This document shows positions 1 through 64,000 of a stretch of DNA of 64,000 nucleotides, one piece after another. Every line of letters begins with the position of its first letter. Within the stretch, counting starts at the first letter, position 1. Under the pieces are notes generated by a model that saw nothing but the letters and a program-made list of their open reading frames with translations, had not been told where the DNA came from and ran no database searches. The stretch covers positions 161,291 to 225,290 of IMG/VR virus record IMGVR_UViG_3300021431_002946. One strand, given 5' to 3'. The translations under genes and the position numbers were made by a program. Origin of the DNA: a virus. Taxonomy: Duplodnaviria; Heunggongvirae; Uroviricota; Caudoviricetes.

Positions 1-155
1 AATTTTGAATATTATGATGGATATGCATTATTTAATGGAAAGAAAATAAGAGCTAAAAAGAAATATAAAGCATTTGAAAAAGCATTTAATCTTCCAATAA
101 ATGATTATAATGAGATTTATGATACTTTAGTTAAAGTAGAAAGGAAATAACTACT

Positions 156-509
156 ATGAAATGCTGTATATGTAGAAAAGAAATAGAAGGATATGGAAAT
201 AATCCGTATCCTCTTTGTAATAAAGATGATTATGAATCAAGATGTTGTGATACTTGTAATAGTTATGTAACATTAGCAAGATTATATGAAATGAAGGGTG
301 AAGTAAAAGAAAAGTTAAACACAGATGATCTTGTTATTGTATTTTGGGCAAAAGAGTCTAATATGCCTATAGATACACTTAAAGAAAATGATAAATATTT
401 AGCAGGCTATGTTTTAGAAGAAGTTAAAAAAGGACAGTATAAAGGTACTTGGGGAGACTTTATACTTAATGTTTCTACTGATAGTTATATTGTGATAAAT
501 AAAAAATAA
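156..509 (+). CDS. hypothetical protein with N-terminal CxxC/CCxxC zinc-binding motif
   Basis: ORF with SD; KCCICRK...RCCDTC. Confidence 0.6.
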   Translation: MKCCICRKEIEGYGNNPYPLCNKDDYESRCCDTCNSYVTLARLYEMKGEVKEKLNTDDLVIVFWAKESNMPIDTLKENDKYLAGYVLEEVKKGQYKGTWGDFILNVSTDSYIVINKK

Positions 510-547
510 CAATGTTAAAATTCAAAAATAATTAAGGAGAATCATAT

Positions 548-808
548 ATGAACACAGTAATTGCAGTTCAAGTTGGAGATAAAATTAAAGTTAGAACTTT
601 AAATAATAATTGTGATGATATGGTACTTTTAGTTACAGTTGCTAATTTAACTGGAATTGTAAATGTTAAAATTCCAGGATTAACTGATGTTAATGAGATG
701 CCTCATGACGAGTTAATTCCTTTACTTGGACCTGATGGAGTACAAGTTATTGGTACAATGGTTATTAGTAATGGCACTATTGAAATTAATCAAGGTGAGT
801 TAATATAA
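548..808 (+). CDS. hypothetical protein
   Basis: ORF with AAGGAG SD. Confidence 0.6.
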   Translation: MNTVIAVQVGDKIKVRTLNNNCDDMVLLVTVANLTGIVNVKIPGLTDVNEMPHDELIPLLGPDGVQVIGTMVISNGTIEINQGELI

Positions 809-827
809 AAATAAATAGGAGACTAAT

Positions 828-1175
828 ATGAATATTATTAATGCAACTGATGCTGATCTCAAATATTTTGAAGAGCATTCATCTTTAACTTTTACTGGTT
901 GTGTAGCTTCAGATGAAAATATAGAATTTTTACTTAAATGGTTTGAAGATCATAATTGTAAAATGACATCAGAGGATATATATGTTATTACTGGTAAACA
1001 AATGAATACAAAATATCATTTAAAAGGTGATAATCGTTATGCAAACGATCTTCATTTTTTAGTAATTAAGCTCGAAGATTTATCAAATGTTGGTGCAATT
1101 GTTATGCCTAGATTTGAACTCGGTGGTCGTTGGTTTGACGATATAGTTGAAAATAATAGACATCATAATAAATAA
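828..1175 (+). CDS. hypothetical phage-type protein
   Basis: ORF with SD. Confidence 0.6.
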   Translation: MNIINATDADLKYFEEHSSLTFTGCVASDENIEFLLKWFEDHNCKMTSEDIYVITGKQMNTKYHLKGDNRYANDLHFLVIKLEDLSNVGAIVMPRFELGGRWFDDIVENNRHHNK

Positions 1176-1185
1176 GGATTAAATT

Positions 1186-1642
1186 ATGCATTCAGAAAAA
1201 TATAAACAACAAGCAACAGTAAAATTTGAATATCTAATAAATGATTTTGATAAAATGATTGAATTTATTGAATCAGAAAGATTTGATCATATTTTTAATA
1301 ATAAATTAAAAGAATTGTCAAAGTCTGGTAAATATTGGATTCGTATTAAATTTGCATTTGAATATCGTAATAATGGATATAGATTAGCTATATATTCAGA
1401 TAAAGATGTAATTTTTTTTCACAAAATCTAGACAAAATGTTTATATGTCCGATGTAATTAGTCAAAATTATTCAAGACTTAATACTTGTTATGATGAAGT
1501 TATTTCAACAATTAACAATAAATTGCGACATAGACAAGATTTCCATTCAGAAATGCAATGAAATTATGCAATAAATGAAAAAGTTGAAAATATTGGAGAA
1601 GCTAATTCTACTGGTTGGAAAATAATACCTATAGAAGACTAA
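1186..1642 (+). pseudogene. disrupted hypothetical gene (frameshift in T run plus in-frame TGA) or sequencing error
   Basis: ORF stops at 1431 just after a T homopolymer; coding-like sequence continues in another frame to TAA at 1640-1642. Confidence 0.4.
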
Positions 1643-1690
1643 TTAGAAAAATAAAATAAATTTAATATAAAAACTTAAAGGAGATTTAAT

Positions 1691-2320
1691 ATGACTGCAC
1701 AAGAATTAGTTAAAAAATATTGTAATGGAACAAATGATATAGAATTATTTAGAGTTTTAGCAAATGCGGCTGGAATTTTTGATGTTTATGAAGATTATTC
1801 TATAGAAGAAGACTTAGATGATTTTAATTTAGCTGAATTAATTGATGAATTTGTAAAAGTTGCAGATTATAAATCTATTAGTGAAAATGATGATGAAGAT
1901 GTTTTAGATAATATTGATAGTATTCAAAATGATAATTATTATAATAATAGAATTCTTACTGGAGTTTTCTGGTTAGATAATATGGATTGTGATTTTGGTG
2001 AAGGAGCTGCAAAATTAATTAAGCCTTTACTTGAAATTAGAAAGTATATTTCTTATGAAGATTGTTACTTTTTAGATGAAGAAACTTTAGCTAGTTTTAA
2101 ATTAAGAGAAAAATATGCAAGTGAATTTTCTGAAGGTTTAGATATTTATGACTTTCTTGAATATTTAAAAGACAATGGATTAGATGTTTATAATGATGAT
2201 ATAGATATTTGTTATGAAGAAAAGACAGTTTATGTATTTATTGACAATATAACTACCGCAGATAAAGCAGAAGAAATATTAAAGAAAATTAAAGCTAAAA
2301 TAGATGAATATAAAAAATAA
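1691..2320 (+). CDS. acidic hypothetical protein
   Basis: ORF with SD. Confidence 0.65.
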   Translation: MTAQELVKKYCNGTNDIELFRVLANAAGIFDVYEDYSIEEDLDDFNLAELIDEFVKVADYKSISENDDEDVLDNIDSIQNDNYYNNRILTGVFWLDNMDCDFGEGAAKLIKPLLEIRKYISYEDCYFLDEETLASFKLREKYASEFSEGLDIYDFLEYLKDNGLDVYNDDIDICYEEKTVYVFIDNITTADKAEEILKKIKAKIDEYKK

Positions 2321-2337
2321 TTCATAGGAGAATAAAA

Positions 2338-2994
2338 ATGTATAATATAGAATATTATATTAATGAATTTAAACATTCATTAAAAAGAAATGAAAGTAGA
2401 CTTTTAGACTATATTACAAATAAATCTCAAGAATTTAAAGATAATATAATTAGTACCTTTGATTTTATTTTAATGATTGAATCTAATAAACAAAATGGTG
2501 CAATTGTACTTTCAAACAATTTTATTCTTTTAGCTGATATTCATTTATATAATAAGTCCGACTATACTATTTTATTCGAAAAATGTAATTATATATTTTA
2601 TGAATGGCTTAAATATACTTATAAAGATGTAAAAATTAAAGATATAGTAAATGGATATAGATATGGTATACGTCTTTTTAATAATGATATTTTAACTAAA
2701 GAATTTGAAAATAACGGTTTTGTTTATAAACAAGAAATTAAAAAAGAAGAATTAAATGATTTACCTTTAAATATATCTTATTATGGAAATTATTTAAATC
2801 ATTTTTCAGCTATAACACATATAGAAAATGGTTTTGTTCTTTTAAGTATAATTAATGGAAAATTTGAGATTATTAAAGTTAAAGATAATAAACAAGAAAA
2901 TTTTAAATTTGAAATAAGTAAATATAAAGATGTTATTAAAAAATATCTATTATATTTAGAAGAAAATAAAATAAATAACTTAAAGGAGATATAA
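2338..2994 (+). CDS. hypothetical protein
   Basis: ORF with SD. Confidence 0.6.
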   Translation: MYNIEYYINEFKHSLKRNESRLLDYITNKSQEFKDNIISTFDFILMIESNKQNGAIVLSNNFILLADIHLYNKSDYTILFEKCNYIFYEWLKYTYKDVKIKDIVNGYRYGIRLFNNDILTKEFENNGFVYKQEIKKEELNDLPLNISYYGNYLNHFSAITHIENGFVLLSIINGKFEIIKVKDNKQENFKFEISKYKDVIKKYLLYLEENKINNLKEI

Positions 2995-2997
2995 TTT

Positions 2998-3330
2998 ATG
3001 TCTGCTTATACTGAATTAGAAAATTTATTGATACAATATGATGAAACATATAAAAAACTTGTAGCGTCTAGTAGAAATGAAAAAAGTGAATATGATCATA
3101 CTAATACTGAATTTCTTTGGGGAGATATACATTCACTTCAAAACGAAGTTTCAAGCTTATTGTTAGCTAATAGACGTACAGGTTTAAGTATGCTTAGACA
3201 ATTTTTAAAAGAGCATTGTCCTAATACATATGAAGAAATAAAAGATTTAAGTGATAAACAATTTACTAAAGCAATGCCAAAATTAAAAACTAAAACAAAA
3301 GATAATTTTTATTTTATAAATTATAATTAA
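2998..3330 (+). CDS. hypothetical protein
   Basis: ORF with SD. Confidence 0.6.
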   Translation: MSAYTELENLLIQYDETYKKLVASSRNEKSEYDHTNTEFLWGDIHSLQNEVSSLLLANRRTGLSMLRQFLKEHCPNTYEEIKDLSDKQFTKAMPKLKTKTKDNFYFINYN

Positions 3331-3393
3331 GAAAATTTAAAATAAAGATATATTTGAACATGTAATTGACATTTTAGAATAATGAGGTTTAGT

Positions 3394-4074
3394 ATGTTAG
3401 AAAAAGGAAAAAAATATTTATTGAAAGAATTTTTTAATGAATGCGAAGTAGGTAAAACATATAATATTATATTTAATAAAAAATATACATACACAATACA
3501 TAAAATTCCAATATTAAAATCTAATGAAATATATATGCATCCTGCAATATATCATTATGGTATGTATAAAAGTTATTTTTATAAAGCCACTGAATTTATT
3601 CCAGCATTTTCTAGATTTTTAGGAGAATACGCAACTGAAATAATAGGTACACCAAAAGATTGGTATGGTATAACAAAATATTATGAATTAGGCGAAATAG
3701 GTGATGCAGATGGTGACTTTTACTTAAAAATTCCACAAAACATTGTAAAGTTACTTATGCAAAAATATGATATAAAAGATATAAAAGATTTTGAAAATTT
3801 AATTAAACAACAATTACCTAATATTGATCACGCTTTTGATTGTATTAATTATTTATGTATTATATATAAAGTAGATCAGTGTTTTCATAGAGATGGAATT
3901 GTATGTGATTTATTTGTAGACAGATGTGGTAGAGAATTTAATCTTAATATTATAGAAAAAAATGAAATTTGTAAAATTAAAGTAGATAATAAAGGATATG
4001 CATGTGCAAGTGTATCTGATTTTAAAGATTTAGATTTTTCAGCAACAATTACAATAATTGATATTTTAGATTAA
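3394..4074 (+). CDS. hypothetical protein
   Basis: ORF; start moved to ATG after GAGG. Confidence 0.6.
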   Translation: MLEKGKKYLLKEFFNECEVGKTYNIIFNKKYTYTIHKIPILKSNEIYMHPAIYHYGMYKSYFYKATEFIPAFSRFLGEYATEIIGTPKDWYGITKYYELGEIGDADGDFYLKIPQNIVKLLMQKYDIKDIKDFENLIKQQLPNIDHAFDCINYLCIIYKVDQCFHRDGIVCDLFVDRCGREFNLNIIEKNEICKIKVDNKGYACASVSDFKDLDFSATITIIDILD

Positions 4075-4084
4075 GGAGGTTAAT

Positions 4085-5161
4085 ATGAATATACAAGACC
4101 TTCAAGTAAAAGTTCAAGCAGCTGAAGAAAAAGTAGCTAAAATAGAAAAAACTATTGAAAAACATAAAGCTAGACGAGAAAAGAAAATATTAGAAGTTAA
4201 TAAAATATTAGAACAAAATGGTATTTCTATTAAATTTGAAGATATTCAAGATGAAGATAATGTAGCACATAAATATTATGGAACTGCATTTCATAATGAA
4301 TATTATTGGGCTGTATGTGATGTACATAACGCAGAATCAGATATTAGAGGATCTGAATATAAATTAAAAGATGCTAAAGAAATTCTTAAAAATTGGAAAG
4401 AAAAATTAGGTAGAGAAGAGGCTAAAATTCAATATATTCAAGATACAGTTCCTCAAGTAATTAAAGATTTCTTAAATGAATGGAAAAGAAAATGTATTGA
4501 TTATTATCAAAAGAAAGCAGATTCTTATCCTGAAGCTTATAAACAATACCAAGCTGATTTACATAGAGCTTATTATGATGCATTAAAAGAAATTGTTGAA
4601 AGATTAGTGTCTGAAAATAAAGAAGAATTTATTAAGCAATATTGTTGGGGCAAAGAACAAAGATTTAATGAAATAATGGAAATGCTTGAACAATATAGTC
4701 CAGAAGGTCCTCAAGCTTATTGTCAATCTTATTATAAGAGCTATTCTGAAATTTTTTATTTTGATTACAGAAGTAAAAATGATCCTCGTAATAGTAGAAG
4801 ATATGAAGACATAAAAGAAGCTTTTAATATGAAATTTGGAGATATGTTTTTCCAAGCATTTAAAGATCATAAATTTGATAAAGATTGGTTAGATAAACAG
4901 ATTGAACAAGAAAAGAATAATAAATTAATTGAACTTATGAATAGAGTAACTAAGATTACTGGTACAATAACTGACGCTAAAGGTCTTTCTGTAGAGAGTA
5001 CAGGTGATTTGAATGGTGTTATTATTGGTGAAAGAGGTAAAGCAAAAGTTCAGACAATTGGTGCTGGTGGATATAATGAACATATTATACTTGACTCAGG
5101 ACGAAGAGGGCAATGCTACCATTTTCGCGTATTGATTAATGAAATTAAGGAAAAAAATTAA
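4085..5161 (+). CDS. coiled-coil phage-type hypothetical protein
   Basis: N-terminal coiled coil; C-terminal LNG..IG..G.AKVQTIGAGGYN...QCYHFRVL motif resembling Firmicutes phage hypotheticals. Confidence 0.65.
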   Translation: MNIQDLQVKVQAAEEKVAKIEKTIEKHKARREKKILEVNKILEQNGISIKFEDIQDEDNVAHKYYGTAFHNEYYWAVCDVHNAESDIRGSEYKLKDAKEILKNWKEKLGREEAKIQYIQDTVPQVIKDFLNEWKRKCIDYYQKKADSYPEAYKQYQADLHRAYYDALKEIVERLVSENKEEFIKQYCWGKEQRFNEIMEMLEQYSPEGPQAYCQSYYKSYSEIFYFDYRSKNDPRNSRRYEDIKEAFNMKFGDMFFQAFKDHKFDKDWLDKQIEQEKNNKLIELMNRVTKITGTITDAKGLSVESTGDLNGVIIGERGKAKVQTIGAGGYNEHIILDSGRRGQCYHFRVLINEIKEKN

Positions 5162-5195
5162 ATATAAGGATCTAAATAAAGGAGAAGAATAATAT

Positions 5196-6320
5196 ATGCG
5201 ATCTGCTGATATATCAAATAAAAAATATATTAAAGAATTTATTGATATAGATAAATTACGAAGATATAATTTAACTGCTATTAAAGCGTATGATATTGAA
5301 TTTCGTAATTTTGAATATGCATCTGTTACAACTTATTGTAGTTTAAGTGCAAAAGCTTTAAAAGAAGGTAAAATTTCTAAGATTTATAGTGACTATAAAG
5401 GTATAATTTTATATGAAGAATGCAGTAGTACTTATATATATAAAAAGAAAAATTCAAATAATTTAGTTAAATTAGCTGATACATATTTATATGTATATTA
5501 TGATAGACTAGCTAAAAGTGTATCTAAAGTACCAATAGATATGTTTGAATTAGACAGAGCAATTAAACAAATATATGAAAGAAAACAAGCTTTTAGAAAT
5601 GATTATTATAATCAGTATAAAAAACGTAAGAACAAAATTTTGGAAATTGACATATCAAAAATAAAATTAGATGTATATACTATTAAATTTTTCCAAACAT
5701 TATTAACTGCATTTAAACGCTTAGATGATGCAGTACTTTATATGTGTACTAATTTTGAAATTGATGATGATATAATACAAAAAGATGATGCAATTGAAAT
5801 TCTTACAAATAAATTTGATGAATGTTTAGCGCTTTTATATAATTTTAAACATATTACAAATGAAAATAGAGAAGCAGTTGCACATTATGTAGAAGATTTA
5901 AATTTATATTCTAAGATGAATACAATATTTAAAGAGGAAGATATTATACCAATTGCAGCAGCAGCTGGAAAGAAAACAGCTAAATATGTATTTAAAAAGG
6001 CAAAATTATCTCCTAAGCAAAAACAAGAACTTATGTGCTATACTGAAACTATTAAATTATATGCTACGCCTAAGAAAGACCAAGATATTAATGATATACA
6101 AATGAGTTTATTAGCATTACAAGAAGAATATAATAATGATTCTGATGGTTGTATTTTACTTGATATTAAAATTGAGGGAGATAAACTCGCATATTATTTC
6201 TATACTTATGAAGATGGTACTAAAATTGACGGACAACGTTTATCTTGGTTAACTAATTTGTATAATCAAAAGAATAAAGGTAAGAAGCCAGAATTATTAT
6301 TAGAATATCAAGAGGTATAA
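5196..6320 (+). CDS. hypothetical protein, G.RL..L..LYN C-terminal family
   Basis: C-terminus similar to 43951 and 45988 products. Confidence 0.65.
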   Translation: MRSADISNKKYIKEFIDIDKLRRYNLTAIKAYDIEFRNFEYASVTTYCSLSAKALKEGKISKIYSDYKGIILYEECSSTYIYKKKNSNNLVKLADTYLYVYYDRLAKSVSKVPIDMFELDRAIKQIYERKQAFRNDYYNQYKKRKNKILEIDISKIKLDVYTIKFFQTLLTAFKRLDDAVLYMCTNFEIDDDIIQKDDAIEILTNKFDECLALLYNFKHITNENREAVAHYVEDLNLYSKMNTIFKEEDIIPIAAAAGKKTAKYVFKKAKLSPKQKQELMCYTETIKLYATPKKDQDINDIQMSLLALQEEYNNDSDGCILLDIKIEGDKLAYYFYTYEDGTKIDGQRLSWLTNLYNQKNKGKKPELLLEYQEV

Positions 6321-6321
6321 T

Positions 6322-6678
6322 ATGACAAAAGAAAATGTTATTGGTTTAGCAAAAAATTTTAATCAAAAACTACGTGATACATGTTGTGAACGTCTAGATG
6401 AATTTAAACAAATATATAATAAAGAAGCATACTGGATTGAATGTGGTAATCCTTGGTCTGAAGAATCACAAAAAGAATATATTGAGCATGGTTATCTTGC
6501 AACAGATTTTGTTGTAGACGGAAATTATGATCATATGAGTTCTGAAAAACAGTTGCAGCTTGATATAGCAGTTACTAAATCATATATTGATTCTGCTGTT
6601 GAACAAGAAGGCGTTAGGCCAAGAGTTATTTGTGCAATTCTTCATGACTATTTTGGAGAGTTTTTAGATAAAATTTAA
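6322..6678 (+). CDS. hypothetical protein
   Basis: ORF with SD. Confidence 0.6.
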   Translation: MTKENVIGLAKNFNQKLRDTCCERLDEFKQIYNKEAYWIECGNPWSEESQKEYIEHGYLATDFVVDGNYDHMSSEKQLQLDIAVTKSYIDSAVEQEGVRPRVICAILHDYFGEFLDKI

Positions 6679-6752
6679 AAAGGAAATTATTTAAGTTAAA
6701 ATAACATATATATCTAAAAAATATGAAGAAGCTAAATAATAGGAGTATTATT

Positions 6753-7289
6753 ATGACAGAAAAAGATATAATTAGTAAAATTAATGCAACTGAAAATAAA
6801 GAAGAATTAAATGCTGTAGTAAATAAATTAACTTTAATGGATAATAATGAATATCGAGAATATATTACAGATATTTTAAAATCAAAATTGTTTTTTTTAG
6901 ATGAAAAAATAAATTTTTTTGAATATGTACAGTTATCAGAAATAAAATGTTTATATTTTAAAGTTGTAGATTATCCTTTAAATTTAGGATTTACATTAAA
7001 TAACGAAATTAATAATGCAGGCCTAGAAATATGTAATAAATTTGTAGTAAAAATTGATGTTATGAATGATGAAAATACAGTTATTTTAACTGGACATTTA
7101 TATTTTAAATATATAAAATCTAAACTATATTCTGGAGATTTTTATATTGATGACGATGACTTTCATTTAACAGATACACTTATGCCTGGATTATCTAAAG
7201 ATGATTATTATTTAATTTTAGAACATATGATTAAATATATTAGCGAAATATTTCATATATATAATGATCATTGTAAATCTACTTTATGA
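6753..7289 (+). CDS. hypothetical protein, tandem paralog 1 of 3
   Basis: NKLTLMDNNEYREYITDI, PLNLGF; start after AGGAG. Confidence 0.6.
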   Translation: MTEKDIISKINATENKEELNAVVNKLTLMDNNEYREYITDILKSKLFFLDEKINFFEYVQLSEIKCLYFKVVDYPLNLGFTLNNEINNAGLEICNKFVVKIDVMNDENTVILTGHLYFKYIKSKLYSGDFYIDDDDFHLTDTLMPGLSKDDYYLILEHMIKYISEIFHIYNDHCKSTL

Positions 7290-7297
7290 GGCATATT

Positions 7298-7825
7298 ATG
7301 AAAAAAGATGATTTACTTAAACAGCTCAAAAAGGCTTATAGTAGTACTTCAACTGATTATAATAAATTATTAAATCAATTAAATTTAATGAATGATTCAG
7401 AATATAGTGAACTTATAACAGATATTTTATATTCTAATCACTTTGCGTATCTACCAAAGTTTAAATATATTATAGGTTATGATAATCAAAATGTATTAAG
7501 TTTTATATTTAATGGTATGCCTATAAATTTAGGATTTTATCAAGATTATCATGGAATTAGAACAAATTTTTTAATTAAACTTTTATGTTTTAGTGATGAT
7601 GACTATTTTTGTTTTAAAGACAATGAAAATTATTTAGTTGCAGCTGTTATAGAATTTAAGTATTATTTTATTCCAAATAGATTATATCTTATTAATGCAG
7701 ATTTTATTAATAGTAAAAATATTTCTAATGAATTATATGAAAAAATTAGTATAAATACAATAAATCATATTATGAAAGATAGTAAAATATTATTAAGAGA
7801 TAAAAAATTTAGAGGTTTAGTATGA
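7298..7825 (+). CDS. hypothetical protein, tandem paralog 2 of 3
   Basis: NQLNLMNDSEYSELITDI, PINLGF. Confidence 0.6.
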   Translation: MKKDDLLKQLKKAYSSTSTDYNKLLNQLNLMNDSEYSELITDILYSNHFAYLPKFKYIIGYDNQNVLSFIFNGMPINLGFYQDYHGIRTNFLIKLLCFSDDDYFCFKDNENYLVAAVIEFKYYFIPNRLYLINADFINSKNISNELYEKISINTINHIMKDSKILLRDKKFRGLV

Positions 7826-8307
7826 AAATTGAAGAATTAATGGATAAATATAATAAAGCGTGTAAAAACAATAGATGTGATTCTTTATTAAATAAATTAA
7901 TATTATTAGATGAAGCTGAATATAACGAACTTATATATGAAATTTTTAATAATAGAATGTTTAATTATAATTTTGAATTACAAATTTTTATATCACCAGA
8001 CTTGATAATATTTTTAAAATTTGAAGGATCGCCTAAAAATTTTGGATTTAATATAGAAGGTCAAGAATTATGCGCTACATTTTCTACAAAAGTAAAATGT
8101 CATGACCTAGAAAATGAATATATAATTACTGGTTATATAGATTTTATATATAATTTTAATTCTGACACTTTATGCTTTACTTTTGATGATCTTCAGTCAG
8201 ATTCAGAAAATAAAGAAATATTAAATAATATTTTAAAAGCAATATTTAAAAATTTAGCTTATAAGCTTGATATAACTAACGATTATTTTTTATATACAAA
8301 TTTTTAA
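7822..8307 (+). CDS. hypothetical protein, tandem paralog 3 of 3
   Basis: NKLILLDEAEYNELIYEI, PKNFGF. Confidence 0.6.
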   Translation: MKIEELMDKYNKACKNNRCDSLLNKLILLDEAEYNELIYEIFNNRMFNYNFELQIFISPDLIIFLKFEGSPKNFGFNIEGQELCATFSTKVKCHDLENEYIITGYIDFIYNFNSDTLCFTFDDLQSDSENKEILNNILKAIFKNLAYKLDITNDYFLYTNF

Positions 8308-8317
8308 GGAGAAATAT

Positions 8318-8500
8318 ATGGAGTTACAAACATTACTTTCAAAATTTGATAATAATACAAGAATACAGATTGAGAATATAAATGGAGTTTTATATCATGG
8401 TTTTCTTTTAAATACACCTGATAAATTTAGAAATTCAAATCTTGATGTAACTTGGTGTGAAATTAGAGATGGTAAACTTATTATTTTTGTAGAATATTAA
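8318..8500 (+). CDS. small hypothetical protein
   Basis: ORF with SD. Confidence 0.55.
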   Translation: MELQTLLSKFDNNTRIQIENINGVLYHGFLLNTPDKFRNSNLDVTWCEIRDGKLIIFVEY

Positions 8501-8513
8501 AAAGGAGATTAAT

Positions 8514-9158
8514 ATGTCTTGGAGTGAAATTGATAAAAATGATGGTTATGATAACAATTCAGAATCCTGTATAATAAAAGATGCTACTATACAAGTAACA
8601 TTTGAAGGCGATTGGACAGAAGATGATATTATAAATTTTATTGAAGAAGATTGTAATCTTACAAGAGCTGATTATCTTAAAATTAAAAATTTAGATGATG
8701 AAACACTTGCTAAATTATTTAAATATGAGCATAATTTTCTTTTTTCAATAAATGATGAAGATGACAATTTATATAAATTATTTGATAAATTTAAAGATAT
8801 AGAAGATGAAATAAATGCTGCGATTGATACATTGAGTTCTATTGAATATATAACAGAAGATTCATTTGCTGTTAATTTAGAAAAATTTTTTAGAGATATG
8901 TATAATACAGACTATTTTGATATAAATAGTGCAACAGTTGTAGATATAGATCATAAAAATCATAAATATGTTATTGATTTTAATATAGATTATAAAACTG
9001 AAATTTATCCAGATGGTTATATAGATGAAATAACTTATGATTTACCTGATCTTAAAACAACTGCATTAAATGGAATTAATAAAATTTTACAAAATACAAT
9101 TTATAAATTTTTGGCAGCAACAAATATAAAATATCATAAAGGAACGGTGAGAATATGA
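8514..9158 (+). CDS. acidic hypothetical protein
   Basis: ORF with SD. Confidence 0.6.
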   Translation: MSWSEIDKNDGYDNNSESCIIKDATIQVTFEGDWTEDDIINFIEEDCNLTRADYLKIKNLDDETLAKLFKYEHNFLFSINDEDDNLYKLFDKFKDIEDEINAAIDTLSSIEYITEDSFAVNLEKFFRDMYNTDYFDINSATVVDIDHKNHKYVIDFNIDYKTEIYPDGYIDEITYDLPDLKTTALNGINKILQNTIYKFLAATNIKYHKGTVRI

Positions 9159-9604
9159 CATTTAGTTTAGATAAATTAAAAACAGTAAAGCAGGCAAGTG
9201 GTCAATTTATTGATCTTAAATATGAAGTAGAAGAACTTATAAATGGACCAGAATTTGAGCGTAAATTGCAAAAATTATGTGAAGATGCTTTAAGATCTGG
9301 TGATAATAGAGTTGAAGTTATTTTGTCTTTTGGAAAAGAAAATAGAGGTAATGTTAGAATTACACTTACTTCAAGTAATTGTATGATCTTAGATTATGTA
9401 ATTTCAAATGGAGTAAATCAAGATAATATTTCTAATATTGATGATGCTTGGGAAAGTTTAAAACATAAAATTTCAAATTTAGGATTAGATATATTTCCAA
9501 AGCCTAATTTATATATGTATAAAGATGGAGTTTTTAGTTTTAAAGATACTATTGAGCATCAAACATATGATAATAAAATCATAATTAACTTGAGAAATAT
9601 TTAA
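9155..9604 (+). CDS. hypothetical protein
   Basis: ORF, ATGA overlap with upstream gene. Confidence 0.6.
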   Translation: MTFSLDKLKTVKQASGQFIDLKYEVEELINGPEFERKLQKLCEDALRSGDNRVEVILSFGKENRGNVRITLTSSNCMILDYVISNGVNQDNISNIDDAWESLKHKISNLGLDIFPKPNLYMYKDGVFSFKDTIEHQTYDNKIIINLRNI

Positions 9605-9617
9605 GGAGCAAATAAAA

Positions 9618-10079
9618 ATGGAATTATTCGCAAAAGAAATAGAATCAATTTTGTATTGTGATTATAAAGAATTATTTGATAAATTATTTGAATCTAACAG
9701 TTTTAGTAATACAGAAGAATGGGAAATGGATGAATTAGATAATATTGAAAAAGATGATCCAGAAGGCTTTATTCCTATGTATAAAAAATTTGGTTGTATT
9801 ATTAAAGAAAATGGTTATATAATATTACCAGCTAATTCAAAATTTTCTATAATTAGAAAACGCAGTAATGGAGATCCTGCAAATTTTTATATAAAAAATA
9901 ATGGCGAAGAAATAGAATATATCATGTGGAATGATAAAGAGATTATAAATGTAACTCTTACAAAATTTGGAGAAAAATTATTAAAATATGCAAATAATAA
10001 TTTTTATGATATTATAGATGCATATGAATCTTTACAGAAAATAGATAAAATATTTGGTACTAATTTAGCTGATAGTTAA
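9618..10079 (+). CDS. hypothetical protein
   Basis: ORF with SD. Confidence 0.6.
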   Translation: MELFAKEIESILYCDYKELFDKLFESNSFSNTEEWEMDELDNIEKDDPEGFIPMYKKFGCIIKENGYIILPANSKFSIIRKRSNGDPANFYIKNNGEEIEYIMWNDKEIINVTLTKFGEKLLKYANNNFYDIIDAYESLQKIDKIFGTNLADS

Positions 10080-10130
10080 TATTATAAAAATAAATTTACT
10101 TTTAAAATGATAAATATAAAGGAGTTTTAG

Positions 10131-10559
10131 ATGATTAGTATAAGAATAAAACAATGGGAAACTAACAGTTCCTCAGTACATGTATTTTGTATTTCTAATG
10201 GAGGCACAAGAGAAATTCCATCTGAAATAAGATTCAGTGAACTAGTAGCAAATAGATGGGAATACAATGATGGAGATTGTGTAAAAAATAAGATACAAAT
10301 ATGTTATGACATTGCAGATGAGCAAAATAAAGCTGAGGCTTTTTTAACATTTCTTAATAAAAATGGTGTAAATATTATCTTTGATTTAGAAGATGAAGAT
10401 ACAAAAGGCCTTGGAGTATTTAGTTCTGATAGAGAAATGGCTGATTTTATATTTAATTCAGAATCAAAATCTTTTGATACAGATAATAATTATACAGAGC
10501 ATATAATTGAGGATCTTGAAAAAGAAGGTTGGACAAATATTAAACAATATCATTATTAA
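10131..10559 (+). CDS. ETNSSS-motif hypothetical protein
   Basis: IRIKQWETNSSSVH at N-terminus. Confidence 0.65.
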   Translation: MISIRIKQWETNSSSVHVFCISNGGTREIPSEIRFSELVANRWEYNDGDCVKNKIQICYDIADEQNKAEAFLTFLNKNGVNIIFDLEDEDTKGLGVFSSDREMADFIFNSESKSFDTDNNYTEHIIEDLEKEGWTNIKQYHY

Positions 10560-10570
10560 GGAGAATAACA

Positions 10571-11011
10571 GTGTTACAAATTAGACAATCATTTTTTGAA
10601 ACAAATAGTTCTAGTGTTCACGCTTTAATTATTAGTAAAACAGAAGGATGTAAATTACCTTCTACAGTTAATTTAAGTGAAGATTCAGCTCATGGTGATA
10701 TTATAAGAGCTTGGGTAAGATCTTTAAACAATGAAAAAGCTGAAAAATTAATCAATTGGTTATATAGTCATGGAGTAGATGAGATTATTTATAATGGAAG
10801 TAATGAAAATATTATTTCTTGTATAAAATCTTGCAAGTCACATCCTAAAGATGTGAATGCTGAAGACATTGCATATAGATTCAATGATATTGCATTGACT
10901 AACTTTATCTGCGGTAATATATATGAAAAATATGATGGTCATGATGATTATTTATATTGTCAATTAGATACTGATGAATTTGGTTGGTATATAACTTGGA
11001 GTGAACATTAA
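10571..11011 (+). CDS. ETNSSS-motif hypothetical protein
   Basis: IRQSFFETNSSSVH at N-terminus; GTG start with SD. Confidence 0.65.
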   Translation: MLQIRQSFFETNSSSVHALIISKTEGCKLPSTVNLSEDSAHGDIIRAWVRSLNNEKAEKLINWLYSHGVDEIIYNGSNENIISCIKSCKSHPKDVNAEDIAYRFNDIALTNFICGNIYEKYDGHDDYLYCQLDTDEFGWYITWSEH

Positions 11012-11022
11012 AAGGTGTTAAT

Positions 11023-11334
11023 ATGACAAAAATAAATTTACCTGAAGATTTTGTTAGATTTAAAGAAATTGATGAACAAATTAACGATACAAAAATAACT
11101 GGATTTAGATATAAAGATTTTGTTACAATTGCAATATATCAAAATGTAAATCATGTAACTTTAAAGTTTAAATTATTTAATACAGATTTATATAATAAAA
11201 TGGAATATGATGATCAACGAACTTATTCAAGATTTATTAGAATAAATAATGATACTTGTAATGTTAATAAAGCTCAAGTTGCAAAAATTGTTGAAATGTG
11301 CGAATATTTATATGATAAATATAAAGGAGAATAA
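11023..11334 (+). CDS. hypothetical protein
   Basis: ORF with SD. Confidence 0.55.
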   Translation: MTKINLPEDFVRFKEIDEQINDTKITGFRYKDFVTIAIYQNVNHVTLKFKLFNTDLYNKMEYDDQRTYSRFIRINNDTCNVNKAQVAKIVEMCEYLYDKYKGE

Positions 11335-11337
11335 TAC

Positions 11338-12120
11338 ATGACTGCTGAACAAAAAGAAAATTTAGAATTCTTTTTTAAATATACTTTTCCAATAAAAATA
11401 GAAACTTTTTATACTTATACTTATAAAAAAGGTATTCAAATAGAGCTTAAAAATATAAAAATGTTATCAGATTCTTGTTTTTGTGAATATGCTGCAAATA
11501 ATAAATCATTTTTTGTTTCATTTTATAAACATTATAGTGATTGTTTATTTGATATATCTAAAACAGAAAATTCTACTGCAAAACATTTACATATTCAAGA
11601 CATAGGAATAAATGAGCTTTTAGATAATCCTATTTTATTAGATAATTTTTTAGATACAACTTTAGATAGTGAATTTGGTAAATGGTTTAATGCAAGTATT
11701 TTACAAGAAGAAATAGCTGACATAAAATTAAAACATTTTACTCCTGATAATGTATTTAGATTATATAAACAACCAGGTTCTAGTAGTGTAAGATCTTTAG
11801 GAATAATATATAAAAATTATGAATTTCAATTAGATTTTACAAACGATAAATTTAAAATTTTATATTTTGAAAGTCAAGACGATATAAAAGATATTTTACA
11901 GTCACAAAAACAAATAACTTTATCTCCTTATGGAAGTCAAAGTTATAAAGATCAAAATTATATTTATTATCAAATTAAAAAAGGAAGAGTAGGCAAAAAA
12001 GAATTTGCGCAACTTACTTTATATGGATATAAAGTATATGTAGATGTTAATACATTAAGTAATTATATCTATGAAAATCCTGATTTAATTAAAAAATATA
12101 AAATTGTTACTGAAAAATAA
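11338..12120 (+). CDS. hypothetical protein
   Basis: ORF with SD. Confidence 0.6.
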   Translation: MTAEQKENLEFFFKYTFPIKIETFYTYTYKKGIQIELKNIKMLSDSCFCEYAANNKSFFVSFYKHYSDCLFDISKTENSTAKHLHIQDIGINELLDNPILLDNFLDTTLDSEFGKWFNASILQEEIADIKLKHFTPDNVFRLYKQPGSSSVRSLGIIYKNYEFQLDFTNDKFKILYFESQDDIKDILQSQKQITLSPYGSQSYKDQNYIYYQIKKGRVGKKEFAQLTLYGYKVYVDVNTLSNYIYENPDLIKKYKIVTEK

Positions 12121-12126
12121 AAATTA

Positions 12127-12155
12127 TTTACAATATTTAATATTAAGTATATAAT
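12127..12155 (+). promoter_or_regulatory. sigmaA-type promoter; probably leaderless mRNA for 12162
   Basis: TTTACA-N17-TATAAT, ATG 6 nt downstream, no SD. Confidence 0.6.
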
Positions 12156-12161
12156 AAATAT

Positions 12162-13058
12162 ATGAATAATTTTATTATGTTAGTCGGAATACCTGGTTGT
12201 GGAAAGTCTACTTTGACAGAAAAGTTGGCTTCTGAAGGTTATGCAATTCATTCATCTGATGCACTTAGAAATGAACTTAATATGCATGAAGGTTCTCAGT
12301 GCGCATATATTTTTAATTTAATGCATAATAACATTAAAGCTGATATGGAAGCTGGAAAGAATATTGTATATGACGCAACTAATCTTTCTAGAGGTAGAAG
12401 AATTTCATATCTTGAATCAATAAAGAAGTATAATTATAAAAAGATTTGTTATCTTTTTATAGTTCCTGTTGATGTATGCATGGAAAGAAATGCAAAGAGA
12501 ACAGGTTATGCTAGAGTTCCTGATGAAGTATATGATAGAATGTTAAGAGATTTTGATGTACCTATGTATGAAGAAGGATGGGATGAAATAGTTCCTATTC
12601 TTTATGATGGAGAAGTAAATCTTGATTTTGGTAATCTTGATGAATTTTCTCAGAATAGACATCATTCATTATCATTAGGTATGCATATGAAGACGTCTGC
12701 TAATTATCTTAAAGAAAAGAATGCACCGCAGTATCTTATTGATATGGCAAATATGCATGATATTGGTAAGTTTTATACTAAGAAATTTGAGAACTATAAA
12801 GGTGAATCTACAGAACATGCTCATTTTTATGGTCATGAACATTATGGCGCATATATTTATTTAGTATATTGGATGAAGAAAAAAGATAGATCTTTTGAAG
12901 AAGCTTTGTATATTGCGCAACTTATCAATTGGCATATGGTTCATTTTCTTAGATGGAATAAAAATCCTAAATTGTTAGAAAAAGATAAAAAATTTATATC
13001 AGAAAAATTTTACAATGATTTATGTCTCTTCCATGAAGCTGATTTATACGCGCATTAA
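12162..13058 (+). CDS. polynucleotide kinase-like (AAA_33) plus HD-domain protein
   Basis: Walker A GIPGCGKS, YDATN..R, HDIGK, GHE, HEAD. Confidence 0.85.
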   Translation: MNNFIMLVGIPGCGKSTLTEKLASEGYAIHSSDALRNELNMHEGSQCAYIFNLMHNNIKADMEAGKNIVYDATNLSRGRRISYLESIKKYNYKKICYLFIVPVDVCMERNAKRTGYARVPDEVYDRMLRDFDVPMYEEGWDEIVPILYDGEVNLDFGNLDEFSQNRHHSLSLGMHMKTSANYLKEKNAPQYLIDMANMHDIGKFYTKKFENYKGESTEHAHFYGHEHYGAYIYLVYWMKKKDRSFEEALYIAQLINWHMVHFLRWNKNPKLLEKDKKFISEKFYNDLCLFHEADLYAH

Positions 13059-13086
13059 GGATTCAACAATATGTTGAGTCCTTTTT
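13057..13086 (+). terminator. intrinsic terminator
   Basis: aaggattcaaca...tgttgagtcctt followed by T tract. Confidence 0.7.
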
Positions 13087-13101
13087 ATTATAGGAGGAAT
13101 T

Positions 13102-13356
13102 ATGAAGACTTGTTATTTTGACGATTTAATAGCATTAATGTATCGTTATAATGGCACTGTACATGGTATTTTACATTATTTTTATTTATTTAAAAATGAA
13201 ATAAATGAATCAAATTTAATATTTAAAGGTAGTATAGCTGAATTAATGGACTCAATTAATCCAAAAAATTCTGAAATATTTTATTATACAGTTACAGGTG
13301 AAATTAAAGAATGGTTTATTGAAGATAATAAAGTAGTCGTTGTATTAGTTAGATAA
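13102..13356 (+). CDS. hypothetical protein
   Basis: ORF with AGGAGG. Confidence 0.55.
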   Translation: MKTCYFDDLIALMYRYNGTVHGILHYFYLFKNEINESNLIFKGSIAELMDSINPKNSEIFYYTVTGEIKEWFIEDNKVVVVLVR

Positions 13357-13366
13357 GGAGAAAAGT

Positions 13367-13651
13367 ATGTATTATATTTATAATATGTGGTCTTTACCAC
13401 ACAAAGAAATTGGAGAATATTATACTGAAGCTGAAATAAATAAAATAACGATTAAAGAATGGCCAGAATATGATCCAAAATCTGATGAGCCTTGGCCTTT
13501 ACCAGATAATGGTAATGAGTGTTGGTGGCCTGCGTATAAATTTAATGATTTTAGTACAAATCCAGGTAATTTTGCAAATATTGAAGAAGCAAAACAAGCT
13601 ATACTAGAAAATTGTAATCAAAATTTATATGAAAAATATAATAATTGTTAA
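13367..13651 (+). CDS. hypothetical protein
   Basis: ORF with SD. Confidence 0.55.
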   Translation: MYYIYNMWSLPHKEIGEYYTEAEINKITIKEWPEYDPKSDEPWPLPDNGNECWWPAYKFNDFSTNPGNFANIEEAKQAILENCNQNLYEKYNNC

Positions 13652-13720
13652 AAGGTTATTTAAATATAATAGAATGGAAAATGTAAAATGACTTGCTCTA
13701 TATTGAGTAGGTCATTTTCT
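13650..13720 (+). promoter_or_regulatory. motif-plus-hairpin cassette A
   Basis: aaaaggttatttaaatataatagaatgga then aaaatgacttgctc/gagtaggtcatttt hairpin. Confidence 0.65.
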
Positions 13721-13743
13721 TTAATTTATAAAGGAGAATTTAT

Positions 13744-13989
13744 ATGCATAAATTAACAGCTAAAGACGTAGATAAGTTAAATCTTGCATTACCTAAAGAT
13801 GTAGCATTTAAAACTAGATATTATGGTAATGGAGAAGTAGAAATTATTTTAAAAGATTCTACTGGTATAAGAAATACATCTAAAATATATATTGAAAATG
13901 AATATATGAATTGGATAGATAAATATATGTATGATAATTATAGAGCGCAAGTATTTTGGAATAATGGAAATGTTTTTCATCTTGAATAA
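13744..13989 (+). CDS. hypothetical protein, paralog of 25614
   Basis: LKDSTGIRNTSKIYI vs LKDYTGLRDTMTVYV. Confidence 0.6.
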   Translation: MHKLTAKDVDKLNLALPKDVAFKTRYYGNGEVEIILKDSTGIRNTSKIYIENEYMNWIDKYMYDNYRAQVFWNNGNVFHLE

Positions 13990-14004
13990 TAAAGGAGAAT
14001 AATT

Positions 14005-14550
14005 ATGTTTAGAATAAGACACTGTATATTTGAAACTAATAGTTCATCAAATGATTATTATCGAGACGATCGTCGTTCAAATGATGATCTATATGATGAT
14101 CTTCCAAAATATAGTCATGGTATGCAAAAAGTACATATTGCAATAAAATTTAAAGATAATATGACTGAAGAAGATCATAAAGAAGTAGAAAGTTTATTAA
14201 ATAATTTTGATGATGTAATTGAACCAATTGTTGATTCATTTTTAGGTATATATGATAGATTTGATCCTGAAGATTATTATTTTGATTCATTAACTGAAGA
14301 TGAAATAATATTAAAAGTTGATTGTGAAGTTGGACTTCATTATTTTTATGATGATTATATGGAAGTTGAATATGATTATCTTAATGGTATACCTTTAAAA
14401 GGAGAAAAATTTACTGATAAACCCAAGTATATCCAGAAGCTCCAGGATGTATTCAAGCGTGTAGGACTAAATAATTTTATAGTAGAGATTACAGATTTCT
14501 ATGGTGAAGATCCTGATTACGATGAAGTATATGATAATATTAACTGGTAA
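14005..14550 (+). CDS. ETNSSS-motif hypothetical protein
   Basis: IRHCIFETNSSS. Confidence 0.65.
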   Translation: MFRIRHCIFETNSSSNDYYRDDRRSNDDLYDDLPKYSHGMQKVHIAIKFKDNMTEEDHKEVESLLNNFDDVIEPIVDSFLGIYDRFDPEDYYFDSLTEDEIILKVDCEVGLHYFYDDYMEVEYDYLNGIPLKGEKFTDKPKYIQKLQDVFKRVGLNNFIVEITDFYGEDPDYDEVYDNINW

Positions 14551-14564
14551 GGAGAAATATAAAA

Positions 14565-14996
14565 ATGTCTAATATAGAATATGAAAAATTACCAGATTTT
14601 ATAAAAAACTTATTTAATGAACAAGAATTATCAGGAACAAATAAAATTTATGAAAATTTAGATGTTATAAATTTACCGGATAAAATATATGATAAAATAA
14701 ATGAAGAAGTATATAATAAATCTGAATATTATAAATTAATAAATTCTAATGGTTTTGATGGTCCGTCTGAAGATACTATTTTAACAATGATACGATCTTT
14801 TGATGGTAAAAATACTATTAAAATTTATGGTAAATTAAGATTTTGTATTTCTGGAAATGATAATACAACTAAATTATTAAATGAATTAAGTTCTTATAAA
14901 AATGGTATTTTTTCTATAACAAATGCATATGAATCAGAACCACTTACTGAAGATATATGGATTATTTGTGAATATCAATTAATTTATAAAATATAA
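14565..14996 (+). CDS. hypothetical protein
   Basis: ORF with SD. Confidence 0.6.
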   Translation: MSNIEYEKLPDFIKNLFNEQELSGTNKIYENLDVINLPDKIYDKINEEVYNKSEYYKLINSNGFDGPSEDTILTMIRSFDGKNTIKIYGKLRFCISGNDNTTKLLNELSSYKNGIFSITNAYESEPLTEDIWIICEYQLIYKI

Positions 14997-15007
14997 GGAG
15001 ATTAATT

Positions 15008-15523
15008 ATGCTTAGATATGGTTTTTATATTACGTTGCACACATGCGAACCAAATATAGATGAAAATAATAAAAATTTAGAAGAAACTGAAGTATTTTAT
15101 CCATATGAAAATAAACGTTATAAAATGAAGAAATTTTCTTCTGCAGATGCAGCAAATGAATTTTATATTGATTATTTATCAAGAGAATTTAATCATTTAT
15201 TATATGATTTAATAAAAGAACATTTTGAAGTTGAAAATGATCATATTGATTTTCATGTAAATGCACCAGAACCTGAAGATTGGGCTAAGGGACCAGATGG
15301 AGTTGATGTTACTATCTCAATTTATTATGAAGGTGTAATAAATGTATATTTAACAAATTCAGAAACTGGAGAAGAAATTAAAGATAGAGATCAACTTCTT
15401 GAAGAATGTTATGGAAATGAAGATTGGTTATTTGATTCATTTAGGAAACAGCTCAATACTTTATTTGAAAAAACAATAAAAGGTAAAGAAGGTATTGTAG
15501 GAATTAGTTTTGACGTAACATAA
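15008..15523 (+). CDS. hypothetical protein
   Basis: ORF with SD. Confidence 0.6.
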   Translation: MLRYGFYITLHTCEPNIDENNKNLEETEVFYPYENKRYKMKKFSSADAANEFYIDYLSREFNHLLYDLIKEHFEVENDHIDFHVNAPEPEDWAKGPDGVDVTISIYYEGVINVYLTNSETGEEIKDRDQLLEECYGNEDWLFDSFRKQLNTLFEKTIKGKEGIVGISFDVT

Positions 15524-15592
15524 TTTTATTATACTTTTTTATAAAAATGAAGTATAATTTATATTATAATAATTAATTGAGGAGAAATTATT

Positions 15593-15925
15593 ATGCAAAA
15601 GATGAAGTGGAGTGAAGCTCTTGAATATTTAAGAGAATATAATAGAAAATATGGTTTTAGACAAGGAAATACACCTAATAAATATTGTGTTATGGTAGCA
15701 GTATTAAAACCAGAAGCTATGATTGATGAAAATGCAGATGAAGATCATAGAACATATACATTTAATAATAATAATAAAGCTGTACTTGATGGTATGCTTG
15801 GTTATTCAATTTTTGCAACTAATAAAGGAACTAAAGGTTGTGAAAGAATTGAGCATCTTATGGATAAAGATGTAGAATATTGTTATGTTAAGTCTGAAGA
15901 TATAGAAGATGATACAATTGATTAA
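15593..15925 (+). CDS. hypothetical protein
   Basis: ORF with SD. Confidence 0.6.
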   Translation: MQKMKWSEALEYLREYNRKYGFRQGNTPNKYCVMVAVLKPEAMIDENADEDHRTYTFNNNNKAVLDGMLGYSIFATNKGTKGCERIEHLMDKDVEYCYVKSEDIEDDTID

Positions 15926-16065
15926 TAATTTGAATAAATAGTTATGATTTAATAAAGAAGCACATTAGGTAGCTAAAAATTTCAAAATTCTGCTTAAATA
16001 ACAATTTACATTTAATTTATAATAGATAATATTAATTAAAAATAATAAGAAAGGAAATTATTAAA

Positions 16066-16560
16066 ATGGAAGAAGAAATCAAGAAAGTAAATGGAACTTG
16101 GCAAGGAATACCTTGTAACATTAAAGTTGTATGGGGTAAGAATGACAATTGGGAAGGTCATGAATTTACTGCAGAGGAAAGAACAGCATTATTTAATGAT
16201 GAAGTAATTGAATTTGATGCAGTTTCTAAAGCAGGTAAACCTTATAAAGCAAAAGGTAAGCTTGAAAAGCAAAAGTTTACTGATAAAGATGGAAATGAAC
16301 ATGAATATGTTGGATTTAAACTTTTAATTGATGAAAAGTTCACTTGTAAATATGGTGGTAAAGAAGTTTTAATAAATAGAAAATGGGGAAATCATTATTT
16401 TACGGATGAAGAAATAAATATTCTTAAAGATGGTGGAACTATCTCATTTGAAACTGTTTCTAAGACCAAGGGTACTAAATATACTGCAAAAGGAAAGATT
16501 GCAGAACAAAAGAGAGATGATGGTAGTACTTATATTGGTTTCATGCCAATCTTCGATTAA
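16066..16560 (+). CDS. stand-alone tandem repeat protein resembling type IA topoisomerase C-terminal repeats
   Basis: two repeats W..H.FT.EE...L.....I.F..VSK..G..Y.AKGK...YxGF. Confidence 0.6.
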   Translation: MEEEIKKVNGTWQGIPCNIKVVWGKNDNWEGHEFTAEERTALFNDEVIEFDAVSKAGKPYKAKGKLEKQKFTDKDGNEHEYVGFKLLIDEKFTCKYGGKEVLINRKWGNHYFTDEEINILKDGGTISFETVSKTKGTKYTAKGKIAEQKRDDGSTYIGFMPIFD

Positions 16561-16570
16561 GGAGTAAAAA

Positions 16571-16795
16571 ATGTTTTACAAATTAGTACAAAGTACAGAT
16601 TTTGATGCATTAGAGGGAACTGTAATGATGACTGCAAAAGAGATTGTTGCTGTAACTGCTGCAGATTCAAAAAAAGATGCACAAATGATATTTGAATTTA
16701 TGAAAAGAAAAGGACTTATATATTTTAGTAGTGGAGCAGTCAATGTTGAAGAAGCTACTAGAGAAGAGTTCGAACATTACGTAACAAATAATTAA
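16571..16795 (+). CDS. hypothetical protein
   Basis: ORF with SD. Confidence 0.55.
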   Translation: MFYKLVQSTDFDALEGTVMMTAKEIVAVTAADSKKDAQMIFEFMKRKGLIYFSSGAVNVEEATREEFEHYVTNN

Positions 16796-16804
16796 TATTT
16801 CACT

Positions 16805-16870
16805 AAAAGACTATTTAATTATATAGAATGGACGTTATAAATGCTTAGTTATATTGACTAAGCATTTTTT
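16805..16870 (+). promoter_or_regulatory. motif-plus-hairpin cassette B
   Basis: aaaagactatttaattatatagaatgga then aaatgcttagtt/gactaagcattttt. Confidence 0.65.
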
Positions 16871-16894
16871 ATTATATATAAAAGGAGAATAAAA

Positions 16895-17170
16895 ATGGTA
16901 AGTGGAACAAAAATATATTATGGTGTTGGACAAATATTTGAAGATGGTACAATAAAAGATATAGAGCATTTAAAGTTCTTTGAATTTTATTCTGAAGCTG
17001 AATATTATTGTGCTAAACAAATGGCAGATTATGGTTGGACTTTTGCTAAATCACCATATTTAGCAATTTTTACATATATTGATGGAAGAATTATTGAAGC
17101 AAACTATGTAAAATTTACTAAAAAAGATTTAAATATACCATTTAATCCAAAGTATATTAATGTAAGATAA
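16895..17170 (+). CDS. hypothetical protein
   Basis: ORF with SD. Confidence 0.55.
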   Translation: MVSGTKIYYGVGQIFEDGTIKDIEHLKFFEFYSEAEYYCAKQMADYGWTFAKSPYLAIFTYIDGRIIEANYVKFTKKDLNIPFNPKYINVR

Positions 17171-17198
17171 AAATAAAAAAATGAAAGGAATTTGAAAA

Positions 17199-17375
17199 AT
17201 GAATATTAAATTAGATCGTAAGAAAACTGATGATGAATTAGATATGGAAGCATTAGAAAAAGATATATTTTTATTTGATTATTTAGATCGAATTGAAAAA
17301 GATTTATTATCTGATAAAGAAAAGAAAGAAAGAGAAGATTTTTATAAAGCATTAGGTTTTGCGATAAAGAAGTAA
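17199..17375 (+). CDS. small charged protein (58 aa, not in ORF track)
   Basis: MNIKLDRKKTDD...; SD GAAAGGA; positional counterpart of 33947. Confidence 0.55.
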   Translation: MNIKLDRKKTDDELDMEALEKDIFLFDYLDRIEKDLLSDKEKKEREDFYKALGFAIKK

Positions 17376-17389
17376 AAGGAGTTTAGAAA

Positions 17390-18463
17390 ATGAGTGTTAT
17401 GATTACTTTGCCTAAAAGTGGCGAGCATATTACTTTAGTATCACTTAAATCTGGAGATAGAGATAATGGAAATGCAATTGCAGGTTATCAGAAAAATCCT
17501 GAAAATGCGGAAGCTGCAATTGAAACAATGAAAAAAGATACAAATCTTATTGTTGATCTTGTAACTGCAATTTTTAGAGAAAATATTGGTGAAGGTGAAA
17601 GAGATAATATTATCAATTACCTTACATTATTAGATGCTTGGAAAAAGATTACAAATAATGATGGTGGACAATTAAAAGGTACATCAACAAATGATCTGTT
17701 TTTCTCAGTTTGGGTTAACTATACATGTTGTTCAAAAAAGTTTGATAATGTTAAAAAGATTAGTTCTTATCAAGCTTTAAGAGATGCAAGAGTTCTTTGT
17801 GGATTAGATGAACATGCTGAATTAAATTATCAAGATTATATGGTAAGTTGTGAAGCATTATCAGGTGAAACATTAGATTTTATTGCTGCAAATAATGATT
17901 ATTCAGTTAAATTCTTAATTAAAGTACCAGTAGTTAAAGTACCTACATTACTTGGAGATAAATTTAGAATTTCTAGTGATAAAGCAAAAGGTTTCTTATA
18001 TCCAAATGCAGATACTGAATATGAAGCAGTTATACCTTCTGCTGAACTTATGCATATGATTGAAGAAAATCTTAAAGATAGAAAAAGAGTAAGATTTACT
18101 TCAGAAGAAGCAAAAAAATCATTACAAGAATATGTTAATACAGAAGATGTTCATATTGAAGAAATTCTTAATGTTAATAGTTTTCTTAATATTGGCACAT
18201 TAACTTCTAAAAATGGTTTATCTCAAGACGCATTAAGTATTTCTGATGCACAAGTTACAATTAATAAAGCTGGTGTATTTTTTAAACCTCATAATGAAAA
18301 TGATGTTAGTGGTAAGAATGATATTTTTGATGAAAAGAATGGTTCTATTGCAGGTGTTACATTAAATCAAAGAAGTGAGATAACATATACATTAGATTCT
18401 GCAAAATTATATATTGTTAAACTTACTGGTTCTAACGGAATGGACGTAAGAAGTCCTCAATAA
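17390..18463 (+). CDS. hypothetical protein, paralog of 34213
   Basis: shared NDLFF...VN(Y/H)T, KI.SY.AL, RVRFT motifs. Confidence 0.7.
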   Translation: MSVMITLPKSGEHITLVSLKSGDRDNGNAIAGYQKNPENAEAAIETMKKDTNLIVDLVTAIFRENIGEGERDNIINYLTLLDAWKKITNNDGGQLKGTSTNDLFFSVWVNYTCCSKKFDNVKKISSYQALRDARVLCGLDEHAELNYQDYMVSCEALSGETLDFIAANNDYSVKFLIKVPVVKVPTLLGDKFRISSDKAKGFLYPNADTEYEAVIPSAELMHMIEENLKDRKRVRFTSEEAKKSLQEYVNTEDVHIEEILNVNSFLNIGTLTSKNGLSQDALSISDAQVTINKAGVFFKPHNENDVSGKNDIFDEKNGSIAGVTLNQRSEITYTLDSAKLYIVKLTGSNGMDVRSPQ

Positions 18464-18477
18464 TAGGAGGAGGTATT

Positions 18478-18840
18478 ATGGCTAAATTAACAATTAATAA
18501 AATGACATATGAAATATGTCATACTCAAACAACTAGTCTTAAATGTAATATTAAAGAATTAATTACAGATAATAATAAAATATTTAAAAATTTTATGATC
18601 TTTATTACATTAAAAACTTCAGAAGATATTAAAGAAATTAAATCAATTGAATATCTTGAAGATGCAGATGTTGTTATTATAAATGATAAAAAATATTTTA
18701 TCTATTGTTTTAATACATTGCATTTACCTTCTGATATGATTAGAACATTAAAGTATGTTTTAAATGTAGAAACAGAACAGAATGTAGAGAAAGAACTTAA
18801 AAAGGCAATATTTGAATATATAAATAATAAAGGAGAATGA
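18478..18840 (+). CDS. hypothetical protein
   Basis: ORF with AGGAGG. Confidence 0.55.
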   Translation: MAKLTINKMTYEICHTQTTSLKCNIKELITDNNKIFKNFMIFITLKTSEDIKEIKSIEYLEDADVVIINDKKYFIYCFNTLHLPSDMIRTLKYVLNVETEQNVEKELKKAIFEYINNKGE

Positions 18841-18841
18841 C

Positions 18842-19252
18842 ATGTTACAACCAATAGAAAATGGTGATTATCTTGATCAAAAGATAACTCAATATTCTAC
18901 AATTGGAGACTATGAAATTCAGAATAATGATATAGTTGCTATATTTATGGATTCTGTGGCTCCAAATAATTTTATTGCTAAATTTCAATTTGTACATTTA
19001 TGTAATTTAGTTAAGCAATTAGCATATAATCATGGTATTAAATATCAAGTTAAGATTATTAGAGAAGCAACTGAAGATGATGGTAATCTTTTTCCTATTT
19101 ATGCAAAAGACAGAATTGAAAAGAGATTTGGTTTAGTTGTAGTTATTGGTAATTGTAGTGAACAAGCTTTAGATTATTTGAAAAATGATGAAAATGCAAT
19201 GAATGAACATCAAGTTGCGCCTGGTTCTGGTGTATTTAGAAAAATACAATAA
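18842..19252 (+). CDS. hypothetical protein
   Basis: ORF with SD. Confidence 0.6.
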   Translation: MLQPIENGDYLDQKITQYSTIGDYEIQNNDIVAIFMDSVAPNNFIAKFQFVHLCNLVKQLAYNHGIKYQVKIIREATEDDGNLFPIYAKDRIEKRFGLVVVIGNCSEQALDYLKNDENAMNEHQVAPGSGVFRKIQ

Positions 19253-19263
19253 GGAGAATAATT

Positions 19264-19953
19264 ATGTATGATTGTGATGTAGATTTTAGTGGTTGTATTG
19301 AACCTCCAAAAGATATTGGAAAATATAAAAAATTTATGATTAGAATATCTGGTTTATATTTTAGTGGAGATGGATTTAGAACTAAGCAAGATATTGATGT
19401 TTGGGAAGCAATTAAATCTGAACTTAAAGACATGATTCCAGATTTTACTGGTTATTTTGGTAAATTAGTTTATGTTAGTAATGGTGGAAATGGTCATTGT
19501 GATACTGTAATTGCAGCTGAGTCTGAATATGAACCATCTAATATATATTTACATCCAGAAAGTTTGTCAGGAATACTTTTAGATGAACATATTGATTTAC
19601 TTTATGATTGGCTTAATAATTATTTTAAGCGTATAAATAGACAAGATTGTTCTGCAACTATTACATATAAAGAAGATACATATCATCTGACTGATACAGA
19701 TTATGCAAATCTTTTATATATTAATTCTGATAAAATTATTGAATATGTTCAGCAATATTTAAATAAGTTAACTCCAAATAAAAAAGAGTCATATCTTAAA
19801 TTTGGATATAACAATATTGGATTTGATTTTGCTAAAACTGGTAGAATTGAAAGAGATTTTTCTAATCATATGGGATATACATCTAGTGATACAGATATTG
19901 TAATAGTTAAAACTATAATTAAAAATGCAATTGATAAAGGAATATTAAAATAA
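19264..19953 (+). CDS. hypothetical protein
   Basis: ORF with SD. Confidence 0.6.
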   Translation: MYDCDVDFSGCIEPPKDIGKYKKFMIRISGLYFSGDGFRTKQDIDVWEAIKSELKDMIPDFTGYFGKLVYVSNGGNGHCDTVIAAESEYEPSNIYLHPESLSGILLDEHIDLLYDWLNNYFKRINRQDCSATITYKEDTYHLTDTDYANLLYINSDKIIEYVQQYLNKLTPNKKESYLKFGYNNIGFDFAKTGRIERDFSNHMGYTSSDTDIVIVKTIIKNAIDKGILK

Positions 19954-19968
19954 AAGAGGATTAAAAAT

Positions 19969-20382
19969 ATGAAGATAACAACTGGTGAAGAATTAAGAAC
20001 TTGGTTAGAAGAAGACGGTGCATATGACTATTATGAAGACGATATTATTAAAGGATATATAATTACTTGTGCAGTACTTGGTGGCCATGAATTTGATGAT
20101 CGTGATGAAATGGACACATATGCAGAAGGTTATATGGCCGCAAAAGATATTTCATTAGAAGATACTAATGGTGTAGAAGATTTAACAGATGAATTGAGTC
20201 AAGAATTTTATGATACAATAGATCCAATAACAGAATTTGTAGATGACCATATAGATGAATGTACTGAACATATAAAAGATAAAACTATTACTAAATATTT
20301 ATCTGATAATGTTGAATTAGGTGACTGTGGAAGTGATGATTATTTTGATTACATTTTGGATAGAATTGATAGTTTAATATAA
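19969..20382 (+). CDS. highly acidic hypothetical protein
   Basis: D/E-rich ORF with SD. Confidence 0.6.
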   Translation: MKITTGEELRTWLEEDGAYDYYEDDIIKGYIITCAVLGGHEFDDRDEMDTYAEGYMAAKDISLEDTNGVEDLTDELSQEFYDTIDPITEFVDDHIDECTEHIKDKTITKYLSDNVELGDCGSDDYFDYILDRIDSLI

Positions 20383-20393
20383 AAGGAGATAAT

Positions 20394-20618
20394 ATGAATA
20401 AAGATCAAAAATTAAAAGATTGGTTTAAAGCAGGTATAGATGAATATGGTTCTAAATCTGATAATGTTGATAAAGCATCATTAGAAATACAGATTAAACC
20501 TGATTCAAATGGAGAATATTCTGTAATAATTAATGGTATTAACTGCCCTCAAGGTAATGAAGAAGGTGGTATTATTACTATTGGTGATTTTATTGATGTT
20601 TTAAATAGATTTTTTTAA
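20394..20618 (+). CDS. hypothetical protein
   Basis: ORF with SD. Confidence 0.55.
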   Translation: MNKDQKLKDWFKAGIDEYGSKSDNVDKASLEIQIKPDSNGEYSVIINGINCPQGNEEGGIITIGDFIDVLNRFF

Positions 20619-20628
20619 GGATAATATT

Positions 20629-20835
20629 ATGGAATTACTTAAAATGGATATAAATGATATTGACATTAATATAAAAGCATTTTTTAATACTGATGGTGAA
20701 TATGATCATTCTGAAATTTATATTTCGCATGATAATGGTCAAGATAAAGAATATTACAAAAGATTTACACAAGTAAAAGAATTACAAGAGTCACTTGGAT
20801 TAATTCTTGCAGAATATATAGATAATCATATTTAA
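20629..20835 (+). CDS. hypothetical protein
   Basis: ORF with SD. Confidence 0.55.
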   Translation: MELLKMDINDIDINIKAFFNTDGEYDHSEIYISHDNGQDKEYYKRFTQVKELQESLGLILAEYIDNHI

Positions 20836-20849
20836 AGGAGAAAAATAAG

Positions 20850-21350
20850 ATGTTAAAAATAGGCCAAGAACTTAATTTAGAAATAATCAATAATGAAATA
20901 AAAAATAATGATCAAACAAAATATATATTTGAATCAGACACAACTTTTCCTGGTGATATAGAAAATCCAGATTGGAAAATTATAGGCAAAGAAAAATTAC
21001 AAAATATGCTTATTAATGAAGGCATGAAATTAAATGAAATAACTGAAGAAGATCTTTATAATAAGTCAACTGAAGAAGTTAATAAATTAACTGAAGATGA
21101 AGCATATAATAAATTATTAAAAATTTGGGTTGGTGAAGAAATTAAATTTACTAATTTTATAACTGACCAAGATTTATCTGGTCTTTTCCATGGTGGTGAA
21201 CGTTTAGGAAAATTTAGAAATACTAAACCTATGACATGCAAAGAATATTGCGATTATATTATTGAAAAGACTAATTGGTTTCAAATATTTGGATATGATG
21301 AAGATTTAGACGCCTTTTTATGTACGACAAAAGTAATTAAAATTATATAA
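20850..21350 (+). CDS. hypothetical protein
   Basis: ORF with SD. Confidence 0.6.
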   Translation: MLKIGQELNLEIINNEIKNNDQTKYIFESDTTFPGDIENPDWKIIGKEKLQNMLINEGMKLNEITEEDLYNKSTEEVNKLTEDEAYNKLLKIWVGEEIKFTNFITDQDLSGLFHGGERLGKFRNTKPMTCKEYCDYIIEKTNWFQIFGYDEDLDAFLCTTKVIKII

Positions 21351-21365
21351 TAAAGGAGAATTTAT

Positions 21366-21845
21366 ATGTCAAAAATAATTACTTATGAAGAAGCATGTAA
21401 AATTCCTAGATTATTTGATAGTAATAAAAAATTTACTGAAATAAATTTATATAAAGAAGCTTCAGAGAATGGCGCGTGTTTCTTATTACAAGATACTAAT
21501 TTAAATCCTCCAGATATTGAAATTATTTATAAAATGGAAAATTTAGGTGAGAATATTATTGGATTATATATTTCTGTATATGATAATAATCATGTAATTA
21601 TTTATGATGCAATGACATATCAAGATGAAATTTATGCAGGTAAAAAAATTACTGAAATTCAAAAAGAAAATTTATCATTAAATACAGTAATAAGTGTTGC
21701 AAAAGAAGCAATGAATATTTGTCCAATTTGTGGTAAAGAAACACCTTATATTGAACAATCATTATTTTCTTTTGCTGGTAGATGTTGTAAAGATTGTTTA
21801 CCTGAAATGAAAAGAAAATATGAACAACCTGGTTGGTATAATTAA
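21366..21845 (+). CDS. protein with C-terminal zinc finger
   Basis: CPICGK...RCCKDC. Confidence 0.6.
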   Translation: MSKIITYEEACKIPRLFDSNKKFTEINLYKEASENGACFLLQDTNLNPPDIEIIYKMENLGENIIGLYISVYDNNHVIIYDAMTYQDEIYAGKKITEIQKENLSLNTVISVAKEAMNICPICGKETPYIEQSLFSFAGRCCKDCLPEMKRKYEQPGWYN

Positions 21846-21854
21846 GGAGTAAAT

Positions 21855-22352
21855 ATGAAAGTAGCTGGTTTAACTGTAAAAAAGATAACTATAGATGAAA
21901 TAGATGATTATATTAAAGGTCATCCAAATGAAAAAACACTTGAACCATTTTTTGCAGAAGCTTTTGCTTTTGGTGCAGATGTTTATACTTATTCATCTAT
22001 AAGTTTTTATATTGTTGCTCGATTGCCTGAAATGACTTATACAGAAAATAATATAACGAAACAATTATATTTTTATATGAGTGTAGAATTTGATTTTAAT
22101 ACTGTATTTGTATCTGTAGCGACTGAAGAAAATGGTGATATTATTGAAGGTGGAACAATAGATAGATTTGATATAACTGAAGGATTTAAAACTATTTTAT
22201 ATAAAGCAGCACATCAAGCTAATTTTTGTTCATATTGTAAAAAAGAAGTTGGTTATCAAAACATAATAGATGTTGGATATAGACGTGTATGTAAAGATTG
22301 TGAAGATACAGCTATGGATGATATTATGAATGAAAAATTTCCAGGACTATAA
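21855..22352 (+). CDS. protein with C-terminal zinc finger, related to 21366
   Basis: CSYCKK...RVCKDC. Confidence 0.6.
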   Translation: MKVAGLTVKKITIDEIDDYIKGHPNEKTLEPFFAEAFAFGADVYTYSSISFYIVARLPEMTYTENNITKQLYFYMSVEFDFNTVFVSVATEENGDIIEGGTIDRFDITEGFKTILYKAAHQANFCSYCKKEVGYQNIIDVGYRRVCKDCEDTAMDDIMNEKFPGL

Positions 22353-22370
22353 TAAAAAGGAGAAATAATT

Positions 22371-22640
22371 ATGGAAAAACAAACGCTTATGGCATTTTCA
22401 GAATATGTATATGGCACAATTATAATACAAGGAACTAATAATCCAGATACAAAAATATTCTGTGGAGATAATAATACAAAAATGACAGTTACTTCTGGAG
22501 ATACTCTTGTTTATGTTGATGAAACAAAAGGAATTATATATGAATCAGTAGCTGCATTTGATTGGGATTGGAATGGTTCTAGAGAAGATATACCAGATAA
22601 AATTAAGATGCCTGAACCTATGTTTATAGGTAAGAAGTAA
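22371..22640 (+). CDS. hypothetical protein
   Basis: ORF with SD. Confidence 0.55.
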   Translation: MEKQTLMAFSEYVYGTIIIQGTNNPDTKIFCGDNNTKMTVTSGDTLVYVDETKGIIYESVAAFDWDWNGSREDIPDKIKMPEPMFIGKK

Positions 22641-22658
22641 TAAGGAAAGTTAATAGAT

Positions 22659-23414
22659 ATGAAAATGATAATAGATAGTGATGATATTTATGACATATCA
22701 ATAAATGATATTAATATTGGTCGTAACTCTATTGGATGTCCTGAAGGATATAGTGATTTTGAAGTAGACGTAGACGATGTAGATCATGATGGTGATATAA
22801 CAATTGAAATATCTGGTACATGCACAAGTTTTGGTTATCATGATCCAATGCCATGCACATTTGAAGGCACTCTTACTATGGATGAAGATGATTTTACTTA
22901 TGAATATACAAAGGCGGCAGAAGATGGTGCTAAATATATTATATTTGAAGGTAATATTGAAATATCAGAGACTTCAGGACAAGGTATAGAATTAGATGAT
23001 AGTTATATTGATGACACTTTCAAAGATACTATGTATAATGTACGTCGTGAAGTTGAAGAAGAAATAGATGATGGATATTATATTGTACATGATGCTGTAT
23101 ATTATATAATAGAAGAAACTGCAGATAAAATTATTGAAGAATTAAAACGTATTGATAATATAGATATTAATAAAGATAATATGCGTAAATATGTAGACTA
23201 TGTATTAGAAAATATATTGGATGATTCAGATTATTCTGTAAAAGATAATAAATATAAGTCTATAGATACAATACTTAATACTCATGCTGCGGAAGAACTA
23301 AAAAATGGTGAACTTGCAGAAGTAATTAATGATATGTTAAATGACATAGCTGAAGATTATAAAGTAGAGCATGAAATTACTGCTAAAGTATTTTTCTCAG
23401 ATTTAGATCCTTAA
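22659..23414 (+). CDS. highly acidic hypothetical protein
   Basis: D/E-rich ORF. Confidence 0.6.
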   Translation: MKMIIDSDDIYDISINDINIGRNSIGCPEGYSDFEVDVDDVDHDGDITIEISGTCTSFGYHDPMPCTFEGTLTMDEDDFTYEYTKAAEDGAKYIIFEGNIEISETSGQGIELDDSYIDDTFKDTMYNVRREVEEEIDDGYYIVHDAVYYIIEETADKIIEELKRIDNIDINKDNMRKYVDYVLENILDDSDYSVKDNKYKSIDTILNTHAAEELKNGELAEVINDMLNDIAEDYKVEHEITAKVFFSDLDP

Positions 23415-23456
23415 TTTAGAAAAATTTTTAGAATTATATTAAAAAGGAGAATAATT

Positions 23457-23915
23457 ATGACTATTTTAGAATTTGCAAAATTACCTTATATAGAAGGTTT
23501 TGATTTAGATATGTATACTTTAACTTTTAGAGATTATAAAAATAATTTAATTGAATATTGTGAAAGCAGATGGCTAAGAGAAATAGAAAATAAATTTGAT
23601 AATAATTGGAATTCTAATGAATGTACAGTTTTTGGTAAAACTTATCAAGAATATCTTTATAATTGGGCAGATTTAAGAGAAGATAATGAATTTATAATTG
23701 AATTAAATAAAAAATTTGGTAAATTTTTAGATGAAGATATTTCTATAAAAGGTGAAACTCTCACTATTAAACATTTCGACCAATATTTAACAAGACATGA
23801 TTTAAGAATGAGATTAGAATTAATTAAAATAAATATAGAGCATAAAGTAATTTTATGCGGAATAGAGAGAGCGATAAATGAAGACATAATACCTGAAATT
23901 TATTATGTAAGATAA
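23457..23915 (+). CDS. hypothetical protein
   Basis: ORF with SD. Confidence 0.6.
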   Translation: MTILEFAKLPYIEGFDLDMYTLTFRDYKNNLIEYCESRWLREIENKFDNNWNSNECTVFGKTYQEYLYNWADLREDNEFIIELNKKFGKFLDEDISIKGETLTIKHFDQYLTRHDLRMRLELIKINIEHKVILCGIERAINEDIIPEIYYVR

Positions 23916-23980
23916 AAGGTTATTTATTTTAATAGTATGTAAATAAAATAATGACTTAGCAAATAGCTAGGTCATTTTTT
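23914..23980 (+). promoter_or_regulatory. motif-plus-hairpin cassette C
   Basis: aaaaggttatttattttaatag then aatgacttagc/gctaggtcattttt. Confidence 0.6.
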
Positions 23981-24008
23981 ATAATATTAAAATATGAGGT
24001 AAAATAAA

Positions 24009-24356
24009 ATGAATACAGATTTATTAAATTTACTTAATGAAAAATGTAATCAAACAAAAGAATATACAAAACAAACAGGAAGAGCAAATATTGAATTAGA
24101 AGATAGTATGCTTGATGATTTTATTAAATTATTTAAACTTGAATTTTCTGTAGATGTAGAAGAAGGTAGTTATAGAGGGCATGGTTGGTATTATTGTAAT
24201 TTTAGTTTAAATAATGTAAATGGTGAATTTTGTTATCATCCATTAAATAATCTAGCTGATATATATTGGAAAGGTAAATATATATCAGGTGGTACAGAAG
24301 GCATAAATATTGAAAAATTATTTAATAAATTTCATAATATTTTAGATAAATCTTAA
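24009..24356 (+). CDS. hypothetical protein
   Basis: ORF with GAGG. Confidence 0.55.
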   Translation: MNTDLLNLLNEKCNQTKEYTKQTGRANIELEDSMLDDFIKLFKLEFSVDVEEGSYRGHGWYYCNFSLNNVNGEFCYHPLNNLADIYWKGKYISGGTEGINIEKLFNKFHNILDKS

Positions 24357-24441
24357 TAATTTATAATATTATATATAGGGAATTCATAGGGATTAACGTG
24401 GTAACTCTGGTATATAAAATATTTATGAAAGGAAATATAGC

Positions 24442-25170
24442 ATGGATTTAAAAGAGTATTGCGCATTAAATAATGTTAATTATGATAAATTTGTTGAAAT
24501 ATTAAAAAATTATACAATAGATGCAGAAGAAGAAAATACTAGAATTTATATAAATGAAAATCATATTGGTATAATTTTTAACTCAAAATATACTAATGAA
24601 AATGGAATATTTTTATCATTTGTTACATTAAATATACAAATAGAAAAAGATCATGGAACTTGGGCAGAAGATAAAAGAAATATTTCAGCGTCATTAAAAT
24701 TTTATTTAGATAAATTATTAGATTTTATTAATGAAAGAAAAAATGTACAAGATGAAAATGGTAAATTATGTTATTCTAATAAATTATTAAATAAAGTAAT
24801 TAACTGTATAAATGAATTATTTACTGTACTAGACACTGATACTACGGAGCTTGAATTAAAAAAATGTATTAATTTTCTTACACAAATAAAAGAATTTAGC
24901 ACTTATAAAGATAATAATTGTTTATTTATTCGTAAATCAAATGCTTATTTTATGATAGAGCATGGACCAAAAATTTCAGATACATGGAAAACAATATATG
25001 ATTATACTAAATTTAATATTGTATATAAAAATGAAGATGAAGGTATAACATTTGATCGAGTTGTAGATAATTTAAGAGATCTTAAAAAGGCACTTAATAA
25101 AGTAGTAATACTTATGGAAGATAATAAAGATTGGCTAGAATATAGTAAATATTTATCTTCACTTTTATAA
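24442..25170 (+). CDS. hypothetical protein
   Basis: ORF with SD. Confidence 0.6.
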   Translation: MDLKEYCALNNVNYDKFVEILKNYTIDAEEENTRIYINENHIGIIFNSKYTNENGIFLSFVTLNIQIEKDHGTWAEDKRNISASLKFYLDKLLDFINERKNVQDENGKLCYSNKLLNKVINCINELFTVLDTDTTELELKKCINFLTQIKEFSTYKDNNCLFIRKSNAYFMIEHGPKISDTWKTIYDYTKFNIVYKNEDEGITFDRVVDNLRDLKKALNKVVILMEDNKDWLEYSKYLSSLL

Positions 25171-25183
25171 AAAGGAGAATTAT

Positions 25184-25582
25184 ATGTTATCATTAAAATT
25201 TTATTTTAAAGGTAAATCAGAAGATATTAGTGACGAAGAAATATTAAAAGATGTAAAAATATTTTATAAAAATTATAAATCTAGTATAGAAAATTTTATA
25301 TTATGTAGTGCAGATTATGCTAGTTATTTTAGACATTCACTTGAAATAGCTGGTCAATCAGAAATAAATATTAACAGTCTAAAAGAAGATACAAATGGTA
25401 ATAAATATATAGAATTTGTTTTTAATACTGAACCTGATATTGACGAAGATAATGATTTAGATTTTAGTGATTTATATGATGTATTTGATATAGATAGCTT
25501 TGATGAATGTTTAAATAATTATATAGTTAAAGCAGACTTTAATAATTCATATATAGATAAAGTTGAACGTTATTTTTGTTAA
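25184..25582 (+). CDS. acidic hypothetical protein
   Basis: ORF with SD. Confidence 0.55.
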   Translation: MLSLKFYFKGKSEDISDEEILKDVKIFYKNYKSSIENFILCSADYASYFRHSLEIAGQSEININSLKEDTNGNKYIEFVFNTEPDIDEDNDLDFSDLYDVFDIDSFDECLNNYIVKADFNNSYIDKVERYFC

Positions 25583-25613
25583 AAGCTACTAATTTATAAA
25601 AAGGAGAAAAAAT

Positions 25614-25952
25614 ATGTACGCAGTGGATCGTGGTTATATTAAATATATATTTGAACAACGTGATATTGATAAGATAAATAATACATTACTTAAAACTGCA
25701 GCATTTATGTTATCTATAGACAGTTTCAATAATGGTGAGTATGTATATGCTAGATTAAAAGATTATACTGGTTTAAGAGACACAATGACTGTATATGTTT
25801 CAAAAGAATATCAAGAAAAAATAAATGAATATATAAAAGATGAATATAATTTAGATGTATCTTGGGATAAAGCAACTATGTTTTGGATTAAATTAATTTC
25901 GCCAGAAGATCCAGATTTTGAAAAACATAAGAAAATCGCAAGAAAAGAATAA
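25614..25952 (+). CDS. hypothetical protein, paralog of 13744
   Basis: shared LKD.TG.R motif. Confidence 0.6.
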   Translation: MYAVDRGYIKYIFEQRDIDKINNTLLKTAAFMLSIDSFNNGEYVYARLKDYTGLRDTMTVYVSKEYQEKINEYIKDEYNLDVSWDKATMFWIKLISPEDPDFEKHKKIARKE

Positions 25953-26023
25953 AATATAAGATTTATATAAGATAATTAAATACTATTACAAATCCCACAA
26001 ATAGCATAACGATTATAACATAA

Positions 26024-26052
26024 TTTACTTATAATAAATAATATGATACAAT
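26024..26052 (+). promoter_or_regulatory. sigmaA-type promoter of tnpB
   Basis: TTTACT-N17-TACAAT with TG extension. Confidence 0.5.
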
Positions 26053-26100
26053 TCTATTTATTATAACCTTATATACTAATACAGAAAGGAGGTGTAGGGA

Positions 26101-27417
26101 GTGCTGAAAACTTGGAAAGTTAATCTTAAGGGATTATCTGCAGAAGAATACGAATATTTGCGAGAGATGTGTCATTTAAGTAAAAATGTTTATAACGAGT
26201 CAATCTATAATATTCGTCAGCATTATTTTGCTGAAGGCTCATATCTCAGATACGAAGCTAACTTCTACCAGATGAGAACTTCAGTTAATTATATTAGATT
26301 AGGTTCGAATATTTCTCAGCAATCTATGCGAGCAGCTGACCAATCTTTCAAAAGCTTCTTTGCACTTCTGAAGAAAACAAAGCAAGGCATATACTCTAAT
26401 TGGAAAGTAAAATTACCTCATTATTTGCCTAAAGATGCTTTATATCCAATAGTATTTGTCCATGTAACTGGAAGTTACATTAAAGATGGGAAATTTCAGA
26501 TACCTGTATCAAGATCACTTAAAGAAGATTACCCTAACCTGAAAATTATGCTTAATCTTCCGGAATATCTTAAGGCTAAGAAATTACATCAGATACAGAT
26601 TATACCTAAATATAAAGGTAAGCACTTTGAAGTTAGATATATATTTAATGATGAGGATATTAAGAAATCTCAATTAGACTCTGCAAAAGCATTAGGCATT
26701 GATTTTGGAGTAGATAATTTTGCAACATGTGCAACATCTGAAGGTCAATCTTTTATAATTGATGGTAGAAAAATTAAATCAATAAATCAATGGTACAATA
26801 AGCAGTTATCCAGACTATCAAGTATTAAAGATCATCAAAAGATTAAGTCATATACTGCAAAACAATATAGGTTATCAACTAAGCGAGATAGAAGAGTTCA
26901 GAATTATATTTACTGTTCTGCAAAATACATTATTCAATATTGTATTGCCCATCAAATTAGTAATATAGTAGTTGGTTATAATGATGGATTCCAGAATTCT
27001 ACTAAACTAGGTAAAGTCAATAACCAGCAGTTTGTAATGTTGCCTTATGGTAAATTCAAGAACCGGTTAAGATATTTATGTAATATCTATGGAATTACTT
27101 ATATAGAGCAGGAAGAAAGCTACACATCAAAAGCTAACTTCTGGGGTAAAGATGATATTCCCGTCTGGAATCCGCTTAACCCGAAGCAAGGTAATTTCAC
27201 AGGTAAGAGAATTAGTCGAGGGCTTTATAGAACTGATGATGGTAGAATACTTAATGCCGATGTTAATGGAGCATTAAATATCTTAAGAAAAAGTAATGTT
27301 GTATCTCTTGCGGGATTATACAGTAGAGGCGAAGTCGATACGCCTGTAAGAATAAGGTTATCCAGATTTTCTGGAGGAGACTTAAACAACAAACTTCTTA
27401 TAAAAGAGAATATATAA
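26101..27417 (+). CDS. tnpB: RNA-guided endonuclease TnpB
   Basis: RuvC I GIDFG, II QEESYTS, III NADVNGALNI; SD GAAAGGAGG, GTG start. Confidence 0.9.
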   Translation: MLKTWKVNLKGLSAEEYEYLREMCHLSKNVYNESIYNIRQHYFAEGSYLRYEANFYQMRTSVNYIRLGSNISQQSMRAADQSFKSFFALLKKTKQGIYSNWKVKLPHYLPKDALYPIVFVHVTGSYIKDGKFQIPVSRSLKEDYPNLKIMLNLPEYLKAKKLHQIQIIPKYKGKHFEVRYIFNDEDIKKSQLDSAKALGIDFGVDNFATCATSEGQSFIIDGRKIKSINQWYNKQLSRLSSIKDHQKIKSYTAKQYRLSTKRDRRVQNYIYCSAKYIIQYCIAHQISNIVVGYNDGFQNSTKLGKVNNQQFVMLPYGKFKNRLRYLCNIYGITYIEQEESYTSKANFWGKDDIPVWNPLNPKQGNFTGKRISRGLYRTDDGRILNADVNGALNILRKSNVVSLAGLYSRGEVDTPVRIRLSRFSGGDLNNKLLIKENI

Positions 27418-27502
27418 ATTTATATAATTTTATATAGATTTATACGAAACTTAGTCGATAAATGCTATAAAACTTTTAAATTTGGATAATAGGAGAAATT
27501 AT

Positions 27503-27829
27503 ATGAAATCATTTAGACTTAAAAATGGTAAAAATGTAGAAGTTGAAAGAGAAATTAAAACTTTAAAAGTAGTTAATATTGGCAATACTGATTATTATAA
27601 AGGTAAAAATCATGATGAATTTACATTAACAGATGGAGAAAATCAATATATTTATAATGGTTCTTTAAATGCAGATATGACTGTATATGATACAAAAATT
27701 GCTCAAGAATTATGTTATGCTGAAAATAAATATGTAGTAATTAGCGCTTATTTTGTACCTATGGAATCTACTTTTGGTAATGAATATTTTTATATTTATA
27801 ATCCAAGATTATTAGAGGTAAAAGATTAA
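27503..27829 (+). CDS. hypothetical protein
   Basis: ATG after AGGAG. Confidence 0.6.
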   Translation: MKSFRLKNGKNVEVEREIKTLKVVNIGNTDYYKGKNHDEFTLTDGENQYIYNGSLNADMTVYDTKIAQELCYAENKYVVISAYFVPMESTFGNEYFYIYNPRLLEVKD

Positions 27830-27831
27830 AA

Positions 27832-28386
27832 ATGAATATTTCAAAAGAAAAAATAATACAAGTATTAGATCAATTAGTTATATGTAAAAAACAAATTGAA
27901 GATATTCAAAAGCAAACTCCATTATTTGTAATATTTAATTCTTTTGATCTTACAATTTGGGTACATGATACAAAAGAGTTAGTAGACGCTTTAGCAAAAT
28001 TTTTAGAAGTTGATTCTAATAATATTAATGACAAAGATTTAATATACCATAATGGAGCAAGATGGCATATGCATTTATCAGATGAAAATAAAGCAAATTT
28101 TTTTAATCCAAATAGAGATTTAAAATATCTAGAACAGCTTGAGGAATTATTTTTATTTACACGGAAAATAAAAACTCTTGTAGATTGTATAGATAGTATA
28201 TGGATTTCTGCATCTGGAATTACAGTTTATTTTGTATCTTATTCTAATGAAGAAAAATTGAAAATTATTGATAATATGCCTAAAGATGTAGGTGAATTTA
28301 AAACAGTAGAAGATTTTGCTGAGTTATTAAAAGTTGACTATAACTATAAAGGTTACTCATTTATATTGTGTATAGATGAAAAGTAA
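27832..28386 (+). CDS. hypothetical protein, tandem paralog of 28399
   Basis: shared QTPL, HNGA.W, FNP.RDL.YL motifs. Confidence 0.65.
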   Translation: MNISKEKIIQVLDQLVICKKQIEDIQKQTPLFVIFNSFDLTIWVHDTKELVDALAKFLEVDSNNINDKDLIYHNGARWHMHLSDENKANFFNPNRDLKYLEQLEELFLFTRKIKTLVDCIDSIWISASGITVYFVSYSNEEKLKIIDNMPKDVGEFKTVEDFAELLKVDYNYKGYSFILCIDEK

Positions 28387-28398
28387 GAAGGTACATAA

Positions 28399-28956
28399 AT
28401 GAATATAACAGTAGAAAAAGTAAATCAAGTATTTGATCAAGTTTCAATACTCCAAAAACAATACGCAGAACTTTGTATTCAAACACCATTATATATATCA
28501 TTTAGTTCGCGTAGTCTTACACTTTGGATAAATAATGATATAAAATCAATTAATGTACTTGCTAAATTTTTAAATGTTAATCCTAATAATATTGAAAATC
28601 GGATAACTATATCTCATAATGGTGCAATATGGGTTATTTATATAGCAAATGAAGATAAAGCAAGAAATTTTAATCCAGACAGAGATTTGCAATATTTAGA
28701 TAAATATGAAGAATTATTTATATTTTCACGAAAAATATTAACACTTATAGATAATTTAGTATCTATAATGGTATCTTTTACAGACGCTCATATCTTTTTT
28801 AACGCATATTCTTTAGAAGAACGAGAAAAAATTATTAGTTGTATGCCAATAAAAGATTTTAAATCAAATTCTGATGAATCACTTTCAATGTTTAAAGACG
28901 CATTATATATAAATAAAGGTAATTTATTTAAAATAAGTATAAAAGAAAAATTTTAA
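28399..28956 (+). CDS. hypothetical protein, tandem paralog of 27832
   Basis: shared QTPL, HNGA.W, FNP.RDL.YL motifs. Confidence 0.65.
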   Translation: MNITVEKVNQVFDQVSILQKQYAELCIQTPLYISFSSRSLTLWINNDIKSINVLAKFLNVNPNNIENRITISHNGAIWVIYIANEDKARNFNPDRDLQYLDKYEELFIFSRKILTLIDNLVSIMVSFTDAHIFFNAYSLEEREKIISCMPIKDFKSNSDESLSMFKDALYINKGNLFKISIKEKF

Positions 28957-28974
28957 TTATGAAAGGAAAATTAT

Positions 28975-29214
28975 ATGATAGGACAACCAAAATATGAAAG
29001 ATTTGATATTGTAAGATTTAAATTTGGACCTACAGATGAATTACAAGGTTTTGTAGAAATTGTAGATGCTTATGGTACTTTTGAACAAAGTGAAGAACCA
29101 TCTTATGATATTTTAATCGCAGAAAAAGAAGGAAGAGGTCTCTATAAACATATTAGAGAAAGTCGAATTATTGAAAAAATAGGTCGACAAGATCCAGATA
29201 AAATTAATTATTAA
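28975..29214 (+). CDS. small hypothetical protein, possibly SH3/KOW-like
   Basis: KY..FDIVRF...G.VEIVD..G...PSYDI. Confidence 0.55.
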   Translation: MIGQPKYERFDIVRFKFGPTDELQGFVEIVDAYGTFEQSEEPSYDILIAEKEGRGLYKHIRESRIIEKIGRQDPDKINY

Positions 29215-29218
29215 AAAT

Positions 29219-29248
29219 AAACAGTAGATTTTAAATCTACTGTTTTTT
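29219..29248 (+). terminator. intrinsic terminator
   Basis: aaacagtagatt/aatctactgttt plus T tract. Confidence 0.7.
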
Positions 29249-29440
29249 ATTTCAAAATAGATATTATAATCTTTTCCATTTTTTTATCTGTATTTGCTAA
29301 TGTATTTAGATTATTATTTTCGAGTTTTACAGAACAATAATTTTCATAATACTATATTTGTAAATAACTTTTTTATAAATTTATAACTAATTTTTTTTAA
29401 AGTATATTTAATAATATAAATAATATAAGGAGGAAATTGT

Positions 29441-29716
29441 ATGCCTAATTGTCCTAAATGTGGAATTCTTTTAACAGAAACACGTGTATTACTAGATGCA
29501 CAACATTACTATAATTTGCATAGAACAAAGGGAACAGATGGAATACGCTATTGTTGTCCTAAGTGCAAAGCTAAATACTGCACAGAAGACTTTATGTCTG
29601 AAGATGAAATAAATAAAGAAGTAGAGAAACTTGCTAAAGCAGAACTTGCTTTTATACATAGAGATGAATTTATTAAAATAAAACAAGAAATATTAAAAGA
29701 AAAATTTAATAGATAA
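29441..29716 (+). CDS. zinc-ribbon protein
   Basis: CPKCG...CPKCK; AGGAGG. Confidence 0.6.
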   Translation: MPNCPKCGILLTETRVLLDAQHYYNLHRTKGTDGIRYCCPKCKAKYCTEDFMSEDEINKEVEKLAKAELAFIHRDEFIKIKQEILKEKFNR

Positions 29717-29734
29717 TTTTATGGAGGAATAAAG

Positions 29735-29888
29735 ATGGATAATGATTGTAAAACCAATTTTAATTGATGTCGCTAAAAAAATTTGACAAATTTGTAAAGA
29801 ATCACCAGAACACGGTAATGCAGTTATGGATTTATTAGGAGAAGAAACCTATAATGAAATAATGCAATTACAAAGAAGAATTAAATAA
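29735..29888 (+). pseudogene. degraded small ORF
   Basis: GGAGG SD, early stop, coding-like continuation in another frame. Confidence 0.3.
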
Positions 29889-29934
29889 ATAAAACAAATC
29901 ATGAAAAAGAATTAAAGTATATTTAATTATATTA

Positions 29935-30252
29935 GTGGGTAGCCTCGGAGTCGCGATCCAAGGAGATAACAGTGCTTTCTCACTGAGCCACTTTTTATAT
30001 AAAGATAAAAAGTACTGTATATAGTGCATGGCTCTATTATAAATAGAAATATATGCCAAAGAAAGGTGGTGATGCCAAATGTCAATGAAGAGTAACAAGA
30101 AAAAAGGATTAATTTCCCACAATTCAGTTACTTTGCGTTAGATTATTAACTAAAGTAACATTATTTTTCATTGTATTTAGGCCTGGCCTAAGTACACAAG
30201 TGGATTGAACATAATAATAAAGTTAGCGTAGCTCTCATTGATATTTAGCTGA
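29935..30252 (+). ncRNA. putative structured RNA or leader containing a micro-ORF
   Basis: locally GC-richer; stems cagtg/cactg, cctcgga/tccaagg, gttactttg/taaagtaac, tgtatttaggc/gcctaagtaca. Confidence 0.4.
30079..30141 (+). CDS. 20-aa micro-ORF MSMKSNKKKGLISHN|SVTLR, IntC-like
   Basis: strong SD gaaaggtggtga; intein block G-like GLISHN followed by Ser. Confidence 0.45.
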   Translation: MSMKSNKKKGLISHNSVTLR

Positions 30253-30285
30253 ATAAAGCAAACCGAGTTTTATGCATTTAAAAAT

Positions 30286-30549
30286 ATGAACGGAGTTTGC
30301 GCAGTTGCAAATTCAGTAGCTGAGGCTGCAGAAATTTTAAGAATTTCTCGCGCCGTCATGTATGCTAGAAATAAGAAAATGCAAAAAATTGGCCTGAACG
30401 ATATAAATGATTTTCAACCTTCGGACTGGACTGGTAAGATCTGGATTACAGGTCGTGAGTTTGACAAGGATGAACAGATCAAAGTTCGAGTTAATGGCGA
30501 AGAGAAAACTATGACTGCACTTGAAGTATACGAGTATCTTCATAATTAA
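30286..30549 (+). CDS. HTH/NUMOD1-like DNA-binding protein, start uncertain
   Basis: SVAEAAEILRISRAVMY; frame open from 30253; no SD. Confidence 0.5.
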   Translation: MNGVCAVANSVAEAAEILRISRAVMYARNKKMQKIGLNDINDFQPSDWTGKIWITGREFDKDEQIKVRVNGEEKTMTALEVYEYLHN

Positions 30550-30551
30550 AA

Positions 30552-30585
30552 AAATGACTTGTCTTTATGACAGGTCATTTATTTT
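30552..30585 (+). terminator. intrinsic terminator
   Basis: aaatgacttgtc/gacaggtcattt. Confidence 0.7.
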
Positions 30586-30598
30586 AAAAGGAGAAAAT

Positions 30599-30738
30599 AT
30601 GAATATTTTAGAATATTTGGTAGATCACTTTAAAATTTGTTAGAAGAACATGTTGACGCGCTAGTTCCATTATTTGATGAAAAAAGAATAATATATTGGT
30701 CAAAAGAAGATTTTATTAAAAATATAAAGGGAGAATAG
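30599..30738 (+). pseudogene. small gene with one-base frameshift at TTTAAAA, or sequencing error
   Basis: MNILEYLVDHFK then NLLEEHVDALVP... in another frame. Confidence 0.4.
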
Positions 30739-30740
30739 TT

Positions 30741-31496
30741 ATGGCAATTTATTTAGGAAATCAGACTATATCTGATTTAGAAAGACGTACTGGTTATGTC
30801 TTTTCTGATGAAGATAGAAAATGGTTAGAGTCTCATAGACAGGATGAAGCTAGTGTCAAATTTGATTCTGATAAATTTCATATATTTGACATACCATTTG
30901 AAATTCATGTAGCCGAATCAGTTAGTGAGTATTTGCTAAAATTACTTACTAAGTATGAAGAATCTAATTCAAGTAAAGAACAGCTTCAGTTTGCAGTAAT
31001 TAAAGAGACTGAAGAACTGAGAGAAAAACGACTTAAGAAAGAAAAAGAAGAAAAAGAATGGCAAAATAAACTTACAAATCCAAATTCAGTTTGGAATGTT
31101 AAATGGCATATGTTAGTTCCAGTATTAGTGAAAAATATTGAAACTGGTGCTACTAGAGAATTATTGTATTGGTGCTTTATAAATACGTATACTACTAGTA
31201 GAAACAATATTCCAGATATTATTGATGGTTTTGCTAATATTGAATTAGATGAAGAAGGATTTCATGGTAGATTTACTTTATACGATGAGTCTAATAGTGA
31301 TGCTGATGAACATATAAATGAGTGGAATTTTGTTATAGGAGTTGGCTTCTATAATGAAAGAGGAAACTATATAGGAGACATCAAAGATATAACTTTTGAA
31401 AATACTAATTTTAATCTTAAAGAAGCAATTAAACGATATAATAATATAAATAATCATTGTAAAGAGATTCATTTTGATAAGATAAAAGAAGCATAA
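30741..31496 (+). CDS. hypothetical protein
   Basis: long ORF with SD. Confidence 0.65.
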   Translation: MAIYLGNQTISDLERRTGYVFSDEDRKWLESHRQDEASVKFDSDKFHIFDIPFEIHVAESVSEYLLKLLTKYEESNSSKEQLQFAVIKETEELREKRLKKEKEEKEWQNKLTNPNSVWNVKWHMLVPVLVKNIETGATRELLYWCFINTYTTSRNNIPDIIDGFANIELDEEGFHGRFTLYDESNSDADEHINEWNFVIGVGFYNERGNYIGDIKDITFENTNFNLKEAIKRYNNINNHCKEIHFDKIKEA

Positions 31497-31740
31497 AGTT
31501 AATAATAATATAAATGTTAACATATTAAATAATACTGACTTAAAAACTAGTTATTCGATAGAAAAGGATAAGTTTATTTCTTTTTTTTTGAAAGGAACTG
31601 GCATTTGTCAGAACAATGATTTCTATAATTATAATAACCGCAAGTTATTTGTTTCATATGAAATAGACATTTCAAAAAGAATAGACTTTCCTGCTGATAT
31701 AGATAAATTTGCAGTTAAATTAAATCTTATATAAAAAGTA

Positions 31741-31769
31741 TTTACACTATCTAATAAATTAGTTATAAT
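31741..31769 (+). promoter_or_regulatory. sigmaA-type promoter
   Basis: TTTACA-N17-TATAAT. Confidence 0.55.
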
Positions 31770-31956
31770 AATATAAATATCTAATTTAAGGAGCAAAAAT
31801 GATTATAGTATATTTAATCGCAGACATAGTATCTTTATTATTAAATACTCAGAGTCCTTATTTGGTTAAGTATTCTTATTTTAATGTAGAGTCTTAAGAA
31901 TATTATATTCTGACTGATTAAAATCAAGACTTAAATAAATACGTAAAGGAATAATA

Positions 31957-32478
31957 ATGAACGGAAATTGTCATTTTATGTACGGTGCAACTGTTGGTGC
32001 AATGGTTGCAATAAATATGGGAAATATTGCTACTATATTACCTCATGTAACTAGTTCTCCAGAAACAGCAACATTATTGGTACTTGGCGGATTAGTTGGT
32101 GGAATATTTCCTGATATAGATAATCCGTCTAGTTTTATGGGACAGCTTGCAGCACCTGTTTCTACAGTTATTGGCGCAATAAATAAAAAGATGGGAAAGA
32201 TTGGTTCTAATCATAGAGGAATTTTGCATGATCCAATTACTTATATTGCTGGATTGGTATTATGTTATTTTTTCTTTCCTCCTATGATTGGTTTTTTTAT
32301 TGGATGTTTGAGTCATTTATTTTTGGACGCATTTAATCCAAAGGGAATTCCATTCTTTTTTATTAAAAAGATTAGGTTGGCAAAGATTGAAAGTGGTTCT
32401 ATGTTGAGTGTAGGATTTACTTGGGCCTGTATAATTATAGCACTTATTATTGGTTTTGTTTGCAGAATTTATATTTGA
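31957..32478 (+). CDS. YdjM-family membrane metal-dependent hydrolase
   Basis: H near N-terminus, FPDIDNPSS, HRGILH, SHLFLDAFNPKG, TM helices. Confidence 0.85.
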   Translation: MNGNCHFMYGATVGAMVAINMGNIATILPHVTSSPETATLLVLGGLVGGIFPDIDNPSSFMGQLAAPVSTVIGAINKKMGKIGSNHRGILHDPITYIAGLVLCYFFFPPMIGFFIGCLSHLFLDAFNPKGIPFFFIKKIRLAKIESGSMLSVGFTWACIIIALIIGFVCRIYI

Positions 32479-32489
32479 GACAGTAATAT

Positions 32490-32915
32490 ATGGATGATCT
32501 TAAAACTACAACTGAAAACATTATAGATAGTTTTAAAACACATAATTTTTATCTTACAGATGAAGATATAAAAAAATGTGTTGTTTTTGTAAGAACATTA
32601 CGTATTTGGGCACATGGTAAATTAAGTTTTGATAAAATATATAATATATATGTGCACAATATAGAAAATTTTGAAGAAATGTATAATGAGTATTCGCGTA
32701 ATTTTAATTTAGAAATTTTTGATTTAGAAAGAATAATAAAAGAAAAATTAAATAATGAAAATTTAATAGATGAAGTTGATGTAGTTAAATTTTGTTGTAA
32801 AATACTATTTTATGATTTATATAATGCATTTAAAGATGCTTCTAAATTAGATATTAAGCGCGTAATTACAATACTTTGTTATGAATATAATGAGATATAC
32901 CATTTTCTTTGGTGA
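32490..32915 (+). CDS. hypothetical protein
   Basis: ORF. Confidence 0.5.
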   Translation: MDDLKTTTENIIDSFKTHNFYLTDEDIKKCVVFVRTLRIWAHGKLSFDKIYNIYVHNIENFEEMYNEYSRNFNLEIFDLERIIKEKLNNENLIDEVDVVKFCCKILFYDLYNAFKDASKLDIKRVITILCYEYNEIYHFLW

Positions 32916-32925
32916 GGAGTAATTT

Positions 32926-33834
32926 ATGTATAAATTTGAAAGATTTGATACTGCAAATCGTTTTTATGCAGATGTAAAGTATAAAGATAAAGAAGAAGCC
33001 AAAGATCTTGGAGCTAAATGGGATTGGAAGATTAAGAAGTGGTATTTTGAAAATTCTAGAATGAGACATGAATGGGATATATCTCATCAAGATGAAGTAC
33101 CTGAAGATATGCAAAAATTAGACGAAATGTTATTTTATTCAGATAAACTTTATTCTATTATTATGTATCTTGATAATGATAATGTAGAGAGTCCATTTAG
33201 TAGTTATGATAAATTAGTAAATTATTTGCTGAATAAGTATGGTCCAGTACCATATGATTATTTTGATGAAAATTATAATTCAAATGGTATTTTTAATACT
33301 AGAACTGATGAAGGACTTGAAATTCATCATATAGATGAAAATCAATATTTATTTTTAAGTAGTCCTGAAAAATGTAAAGAAAGAAATGTACCTTTTGAAT
33401 GTCAGAAAGCAAATAGATTAGTTTATTGCGATAAAATTGAACATTTATTATTGCATATTAGAATTGCAGAAGATTATCATCAGAATGAATTGTTTAGATA
33501 TTATCAGTACGGAGTGAAGACTCTTATTTCAAAGATAAATGATTATTATGAATATGAGACACTTCCTGAAGATTGGACTGCAAATATGATAATAAATATT
33601 CAAGATGAATTTGAAGATTATATTTGTTTATTGATTAGTTTAATGTTTAGATTTATATCTTTAGGTTTTAAAGCTGATTTTATTAAATCTATACTTTTTA
33701 GTAGTAGGTCTAATCAGTTTTGTAGTAAAGTAGTAAATAAATTTACAGAAGTAACTAATTTTTTAAATGAATATCCAATATCTGATGAAGATATAATTAT
33801 ACAAGATATATTCAAAAATAACCTATCAAAATAA
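32926..33834 (+). CDS. DUF5710-like N-terminus plus HNH-like nuclease domain
   Basis: KDKEEAKDLGAKWDWKIKKWY; EIHHIDE...LVYC..IEHLLLH. Confidence 0.65.
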   Translation: MYKFERFDTANRFYADVKYKDKEEAKDLGAKWDWKIKKWYFENSRMRHEWDISHQDEVPEDMQKLDEMLFYSDKLYSIIMYLDNDNVESPFSSYDKLVNYLLNKYGPVPYDYFDENYNSNGIFNTRTDEGLEIHHIDENQYLFLSSPEKCKERNVPFECQKANRLVYCDKIEHLLLHIRIAEDYHQNELFRYYQYGVKTLISKINDYYEYETLPEDWTANMIINIQDEFEDYICLLISLMFRFISLGFKADFIKSILFSSRSNQFCSKVVNKFTEVTNFLNEYPISDEDIIIQDIFKNNLSK

Positions 33835-33904
33835 AAGGCTATTTAAATATAATATATAGTGGATGTGAATAATGGCTTATCTGGTAACGGGTAAGCTATT
33901 TTTT
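33833..33904 (+). promoter_or_regulatory. motif-plus-hairpin cassette D
   Basis: aaaaggctatttaaatataatatatagtgga then aatggcttatct/gggtaagctattttt. Confidence 0.65.
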
Positions 33905-33946
33905 ATTAAAATGCATAATACATACTATTGAAAGGAATATTGAAAA

Positions 33947-34198
33947 ATGAAAATTAAAATGAATAGACCTGCGGAGAAACCAGAAAAGAAACCTGATCCA
34001 GTTATTGATGAAGTACAGGCTTTTGTAATGGATGCTGATAGGTTAGAACGAGTAAGACAGCGAGAACTTGCTAAGAAAAATAAGACGCCTGAACAAATTA
34101 AAAAAGAAAAGTTAGAAGATGAACAGAATGCTGACTTAGATAAAGTTGTTGAAGGTAAAATGACGAAGGAAGAATTTAAGAAAAAATGGAAGCTGTGA
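33947..34198 (+). CDS. small charged protein
   Basis: ORF with SD; precedes 34213 as 17199 precedes 17390. Confidence 0.6.
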   Translation: MKIKMNRPAEKPEKKPDPVIDEVQAFVMDADRLERVRQRELAKKNKTPEQIKKEKLEDEQNADLDKVVEGKMTKEEFKKKWKL

Positions 34199-34212
34199 AG
34201 GAGATTTGAAAA

Positions 34213-35208
34213 ATGCTTAGAAGCAACAATTTAGACAAAGTTATTTTAACAAGAGTAATGTGTGGTGATACTAATAATGATACAGTTTATAACATATACG
34301 CAAAAGATCCAGAATTAGCTAACTGGAAGCTTCAAAAATTAGTAGATAATTTTGATAGATATGTTAGTGAACCAATTGATGCAATATTTGATGGAACTGT
34401 CGATACTAAAGATTTTTGGAATATGCTTGCAGTTCTTACATTCTGGGATTCAATTCAAGCTGCAAGAAAAGAGTATATAATGAGTGCAAATGACTTATTT
34501 TTTGCATTATTAGTAAATCATACTGCTACTCGAGATGGTAAAACTCAAAAGATTAGATCTTATAGTGCATTATATGCAGCAAAACAAAGTGCTCAGGATA
34601 ATGGTACAGATTTAGATTATAGAGATTTTATTGTTAAAGACGAAACATTTGCTAATGAATATATTAAAGTATCTGTAAAGCCTTTTGGTTATAATGTTGA
34701 ATTTGATATTGAAGTTCCTATTAAACATGTTGGTTTAAAGAAGCTTGGAATTATTAAACTTTGTACAGATAATGTACCTGCAAGATTAACATTTAAAGAA
34801 GATAATAATAGAAGTACATATACTATTCCTGCATTTATTTGGATGAATATGATGAAGAAAGGTGTTTCTAAGTTTAATAGAGTTAGATTTACAAAATATG
34901 AAACAAAGAAAGTTTCTGATTTACTTGATTCAGATCCTCATTTTATAAGTGATATTCTTGACGCAAATGATTTTAGCACATTATTAAAGATTGAAAGAGA
35001 AGGATCTTTTGGTGTTGATTACGATCAAGAAGATGGAAGACTTATTTTACAACAAATTAAAGAACTTCCTTCATTAGATAATAGACAATCTGAAGCAGCT
35101 GGTCTTGCTTGGAGACAAATAGGTCAAAGAGATTATAAACTTGAATGTCCTGATTTCTATTTAGTAAATGCAAAGAAAGATGCGTTTAATATTATAGCTG
35201 CAAACTAA
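34213..35208 (+). CDS. hypothetical protein, paralog of 17390
   Basis: shared NDLFF, KI.SY.AL, RVRFT motifs. Confidence 0.7.
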   Translation: MLRSNNLDKVILTRVMCGDTNNDTVYNIYAKDPELANWKLQKLVDNFDRYVSEPIDAIFDGTVDTKDFWNMLAVLTFWDSIQAARKEYIMSANDLFFALLVNHTATRDGKTQKIRSYSALYAAKQSAQDNGTDLDYRDFIVKDETFANEYIKVSVKPFGYNVEFDIEVPIKHVGLKKLGIIKLCTDNVPARLTFKEDNNRSTYTIPAFIWMNMMKKGVSKFNRVRFTKYETKKVSDLLDSDPHFISDILDANDFSTLLKIEREGSFGVDYDQEDGRLILQQIKELPSLDNRQSEAAGLAWRQIGQRDYKLECPDFYLVNAKKDAFNIIAAN

Positions 35209-35221
35209 AGGAGAACATAAA

Positions 35222-35629
35222 ATGAGAAGAGTAGAAGAAATTTTTCCATGGTTTTATGAACAATTAGCAGTAACTAAGGATTCATTAAATTATTATAAAT
35301 CTCCTAGTTTACAACATTTACCTGATACTGGTGCAATGATAAATTATTGTGTATATAGAATAGATTGTTTAGAAAAACTTTGTTCAGTATTACAAAATTA
35401 TCAAAAATTTGATAATGAAGGTCTATCAGGTAATATTGATTTAACAGTGTTAAATGAATTAAAATCTTTTTGTATAAAAGAAAAAGAAAGATATACAGAT
35501 GCTGTATATGATAATATACAAATAAAAGAAAAATTTTATAAAGCATTTCAAGATGGAGATGCAATGATATATTTTCAAGAAGCTGAATTATATATTATTA
35601 AATTAATTTCAGATGTTTCAAATGCTTAA
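35222..35629 (+). CDS. hypothetical protein
   Basis: ORF with SD. Confidence 0.55.
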   Translation: MRRVEEIFPWFYEQLAVTKDSLNYYKSPSLQHLPDTGAMINYCVYRIDCLEKLCSVLQNYQKFDNEGLSGNIDLTVLNELKSFCIKEKERYTDAVYDNIQIKEKFYKAFQDGDAMIYFQEAELYIIKLISDVSNA

Positions 35630-35668
35630 TTTTAAAAACTATAAATATTAATAAAAAGGAGAAAAAGT

Positions 35669-36634
35669 ATGTCAAATATAAAAACAAAAATATTTACTTG
35701 TTTATTATCTGCTATAATGGCAGTTGTGTCTATGCCAGTAGTAACAGCTTATGCTGCAGAATTAGATAATTCTAATATTAAAATTGAAAATGCAACAGTT
35801 ACTGCATTAGGTAGATGTGGTAAAAATCTTAATTGGAAAATTGAAGGAAATAAACTTATAATTTCAGGTAAAGGTGCAATGTATGATTATTCTTATGAAA
35901 ATGCGCCTTGGGATAAATATGATAAAAATATTTTACATATTGTAATTCAAAATGGTATTACATCTATTGGTACTTATGCATTTGCTGGTTTAGGTGGATA
36001 TGTAGGTATAGATGTTACATTTTCTAAAGTAACAACATTAAAAACAATTAGAGCTCATGCATTCCAAAGTAGTTTAATACAAAGTTCAACATTGGTTATT
36101 CCTAATGGAGTTACTGCTATTGGAAGTTATGCATTTGAAGGAGATTGTATACCAACTCTTAAATTACCTACATCATTAAAAACAATTGGCGCACATGCAT
36201 TTGAGAATGTATATTGGTTAAAATCTGTAAATATTCCTAAGAATGTTACTTCTATTGGAGATTATGCTTTTGCTGATATAAAATATTGGGATGATGATTC
36301 TATTTTTAGTTCAGCTGGATTAACAAGAGTTATTGGTGGTGCTGGTCTTAATACTATTGGTAAATGCGCTTTTAAAGGTTGTGATAGATTAACTGCATTT
36401 AAGATTACTTCAAAGAAATTAAGTAAAATTGGTTCTAGTACATTTAGTGGATGTAAAAAATTAACTACTTTAAATCTTCCTAATACAATTAAATTAACTA
36501 AAGCTGGAGTTAAAGGTTCATTAAAAGGATCTTCAATAAAGACAGTTAAAGCTAAATATTTCAAAGTAAAATATTATAGAAAATATTTTAGTAAATCAAA
36601 TTCTGGTAGAAAAGTAATGGTTAAGAAAGCATAA
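35669..36634 (+). CDS. secreted BspA-like leucine-rich repeat (LRR_5) protein
   Basis: signal peptide ending AYA; IP.GVT.IG.YAF repeats. Confidence 0.85.
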   Translation: MSNIKTKIFTCLLSAIMAVVSMPVVTAYAAELDNSNIKIENATVTALGRCGKNLNWKIEGNKLIISGKGAMYDYSYENAPWDKYDKNILHIVIQNGITSIGTYAFAGLGGYVGIDVTFSKVTTLKTIRAHAFQSSLIQSSTLVIPNGVTAIGSYAFEGDCIPTLKLPTSLKTIGAHAFENVYWLKSVNIPKNVTSIGDYAFADIKYWDDDSIFSSAGLTRVIGGAGLNTIGKCAFKGCDRLTAFKITSKKLSKIGSSTFSGCKKLTTLNLPNTIKLTKAGVKGSLKGSSIKTVKAKYFKVKYYRKYFSKSNSGRKVMVKKA

Positions 36635-36654
36635 AATTGTTACAAAAAGTTTAC

Positions 36655-36683
36655 AAAAGAGGTCTTGAAAAAGGCCTCTTTTT
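36655..36683 (+). terminator. intrinsic terminator
   Basis: aaaagaggtctt/aaggcctctttt. Confidence 0.7.
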
Positions 36684-36689
36684 CTTTTT

Positions 36690-36712
36690 AAAGAGCTATT
36701 TAATTTATATAG
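36690..36712 (+). promoter_or_regulatory. cassette motif without downstream hairpin
   Basis: aaagagctatttaatttatatag. Confidence 0.45.
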
Positions 36713-36752
36713 TTTTAGTTTATAAATTTATAATGTGAGGAGGGTAATAATT

Positions 36753-37127
36753 GTGTTGTCAAAAGAATTATTAAATAGCATGGTTGATTTTGAATTTTGT
36801 TGTGGCAATTATTGTCGAGGCTATAAATATCTTAAAATTAAAGTAGAAAATGATAAAATTATTAAAACGAATTTTACAAAATCAAAAAAGAATCCTGAAA
36901 TTGAACAATTGATGACTAAAGAAGAATTTGAAAAATTTAAAGACGAATTATATAAATATATCAAAAATTGGACAGATTTATATTATGATGATGAAGCATT
37001 AGATGGAGAACAATGGTCGGTTGATATAATTTGTATGGACGGATTATTGCATTATTATGGAAGTAATGATTATCCAATAAACTGGAAATCATTTTTAAAA
37101 TTTATGAAAAAGATGGAAGGAAATTAA
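36753..37127 (+). CDS. hypothetical protein
   Basis: W...Y....LDGEQWSV...YYGSNDYP.NW; GTG start after GAGGAGG. Confidence 0.6.
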   Translation: MLSKELLNSMVDFEFCCGNYCRGYKYLKIKVENDKIIKTNFTKSKKNPEIEQLMTKEEFEKFKDELYKYIKNWTDLYYDDEALDGEQWSVDIICMDGLLHYYGSNDYPINWKSFLKFMKKMEGN

Positions 37128-37161
37128 AAAATACTATAAAATTGTAGAGGAGAGATGATAT

Positions 37162-39432
37162 ATGAACATGCAAGATAAATATAGTATCTTGTTTATATTT
37201 TTATTATTAATACAAATTACATGTTCAATATTATCTTTTAGATCTAAGAAAAATATAGGTAAATATACTGGATGGTTAAATATTTCAATTATGTTACCAA
37301 TTATTGGTAATTTAATTATATTAAGAGCAAGTAATGAGGCTTCAGCAACAGTTGGATATTATATGTCATATATTGGAATGACATTAATTTTAATTGCATT
37401 AGCGTATTTTACTGTAATATATTGTAAAGGTGTTGAACCAGAAAGAAAACATAATAAATTTTATTTAATTTATATTATTGGAATATTTGATATATTTCAA
37501 TTAGTTTTAGGTATATTTATACATCATATTTTTTCAGTGCAAAAGGTAATATTAGACAACAAAGAGATATTCTATATGGATATGTCTTCTTTTGGTTTAA
37601 TTTTACATAGAGCATTAACATATATTATGTATGGATGTATTCTTATTACTTATATTGTATGTAGTGTAAAAGCTGCAAAATTATATAAAGAAAAATATTT
37701 AACTATTTTGTCAATTTTAATACTAGCTGGAATAGCACAAGGAATATTTATCTATTCAAAAATTCCAATTGATAGATCAATTATAGTACATAGTTTATTT
37801 GGTGTTATTGTATTTTATTTATCTATTTTATATCAGCCTTTAAAATTACTTGATACGTTATTATCATCAATTATTTCAGATATGGATGATTCAGTTTTTA
37901 TATTTGATAATACAGATAAATGTATATATGTAAATGAAAATGGTTATGCTTTATTAGGAATTAAACATAATTTAAAAGCAGTTAAACAAGCATTTATAGA
38001 CACATTTGGTGCTATTGCAGATAAAAGTGATAAATGGACTTCAGTTGTAAATACTCCAGATAAACATTTTATTATAGAAAAAAGAGCTGTAAAAACAAAT
38101 AATAAATTATTAGATGGTTATTATGTTGTAATAAAAGATGATACTGAAAGATTCAAAACAGTTGAAAAAGAAAGATATGATGCTACGCATGATGAATTAA
38201 CTGGATTATATAATATGGCATATCTTTATAACTATATTGAAAATGCACTTAATACTACAAGTGATAATTATAGCATTATTTATATAAATATTAAAAACTT
38301 TAAAGTTGTAAATGATATATTTGGTAGACGTTTTGGAGATATGGTCTTAAAACAATTTGGTCAATGGTTACAAGAAAAATTTAAAAATATTGCAACTACT
38401 GGTAGACTTGTTGGAGATACTTTTGGTATTTTTATAAAACAATCAAATTATAATGAAGCTGCATTCTTAAATGAATTAGCAGATTTTTCAATTGAAGGCA
38501 AAAATATTAAGCATAGAATTTCAGTACATATTGGTGTATATGAAATTACAGATAAGTTTGTTGATATTGCAACTATGTTTGATAGAGCTCACTTAGCAGT
38601 TTCTTCAATTAATAGTAATTATAAAACAGATATTAAACATTACGATGATAATTTAAGAAATGATGTAGTAAAAGAACAAAAATATACAAATGAAATATAT
38701 GAAGCTATTACTAAAAATGAGATTCAGCCATTCTATCAACCTATTGTAGATAATAATTATACAATAGTTGGAGCTGAAGCATTAGTAAGATGGGTACATC
38801 CTGAATATGGTTTACTTAATCCGAGTGACTTTGTAACTATATTCGAAAAGAATGGTCTTATTGCAGATATTGATAAGTATATTTGGAAATGCGCTTGTGA
38901 AACATTATATAAATGGAAAGATACAAATTTTAAATATTTATTCTTATCAATTAACATTTCTCCTATTGACTTTTATTTTATTGATGTATTAAGTGAATTA
39001 AAGGGTTTAATAAATCAATATAATTTGGATCCTAGAAAACTTAGAATCGAAATTACAGAATCAACGATGATGTCTAATGTTGAAGAAAAAATGGTAATTC
39101 TTAAAGAATTAAAAGCAATAGGATTTATTGTTGAAATGGATGACTTTGGCTCAGGATATTCTTCACTTAATCTTTTAAAGGATATGCCTGTAGATGTACT
39201 TAAAATTGACATGCAATTCTTGTCAAAAGATAGTAAACGTGCTAATATTATTATTAAAAATATAGTCAGATTAGCTAGAGATTTACAAATTACACCTTTA
39301 ATTGAAGGTGTAGAAACTGAAGATCAATATGATATGTTAAAAGGTTTTGGATGTCAATTATTCCAAGGTTATTTCTTCAATAAACCATTAAGTACATATG
39401 ATTTTGAAGATTTTTGTTTAAAAATTAGTTAA
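37162..39432 (+). CDS. membrane sensor (about 7 TM)-PAS-degenerate GGDEF-EAL c-di-GMP phosphodiesterase
   Basis: DELTGLYN, VGDTF, GAEALVRW, DDFGSGYSSL, EGVET, QGY. Confidence 0.9.
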   Translation: MNMQDKYSILFIFLLLIQITCSILSFRSKKNIGKYTGWLNISIMLPIIGNLIILRASNEASATVGYYMSYIGMTLILIALAYFTVIYCKGVEPERKHNKFYLIYIIGIFDIFQLVLGIFIHHIFSVQKVILDNKEIFYMDMSSFGLILHRALTYIMYGCILITYIVCSVKAAKLYKEKYLTILSILILAGIAQGIFIYSKIPIDRSIIVHSLFGVIVFYLSILYQPLKLLDTLLSSIISDMDDSVFIFDNTDKCIYVNENGYALLGIKHNLKAVKQAFIDTFGAIADKSDKWTSVVNTPDKHFIIEKRAVKTNNKLLDGYYVVIKDDTERFKTVEKERYDATHDELTGLYNMAYLYNYIENALNTTSDNYSIIYINIKNFKVVNDIFGRRFGDMVLKQFGQWLQEKFKNIATTGRLVGDTFGIFIKQSNYNEAAFLNELADFSIEGKNIKHRISVHIGVYEITDKFVDIATMFDRAHLAVSSINSNYKTDIKHYDDNLRNDVVKEQKYTNEIYEAITKNEIQPFYQPIVDNNYTIVGAEALVRWVHPEYGLLNPSDFVTIFEKNGLIADIDKYIWKCACETLYKWKDTNFKYLFLSINISPIDFYFIDVLSELKGLINQYNLDPRKLRIEITESTMMSNVEEKMVILKELKAIGFIVEMDDFGSGYSSLNLLKDMPVDVLKIDMQFLSKDSKRANIIIKNIVRLARDLQITPLIEGVETEDQYDMLKGFGCQLFQGYFFNKPLSTYDFEDFCLKIS

Positions 39433-39477
39433 CTTTTGAAAAAATTTATTTATAATATTAAAATAAGGAGGTAAATT

Positions 39478-40911
39478 ATGAAAAGCATAAAACGTAAGCT
39501 ATATGTTTTTGTAATTAGTATAGTTTTGGCTATTTCTATTGGTGCAATTGTCTCATCATATATGACAAATGCTAGACAAATAGATAGACTTTATAAAAAT
39601 ATTACTTCTGAAAATGCTACTAATTTTGCCTCTACACTTGATGGTGATTATTTAGGAAAATTAAGAGTATTACTTGAATCCGATGAATATCAAGCAATAC
39701 ATACAAAAGCAACTAAAGAAAAAAATGAACAATTAATTCAAGATTATCTTGAATCAAAAGGTATGTGGGAAGAATATTGTAATATTCGTAATGCATTAAC
39801 TAAATATATTAATAATATGGATGAAGTCAAATATGTATATATTGTAGCACATGGTGATGAAAATGCTGTACAAGATATGTATATGATTGATGATTCTAAA
39901 CAAACATTATATGAGGCAGCTGGTCGATGGGAAGATAGAGAAGATGTATATTTAGGTAAAGATCTTACAAAAATTGATCCAGATATTTCATATAGTGATA
40001 CTTGGGGTTGGTTAGTTTCTGACTTTGCGCCTGTTTATGATAGTAATGGAAATTGCGTTTGTATAGTTGGTTGTGATGTAGATTATTCTAATATTGCAAA
40101 TGCGAAAATTCGTTCATTAATTATTAATGTAGTTGTAGTAGTTACTACAACAATTATTGTAATTATTGTTGGTTTATTTATTATTTCAAAAAATCTTATT
40201 AAACCACTTAAAGAAATTGCAGATGCAATTAAATTATTTAATCCAGCTGGATTAAATTCTATTGATGCAAATGTTATAAGTCTCAATATGGATCGTGATG
40301 ATGAAATTGGTGAGATTTATAATAATATTAGAGCAAATCAATTAAAAATTGTTGACTATTTAAAGGATATTAATGAAATGTCTAGTAGTATTTCTCAAAA
40401 AGATAGCCAGATTAACCATTTAAATATTGTTTCTTATAAAGATGCATTAACTCATGTAGGAAATAAAGCAGCGTATATGCAAAAGATGCTAGATTTAAAT
40501 AATAATCCACATGATTATGCAATTGTTATGATAGATATTAATGATCTTAAAGCAATGAATGATAAGTTTGGTCATAAAGCTGGAGATTATTATTTACAAG
40601 GTTGTTGTCAATTAATTTGTAAAGTTTTTAAACATTCACCAGTTTATAGAATTGGTGGTGACGAATTTGTAATAATTGTTGAAAATCAAGATTATATAGA
40701 TAGACAACAAAAATTTGAAGAGCTTGAAAAAGCATTTGAAGTTTCTTATAATAAAGAGTCTGATATACCTTGGGAAAAATTATCTGCATCTTGTGGTATG
40801 GCTGAGCTTTCATCTGATGATAATACTGCAGAACTTGTCTTTAAGCGTGCTGATAAACATATGTACGAGAATAAGACTAAGTTTAAAATGCAACATGGAA
40901 GTTATAGATAA
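39478..40911 (+). CDS. membrane diguanylate cyclase (2 TM, HAMP-like, GGDEF)
   Basis: DALTHVGN, DINDLK.MND.FGH..GD, RIGGDEF. Confidence 0.9.
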   Translation: MKSIKRKLYVFVISIVLAISIGAIVSSYMTNARQIDRLYKNITSENATNFASTLDGDYLGKLRVLLESDEYQAIHTKATKEKNEQLIQDYLESKGMWEEYCNIRNALTKYINNMDEVKYVYIVAHGDENAVQDMYMIDDSKQTLYEAAGRWEDREDVYLGKDLTKIDPDISYSDTWGWLVSDFAPVYDSNGNCVCIVGCDVDYSNIANAKIRSLIINVVVVVTTTIIVIIVGLFIISKNLIKPLKEIADAIKLFNPAGLNSIDANVISLNMDRDDEIGEIYNNIRANQLKIVDYLKDINEMSSSISQKDSQINHLNIVSYKDALTHVGNKAAYMQKMLDLNNNPHDYAIVMIDINDLKAMNDKFGHKAGDYYLQGCCQLICKVFKHSPVYRIGGDEFVIIVENQDYIDRQQKFEELEKAFEVSYNKESDIPWEKLSASCGMAELSSDDNTAELVFKRADKHMYENKTKFKMQHGSYR

Positions 40912-40924
40912 GGAGGTATAATAT

Positions 40925-43204
40925 ATGGGTATTCGTAATATTTATACTTTATTATTTATAATTTGTACAATAATACAGCTTGTTTGTGTATATAAAGCAC
41001 GTCAAGCTAAAAAACCTAGTTCAAAATATATTATTTATTTTAATTTATCAATTGCAATTATTTGTGCTGCGAATTTTATAGTTAATATATCAACGAATAG
41101 GACATTATCGCTTGTTGGATATTATTTTTATTATAACGGAATGACTCTTACATTAATATCTTTAATAGCATTTACAAATTGTTATTGTCAAGATATTGAT
41201 AAAAAGAAAAAGCATGGTAAACCTATTAAGTTATATATTATAGGTGGATTAGATATATTACAATTAAATATTGGATTATTTACAAAACACATTATAAAAT
41301 TAAATGAAATAATAATAGATAATAGTGTATATTATAAAGCAACTCCATTAATAGGATTAACTATACATAGAATTATCAATTATGGATTATTTTTTGCAGT
41401 ATTATTAATCTTTACATTAGGTGTAATAAAATCATCAAGATTATATAAAGAAAAATATTGGGTTATACTAATAACATTAATAGTCGGTGGTATATCACAA
41501 GCTATATTTATTATTTTAAAATCTAGTATTGATGGTGCAGTTATTGCACATGCAATAACAGGTGTTTGTATTTATTTCTTTGCTATTAAATATAAACCAA
41601 TGAAATTATTAGATACATTACTTATGAATGTTACATCTAACTTAAATGATGCTATTTTAGTATTTGATGATTATAATAAATGTATTTGGGCAAATGAAAA
41701 TGCGCATAAATTATTAAATACTAGAGGAGATGTAACAAAATTAAAAGATAATTTATTTGAAATGTTTGGAGATCTTTCAAATAAAGGTGAAGAATGGACA
41801 GAAAAAATTTATGTTAAAGAAACTGATAGATATTTTACATTAGAAAAGAAATCAGTTAACTCAATTGATAAATTAGAAGGTTCATTCTTGGTTATTGAAG
41901 ATAATACTGAACGTAAAAAAGCAGTTGATAAAGAATTATACGAGTCTATGCATGATAGACTTACAGGTCTTTATAATGTAACAACTCTTTATAAACTAAT
42001 GCGAGAAATAATTGCTGTAAATAAAGATAAAGACTATTGTGCAATATATCTTAATGTTAAAAACTTTAAAATTATAAATGATATATTTGGTACTAAATTT
42101 GGTGATAGAGCCTTAATTAAGATTGCAAATATATTAAAAGATAAAATTAAAGGCGAAGATGTTATTATTGCAAGATTAGTTGGAGATACATTTGGTATAT
42201 TTATGCCTACTGAAATGTATAATGATAAACTATTCATGAATATGTTCTCTAATTTTAAAATTAAAGCAAATAAATATACTGAACATCAATTGTGTATTCA
42301 TATTGGAGTTTATAAGATCTTAGATAAAAAATTAGATCCATCTGTAATGTTTGATAGAGCACATCTTGCAGTATTGATAATTACAGAAAATTATAAAACA
42401 ACAATAAAATTTTATGATGAAAAATTACGTCAAAATATCTTAGAAGAACAACAACTTGCAATTGGATTATCAAAGGCATTAAATGAGGATCAAATTATAC
42501 CATACTTGCAACCAATTACTGACGTATATGGAAAAGTTGTAGGTGCAGAAGCTTTAGCAAGATGGATTCATCCAGAGCTTGGTTTTATGCCTCCTGGAAA
42601 ATTTATTCCTATATTTGAGAAAAATGGTATGATTGCTGAAGTAGATAAACATATATGGAGACATGTATGTGAAATACTTCAGTCTTGGAAAACAAAATAT
42701 CCAAATTTATTTTTATCAATCAATATTTCACCAAAAGATTTCTATTTCTTAGATGTTATTCAAGTTATTACAGATTTAGTAGAAGAATTTGAAATTGAGT
42801 CTAAAAAATTAAGAATAGAAATCACTGAAACTGCTATGATGACAGATCAAGAAGAAAAGTTAAAAATATTTAACACTTTAAGAGAAAAAGGATTTATAGT
42901 AGAAATGGATGATTTTGGCAGTGGATTCTCATCATTGAATTTATTAAAAGATCTTCCAGTCGATGTATTAAAGATTGATATGAACTTCTTATCTAAAGAT
43001 GAAAATGAAAGATCAAAAACAATTGTTAAAAATGTAATAAATCTTTCAAATGATTTACATCTTACAACTCTTACTGAAGGTGTAGAAACATTAAAACAAT
43101 ATAGTGACCTAATTGATATGGGAAGTGTATTATTCCAAGGTTATTATTTTGCAAAACCTATGCCTTTAGAAGAATTTGAAGAATTCGCAGATAATCATAT
43201 TTAA
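40925..43204 (+). CDS. membrane sensor-PAS-degenerate GGDEF-EAL phosphodiesterase, paralog of 37162
   Basis: VGDTF, GAEALARW, DDFGSGFSSL. Confidence 0.9.
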   Translation: MGIRNIYTLLFIICTIIQLVCVYKARQAKKPSSKYIIYFNLSIAIICAANFIVNISTNRTLSLVGYYFYYNGMTLTLISLIAFTNCYCQDIDKKKKHGKPIKLYIIGGLDILQLNIGLFTKHIIKLNEIIIDNSVYYKATPLIGLTIHRIINYGLFFAVLLIFTLGVIKSSRLYKEKYWVILITLIVGGISQAIFIILKSSIDGAVIAHAITGVCIYFFAIKYKPMKLLDTLLMNVTSNLNDAILVFDDYNKCIWANENAHKLLNTRGDVTKLKDNLFEMFGDLSNKGEEWTEKIYVKETDRYFTLEKKSVNSIDKLEGSFLVIEDNTERKKAVDKELYESMHDRLTGLYNVTTLYKLMREIIAVNKDKDYCAIYLNVKNFKIINDIFGTKFGDRALIKIANILKDKIKGEDVIIARLVGDTFGIFMPTEMYNDKLFMNMFSNFKIKANKYTEHQLCIHIGVYKILDKKLDPSVMFDRAHLAVLIITENYKTTIKFYDEKLRQNILEEQQLAIGLSKALNEDQIIPYLQPITDVYGKVVGAEALARWIHPELGFMPPGKFIPIFEKNGMIAEVDKHIWRHVCEILQSWKTKYPNLFLSINISPKDFYFLDVIQVITDLVEEFEIESKKLRIEITETAMMTDQEEKLKIFNTLREKGFIVEMDDFGSGFSSLNLLKDLPVDVLKIDMNFLSKDENERSKTIVKNVINLSNDLHLTTLTEGVETLKQYSDLIDMGSVLFQGYYFAKPMPLEEFEEFADNHI

Positions 43205-43205
43205 T

Positions 43206-43271
43206 AGGCTATTTAAATATAATAGTGGATGAGATAAAATACCTTACTCTTTTGGGTAAGGTATATTTTTT
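43206..43271 (+). promoter_or_regulatory. motif-plus-hairpin cassette E
   Basis: aggctatttaaatataatagtgga then ataccttactc/gggtaaggtat plus T tract. Confidence 0.65.
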
Positions 43272-43295
43272 ATATAAAAAAGGAGAATAAATAAT

Positions 43296-43643
43296 ATGTC
43301 TGTAATAGTATATTGTGGAATTATTGAGAATTTAATATTTAATTATACTGTATTTTCTAAAAAATGTGAAGAAGAAGATGGAAAATATTTATTAGAAATA
43401 CCTACTAGTTATTTAGATCTATTTTATAATAACAACTTATATCCTTTTATATATATTGATAAAAATAAAATAGATAAATTAAATGATATGGAAATGTATA
43501 GTATAAAAGCAAGAGTTGTATATAGTACAAATAAAGATGAAATTTTTACTATAGTTGATCATGAAAGACTTAAACATTTAGAACTTGCAAAACGTCAAGT
43601 TGAATTACTTGAAAAACCAATACAAATTAAAAATTTTGAATAA
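43296..43643 (+). CDS. hypothetical protein
   Basis: ORF with SD. Confidence 0.55.
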   Translation: MSVIVYCGIIENLIFNYTVFSKKCEEEDGKYLLEIPTSYLDLFYNNNLYPFIYIDKNKIDKLNDMEMYSIKARVVYSTNKDEIFTIVDHERLKHLELAKRQVELLEKPIQIKNFE

Positions 43644-43657
43644 AGGAGATTTTTAGT

Positions 43658-43939
43658 ATGAAATATTATTTAGGAAAATTATGTTATGCAGCAAATATTG
43701 ATCGTGAAATTTGTGATAATATAGCTGAAATTATTCTTATACAATCAGATGATGATTTAACTGAAGTACACCAAAGTGAATTAGAAAAATATTATGAAAT
43801 TCAAGAGTTACTTGAACAAAATGATTGTGAAGAACTTCATTTAGAAGAAATTGATGAAAAAGAATATGAAGAAGAATGGGTACCTGCAGCAAAAGAAGGA
43901 AAAATGGTATCTTTATTTATAAATAAGAGTATGTTATAA
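43658..43939 (+). CDS. acidic hypothetical protein
   Basis: ORF with SD. Confidence 0.55.
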   Translation: MKYYLGKLCYAANIDREICDNIAEIILIQSDDDLTEVHQSELEKYYEIQELLEQNDCEELHLEEIDEKEYEEEWVPAAKEGKMVSLFINKSML

Positions 43940-43950
43940 GGAGAATTAAA

Positions 43951-45447
43951 ATGGATCCTCGTGAAGAAAGATTAGAGTTTGAATGGGGAAAATTAAAATT
44001 TGCAAAAGAAACTATTAAAAATGGAATAGAAAATACTTTAAATCATGCAAATTTTAGAAATGTTGGTAGATATGTAAAATATGATTTATATAAACCAGAA
44101 CACGAAAATAAGTATTTAAATATTACATTAGCAAAAAATTTTAATTTTTGGACTGTAACTGTATTTGAATATGAACAAAATTCTAGATTAACTTCTATAT
44201 TTATTCATAATGGAAATGATCTTATTATTGGAAATAAATGTTTAGCATTTTATTATCTTCCTATTGAAAAAGATAATAGAGGTCATGCAGTATTTGAAAG
44301 TACAGATAAAGATTCATTTGATATTGCTTGTGCTAAATATAAAATTGAAGTTGGAGATACTTCTCCTGAATATATAGCATATAAAAATGCTTTAGAAGAA
44401 TGTAATAAATTTGTAACAGAAATAAAAGATAGAGTATATCAAGCAGTATCTAATTTAAGCTGGAAAAATTATATAAATAGAATGAAAAAGATATTTGAAG
44501 ATTATAGTCAATATACAAAAGATACATTAGAAATCAATAATGCAATTACTGTTAATGATGTTACAAAATTTGTTAAAATTGATTTTACTGATATGATTGA
44601 TAGTATTATTACAATAAATCATTCATCTGAAAAAGATATTGAATTATTTAAACGTGTATTTATGGTATCATTAAAAAGATCAAATCATGCATTTAAAGAA
44701 GCATCTGTACGCGCGCATATAAAAGCTCAAGTTAAAAAAGTTGGTATTGATGAATATGTAAAAAATATTGAAATTGACAGTAGTATTGATCTTGGTAGTT
44801 TTGATTGTGTTCAAAAATTAATTATTGGTCAGTCAAAAACATATGATAATATTATAGATGAATCTTTTAAAAATATTACAGATCTTGAATTATTAGCAAA
44901 AAGTATTAATCAATTACTTAAACTTTATTACGAATATAGACATATAAATGAGCAAAATGCAACTAGACTTGCAAAATTCTTAATTGATAATTCTTTAACT
45001 AAAAGTATTTTTACAAGTAAAGTAAAAGAAACTGAAGCTGGTGGAAGATATTTTAGAAATCATAGTAATAGTGCTGATAATTTATCTGATATAACTCATA
45101 GATATTTATTTGTTGCAAAGATTAGAAAATCAGTAGCAAATAAACAAAATTCTGAAGGTAAATGGATAAAAGAAGAATCAACTGCAGAATTTAATGATTT
45201 ACTTATCATGAGATTGTTAGATTTAGTACCTGCATTTAATTTAGAACATAAACATCGTACTGAAATTGGAACTATTACTGGAAATAGTGAAGATAATACA
45301 ATTATAATTGATGCAATTTCATATGAAAGAAAAGATGCAGAAAAAACTACTGGTGCTAGATTAGCAGATTTAGTTGAAATGTATAATGAAAAATATAATG
45401 ATGTCTTATTCTTAAAATATATAAAAGTTGAATGCATTGATAAATAA
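43951..45447 (+). CDS. hypothetical protein, G.RL..L..LYN C-terminal family
   Basis: TTGARLADLVEMYNE. Confidence 0.65.
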   Translation: MDPREERLEFEWGKLKFAKETIKNGIENTLNHANFRNVGRYVKYDLYKPEHENKYLNITLAKNFNFWTVTVFEYEQNSRLTSIFIHNGNDLIIGNKCLAFYYLPIEKDNRGHAVFESTDKDSFDIACAKYKIEVGDTSPEYIAYKNALEECNKFVTEIKDRVYQAVSNLSWKNYINRMKKIFEDYSQYTKDTLEINNAITVNDVTKFVKIDFTDMIDSIITINHSSEKDIELFKRVFMVSLKRSNHAFKEASVRAHIKAQVKKVGIDEYVKNIEIDSSIDLGSFDCVQKLIIGQSKTYDNIIDESFKNITDLELLAKSINQLLKLYYEYRHINEQNATRLAKFLIDNSLTKSIFTSKVKETEAGGRYFRNHSNSADNLSDITHRYLFVAKIRKSVANKQNSEGKWIKEESTAEFNDLLIMRLLDLVPAFNLEHKHRTEIGTITGNSEDNTIIIDAISYERKDAEKTTGARLADLVEMYNEKYNDVLFLKYIKVECIDK

Positions 45448-45496
45448 TTAAAAATTTATTTACTTTTCAAAATAAATGTATTATAAAGATTATAAG

Positions 45497-45542
45497 AAAA
45501 GCTTAATTATTGCATTTATTTGTAAATAATTAAGCTTTTTTT
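45497..45542 (+). terminator. long hairpin or terminator
   Basis: aaaagcttaattatt/aataattaagcttttt. Confidence 0.6.
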
Positions 45543-45575
45543 CTTTAAATTTAGAAAGAGAAAGGAATTTGAAAA

Positions 45576-45905
45576 ATGACAGACGCTAAGAGAATTGATT
45601 ATTATAAGAGTCTAATTAATACTGATAGATACTTTGATGTTGCAGGAGCAATTCTTATGACCGGTGGTTTTACACTACCTGTACTTGATTATATAGAAGA
45701 TGGAAATTATTTTATTTCTAATGCTCCAGATAATGAATTTGAAGGTGTAAAGTATTATACAAGACTTGATATTACTCCTTCAACTCGTAATGAAAATGAT
45801 TTTGCAGGAGTATTTAGTTTTGGTACATTTGACGAAAACAATAATTGGCAGCATTTTACAAATGTTGGTTATATTCTTTATCAGAATGGAGAATGGACTT
45901 TATAA
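45576..45905 (+). CDS. hypothetical protein
   Basis: ORF with SD. Confidence 0.6.
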   Translation: MTDAKRIDYYKSLINTDRYFDVAGAILMTGGFTLPVLDYIEDGNYFISNAPDNEFEGVKYYTRLDITPSTRNENDFAGVFSFGTFDENNNWQHFTNVGYILYQNGEWTL

Positions 45906-45965
45906 AAGACTATTTAATTTAATAGACATGTATGGAAATGACCGGTTACAAAACTGGTCATTTTT
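45904..45965 (+). promoter_or_regulatory. motif-plus-hairpin cassette F
   Basis: aaaagactatttaatttaatag..atgga then aaatgaccggtt/aactggtcattttt. Confidence 0.65.
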
Positions 45966-45987
45966 AATTTAAGAAAGGAGAATAGAA

Positions 45988-47706
45988 ATGTCATTAGGAA
46001 CAATTAAAACAGGCCAATATGGAAAATATTATTCATATTATTATGACCATAAATGGCAAAATCTTGGATTAAAAGATCAAGGCATTAATTTAACACCAGA
46101 TCAAATTGATGAACTTATTACAAAAGAAATATTAGTATTTAAAGATGATAATAATAATGATGTTACTGCAAAGCTTATTACTTATTATAATGAAAAGAAA
46201 AAACAATATTGTAAATATATTCATTATGCAGGTGGATCTGTTATAAATGCAGATATTAACGCAGATTTAGCAACACTTGAAAAGTATAAAGGAAAGATTG
46301 TTCAAATTTTCTCAGAAAATAAAGAGTATTGGAATGATAAGAAAACTGAAAAGTTCATTAATAATACACTTAAATTATCTCAACCTTATTATTGCAAATC
46401 ACAAATTACAATTGTACCTACTTTTATGAAAGTAGAAATTTATTATGGTAAGTCTAGAAAAGATACTTCAAATATATTAATGACAATGTATTTGAAACAA
46501 ACTGGTAATAGATTAGCTATTGATTATTATCATACAGATGAGTATAAAGAAGCAACAGAAGCTGAATACAGAGTAGAAGAAGCTCAAGTTGAAGCTGAAA
46601 AGAAAGCAAAAGAAGCAAAGATTGCAGCTTCTAGAAATATGTATGATCAGAAAAAAGCAGAAGCAAAACATTGGATTAATTCTTTATGTGATCAAATCTG
46701 GGGTACTCCTCGTGAAAAGAAATCTAGAGAAGAAGTATTAAAAGCTGTATTACCTATGGTTCAAGGTATACCAAATTCAATAACAGCTTCTTCTTATGTA
46801 CCTAGACCTGTTCATGAAATATTAACTGATGCAACAGTTGATGCTTTTTATAATTGGGCAAACTGGAAAATTGAAGAACCTGAATATTGGGAAGAACAAT
46901 ATGATAAATTAAAGAATTTAGTTTTAAGAGATTTACGTCAATGGTATGACTATGCTGTACTTAAGAATGTAAGACATAGTATATATAAAGATGTAGTTGA
47001 AAATGGTCTTGGAGCTGTTGTAGATCCAATAAATTTTGATGATGCATTAAATTTAGATGTATTTACTAAATTTAAAAAAGCAATCAAAGCAAAGGCTATT
47101 GATGCTCCTAAATATATTTGTTATGAAATGTTTCTTGATGTATTAGAGCCTGAACAATTAAGACAGAATATCTTAAATATGCTTAAAACATATCATGAAT
47201 TCTATGATTTTCCTGCTAAAGATATTAAATCTCTTGCAAAATTCATTGCAACTCATAATTTGAAAGATTATTATGATAGAATTATGGATTTTGATGAAGC
47301 AATTGAAGTTATTATTGATCATTCAAAAGATAAAGCATTCAAAAAGAGAGTATTATCTAGTATTGCAGGTGGTGGAAGAATAGATTTATCATTCTTACAA
47401 CAGAAGAGCTTCTATTTTGAAAAGAAAGCTCAAGTTAAGGAAGATAGAGCTGTTTGGGATCCAATAAAAGTATTAGATGACTTAAAAGCATTAATTCCAG
47501 AGTATAATTTTGGTTCTGATGTTGCAGTTATGACAAATGTAATACTTGATGCAGATGGATATACATATACATTCCAATTCTATACGTTCTCAGAAGACGC
47601 AAATGGTAATGATATGGATGGAAGAAGATTACAGTATATAACAAGATTATATAATAGAGATAAAAATGAAAAGAATAAACTTTATTTTAGATATAATTTA
47701 GACTAA
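45988..47706 (+). CDS. hypothetical protein, G.RL..L..LYN C-terminal family
   Basis: MDGRRLQYITRLYNR. Confidence 0.7.
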   Translation: MSLGTIKTGQYGKYYSYYYDHKWQNLGLKDQGINLTPDQIDELITKEILVFKDDNNNDVTAKLITYYNEKKKQYCKYIHYAGGSVINADINADLATLEKYKGKIVQIFSENKEYWNDKKTEKFINNTLKLSQPYYCKSQITIVPTFMKVEIYYGKSRKDTSNILMTMYLKQTGNRLAIDYYHTDEYKEATEAEYRVEEAQVEAEKKAKEAKIAASRNMYDQKKAEAKHWINSLCDQIWGTPREKKSREEVLKAVLPMVQGIPNSITASSYVPRPVHEILTDATVDAFYNWANWKIEEPEYWEEQYDKLKNLVLRDLRQWYDYAVLKNVRHSIYKDVVENGLGAVVDPINFDDALNLDVFTKFKKAIKAKAIDAPKYICYEMFLDVLEPEQLRQNILNMLKTYHEFYDFPAKDIKSLAKFIATHNLKDYYDRIMDFDEAIEVIIDHSKDKAFKKRVLSSIAGGGRIDLSFLQQKSFYFEKKAQVKEDRAVWDPIKVLDDLKALIPEYNFGSDVAVMTNVILDADGYTYTFQFYTFSEDANGNDMDGRRLQYITRLYNRDKNEKNKLYFRYNLD

Positions 47707-47727
47707 AGGCTATTTAATTATACTATA
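47705..47727 (+). promoter_or_regulatory. cassette motif directly upstream of a small gene
   Basis: aaaggctatttaattatactata. Confidence 0.5.
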
Positions 47728-47750
47728 ACAGTAGAAAGGAAATTAATCTA

Positions 47751-47978
47751 ATGACTATTGATGAACTTTATGAGAAAATTAAACCGATTTTTAATGCAAT
47801 AAATTATCCTGTACCTGGATTTGATTTTATTCAAGAGACAGGAGATTTTGTATCAAATGAATACTATACTAAAGATGATGTAGATTATATTGTACTTGTT
47901 AATTCTGCAGGTAAAGTTGCTTATGGATTGACTGATGGTGTAGTATTTACTGAGTGTGGAGTATTAGGTTATATTTAA
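47751..47978 (+). CDS. small hypothetical protein
   Basis: ORF with SD between the motif and a terminator. Confidence 0.6.
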   Translation: MTIDELYEKIKPIFNAINYPVPGFDFIQETGDFVSNEYYTKDDVDYIVLVNSAGKVAYGLTDGVVFTECGVLGYI

Positions 47979-47982
47979 AAAG

Positions 47983-48012
47983 ATAAGCTAGTCATTCGTG
48001 GCTAGCTTATTT
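47983..48012 (+). terminator. intrinsic terminator
   Basis: ataagctagtca/tggctagcttat. Confidence 0.65.
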
Positions 48013-48048
48013 GTACAAAAATAGTTATAAAATTATAATAATTTTTAG

Positions 48049-48077
48049 TTTACAAGTAAAAAAGAGCATTATATAAT
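48049..48077 (+). promoter_or_regulatory. sigmaA-type promoter
   Basis: TTTACA-N17-TATAAT. Confidence 0.6.
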
Positions 48078-48111
48078 ACAATTAAGTATTATATTAGAAA
48101 GGAGTAATGTC

Positions 48112-48360
48112 ATGAAATGTCCTGATTGTAACGAGCACATGGGTGTAACTAATACATATGATGGTGAATTAGTAACAAATTATTTAAAGTATATTTCAAA
48201 TGGAATTGCACAAGTTACTAACCCAGATCAGCTGGTTATTAGAAGAAGGAAGTGCCCAAAATGCGGTGTATACAGGTATTCAATTGAGATACTTGATCAG
48301 CCTATTAAAGTTAATAATATGATGCGACATACACTCAAGCAGAAGTTTTCAAAAGATTGA
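48112..48360 (+). CDS. NrdR-N-terminus-like zinc-ribbon protein
   Basis: MKCPDC...V.NT...IRRRKCPKCG....SIE. Confidence 0.65.
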   Translation: MKCPDCNEHMGVTNTYDGELVTNYLKYISNGIAQVTNPDQLVIRRRKCPKCGVYRYSIEILDQPIKVNNMMRHTLKQKFSKD

Positions 48361-48361
48361 T

Positions 48362-48416
48362 AAGCTATTTATATATAATAAATATAAGGTCTTTAATTTT
48401 TGTTAAAGGCCTTTTT
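48362..48416 (+). promoter_or_regulatory. motif-plus-hairpin cassette H (variant)
   Basis: aagctatttatatataata then aaggtctttaa/ttaaaggccttttt. Confidence 0.5.
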
Positions 48417-48438
48417 AATTGAAGTGTGAGGAAATTAT

Positions 48439-48762
48439 ATGGCAAAAATTAAACAAAGTAACCCTCTGTATATGGTTAGAACTTCTGTAGAGGATCAGGA
48501 ACGTGCGTTGTTTATTTCAAAGGCGCTTGTAAATTCTCACGCAGCTGTATCAGTTCATATAACTGAGGTAATTAGTACATTTGAATGGGAAGGATCTGTA
48601 GATACTATGAATGAGTATGAAATGACTATACTATGTACAGATCTTGAAAAAGTTAAAAAAATTATAAGTACATATCATACTTATAAGTTACCAGAATTTA
48701 TTTATGTAAAATTAGAGTCTTCTAAAGAAATAAATAAATGGTGTAATGATTGGTGTAAATAA
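48439..48762 (+). CDS. cutA: CutA-like divalent-cation tolerance protein
   Basis: A..ISKALV...AA.SV....V.STFEWEG......E, HTYKLPEFI. Confidence 0.75.
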   Translation: MAKIKQSNPLYMVRTSVEDQERALFISKALVNSHAAVSVHITEVISTFEWEGSVDTMNEYEMTILCTDLEKVKKIISTYHTYKLPEFIYVKLESSKEINKWCNDWCK

Positions 48763-48774
48763 TTGGAGGAAATT

Positions 48775-49161
48775 ATGAGTAAAATTTACGAATCTGAAGA
48801 AGAGGTAAAGTGGTCAGAAAAGAAACGCTGGGCACTATTTGGACTTCCATGGACTTTTACTACATATAGTCTTACTGAAGATAAACTCTTAATTGACTCT
48901 GGATTATTAGTACAAAAACAAGAAGAAATATTATTATATAGGGTATTAGACATTACTTTAACTAGAAATGTAATTCAAAGAATGTTTAAACTTGGTACAG
49001 TTAAATTAAGAGCTGCAGATCAAAGCACTCCTTATTTGGAATTAAAAAACATTCCTAATGCTAAAAATGTTAAAAATATGCTTTCAAAGTATGTTGAACT
49101 AGCAAAAGATAAGAAGCGTGTTGGTTCTAGTGAATTAATGGGTACAGTTAGGGATTTTTAA
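48775..49161 (+). CDS. bacterial PH-domain (bPH_2) protein
   Basis: YSLTEDKLLIDSGLL...EILLYRVLDI...QRMFKLGTV. Confidence 0.75.
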   Translation: MSKIYESEEEVKWSEKKRWALFGLPWTFTTYSLTEDKLLIDSGLLVQKQEEILLYRVLDITLTRNVIQRMFKLGTVKLRAADQSTPYLELKNIPNAKNVKNMLSKYVELAKDKKRVGSSELMGTVRDF

Positions 49162-49162
49162 T

Positions 49163-49333
49163 ATGAAAAATAAATCATTTAATACAAAAGTGATAATAAT
49201 TTCTATTATAATTTGTACTATTATTTTAATAGCAAGTATAATTGGTATATTATTTATAAATTATAAATTAAATATATCTAAACCTCTAAATTTACCTAAA
49301 CTAGAACAATCTGAAATGAGAGAAACATACTAA
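49163..49333 (+). CDS. small single-TM protein (56 aa, not in ORF track)
   Basis: MKNKSFNTK followed by a long hydrophobic stretch. Confidence 0.45.
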   Translation: MKNKSFNTKVIIISIIICTIILIASIIGILFINYKLNISKPLNLPKLEQSEMRETY

Positions 49334-49403
49334 ATACTGTCAAAGAATCCTAATGATGAGGAGTATAAATGGTAATATTGAAAGAAAATTATGGAGGTAA
49401 TTT

Positions 49404-49490
49404 ATGAGAAAAATAAGAAAGAGAGGTGATGGTCTATATTCTAGCACTAAAAATGCAATTTTTACACATAATTGCGGTGCTAGAGTATAG
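49404..49490 (+). CDS. IntC-like micro-ORF MRKIRKRGDGLYSSTKNAIFTHN|CGARV (first frame of a recoded gene)
   Basis: GGAGG SD; THN|C intein C-terminal junction. Confidence 0.65.
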   Translation: MRKIRKRGDGLYSSTKNAIFTHNCGARV

Positions 49491-49494
49491 AACC
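49431..49494 (+). other. long RNA hairpin spanning the recoding site
   Basis: ggtctatattctagcac (49431-47) pairs with gtgctagagtatagaacc (49477-94); inner gcaatt/aattgc stem. Confidence 0.7.
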
Positions 49495-49500
49495 AACCAA

Positions 49501-49848
49501 GTAGTTTGTGGAAGACTGGAAAATATTCCTTCACAAATGGCATTAGGTTCTACGCTTGGTACAACAATTGATGGTTCTCATAAAGGTGCTGGTATCACTA
49601 AAATGCAAGGTGAAATTGCACGTGTACAATATTATTTTGAGAATCAAAGTTGGATTGTCGATACATATTTTAAACAAAGAGGTCTAAATAAATTAGGTTA
49701 TTTAGATAGTCAACCTCAAGAGAAAGAAGATATAATTCTTGAAGGTAATATAGAGTTAGATAATACAAACTCTAAAACAGTTATTGATTTTGATGGTCAA
49801 CACGCAGAAATAGATAGCAGAAAAGATCAAAAATTTGAAGAATTATAA
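49501..49848 (+). CDS. C-terminal fragment of an FtsK/SpoIIIE (TcpA-like) ATPase, +1 frame relative to 49404
   Basis: VVCGRLENIPSQMALG...KGAGI...RVQYYF matches the FtsK RIAF.VSS..DSRTIL region in register. Confidence 0.6.
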   Translation, partial: VVCGRLENIPSQMALGSTLGTTIDGSHKGAGITKMQGEIARVQYYFENQSWIVDTYFKQRGLNKLGYLDSQPQEKEDIILEGNIELDNTNSKTVIDFDGQHAEIDSRKDQKFEEL

Positions 49849-49868
49849 TTTATATTTTCCATAATTAA

Positions 49869-50001
49869 CGTAATACAAATGTAATAATTTTGTATTACGT
49901 GGAGAATTGTCATACTTATTTGATATATATAGATACAAGTAGAGACACAATATTATATAAATAATAATAATAATTAAATAATAATAATAATTATTATTAT
50001 A
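49869..50001. repeat. inverted repeat plus (AAT)n tract, possible origin or operator
   Basis: acgtaatacaaa/tttgtattacgt; repeated aataataataataatt. Confidence 0.4.
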
Positions 50002-50039
50002 CATTACTGCAAAAATTTATTGAAAGGAGGATACGTTAT

Positions 50040-51206
50040 ATGAAAACAAAACCTAGTAAATTTATTAACGTATTACAATTGATTCTTGCGTATAGCGTAT
50101 CCTGTACAGAAGAAAATATAATTTTGAATCAATTAACTTTTGCTTCATTTTTAGATATTTCACATAGAACAGTTGCAAGACATTTTAGTAAAGCAAAAGA
50201 GCTAGGATATATTAAAATAATTGGTTCTGTAAGAATTTATAATAAACATACAAAAAATAATTGGTTATCTAACATATATGAAGTAAATAATGATAAAATT
50301 AATGAATATATTAAATCTGAAGTTGGAGCAGATCTTTTAAATGATATTGATAACTTAATTAACTTATATCATGAATATATGAATTTTATTAAAAATCCAA
50401 CTAATTTAGAAGATAAACTTATAATTGATAAAAAATCTCAAAATAAAATAGATATACTTAAAAAAGAAAATGTTTATTACATTAAATTACTTGATAAAGT
50501 TAATAATAATGTAATACCATTGAAATATTTGAATCAAGATAAAAAGCGACTTGTAAGTAATTTATGTTCAACTAGAAATCAGAGTCATGATCCAAATAAT
50601 ACTAGAATTAAGATTTTAAAAAACTATTTTAAAACTGAATCTGATATAATTGAATATGATACAAATGCAAGTATTTACAGATTGTCATATGCTTTAGGTC
50701 ATGGTTATTGTGCACCTTTAGATATGGATATGTATGAAGTAATTTTTAAAGAATGCAATTTTGATTTAGAATGGAATGATGAATTACGTAGTATATTTAA
50801 GAAAATTTTGATGCCTATTTATATGCGAGAAAGTTCTCTTAAATATAGATGTTTACAATATAATTCTCAGAAGTCATGGAAGTATATTTTTAATAAAACA
50901 GATAGAGAACAATATAATTCTTATATTTGGCTTGAGGAAAGACTTCAGAGACCAATCTGGAATATATTAGATACAATTCGCAATTCAATGCATAAAGTAT
51001 TAGGTCTTAATAAATTTTATAAGGCTGATATTTTTATTTATGAATCAAATTTACATATATTAATGTTGAAATTATTAAAAGATCTTAATGTTCAAACTTT
51101 AAATGTTTATGATGGTTTTTATTTTGTAAAAGGAACATTAAGTAGAGAAGAATATAATGAAATTTATACTAAAGCAAGTAATATCTTGTTATCACAATTG
51201 AAATAA
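50040..51206 (+). CDS. HTH plus family-A-polymerase-like palm protein (TV-Pol-like, possible replication protein)
   Basis: N-terminal HTH (NQLTFASFLDISHRTVARHF); IIEYDTNASIYRL, YESNL, LNVYDGFYF. Confidence 0.55.
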   Translation: MKTKPSKFINVLQLILAYSVSCTEENIILNQLTFASFLDISHRTVARHFSKAKELGYIKIIGSVRIYNKHTKNNWLSNIYEVNNDKINEYIKSEVGADLLNDIDNLINLYHEYMNFIKNPTNLEDKLIIDKKSQNKIDILKKENVYYIKLLDKVNNNVIPLKYLNQDKKRLVSNLCSTRNQSHDPNNTRIKILKNYFKTESDIIEYDTNASIYRLSYALGHGYCAPLDMDMYEVIFKECNFDLEWNDELRSIFKKILMPIYMRESSLKYRCLQYNSQKSWKYIFNKTDREQYNSYIWLEERLQRPIWNILDTIRNSMHKVLGLNKFYKADIFIYESNLHILMLKLLKDLNVQTLNVYDGFYFVKGTLSREEYNEIYTKASNILLSQLK

Positions 51207-51217
51207 GGAGATAAATA

Positions 51218-51388
51218 ATGGCAAATATAGATATTGATATTCAGAATATTTCTGATAAAGATAAATCATCTGATGGAGAAATAGTATTGATTACTGGAGA
51301 AAATGGTGAACAATGCTATGCGTTACGTTATCCAGATGGTTCAATTAAATTAATCGATCATTCTAAAAATGATAGTACATACGATTAA
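51218..51388 (+). CDS. small hypothetical protein (56 aa, not in ORF track)
   Basis: AAGGAG SD; MANIDIDIQN... Confidence 0.55.
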   Translation: MANIDIDIQNISDKDKSSDGEIVLITGENGEQCYALRYPDGSIKLIDHSKNDSTYD

Positions 51389-51415
51389 CAATAACTGAGA
51401 AAGGAGATTTGTAAA

Positions 51416-52591
51416 ATGAGTACAATTAAATGGCTACCTACTACTGCACAATTAAAAAATGACGCACCTGGAACAATTATTTTAGGATCTCCTGGTTCAG
51501 GTAAAACATTCTTTTTAGTAAATATTGCTGCAAATGCATTAGGAATGGGACAAAGAGTTATTGCAATTGATCCTAAAAATGACTTAGGAGCAATTTATAA
51601 TATTAATCCTAATATTGAAGTTGTAGATGTTAACTATATTAGACCTGGTGCATTAAATCCATTTGAATTTTTAAAGAAAGAAAAACCAGATGGTTCTTTT
51701 GAATATCCAGACTCAGCAACAATAACATCAATTATTCAATTATTATTAGGTAAATTAGATAAAGCAGATGAAGATGCACTTATTCCAAAAGTAAAAGACT
51801 TTGTAATTAAAAATAAGCGTAATGAACATATAGATTTATTAGATTTTGGAAATTATCTTTTAAGTAAATCAGATGTTGAATCAAGAACAATGGGTCAAAA
51901 ACTTTTATTATATGCAGATAATAAATATGGTAAACTTTTATTTACATATGATACAGAGGCTAAACCACTTGTATTATCAAAAGATAAGTCTATTATAATT
52001 ACATTACATGGTATGGAATTACCTGATTGTAGTAAACGTGTTGAAGATTATGATGCAAATGATAGATTTACTTCTACAATTATTTATATTATTGCATCAA
52101 AATTATTAGATATATTACAAGATAATGAAAAAACACCTAAAGTATTAATTTGTGATGAGGCGCATATATTATTTAATAATAGGCAAATGGCAAGTGTTAT
52201 TAATAAATTTTTAACATTAGGTCGTGCATTAAATACTGCAACTGTACTTGCGTCTCAAGGTATTTCACAATTTCCTAAAAATATTGCAAATTATATTACT
52301 TCAAAATTTATATTTAAATCTTCAATTGAAGAAGCGCGACAATTTTTAGAATTATTTAATACTGGTGCGCTTGATGCGTCTCAGTCTATTGATGAAGATA
52401 ATATAGTAACCGCAATTACACAGTTACCTAAAGGTGTATGTTTCTTTATAGATAGAAAAAATAGAAATGGTGTTATACATATTAAATCAAATTATGATGA
52501 AAAATTAATTTCATCAAATCCACTTACAAAGAAACGTATAGATGAAAATGGTAATTTAGTAGATAGAGAAGATATTGATGAAGAAGAATAA
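51416..52591 (+). CDS. VirB4/TcpF-like ATPase (C-terminal domain only)
   Basis: GSPGSGKT, IDPK.D, LNPF, ICDEAH, GRALN..VLASQ. Confidence 0.8.
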   Translation: MSTIKWLPTTAQLKNDAPGTIILGSPGSGKTFFLVNIAANALGMGQRVIAIDPKNDLGAIYNINPNIEVVDVNYIRPGALNPFEFLKKEKPDGSFEYPDSATITSIIQLLLGKLDKADEDALIPKVKDFVIKNKRNEHIDLLDFGNYLLSKSDVESRTMGQKLLLYADNKYGKLLFTYDTEAKPLVLSKDKSIIITLHGMELPDCSKRVEDYDANDRFTSTIIYIIASKLLDILQDNEKTPKVLICDEAHILFNNRQMASVINKFLTLGRALNTATVLASQGISQFPKNIANYITSKFIFKSSIEEARQFLELFNTGALDASQSIDEDNIVTAITQLPKGVCFFIDRKNRNGVIHIKSNYDEKLISSNPLTKKRIDENGNLVDREDIDEEE

Positions 52592-52610
52592 TTAAAGGAG
52601 AAGATGAAAA

Positions 52611-53177
52611 ATGGTAGATCTAAATGAAGAGTTTTGGATTAGTGTTTCTGAATTTTTGAATGCAAATCCAGCATTAGTTTTTAAGTTTACTACAACAGAT
52701 TCAAATTCAATTAAACAAAGAGGGTTAAAATGGTTTGAATCTTGGCAAGCATTAAAATCAAATATTAAATATACACATGATATTTGTAGAATTCTTAAAG
52801 ATTTGAGATATTTAAAAGAATCAAATGCATATATTAGTTCTCAAGCATTTGAATACTTAAATAAAATTAATTTAGGATTAAAAGAAATTGAACCTAATAT
52901 TGAAAATGTTGAAGTTGTTGGAGGAGATAGAGAAAACTCTTGGTATTTTTATCCTGAAAATAATTCATATTTAGAAATAGCAACTTGGGCAAAGCAAAAA
53001 GTTGGTGGAATATTTGAAAATATGCCTTTGGATGAAATTATGAACAAACATATGTTCTTTGGATCTGATACTGGTTTCTCAAAAGGATTTTACAATGGTG
53101 ATACAATTGTATTATATAAAGATATAGATGCTTTAGAAGAAAATGTAAAACAAGATGCTGAATTTGTAAGGAAGTAA
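52611..53177 (+). CDS. hypothetical protein
   Basis: ORF with SD. Confidence 0.6.
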   Translation: MVDLNEEFWISVSEFLNANPALVFKFTTTDSNSIKQRGLKWFESWQALKSNIKYTHDICRILKDLRYLKESNAYISSQAFEYLNKINLGLKEIEPNIENVEVVGGDRENSWYFYPENNSYLEIATWAKQKVGGIFENMPLDEIMNKHMFFGSDTGFSKGFYNGDTIVLYKDIDALEENVKQDAEFVRK

Positions 53178-53182
53178 TACAA

Positions 53183-53401
53183 ATGACTTTATATGAACAA
53201 TTTGAGAAATATTGTCATAAATTACCTGGAAAATGTTATCCAGAAACAGCAGGTAAAATGGCAACAACTCATGGAGAAGCATTACATAGATTTGTATTAC
53301 CATTTATAAAAAAGAATAACGCAGAAATTACTATAACTATTAAAAATTTAAATAATAATTTATATTATATTGTAGAAGATGTGAGAAAGAAGGTAAATTA
53401 A
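53183..53401 (+). CDS. hypothetical protein
   Basis: ORF. Confidence 0.5.
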   Translation: MTLYEQFEKYCHKLPGKCYPETAGKMATTHGEALHRFVLPFIKKNNAEITITIKNLNNNLYYIVEDVRKKVN

Positions 53402-53405
53402 AAAA

Positions 53406-54257
53406 ATGAGATTTTTAAGAAATAAGGAAGGTACAATTGTTGCAGTAATTGTAATTTTAATTGGTATTGCTGTTGGTTATTTTGCAGTGTCAACACTTGC
53501 CAAATATTATTGGGATGCTGCTGCAAATAATAATGCGTACAAAAAAGTAACTGACGAATTTTATAATGATGATGAAAATAAGGAAACTCCTACAGTTCCT
53601 GCAGATCCAAATGCGCCTTTATCTAATGATACTAAACAACAATTACTAGATAAGTATAATAAGATGCATAATATAAATAAAGATTATGTATTTTGGTTAA
53701 GTATGGAAGGAATTAATCTTGAATATCCAGTTGTATCATCTAGTAATGATAGAATGGGAGAATATACTTATTTAACTCATGACTTTTATAAGAAGAAGAA
53801 TAAAAATGGATGTTTATTCATGTCTGAAAATTGTACAACAGATAGTGATAATATTATTATTTATGGACATAATATGAAATCTGGTGAAATGTTTGGTAAG
53901 CTTAATAGATATGAAAAAGCGTCATTTGTAAAAGAGCATCCTCTTATTTTAGTGTATTTAAAAGATGAAATTAGATATTACGAAATAATTTCAGTATTTA
54001 CTTGTCCAAATGCAAAGAGACCTTTTAACTGGGAAAGTTATACATATATGCCAGGCGCAGGTCAAAGAGTAAGATTCGGATATAAAGTAAAAAATAGTTC
54101 TATGATTGCAACAAAATATGATCCTACTATTCATATGGATAAGTTCTTAACATTAGTAACTTGTGAATATACACATGAAGATGGTAGATTAGTAGTTATT
54201 GCAAGACAGTTAGGTACACCTAAGATAGAAGATTATCAAAAACAAGGAGTAGAATAA
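53406..54257 (+). CDS. srtB: class B sortase
   Basis: N-terminal TM; YPVV, IYGHNM...MFG.L, TLVTC, GRLVV. Confidence 0.9.
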   Translation: MRFLRNKEGTIVAVIVILIGIAVGYFAVSTLAKYYWDAAANNNAYKKVTDEFYNDDENKETPTVPADPNAPLSNDTKQQLLDKYNKMHNINKDYVFWLSMEGINLEYPVVSSSNDRMGEYTYLTHDFYKKKNKNGCLFMSENCTTDSDNIIIYGHNMKSGEMFGKLNRYEKASFVKEHPLILVYLKDEIRYYEIISVFTCPNAKRPFNWESYTYMPGAGQRVRFGYKVKNSSMIATKYDPTIHMDKFLTLVTCEYTHEDGRLVVIARQLGTPKIEDYQKQGVE

Positions 54258-54598
54258 TGAAATGTATAGTAGGAGGCATAGAATACTATATTGCTCAAAA
54301 AGATGTAGATCTTAAAAAGCAAGATTTAGGTTATATTTGTTCTATAAATCTTATTGTAAAAAATAATAATATTGATTTTGAAATATCTGAATTAAACTTT
54401 ACTTGTAATTTCTGTATACCACAGAAAAATTATGTGATAGAAGATCCAATTGCATCAATATTTGCAATAGAATTCAATCATATTGAAAGTAGTAAAATAG
54501 AAGTTTTTGAAGATGATTCAATACATTGGTATGGTACAGCAGATATTAATTGGCGAGAACCTTTTAAATCGAATGTACCATTCGATATTTATATTTAA
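54257..54598 (+). CDS. hypothetical protein
   Basis: ORF, TAATG coupling. Confidence 0.55.
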   Translation: MKCIVGGIEYYIAQKDVDLKKQDLGYICSINLIVKNNNIDFEISELNFTCNFCIPQKNYVIEDPIASIFAIEFNHIESSKIEVFEDDSIHWYGTADINWREPFKSNVPFDIYI

Positions 54599-54613
54599 GG
54601 AGGTAATATATAC

Positions 54614-55381
54614 ATGGCTAACGGAAAACGATTAGATGAAAATATTGCCGACTCAAAAGATCAAGAGCAAGTATTAAAAGGTATACAACCAAGACATCAA
54701 AACTGTTTTAAATTCTTTAAAATTTGTAGATTTTTATCAATATTTGCATTAGTAATGGGAATTATTGCATTTATATTAACTAAAGTACCTGTATTTAAAT
54801 TTATTACTGCTACAAGTTTTTATAGAAAATATATTTTTGGTGGAATGCTCATTCTTGCTGCTATTATTGGATTATTAGCAGTATTGACTAGAGTTTTATT
54901 CTTAAGAAAAGCTCCATTTGATGATTGGGTTTGGGATATTGCATCAAATAGACTTGGAACAGACGTTATCTTTTATGATAGTAGATACATATATCTTAGT
55001 TATGATAGAAAAGGAAAAGAAGTTGATAAGAAAGATTTTGTTACTGAAATGAGTGATAAATCAATTCATTATTCATATTTCTATGTAAAAACTGATATTG
55101 ATGCTGGATATATTGTAGTTGAATGTAAAAAGCGAGCACCTATTCCAACAAAAGCATCATTAAATGCAGACGATGATAAATTTTGGAATATTATTCCATT
55201 AGGTTTAACTATTCATCCAATAAGACAAACTATCGCTCCTATTGGTTGGTATTTAAATGATCAAAATGTAAATGATGAATTATTAGAAACTATTCCGTCT
55301 GTTTCAATACTTATTGCTGGTGGTACAGGATGTATGGAAAAAAATACTCCTGTTGTAATGCACGATTCTATTATAAAGTAA
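54614..55381 (+). CDS. N-terminal fragment of FtsK/TcpA-like membrane ATPase fused to a 16-aa split-intein IntN
   Basis: 2 TM; IPLG; SILIAGGTG (half Walker A) then CMEKNTPVVMHDSIIK and stop. Confidence 0.75.
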   Translation: MANGKRLDENIADSKDQEQVLKGIQPRHQNCFKFFKICRFLSIFALVMGIIAFILTKVPVFKFITATSFYRKYIFGGMLILAAIIGLLAVLTRVLFLRKAPFDDWVWDIASNRLGTDVIFYDSRYIYLSYDRKGKEVDKKDFVTEMSDKSIHYSYFYVKTDIDAGYIVVECKKRAPIPTKASLNADDDKFWNIIPLGLTIHPIRQTIAPIGWYLNDQNVNDELLETIPSVSILIAGGTGCMEKNTPVVMHDSIIK

Positions 55382-55395
55382 GAAAGGATGTATAA

Positions 55396-56469
55396 ATGAA
55401 AGCACAAAAAATTGTAATAACTGGAGGTCCATGCGCAGGTAAATCAACTGCCATGAGTAGAATTCAAGAAGAACTTAGTCAATTAGGTTACAGAGTATTT
55501 TTTATTACAGAATCTGCAACTGAATTTATTACTAGTGGTATTGTTCACACATTACCTAATTTTCAAAAAAATTTATTAGAATATCAATTATACAAAGAAA
55601 AAATGTATGAAAGAATTGCTGAAAGTTTAGATGAAAAAGTAGTTATTATATTAGACCGAGGTGCTTTAGATAGCAAAATTTATACAACTAAAAAAGAATT
55701 TAATGAAATTTGTAAAGCATTGCATACAAATGAAATAGAATTACGGGACAATTACGATGCTGTATTTCATTTAGTTACTGCTGCAAAAGGCGCAAAAGCT
55801 TTTTATACGACTGCAAATAATTCTGCAAGAAGAGAAACAGTTGACGAAGCAATTATAATGGATGATAAAGGAATAGCAGCTTGGACAGGACATCCACATT
55901 TTAGAGTTATTGATAATAGTACTAATTTTGATGATAAGATTAAGCGGCTCATGAAAGAAATTACTTCTTTCCTTGGTGAACCTGAACCTTATGAAATTGA
56001 AAGAAAATTCTTAATTAAATATCCAAATATTGAATGGTTAGAATCATTACCAAATGTTGAAAAAGTTGATATTATTCAAACTTATTTAATTAGTGATGAT
56101 CCTAATGAGGAAGTTAGAATTAGACAAAGAGGTATAAATGGTAATTACATTTATACAAAAACAACAAAAAGAAAAGTTTCTGCTACTAAACGTGTAGAAG
56201 TAGAAAAAAGACTTTCAATAAATGAATATATCAATTATTTAATGAGTGCTGATACAACAAAGCACCAAATAAGAAAAACAAGATATTGTATGACATACGA
56301 TAATTGTTACTTAGAAATTGATATTTATCCATTTTGGAAAAACAAAGCAATTTTAGAAATAGAACTTACAAATGAAGATGAAATAATCAATATTCCAAAA
56401 GAAATAAAGATTATCAAAGAAGTTACTTCAGATGATCATTACAAAAATTACAATCTATCTCAATTATAA
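55396..56469 (+). CDS. AAA_28 P-loop kinase plus CYTH domain protein
   Basis: ITGGPCAGKS, DRGALD, EIERKFL, ILEIE. Confidence 0.85.
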   Translation: MKAQKIVITGGPCAGKSTAMSRIQEELSQLGYRVFFITESATEFITSGIVHTLPNFQKNLLEYQLYKEKMYERIAESLDEKVVIILDRGALDSKIYTTKKEFNEICKALHTNEIELRDNYDAVFHLVTAAKGAKAFYTTANNSARRETVDEAIIMDDKGIAAWTGHPHFRVIDNSTNFDDKIKRLMKEITSFLGEPEPYEIERKFLIKYPNIEWLESLPNVEKVDIIQTYLISDDPNEEVRIRQRGINGNYIYTKTTKRKVSATKRVEVEKRLSINEYINYLMSADTTKHQIRKTRYCMTYDNCYLEIDIYPFWKNKAILEIELTNEDEIINIPKEIKIIKEVTSDDHYKNYNLSQL

Positions 56470-56486
56470 ATTTATAATAAAAATTA

Positions 56487-56515
56487 TTTACTACTTTGAA
56501 AGATTGATATATAAT
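56487..56515 (+). promoter_or_regulatory. sigmaA-type promoter of the hydrolase-sigma-sigma-Hint operon
   Basis: TTTACT-N17-TATAAT. Confidence 0.55.
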
Positions 56516-56569
56516 ATGAATAGATATATAAAAGTGTAATCTAAAAGTAATAAATAAGGAGATATTATA

Positions 56570-57340
56570 ATGATTGGAGCTGTAATTGGAGACGTAGTTG
56601 GAAGTAGATTTGAGCAGTCAAATAGAAAATCTAAGTCATTTGATTTTTTTGATGATGGATGTAGACCTACTGATGATACTATTATGTCATTAGCTGTACA
56701 GGATGCTATTAGAAGTATTAAATCTCTTCAGCTTACAGATAATGAAGCTAAGGAATTTGTTATTGCAATAATGCAGTCTTATGGAAAAAATTATCCTGGA
56801 GCTGGATACGGATCTGAATTTTATAAATGGTTGCAGTCAGATCATCCTGCACCTTATAATAGTTATGGTAATGGTGCAATAATGAGAATATCTTCTCTTG
56901 GATTTGAGTTAGATAATCTTAATGATATTGAACATTATGCAGAACTTATAACTGCAGTATCTCATAATCATCCTGAAGCAATTAAAGCTGCAAAGGCATT
57001 TGCAGGTGCTATTTATATTGCTAGAACTACAAAAGATAAAAATAAGGTTGCTGAACATATTAAGAAGTATGGATATATAATTCCGGATCTTAATATTATT
57101 CGGCCTACATATAAATTTGATGCTTCTTGCCAGGGAACATTACCTGAAGCAGTTGCTGCATTTATTGAAAGTACAGATTTTGAAGACGCAATAAGAAATG
57201 CAATCTCTATTGGAGGAGATAGTGATACTATTGCTTGTTGTACAGGTGCTTTGGCTGAAGCATATTATGGAGTTCCAGAAGAAATGATTGAAGAACTTAG
57301 ACATTATATGGGCTCTAACTTGTATAAATTGTTGATGTAA
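56570..57340 (+). CDS. ADP-ribosylglycohydrolase (DraG/ARH family)
   Basis: GAVIGDVVG, TDDT, SYGNGAIMR, GGDSDT. Confidence 0.9.
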   Translation: MIGAVIGDVVGSRFEQSNRKSKSFDFFDDGCRPTDDTIMSLAVQDAIRSIKSLQLTDNEAKEFVIAIMQSYGKNYPGAGYGSEFYKWLQSDHPAPYNSYGNGAIMRISSLGFELDNLNDIEHYAELITAVSHNHPEAIKAAKAFAGAIYIARTTKDKNKVAEHIKKYGYIIPDLNIIRPTYKFDASCQGTLPEAVAAFIESTDFEDAIRNAISIGGDSDTIACCTGALAEAYYGVPEEMIEELRHYMGSNLYKLLM

Positions 57341-57356
57341 GGAAGAGAAAGGAAAC

Positions 57357-58607
57357 ATGTCAAAGGATTTACAGACTAGACTTGATAACATACTTAAGTC
57401 TTTACCAAAGAAAGAAATTCATATAAAAGAATTGAAATCTTTGTTAGCGACTAATAAAAAGTATGCAAATAAAGAATCAATACTAAATGCTGCTATTGAT
57501 TATTTAAAAAATAAAAATATAAAAATAATAGAAGAAACAAAAACAAAAGCAAAACCAAACGTATTTGATGAAATACTTGAGCTAGAAGATGATATAGACG
57601 ATTCAATTATTGAAGAAGAAACTGAGGTAGATAAAGAAGAATTAGAAGAAATTGAAAAGATTACTTTAAATTCAATACCACGTGCAATAGTACAATATTT
57701 TAGAGATCTTGATGTACTTGATACTTCGGTATTAGATAAAGAAACTGAATATGAATATATTAGAAAAGCACAAAGTGGTGATTTAGAAGCTCGTGATGAG
57801 CTTATTTACCACAATTTACTTTTAGTAGTAAAAATTGCTAAATACTATAATGACAGATACGATTGTAGTCTTGCTCTAGATGATTTAATTCAAGAAGGAA
57901 ATATGGGACTTCTTGAAGCATTAAAGCGTTTTGATTTATCTAGAAATCTTAAATTTAGTACTTATGCTGAAAAATGGATAAGAAGTAAAATTTTAAGAAT
58001 AATTGCAACTGAAGGTAGAACAATTAAATATCCTAGTTGGGTTGTAGATTTAATTAAAAATGTTAACTACGTAATAAATAAATTTGAAAAAGAAAAAGGA
58101 CAATCTCCAACAAATGCAGAAATTGTAAAAATTTTAGCTACGCGCGGTTATAAGATTTGTTATAGACTAAATATAAATGAAGATTATATAAATTTTGCAA
58201 GAGATCTAATTAATTCTAAAATAATTTCATTAAATACTCAAATTGGAGAAGATAAAGATTCTGATCTTGGAGATTTTATTCCATCTACTGAATATTCTCC
58301 AAATACTGAAATTGAAAGAGATGATTTGCTTGAAAAAATTAATAAACTTTTACCTACTATATTGAATAAAAAAGAATGTTATATTATTAGACAAAGATAT
58401 GGATTAAATCCAGAACATAATTTTAGAACATTAACTGATCTTGCGCAAGAATTTGGAGTAAAACATCAAGCTGTTCAACAAATGGAAAAAAGAGCTTGTG
58501 CAAAGCTAAAAAGAGGTAGTGTTGGTAATTTATTGAAAGCGTATTTTACATCTAATTCATTTTGTGATTTTTCAGATGATAATTATAAAAAGGATTATAT
58601 ATTTTAA
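57357..58607 (+). CDS. RpoD-like sigma70 factor 1
   Basis: NLLLVVKIAK, DLIQEGNMGLLEAL.RFD, FSTYA, region 3/4. Confidence 0.9.
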   Translation: MSKDLQTRLDNILKSLPKKEIHIKELKSLLATNKKYANKESILNAAIDYLKNKNIKIIEETKTKAKPNVFDEILELEDDIDDSIIEEETEVDKEELEEIEKITLNSIPRAIVQYFRDLDVLDTSVLDKETEYEYIRKAQSGDLEARDELIYHNLLLVVKIAKYYNDRYDCSLALDDLIQEGNMGLLEALKRFDLSRNLKFSTYAEKWIRSKILRIIATEGRTIKYPSWVVDLIKNVNYVINKFEKEKGQSPTNAEIVKILATRGYKICYRLNINEDYINFARDLINSKIISLNTQIGEDKDSDLGDFIPSTEYSPNTEIERDDLLEKINKLLPTILNKKECYIIRQRYGLNPEHNFRTLTDLAQEFGVKHQAVQQMEKRACAKLKRGSVGNLLKAYFTSNSFCDFSDDNYKKDYIF

Positions 58608-58609
58608 AT

Positions 58610-59863
58610 ATGAATAAGAAGTTGGAACGTAAATTAAAAAATCTTAATGTTCAGAAAATTGATTTTCCTGAACTAAAAAATATTATTTTTAGAAATAAGG
58701 ATTTTAGAACTACAAATTATCTTGTAGAGTCTATTGATTGGTTAATAGATAATAATATTAAAGTAACTAATATACCAAAGACTGACGCTTTTGCAAAGTT
58801 TAATGAAAATAAAGAAGATCAAACTATTGAAGAAGAAGATGCTGAATATGATACTTCTGAAATGACTACTTTAGAAGAAGTAGAGGAAATTGAAAAAGAA
58901 ATTGAAGAAGAAGATAAGGCATCAAACTATACTGAAATTAATACTTCTAGTGATTATATTCTTAATTTATATATAGGTGATGTTTCTGCAATTAAAAGAA
59001 AAAATCTTACTAAAGAAGAAGAAGTAGAACTTTTTAAGAAATATCATAATGGTGATGAAAGTGCAAAGCAAGAATTAATTGAAAGAAATTTAAGACTTGT
59101 ATTATTTTGTGCTAGAAAATACGCAAATAAGTCATTAAAGTTAAGTATAATGGATATTATTCAAGAAGGTAATACTGGTTTACTTATTGCATTAGATAAA
59201 TTTGATTATACCATGGGATTTAGATTCGCTACATATGCAGTTTGGTGGATTATTAATGGTATTAAGACTGCAATTGCAAATAATGGTAAAACAATTAGAA
59301 TACCGATACATACAACTGAACAAGCACTTGCAGTTCTTAAAGCAAAATCCGCTTTAATGAATAAAACAGGTAAAGAACCAACATTTGAAGAAATCGCAGA
59401 TTATTGTAACAAGAATGATCTTAATAAAAATGTTAAAAGAAGAGATGGTGTAAAACCTCCTCTTACTGCAGCACAAGCAAAAAAGTTCTTATTTATATAT
59501 CAAACTGAACTTATTTCTATTGATACACCTACTGGTGAAAATGAAGATGATAATCTATATGAATTTCTTGAGGATAAAGAAACAGAATCACCAGAGAGTT
59601 ATACAGATAGATTAGTACTTAGAGATCAAATTGAAGAAGTTATGAACCAAAAACTTAATAAAAGAGAAAGAATAATGGTTAAGCTTAGATACGGCTGGGA
59701 TGATGATAATCCTAAAACATATGTTGAAATTGGTGAAATGTTTGGAGTAACAAAACAATGTATTGAATCAACTGTAAAAAGAGCTCTTAAAAAGTTAAGT
59801 AAATCAACAAAACTTAAAATACCTAAGACAAAGGAAGAATTAAGATGGTGGAGTACAAGATAA
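58610..59863 (+). CDS. RpoD-like sigma70 factor 2
   Basis: NLRLV, DIIQEGNTGL, FRFATYAVWWI, TIRIP.H. Confidence 0.9.
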   Translation: MNKKLERKLKNLNVQKIDFPELKNIIFRNKDFRTTNYLVESIDWLIDNNIKVTNIPKTDAFAKFNENKEDQTIEEEDAEYDTSEMTTLEEVEEIEKEIEEEDKASNYTEINTSSDYILNLYIGDVSAIKRKNLTKEEEVELFKKYHNGDESAKQELIERNLRLVLFCARKYANKSLKLSIMDIIQEGNTGLLIALDKFDYTMGFRFATYAVWWIINGIKTAIANNGKTIRIPIHTTEQALAVLKAKSALMNKTGKEPTFEEIADYCNKNDLNKNVKRRDGVKPPLTAAQAKKFLFIYQTELISIDTPTGENEDDNLYEFLEDKETESPESYTDRLVLRDQIEEVMNQKLNKRERIMVKLRYGWDDDNPKTYVEIGEMFGVTKQCIESTVKRALKKLSKSTKLKIPKTKEELRWWSTR

Positions 59864-60357
59864 CATTTTCAGATAAAAGTTTTATGTATGTAGATAATAC
59901 ATTTAAACTTTGTTTATTTAAGAATTATAATCATAAACCAATTAGAGTAAATATTAAAGATTATTTAGATTTTTGGCATATATTTCTGAATAATTATTTT
60001 TTTATGGATCAAATTTCTGAAAATAATCAAAAATTACTTGCTTTTAGTATTACTGAAGCTGAAGATAGAAAAGATTTGCCTTTAAATACACGATATAAAA
60101 TGTCAAATGATATTGAAGTTGGAGATATTGTTGAAGGTCCAGATGGTCCTAGAACAGTAAAAAATCTTCATCGTGGTGAAGAAGCAATGTATGAAATTGA
60201 TATAAATGGTGTAAAGTATAATGTAAATGAAGGTCACGTATTACACTTAATTGATAAAGATGATCCTACTAATGTATTAGATATTCAAGTTGGAGTATAT
60301 ATGCATATGGATGATGAATTTAAAAGTCATTGGGTAATGGAAAAGATTATAAATTAA
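59845..60357 (+). CDS. free-standing intein (Hint) core fragment lacking both splice-junction termini
   Basis: DIEVGDIVEGPDGPRTVKNLHRGEEAMYEI...VNEGHVLHL (block B His); no Cys1, no terminal HN. Confidence 0.75.
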   Translation: MVEYKITFSDKSFMYVDNTFKLCLFKNYNHKPIRVNIKDYLDFWHIFLNNYFFMDQISENNQKLLAFSITEAEDRKDLPLNTRYKMSNDIEVGDIVEGPDGPRTVKNLHRGEEAMYEIDINGVKYNVNEGHVLHLIDKDDPTNVLDIQVGVYMHMDDEFKSHWVMEKIIN

Positions 60358-60384
60358 ACTAATTTTATAATTTATTTTTTAATT

Positions 60385-60412
60385 ATAGCTCAGACATATT
60401 TGAGCTATTTTT
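60385..60412 (+). terminator. intrinsic terminator
   Basis: atagctcag/ttgagctat plus T tract. Confidence 0.65.
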
Positions 60413-60429
60413 ATATTTAGGAGGAAAAT

Positions 60430-60840
60430 ATGAGTAGAGATATGAAACCAATTGAGTTTAAAATGTTTAAAGATGCATTTCCAGATATGCCAAGCTTATA
60501 TACTAAAAATTATGTATATTCAGCAACTGGAAAGCCTGTCTATTCAGATGAAGAAATAGAAAATGCGTCTAAATATCCAATGCTTTCATTGTGTGGGCCA
60601 AATGTATTTTTAGCATTAGTAGAAGAGCATCTTATTAATAATGAAGTAATACAGCAAATTGAAGATATTTTAAATAATAGACCTTGTGATGATAAAGAAT
60701 TAACTGAAAAAACAATGTTATGGTATAAAGGCGAATTAGAACCTGGATATTATATGGATGGAAATAATTATGCATTTTTAAATTATATTAAGCAAGTAAT
60801 AAATAAAAAAGGAGAGCAGGAAAATGACAGAAATACGTGA
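60430..60840 (+). CDS. hypothetical protein
   Basis: ORF with AGGAGG. Confidence 0.6.
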   Translation: MSRDMKPIEFKMFKDAFPDMPSLYTKNYVYSATGKPVYSDEEIENASKYPMLSLCGPNVFLALVEEHLINNEVIQQIEDILNNRPCDDKELTEKTMLWYKGELEPGYYMDGNNYAFLNYIKQVINKKGEQENDRNT

Positions 60841-61336
60841 TCAAGAAATCATTAGTAAACGAGGTTATCCTGAAATAACTGATGATAGAGAATTAATTGA
60901 AAAAGCAAAAGAATTAACAAATGATTGGGAAAATAGACACGGTAAAGGAAATTACGACCTTAGAACATATCAATTTGATACATTTAGTTTTTCAGAGCCA
61001 TATAGATCATTTACAGATGCAGAATTTAAAAGAATAAAAGAGCTTCAAGAAATTGAAAAAGAAAAGTATAATGATATGTATGATTGGACTCAATTTATAG
61101 GTAAACCTTTAAGTGAAGATATTATTATTCGATTCTTAGATAAACAAATTTATAAATCTGAAAGAAAATGGGGACCATATAGTTTTTATACTGAAGAAGC
61201 AAGACGAATTAAAGAAGATACATTAACTAGATGGAGACAAGGTGAATTAGTAGAAGTAGATAGAATGGTTGGTGACTATCTTGAAAAGATCTTATACAGT
61301 GATGGTCAAGTTAGAGATGTTGTTTGGAGAAATTAA
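60824..61336 (+). CDS. hypothetical protein
   Basis: ORF with SD. Confidence 0.6.
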   Translation: MTEIRDQEIISKRGYPEITDDRELIEKAKELTNDWENRHGKGNYDLRTYQFDTFSFSEPYRSFTDAEFKRIKELQEIEKEKYNDMYDWTQFIGKPLSEDIIIRFLDKQIYKSERKWGPYSFYTEEARRIKEDTLTRWRQGELVEVDRMVGDYLEKILYSDGQVRDVVWRN

Positions 61337-61337
61337 T

Positions 61338-61366
61338 TTTACAAATATAGTAAGATAAATTACAAT
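61338..61366 (+). promoter_or_regulatory. sigmaA-type promoter
   Basis: TTTACA-N17-TACAAT. Confidence 0.45.
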
Positions 61367-61384
61367 ATAATGGAGGGAAATGAT

Positions 61385-61606
61385 ATGCCAACGGATGAGT
61401 TTACTAAACTTACATATTTGGAAGCAGAAAGTCCTAATAAATTAGTTGAGTTAATAAATGACTTTTTGATGAAATATCCAGTTATAAAAATTGATTATAT
61501 TATGAATAAAGAAATGTTTGGCGCTTATATTTTATATATACAACAAGAAAATGGACCTAAAATAGGTGCTAAACTCGAATATTCTATAATAAATTTTAAT
61601 AATTGA
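61385..61606 (+). CDS. small hypothetical protein
   Basis: ATG after GGAGG. Confidence 0.55.
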   Translation: MPTDEFTKLTYLEAESPNKLVELINDFLMKYPVIKIDYIMNKEMFGAYILYIQQENGPKIGAKLEYSIINFNN

Positions 61607-61610
61607 CCTT

Positions 61611-61630
61611 AGACTATTTAATTATAATAT
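61611..61630 (+). promoter_or_regulatory. cassette motif without hairpin
   Basis: agactatttaattataatat. Confidence 0.4.
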
Positions 61631-61739
61631 TATAACACCTGTAAGGAAAATTGAGAGGAGAACTTAATGATGATTAAAAATTTATATTTCTTATATAAAT
61701 TGTAATAGAAATAACTAAATTTAGCGAATGGAGGAAAGT

Positions 61740-62024
61740 ATGATAGTTTATGAAGATAATCATGTAACTGTTGATGCTCGTATCGACGCTAGTTTAGATA
61801 TTCCTGTAATAATTACAATTTATTATAATGATAAAGAATATCACTATCATTTAGATGGGACTACTGATGATAATTGCCCATATGATGCAGATATTAAACC
61901 TTGGATTAAAAAAGCAAGACTTGAATTAAATGAACTTATTTGGGCAAATAAAGAGCATCGACAACCAAATCAAATTACAATTTCAACTCCTTTAAAATTA
62001 AGAATGAGATTCAATAAAGATTAA
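61740..62024 (+). CDS. hypothetical protein
   Basis: ATG after GGAGG. Confidence 0.55.
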   Translation: MIVYEDNHVTVDARIDASLDIPVIITIYYNDKEYHYHLDGTTDDNCPYDADIKPWIKKARLELNELIWANKEHRQPNQITISTPLKLRMRFNKD

Positions 62025-62093
62025 GTAATTTGGTTTAAAAATTAAAAAATTATATTATAATATAATTATACAAATAAACAAGAGGTGAGTATT

Positions 62094-62573
62094 ATGTCTA
62101 AAGCAAAAGATTTTATGGATAGAAAAATTAAGGCACGTCATAGAATTAGAAGAATTGAAACTAGACATAAGAAATTAGAAAGAGCTAGAAGACATGATAA
62201 TAATGAATATTCATGGTATAAAGGCGGATATGGTGTTAGAAGAACTGAAGAACATCATAGATATGAATATTATATGGTTCCTGAACGCATTAAAGAATAT
62301 ACAGTATATGATTTTGATGAATACTTCAGAACTGGAAGAGATGCAACAAAAACAATAAGAAAGGTTATTCCTGCATATAAGGCTCGTAAATTAGTAGATG
62401 TAATTGAAAAGCCTGTATTTAAAGTATATAGATATGGGCCAAGAATTAAGCCTTATAGACAGGATGCAGCTAGGAGATTTAGAAGAACTAATAAGTTTGA
62501 CGAAGAGAACTATGAGATTTTAAAAGGTTCTAAATATAAAAGATATTATGATATAGATTGGATTTTATGGTAA
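62094..62573 (+). CDS. basic Arg/Lys-rich hypothetical protein
   Basis: ATG after GAGGTG; ends YKRYYDIDWILW. Confidence 0.6.
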   Translation: MSKAKDFMDRKIKARHRIRRIETRHKKLERARRHDNNEYSWYKGGYGVRRTEEHHRYEYYMVPERIKEYTVYDFDEYFRTGRDATKTIRKVIPAYKARKLVDVIEKPVFKVYRYGPRIKPYRQDAARRFRRTNKFDEENYEILKGSKYKRYYDIDWILW

Positions 62574-62574
62574 T

Positions 62575-62730
62575 ATGGACGATGACAGTTTATCGCGAAA
62601 ACGTAATGAATTATTAAATATATTTAAAACACTTGTTCAATTTAAACAAATAGAAAATAATGTTTATTTTGACGAATGCATTGGAAAAACAAAACTAGAA
62701 TTAAGATCAATAACAAAAAAATTAAAATAA
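62575..62730 (+). CDS. small hypothetical protein (51 aa)
   Basis: ORF between upstream gene and terminator. Confidence 0.35.
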   Translation: MDDDSLSRKRNELLNIFKTLVQFKQIENNVYFDECIGKTKLELRSITKKLK

Positions 62731-62731
62731 T

Positions 62732-62761
62732 AAAAGGAGGTGCTCTAATGCACCTCTTTTT
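62732..62761 (+). terminator. intrinsic terminator
   Basis: gaggtgc/gcacctc plus T tract. Confidence 0.65.
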
Positions 62762-62785
62762 AATTGACATTTAGGAGGGAAACTA

Positions 62786-63769
62786 ATGGGATTAGGTAAA
62801 TTAAAAAATACTTATAATTTAACCGCAAAATTTGATCCTTATAAAAATTTTGGTAATACAGCAGTTATAAATGAATATGAAAATGGTAAAACATTAACTT
62901 GTTATAAAGTTTTAATGTTATATGTGGATAATAATGGCAATTTTAAAAGATTTATTAAAGATGAATCAGAAGTTATAAATAATAAGATATATGAAGAATG
63001 TAAAGAATTTATGCTTCAATATTCTGATTTTTATAATTTAATTGAAGGTGTTCATACTAAAGATAAAATAATGAACTTAGAATTATATAATGAAGATGAA
63101 GAAACTGAAGAAACTATTACTTTAGAAAAATTACTTGCACGTAAATTTACTGTGGACGATTTTAGAACTTGCAAAGTATCTTCTTATAATGGTGAATTTA
63201 CATATCAATTTGATTTAAAAGAAGTTGAAAATGGAGATGATCAAATTACTTTTAAAGGAACATTATTACAAGGTGATAATATAAATACTCTTATTAGAAT
63301 TGATGATAATGATCCAATCTCTATTGGATTAGCAAAATGTTTTAATAATTCTGTATTATATTGTAGTTTTGATGTTTCAATTGTTATTCATAAGTCATTA
63401 TATATAAATCAATTACTTGAAAATATGATGGAAGAAAATGGAGACTGGATTAACTTTGAAAAATTAGACTTTGATAATATAGTCATTACTCAACAGATAA
63501 ATAATGGCTCATACTATATAGATTCAGCAGATAAAAATCCAGAAGCATTTATTAGATCAAGAATTAAAAGATTAAATTTAACAGAAGAACAAATTCAAGG
63601 AGTACTTAATACATTTAATATATTCTATGAAGCAGATAAAGAATATATTGACAATTATAGATTATGTGATTGTCCAAATCTATTAAAAAATTGTTGTTAT
63701 GGTGCTGAAGCTTTAATTATTCCGTCTAAAAAATTAGAAGATGAACTTATAATTATAAAAAATTCTTAA
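62786..63769 (+). CDS. hypothetical protein
   Basis: ORF with AGGAGG. Confidence 0.65.
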   Translation: MGLGKLKNTYNLTAKFDPYKNFGNTAVINEYENGKTLTCYKVLMLYVDNNGNFKRFIKDESEVINNKIYEECKEFMLQYSDFYNLIEGVHTKDKIMNLELYNEDEETEETITLEKLLARKFTVDDFRTCKVSSYNGEFTYQFDLKEVENGDDQITFKGTLLQGDNINTLIRIDDNDPISIGLAKCFNNSVLYCSFDVSIVIHKSLYINQLLENMMEENGDWINFEKLDFDNIVITQQINNGSYYIDSADKNPEAFIRSRIKRLNLTEEQIQGVLNTFNIFYEADKEYIDNYRLCDCPNLLKNCCYGAEALIIPSKKLEDELIIIKNS

Positions 63770-63783
63770 CTTTTAAAAATTAA

Positions 63784-63812
63784 TTTACAAAAAATATAAT
63801 TAGTAATATAAT
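63784..63812 (+). promoter_or_regulatory. sigmaA-type promoter
   Basis: TTTACA-N17-TATAAT. Confidence 0.5.
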
Positions 63813-63841
63813 TTTTTTAAGAAATATGAGAGGGAATAGAC

Positions 63842-64000
63842 ATGATAGATCTAATTGCAATAGAAGAAAGAATTGAAGAGGCAAAGCCAACTACTATTAT
63901 CACAAATATATTTGATGATAGTATTATGTATATATGGGATTTAGGGAAAGATCGAGTTATACAGCTTGCATTTTTTATGTATAATGATAAACTAGTAGGT
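63842..64000 (+). CDS. partial hypothetical protein (runs off the window)
   Basis: MIDLIAIEERIEE... Confidence 0.5.
   Translation, partial: MIDLIAIEERIEEAKPTTIITNIFDDSIMYIWDLGKDRVIQLAFFMYNDKLVG

Follow-up and report, generated by a model that had tools for sequence, protein, structure and literature searches.

A short gene of a giant uncultured bacterial element, classed as a virus, is interrupted by 16 non-coding bases that translating ribosomes probably skip; stop-triggered ribosomal bypassing with re-pairing at a matched codon is the best explanation of the comparative sequence data and one which we consider quite probable. The gene occupies 49404-49848 of the window, i.e., of the whole 64,000-nt stretch analysed (C1:161291-225290 of a 467,383-bp circular record classed as virus in IMG/VR), and its gap belongs to what is likely a new, non-homologous variant of programmed bypassing, operating within a candidate natural three-piece intein system. 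The broader scheme, which we are cautiously inclined to accept, is that four polypeptides give one ATPase via two natural three-piece class 3 inteins, and that the tiny C-intein genes carry a new, evolvable family of hop elements, triggered by stops, 4-38 nt long, as many as three in one gene, with natural in-frame stop hops among them, and driven mainly by one upstream RNA stem, so that the hop-or-stop ratio may set the amount of spliced working ATPase.

The frame opened by ATG 49404 comprises 28 codons, the last being GTA 49485-87, followed by TAG 49488-90; the second GTA (49501-03) precedes GTT 49504 in the +1 frame, which is open from GTG 49426 and continues up to TAA 49848. Take-off codon, stop, landing codon and frames had all been located correctly in the earlier note, and the upstream stem of ~17 bp described there is present as well, being slightly longer, with 19 bp: 49430-49448 pairs with 49476-49495 leaving one bulged A, and a 6-bp inner and a 3-bp outer helix are added (Table 1). 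None of 200 shuffles of the 166-nt stem region is equally stable (z = -4.6), and none of the 621 + strand gene stops of the element folds equally well over the same 87-nt span. As had been proposed, skipping of 16 nt rebuilds the family junction without any indel: it is contiguous in 52 of the 120 homologous proteins listed (15 carry an insert, and 53 start downstream and are not classable) and in 9 of the 24 related loci fetched, the other 15 having a gap of 4-38 nt at the take-off codon of the window or five codons earlier. When the intein-less homolog P0222 is aligned with its TcpA/FtsK matches there is a one-residue gap at the junction, so the gapless fit reported together with this skip is best seen within the family. 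A read error had been argued against on account of the stem, and this is borne out in another way, since the same translated gap is met in the +1-frame proteins of other assemblies (P0184, P0185, and P0001), whose upstream differences alter the +1 frame, whereas for the short ORF they could all be silent. Judged from the assemblies alone, the 16-nt gap would be no assembly slip; we regard bases 49488-49503 as truly inserted into a gene on which selection acts. The tetranucleotide AGTA is duplicated at the gap, and neither GAG nor GGA (mini Shine-Dalgarno) occurs within it. Gene callers misannotate such loci, giving +1-frame ORFs or reading TAG as Gln.

Table 1. Positions of the features of both gap genes in the window.
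Feature	Position	Strand	Remark
Shine-Dalgarno GGAGG	49393..49397	+	read from the sequence; 6 nt 5' of ATG
Mini C-intein	49404..49472	+	variable basic leader and block G ending IFTHN (Thr of class 3 triad)
First five C-extein codons	49473..49487	+	+1 Cys to take-off codon GTA (49485-49487)
Coding gap, 16 nt	49488..49503	+	TAG stop (49488-90) to landing codon GTA (49501-03)
5' arm of predicted 19-bp mRNA stem	49430..49448	+	within leader
3' arm of the stem	49476..49495	+	last exon codons, take-off codon, stop, gap start
Second exon, 114 codons	49504..49848	+	C-terminal part of TcpA/FtsK-like ATPase
Second mini C-intein gene	30079..30549	+	intein block G reads LISHN|S; product predicted to be the ATPase's middle piece, directly behind Walker A; three stop-led gaps
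Second gene, gap 1, 18 nt	30139..30156	+	take-off CGT 30136, landing AGT 30154; two in-frame stops
Second gene, gap 2, 29 nt	30178..30206	+	ATT 30175 to ATT 30204; T4-like hairpin, take-off and stop in 5' arm
Second gene, gap 3, 10 nt	30246..30255	+	ATT 30243 to ATA 30253

After removal of five near-duplicates (L014, L019, L020, L022, and L030) the related loci comprise 12 with a gap, including the window, and 8 contiguous ones. Ten of the 12 gaps (6-38 nt) follow Arg-Ile/Val/Met codons, while two (4 and 10 nt) are placed between the intein Asn and the +1 Cys, an arrangement seen in L013-L015. The second exon is open in every gap locus, and in several loci no start codon is found ahead of its conserved part. 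Across seven locus pairs, each with at least one gap-bearing member, second-exon dN/dS ranges from 0.02 to 0.11; the first-exon core gives pS 0.70 and pN 0.09, and L009 and L031, sharing a common 6-nt gap, differ by 18 silent and 2 replacement changes. These values argue that purifying selection is kept on both exons. Placed on a tree of 113 columns, obtained by quick search and poorly resolved, the gap label needs 15 changes, at least four of them forced by well-supported branches. A homing-endonuclease-like gene lies upstream of about 5 of the 12 gap loci and of 1 of the 8 contiguous ones, as counted from ORF tails with some loci incomplete, and the link between gaps and such neighbours is only suggestive. 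The leaders of L009, L019, L021, L024-L026, and L031 contain an extended anti-Shine-Dalgarno complement (GGAGGTGAT-like) within their coding sequence, apparently a former ribosome-binding site left after an upstream shift of the start; in some of them it overlaps the stem.

Considered over both genes, the distinct gaps number 19, and, the loci being related, they do not represent 19 independent origins. All of them begin with an in-frame stop—TAG, TGA, or TAA—and they fall into all three frames (9/5/5), with two or three stops contained in four of the nine in-frame gaps. As to the matched codons that the earlier note proposed to look for at homologous loci, landing and take-off codons are identical in 8 gaps and synonymous in 4, making 12 of 19, and near-cognate in the other 7, where the take-off tRNA, judged from the codons, fits two of three positions. 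That 7 of 19 landing codons do not code for the take-off residue counts against bypassing; take-off codons retain the conserved residue, and landing codons have drifted to those for Ser, Thr, or Leu. Such latitude in landing codons is described in the available text of Manning and Atkins (bioRxiv 10.1101/2022.08.31.505936).

A signal that separates gap loci from their contiguous relatives is located upstream. Pairing of the 18 nt ending at the take-off codon with upstream sequence amounts to 0.68-1.0 in the 12 gap loci versus 0.12-0.49 in the 8 contiguous ones (p = 2.4e-4), and the difference is retained by same-clade pairs (L012 0.93 versus L016 0.12, L024 0.88 versus L018 0.35, and L031 0.87 versus L023 0.23). 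For the second gene the ranges are 0.66-0.93 at six gap sites and 0.49-0.63 at six contiguous sites; 33 of 621 ordinary gene stops likewise reach at least 0.66. Across lineages the 5' arms are formed by unrelated leaders, often with the start codon included; L013 has a weak stem (z = 0.2) and L021 a moderate one (z = -1.9), the end of the stem bears no fixed relation to gap length in the loci compared, and in the 6-nt gaps the stem covers the landing codon. Stem covariation, suggested earlier as a check, turned out weak in the one five-sequence subclade, with 1 of 29 pairs compensatory and an unfavourable covariation term. Contiguous relatives devoid of the stem, which had been regarded as speaking against bypassing, do exist, but stem and gap co-occur across loci, and this favours the bypass reading. 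The basic run at the N-terminus cannot be taken as evidence of the nascent-peptide signal that the earlier note saw in it, because K/R residues are equally common in contiguous relatives (4.1 versus 4.3 in the first 12 residues), and comparison of gap and contiguous loci revealed no gap-specific nascent-peptide or downstream-stem signal. Taken as a whole, the comparative evidence supports interpretation of the gap as a bypass.

A feature absent from the earlier note is that the short ORF constitutes the C-terminal piece of a split intein, ending IFTHN|C. The N-side partner gene (C1:149244-151459), interrupted by three group II introns, ends in NN followed by a 12-residue N-intein that starts with Pro in all four genomes, and the middle intein piece is a free 121-residue Hint protein (C1:140120-140485), free-standing in 4/4 genomes and having 63 homologs of similar size (search range 66-212 residues). 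His52, Trp54, and Cys104 of this protein are invariant in 57 aligned sequences. Its best PDB matches begin in register with residue 13 of solved inteins; we take 6RIX and 6BS8 to be mycobacterial class 3 DnaB inteins. Trp54 and Cys104 together with Thr of IFTHN complete the class 3 triad, and the end features of that class are also found: a non-nucleophilic Pro1 (4/4 genomes), terminal His-Asn, and a +1 nucleophile (HN|C). According to the accessible part of PMC7891396, the triad consists of Trp N3:12, Cys C2:4, and Thr C1:5. The layout of the pieces is settled by three proteins: P0222 lacks the intein and has both exteins joined at NN|C (E 3e-41 and 8e-37), thereby fixing the junction, while P0223 and P0224 combine middle piece, block G, and C-extein in one fusion. 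P0222 matches FtsK and a "DNA translocase coupling protein" (6O1W-Z, E 8e-10), presumably TcpA of pCW3. From N-piece, middle protein, and C-piece we predict a natural class 3 intein in three parts, whose splicing would join the pieces of a TcpA/FtsK-like ATPase.

Tracing of the ATPase pieces brought to light the second gap gene. Its gap 2 is the only one in G001 and G003 (21 and 24 nt) and gap 3 the only one in G002 and G004 (6 and 10 nt), G004 being contiguous across gaps 1 and 2, so that each site is contiguous in some relative. At gap 2 the take-off codon and TAG make up the 5' arm of a conserved hairpin with variable loop, and the 196-nt region folds with z = -5.9; apart from gaps 1 and 2 of this gene, a hairpin with take-off in the 5' arm is predicted only in L025. 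Likely partners of the second gene lie at C1:121330, where a short tail follows Walker A, and at C1:115612, which encodes a 194-residue protein; this assignment is weaker than that for the first gene, with Atlas scores below 0.9. The gap of L012, which belongs to the first gene, and the one at 30178-30206 of the window share identical first eight and last five bases, which hints that gap sequences may be exchanged between genes.

Two genome-wide screens, both of limited sensitivity, revealed no third gap gene. The jump-aware one, covering four related genomes with cross-genome matches for 1242 of 1955 genes, re-found the window site in all three gap-bearing genomes and returned 11 further rows, among which dUTPase and signal peptidase proved to be contiguous genes and some of the rest were spurious by eye; it missed the second gap gene. 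The screen for start-less ORFs gave 120 conserved candidates, 19 of them remaining once G001-G003 pairs were left out, and among the candidates listed were intron exons, the second gene, and one TGG-to-TGA nonsense change. A small gene at 29740-29888 of the window has TGA versus TGG in G003, i.e., a nonsense change or readthrough, with no gap.

In the sequence of events that we propose, the ribosome would pause at TAG, peptidyl-tRNA would let go of GTA, and after a slide over 16 nt the tRNA would re-pair at the second GTA, yielding a single protein with intein C-end and ATPase tail; ribosomes terminating at TAG would leave a 28-residue dead-end piece. The leader may zip onto take-off-side mRNA leaving the ribosome, with the stem thus formed pushing the ribosome forward, a role modelled on the T4 "driver" in the available text of Wills et al. 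(bioRxiv 10.1101/2024.12.09.627546); by hiding the start region it could also hold off the trailing ribosome. Trans-splicing at NN|C would next attach the hop product to the protein piece from C1:149244-151459, aided by the free middle intein (C1:140120-140485). Gaps were found only in short-leader genes; insertions may be tolerated there because the leader can evolve a stem freely, and homing endonucleases in the neighbourhood may favour them (compare PMC2677866, available in part).

Other ways to obtain or to dispense with a continuous product were weighed against the same data. Excision of gaps from RNA by a trans-acting ribozyme or nuclease-ligase system, followed by ordinary translation, would suit an element rich in group I and group II introns whose core gene set includes an RNA 2'-phosphotransferase, the more so as in 10 of the 12 gaps of the window gene some G-ending register restores the consensus; we nevertheless regard it as very unlikely, given that the other two gaps have no such register, no consensus-restoring register combines a U.G pair at the 5' site with a terminal G, a GUGYG start is lacking, Rfam has no match at 48500-50500, and the use of three different stop codons at one in-frame position points to the ribosome. 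We know of no splicing motif fitting into gaps of 4-6 nt. A group I or II intron proper was rejected, neither the U.G pair with terminal G, nor GUGYG...AY ends, nor, at 48500-50500, a ribozyme core being found. Inactive alleles, in which footprints of mobile elements or hairpin-templated insertions keep the gene off until precise deletion, would account for near-identical second exons existing both with and without a gap, for the AGTA duplication, for the partial complementarity of several gaps to the upstream arm, and for the homing-endonuclease-like gene preceding some loci. This is rendered very unlikely by strong purifying selection on both exons (as in L009 versus L031), by second exons open in all gap loci, by the accumulation of three gaps in one gene, and by the stop heading each gap in frame, which random footprints do not require.

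Readthrough or a +1/-1 frameshift at the stop, with extra residues tolerated (RTNQV in the window), agrees with 9 of 19 gaps being in frame and with TAG being the rarest stop of the element (24/624), yet one site would need three mechanisms, four of the nine in-frame gaps hold two or three stops, none of the 52 contiguous homologs among the 120 listed has an insertion here, and at the HN|C site extra residues would part the intein Asn from the +1 Cys; a +1 shift would moreover move the tRNA from GTA to TAT with no re-pairing, and we give this option a very small chance. Amber recoding was discarded: none of the 58 tRNAs encoded by the element has a CUA anticodon, and Q in some database proteins is the stop. 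Separate translation of the two exons, by re-initiation or from the upstream +1 frame, and their non-covalent assembly could exploit the frame open from GTG 49426 or ATT, which is usable as a rare start codon; it seems extremely improbable in view of the several loci lacking a start before the conserved second exon, of the differences among close copies that alter the +1 frame, and of L013-L015, where the gap between intein Asn and +1 Cys makes a covalent link obligatory.

Bypassing as the preferred reading invites comparison with T4 gene 60 and the MobA-cassette homologs treated by Manning and Atkins and by Wills et al. (both cited above). These share with the present gaps a take-off codon with adjacent stop, a non-coding gap free of earlier landing sites, and a landing codon that is matched or equivalent by wobble. 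For T4 the proposed driver is a stem that forms behind the ribosome, and upstream pairing is predicted here; in the second gene, moreover, a hairpin whose 5' arm contains take-off and stop accompanies the longer gaps. The likeness to gene 60 drawn in the earlier note stands for matched codons, adjacent stop, and upstream stem; the take-off codon, however, occupies the 3' arm, whereas the T4 take-off stem has it on the 5' side, and by analogy the window stem resembles the upstream "driver" stem of T4 rather than its take-off stem. The systems differ in host gene (TcpA/FtsK-like ATPase pieces here, topoisomerase there), in neighbours, the MobA cassette being absent here, in gaps that are much shorter, more variable (4-38 nt), and several per gene, in take-off codons (here Ile/Val/Met/Asn/Arg), and in the window gap having no mini-SD, found in T4 about 6 nt 5' of the landing codon; a gap-specific nascent peptide was not seen, the basic leader occurring equally in loci with no gap. 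By sequence and analogy the window system would be one that works like T4 gene 60 outside that cassette family.

The terminase of Streptomyces phage Hau3, as presented in the available part of PMC10732093, also has short inserts (7-10 nt) and a 5' stem-loop as proposed stimulator, and its insert was functional in E. coli once UUA was changed to a stop; its trigger is a hungry UUA codon and three genes are known, whereas the gaps described here begin with true stops, come in many lengths, and occupy five sites in two genes. Magnusiomyces mitochondrial byps, known to us via the accessible text of Manning and Atkins, resemble our case in several inserts per gene and tolerance of imperfect landing codons, and differ in being mitochondrial, of 27-55 nt, with an unassigned sense codon, in 12 genes, whereas our gaps were met in two genes only and under translation of bacterial type. 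Class 3 split inteins (AceL NrdHF, PMC7891396) have the WCT triad and a non-nucleophilic first residue, and Weis et al. (bioRxiv 10.1101/2023.01.30.526203) deal with engineered inteins divided into N, M, and C pieces, these two sources being likewise partly available; the one described here is apparently natural, three-part, and with its triad distributed over two genes. The available text of Weis et al. states that more than two intein fragments had not been shown in nature. The literature covered, with few subscription papers in it, yielded gene 60 and homologs, Hau3 terminase, and yeast byps for bypassing, and engineered examples for three-part inteins, with nothing on these elements and no natural three-part inteins.

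Very few systems of programmed bypassing are known, and the present loci offer a natural allelic series in which one codon position has no gap or 4-38 nt, three stop codons, matched or unmatched landings, and unrelated stems, so that in a bacterial system both the minimal bypass signals and the model of exiting mRNA as driver can be tested directly. Gaps of 6 nt would be natural in-frame stop hops, of which none was known to a 2016 review (PMC5009743, available in part). Intein biology would gain something new, and protein labelling a useful tool, from natural inteins in three pieces whose C-piece may comprise only about a dozen residues.

The element has 119 genes in common with three related records of 290-394 kb. 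Pfam and PHROGs scans, run on 68 and 32 of them, respectively, revealed RNA polymerase subunits, sigma factors, PolA, DnaB, gyrase, ParA, sortases, and a T2SSE-type ATPase, and no capsid, portal, or convincing terminase among these scanned genes; Terminase_6N was not found in any of the four records, and INPHARED and PLSDB contained no relatives. Two options for the nature of the element are a jumbo phage whose virion genes escape recognition and a giant element of conjugative type, and sortases together with one relative in a Bacilli genome bin suggest a Bacillota host. Adjoining the gap gene, 50040-54257 of the window encodes a conserved 388-residue HTH-led ORF, a VirB4/TcpF-like ATPase, and sortase B; along with other core genes these hint that the virus-classed record may encode a conjugation-type apparatus. 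A tRNA-Ile with TAT anticodon, unusual for bacteria, is encoded at G000:C1:287049-287125 and may be relevant to the ATT-to-ATA landing.

Inteins are met elsewhere in the element as well. The N-terminal ATPase piece at G000:C1:120089-121330 carries in its P-loop a contiguous intein that starts with Pro, its short tail resembling another N-intein, and a class 1 intein in a SNF2-like helicase (G000:C1:385350-388854) is interrupted by an endonuclease-like ORF. A second FtsK-like gene (window 54614-55381 and G000:C1:250042-254372) is intein-split at Walker A, with a 16-residue N-piece (Cys1) in the window and, 34 kb off, a 40-residue C-piece, behind which lie group I introns as well as endonuclease-like ORFs, GIY-YIG-like ones among them. 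The free-standing Hint-like protein at 59845-60357 of the window (Pfam Hom_end_hint E 2.5e-4), conserved in four of four genomes, is possibly the middle piece for the intein of this gene, a candidate third three-piece intein.
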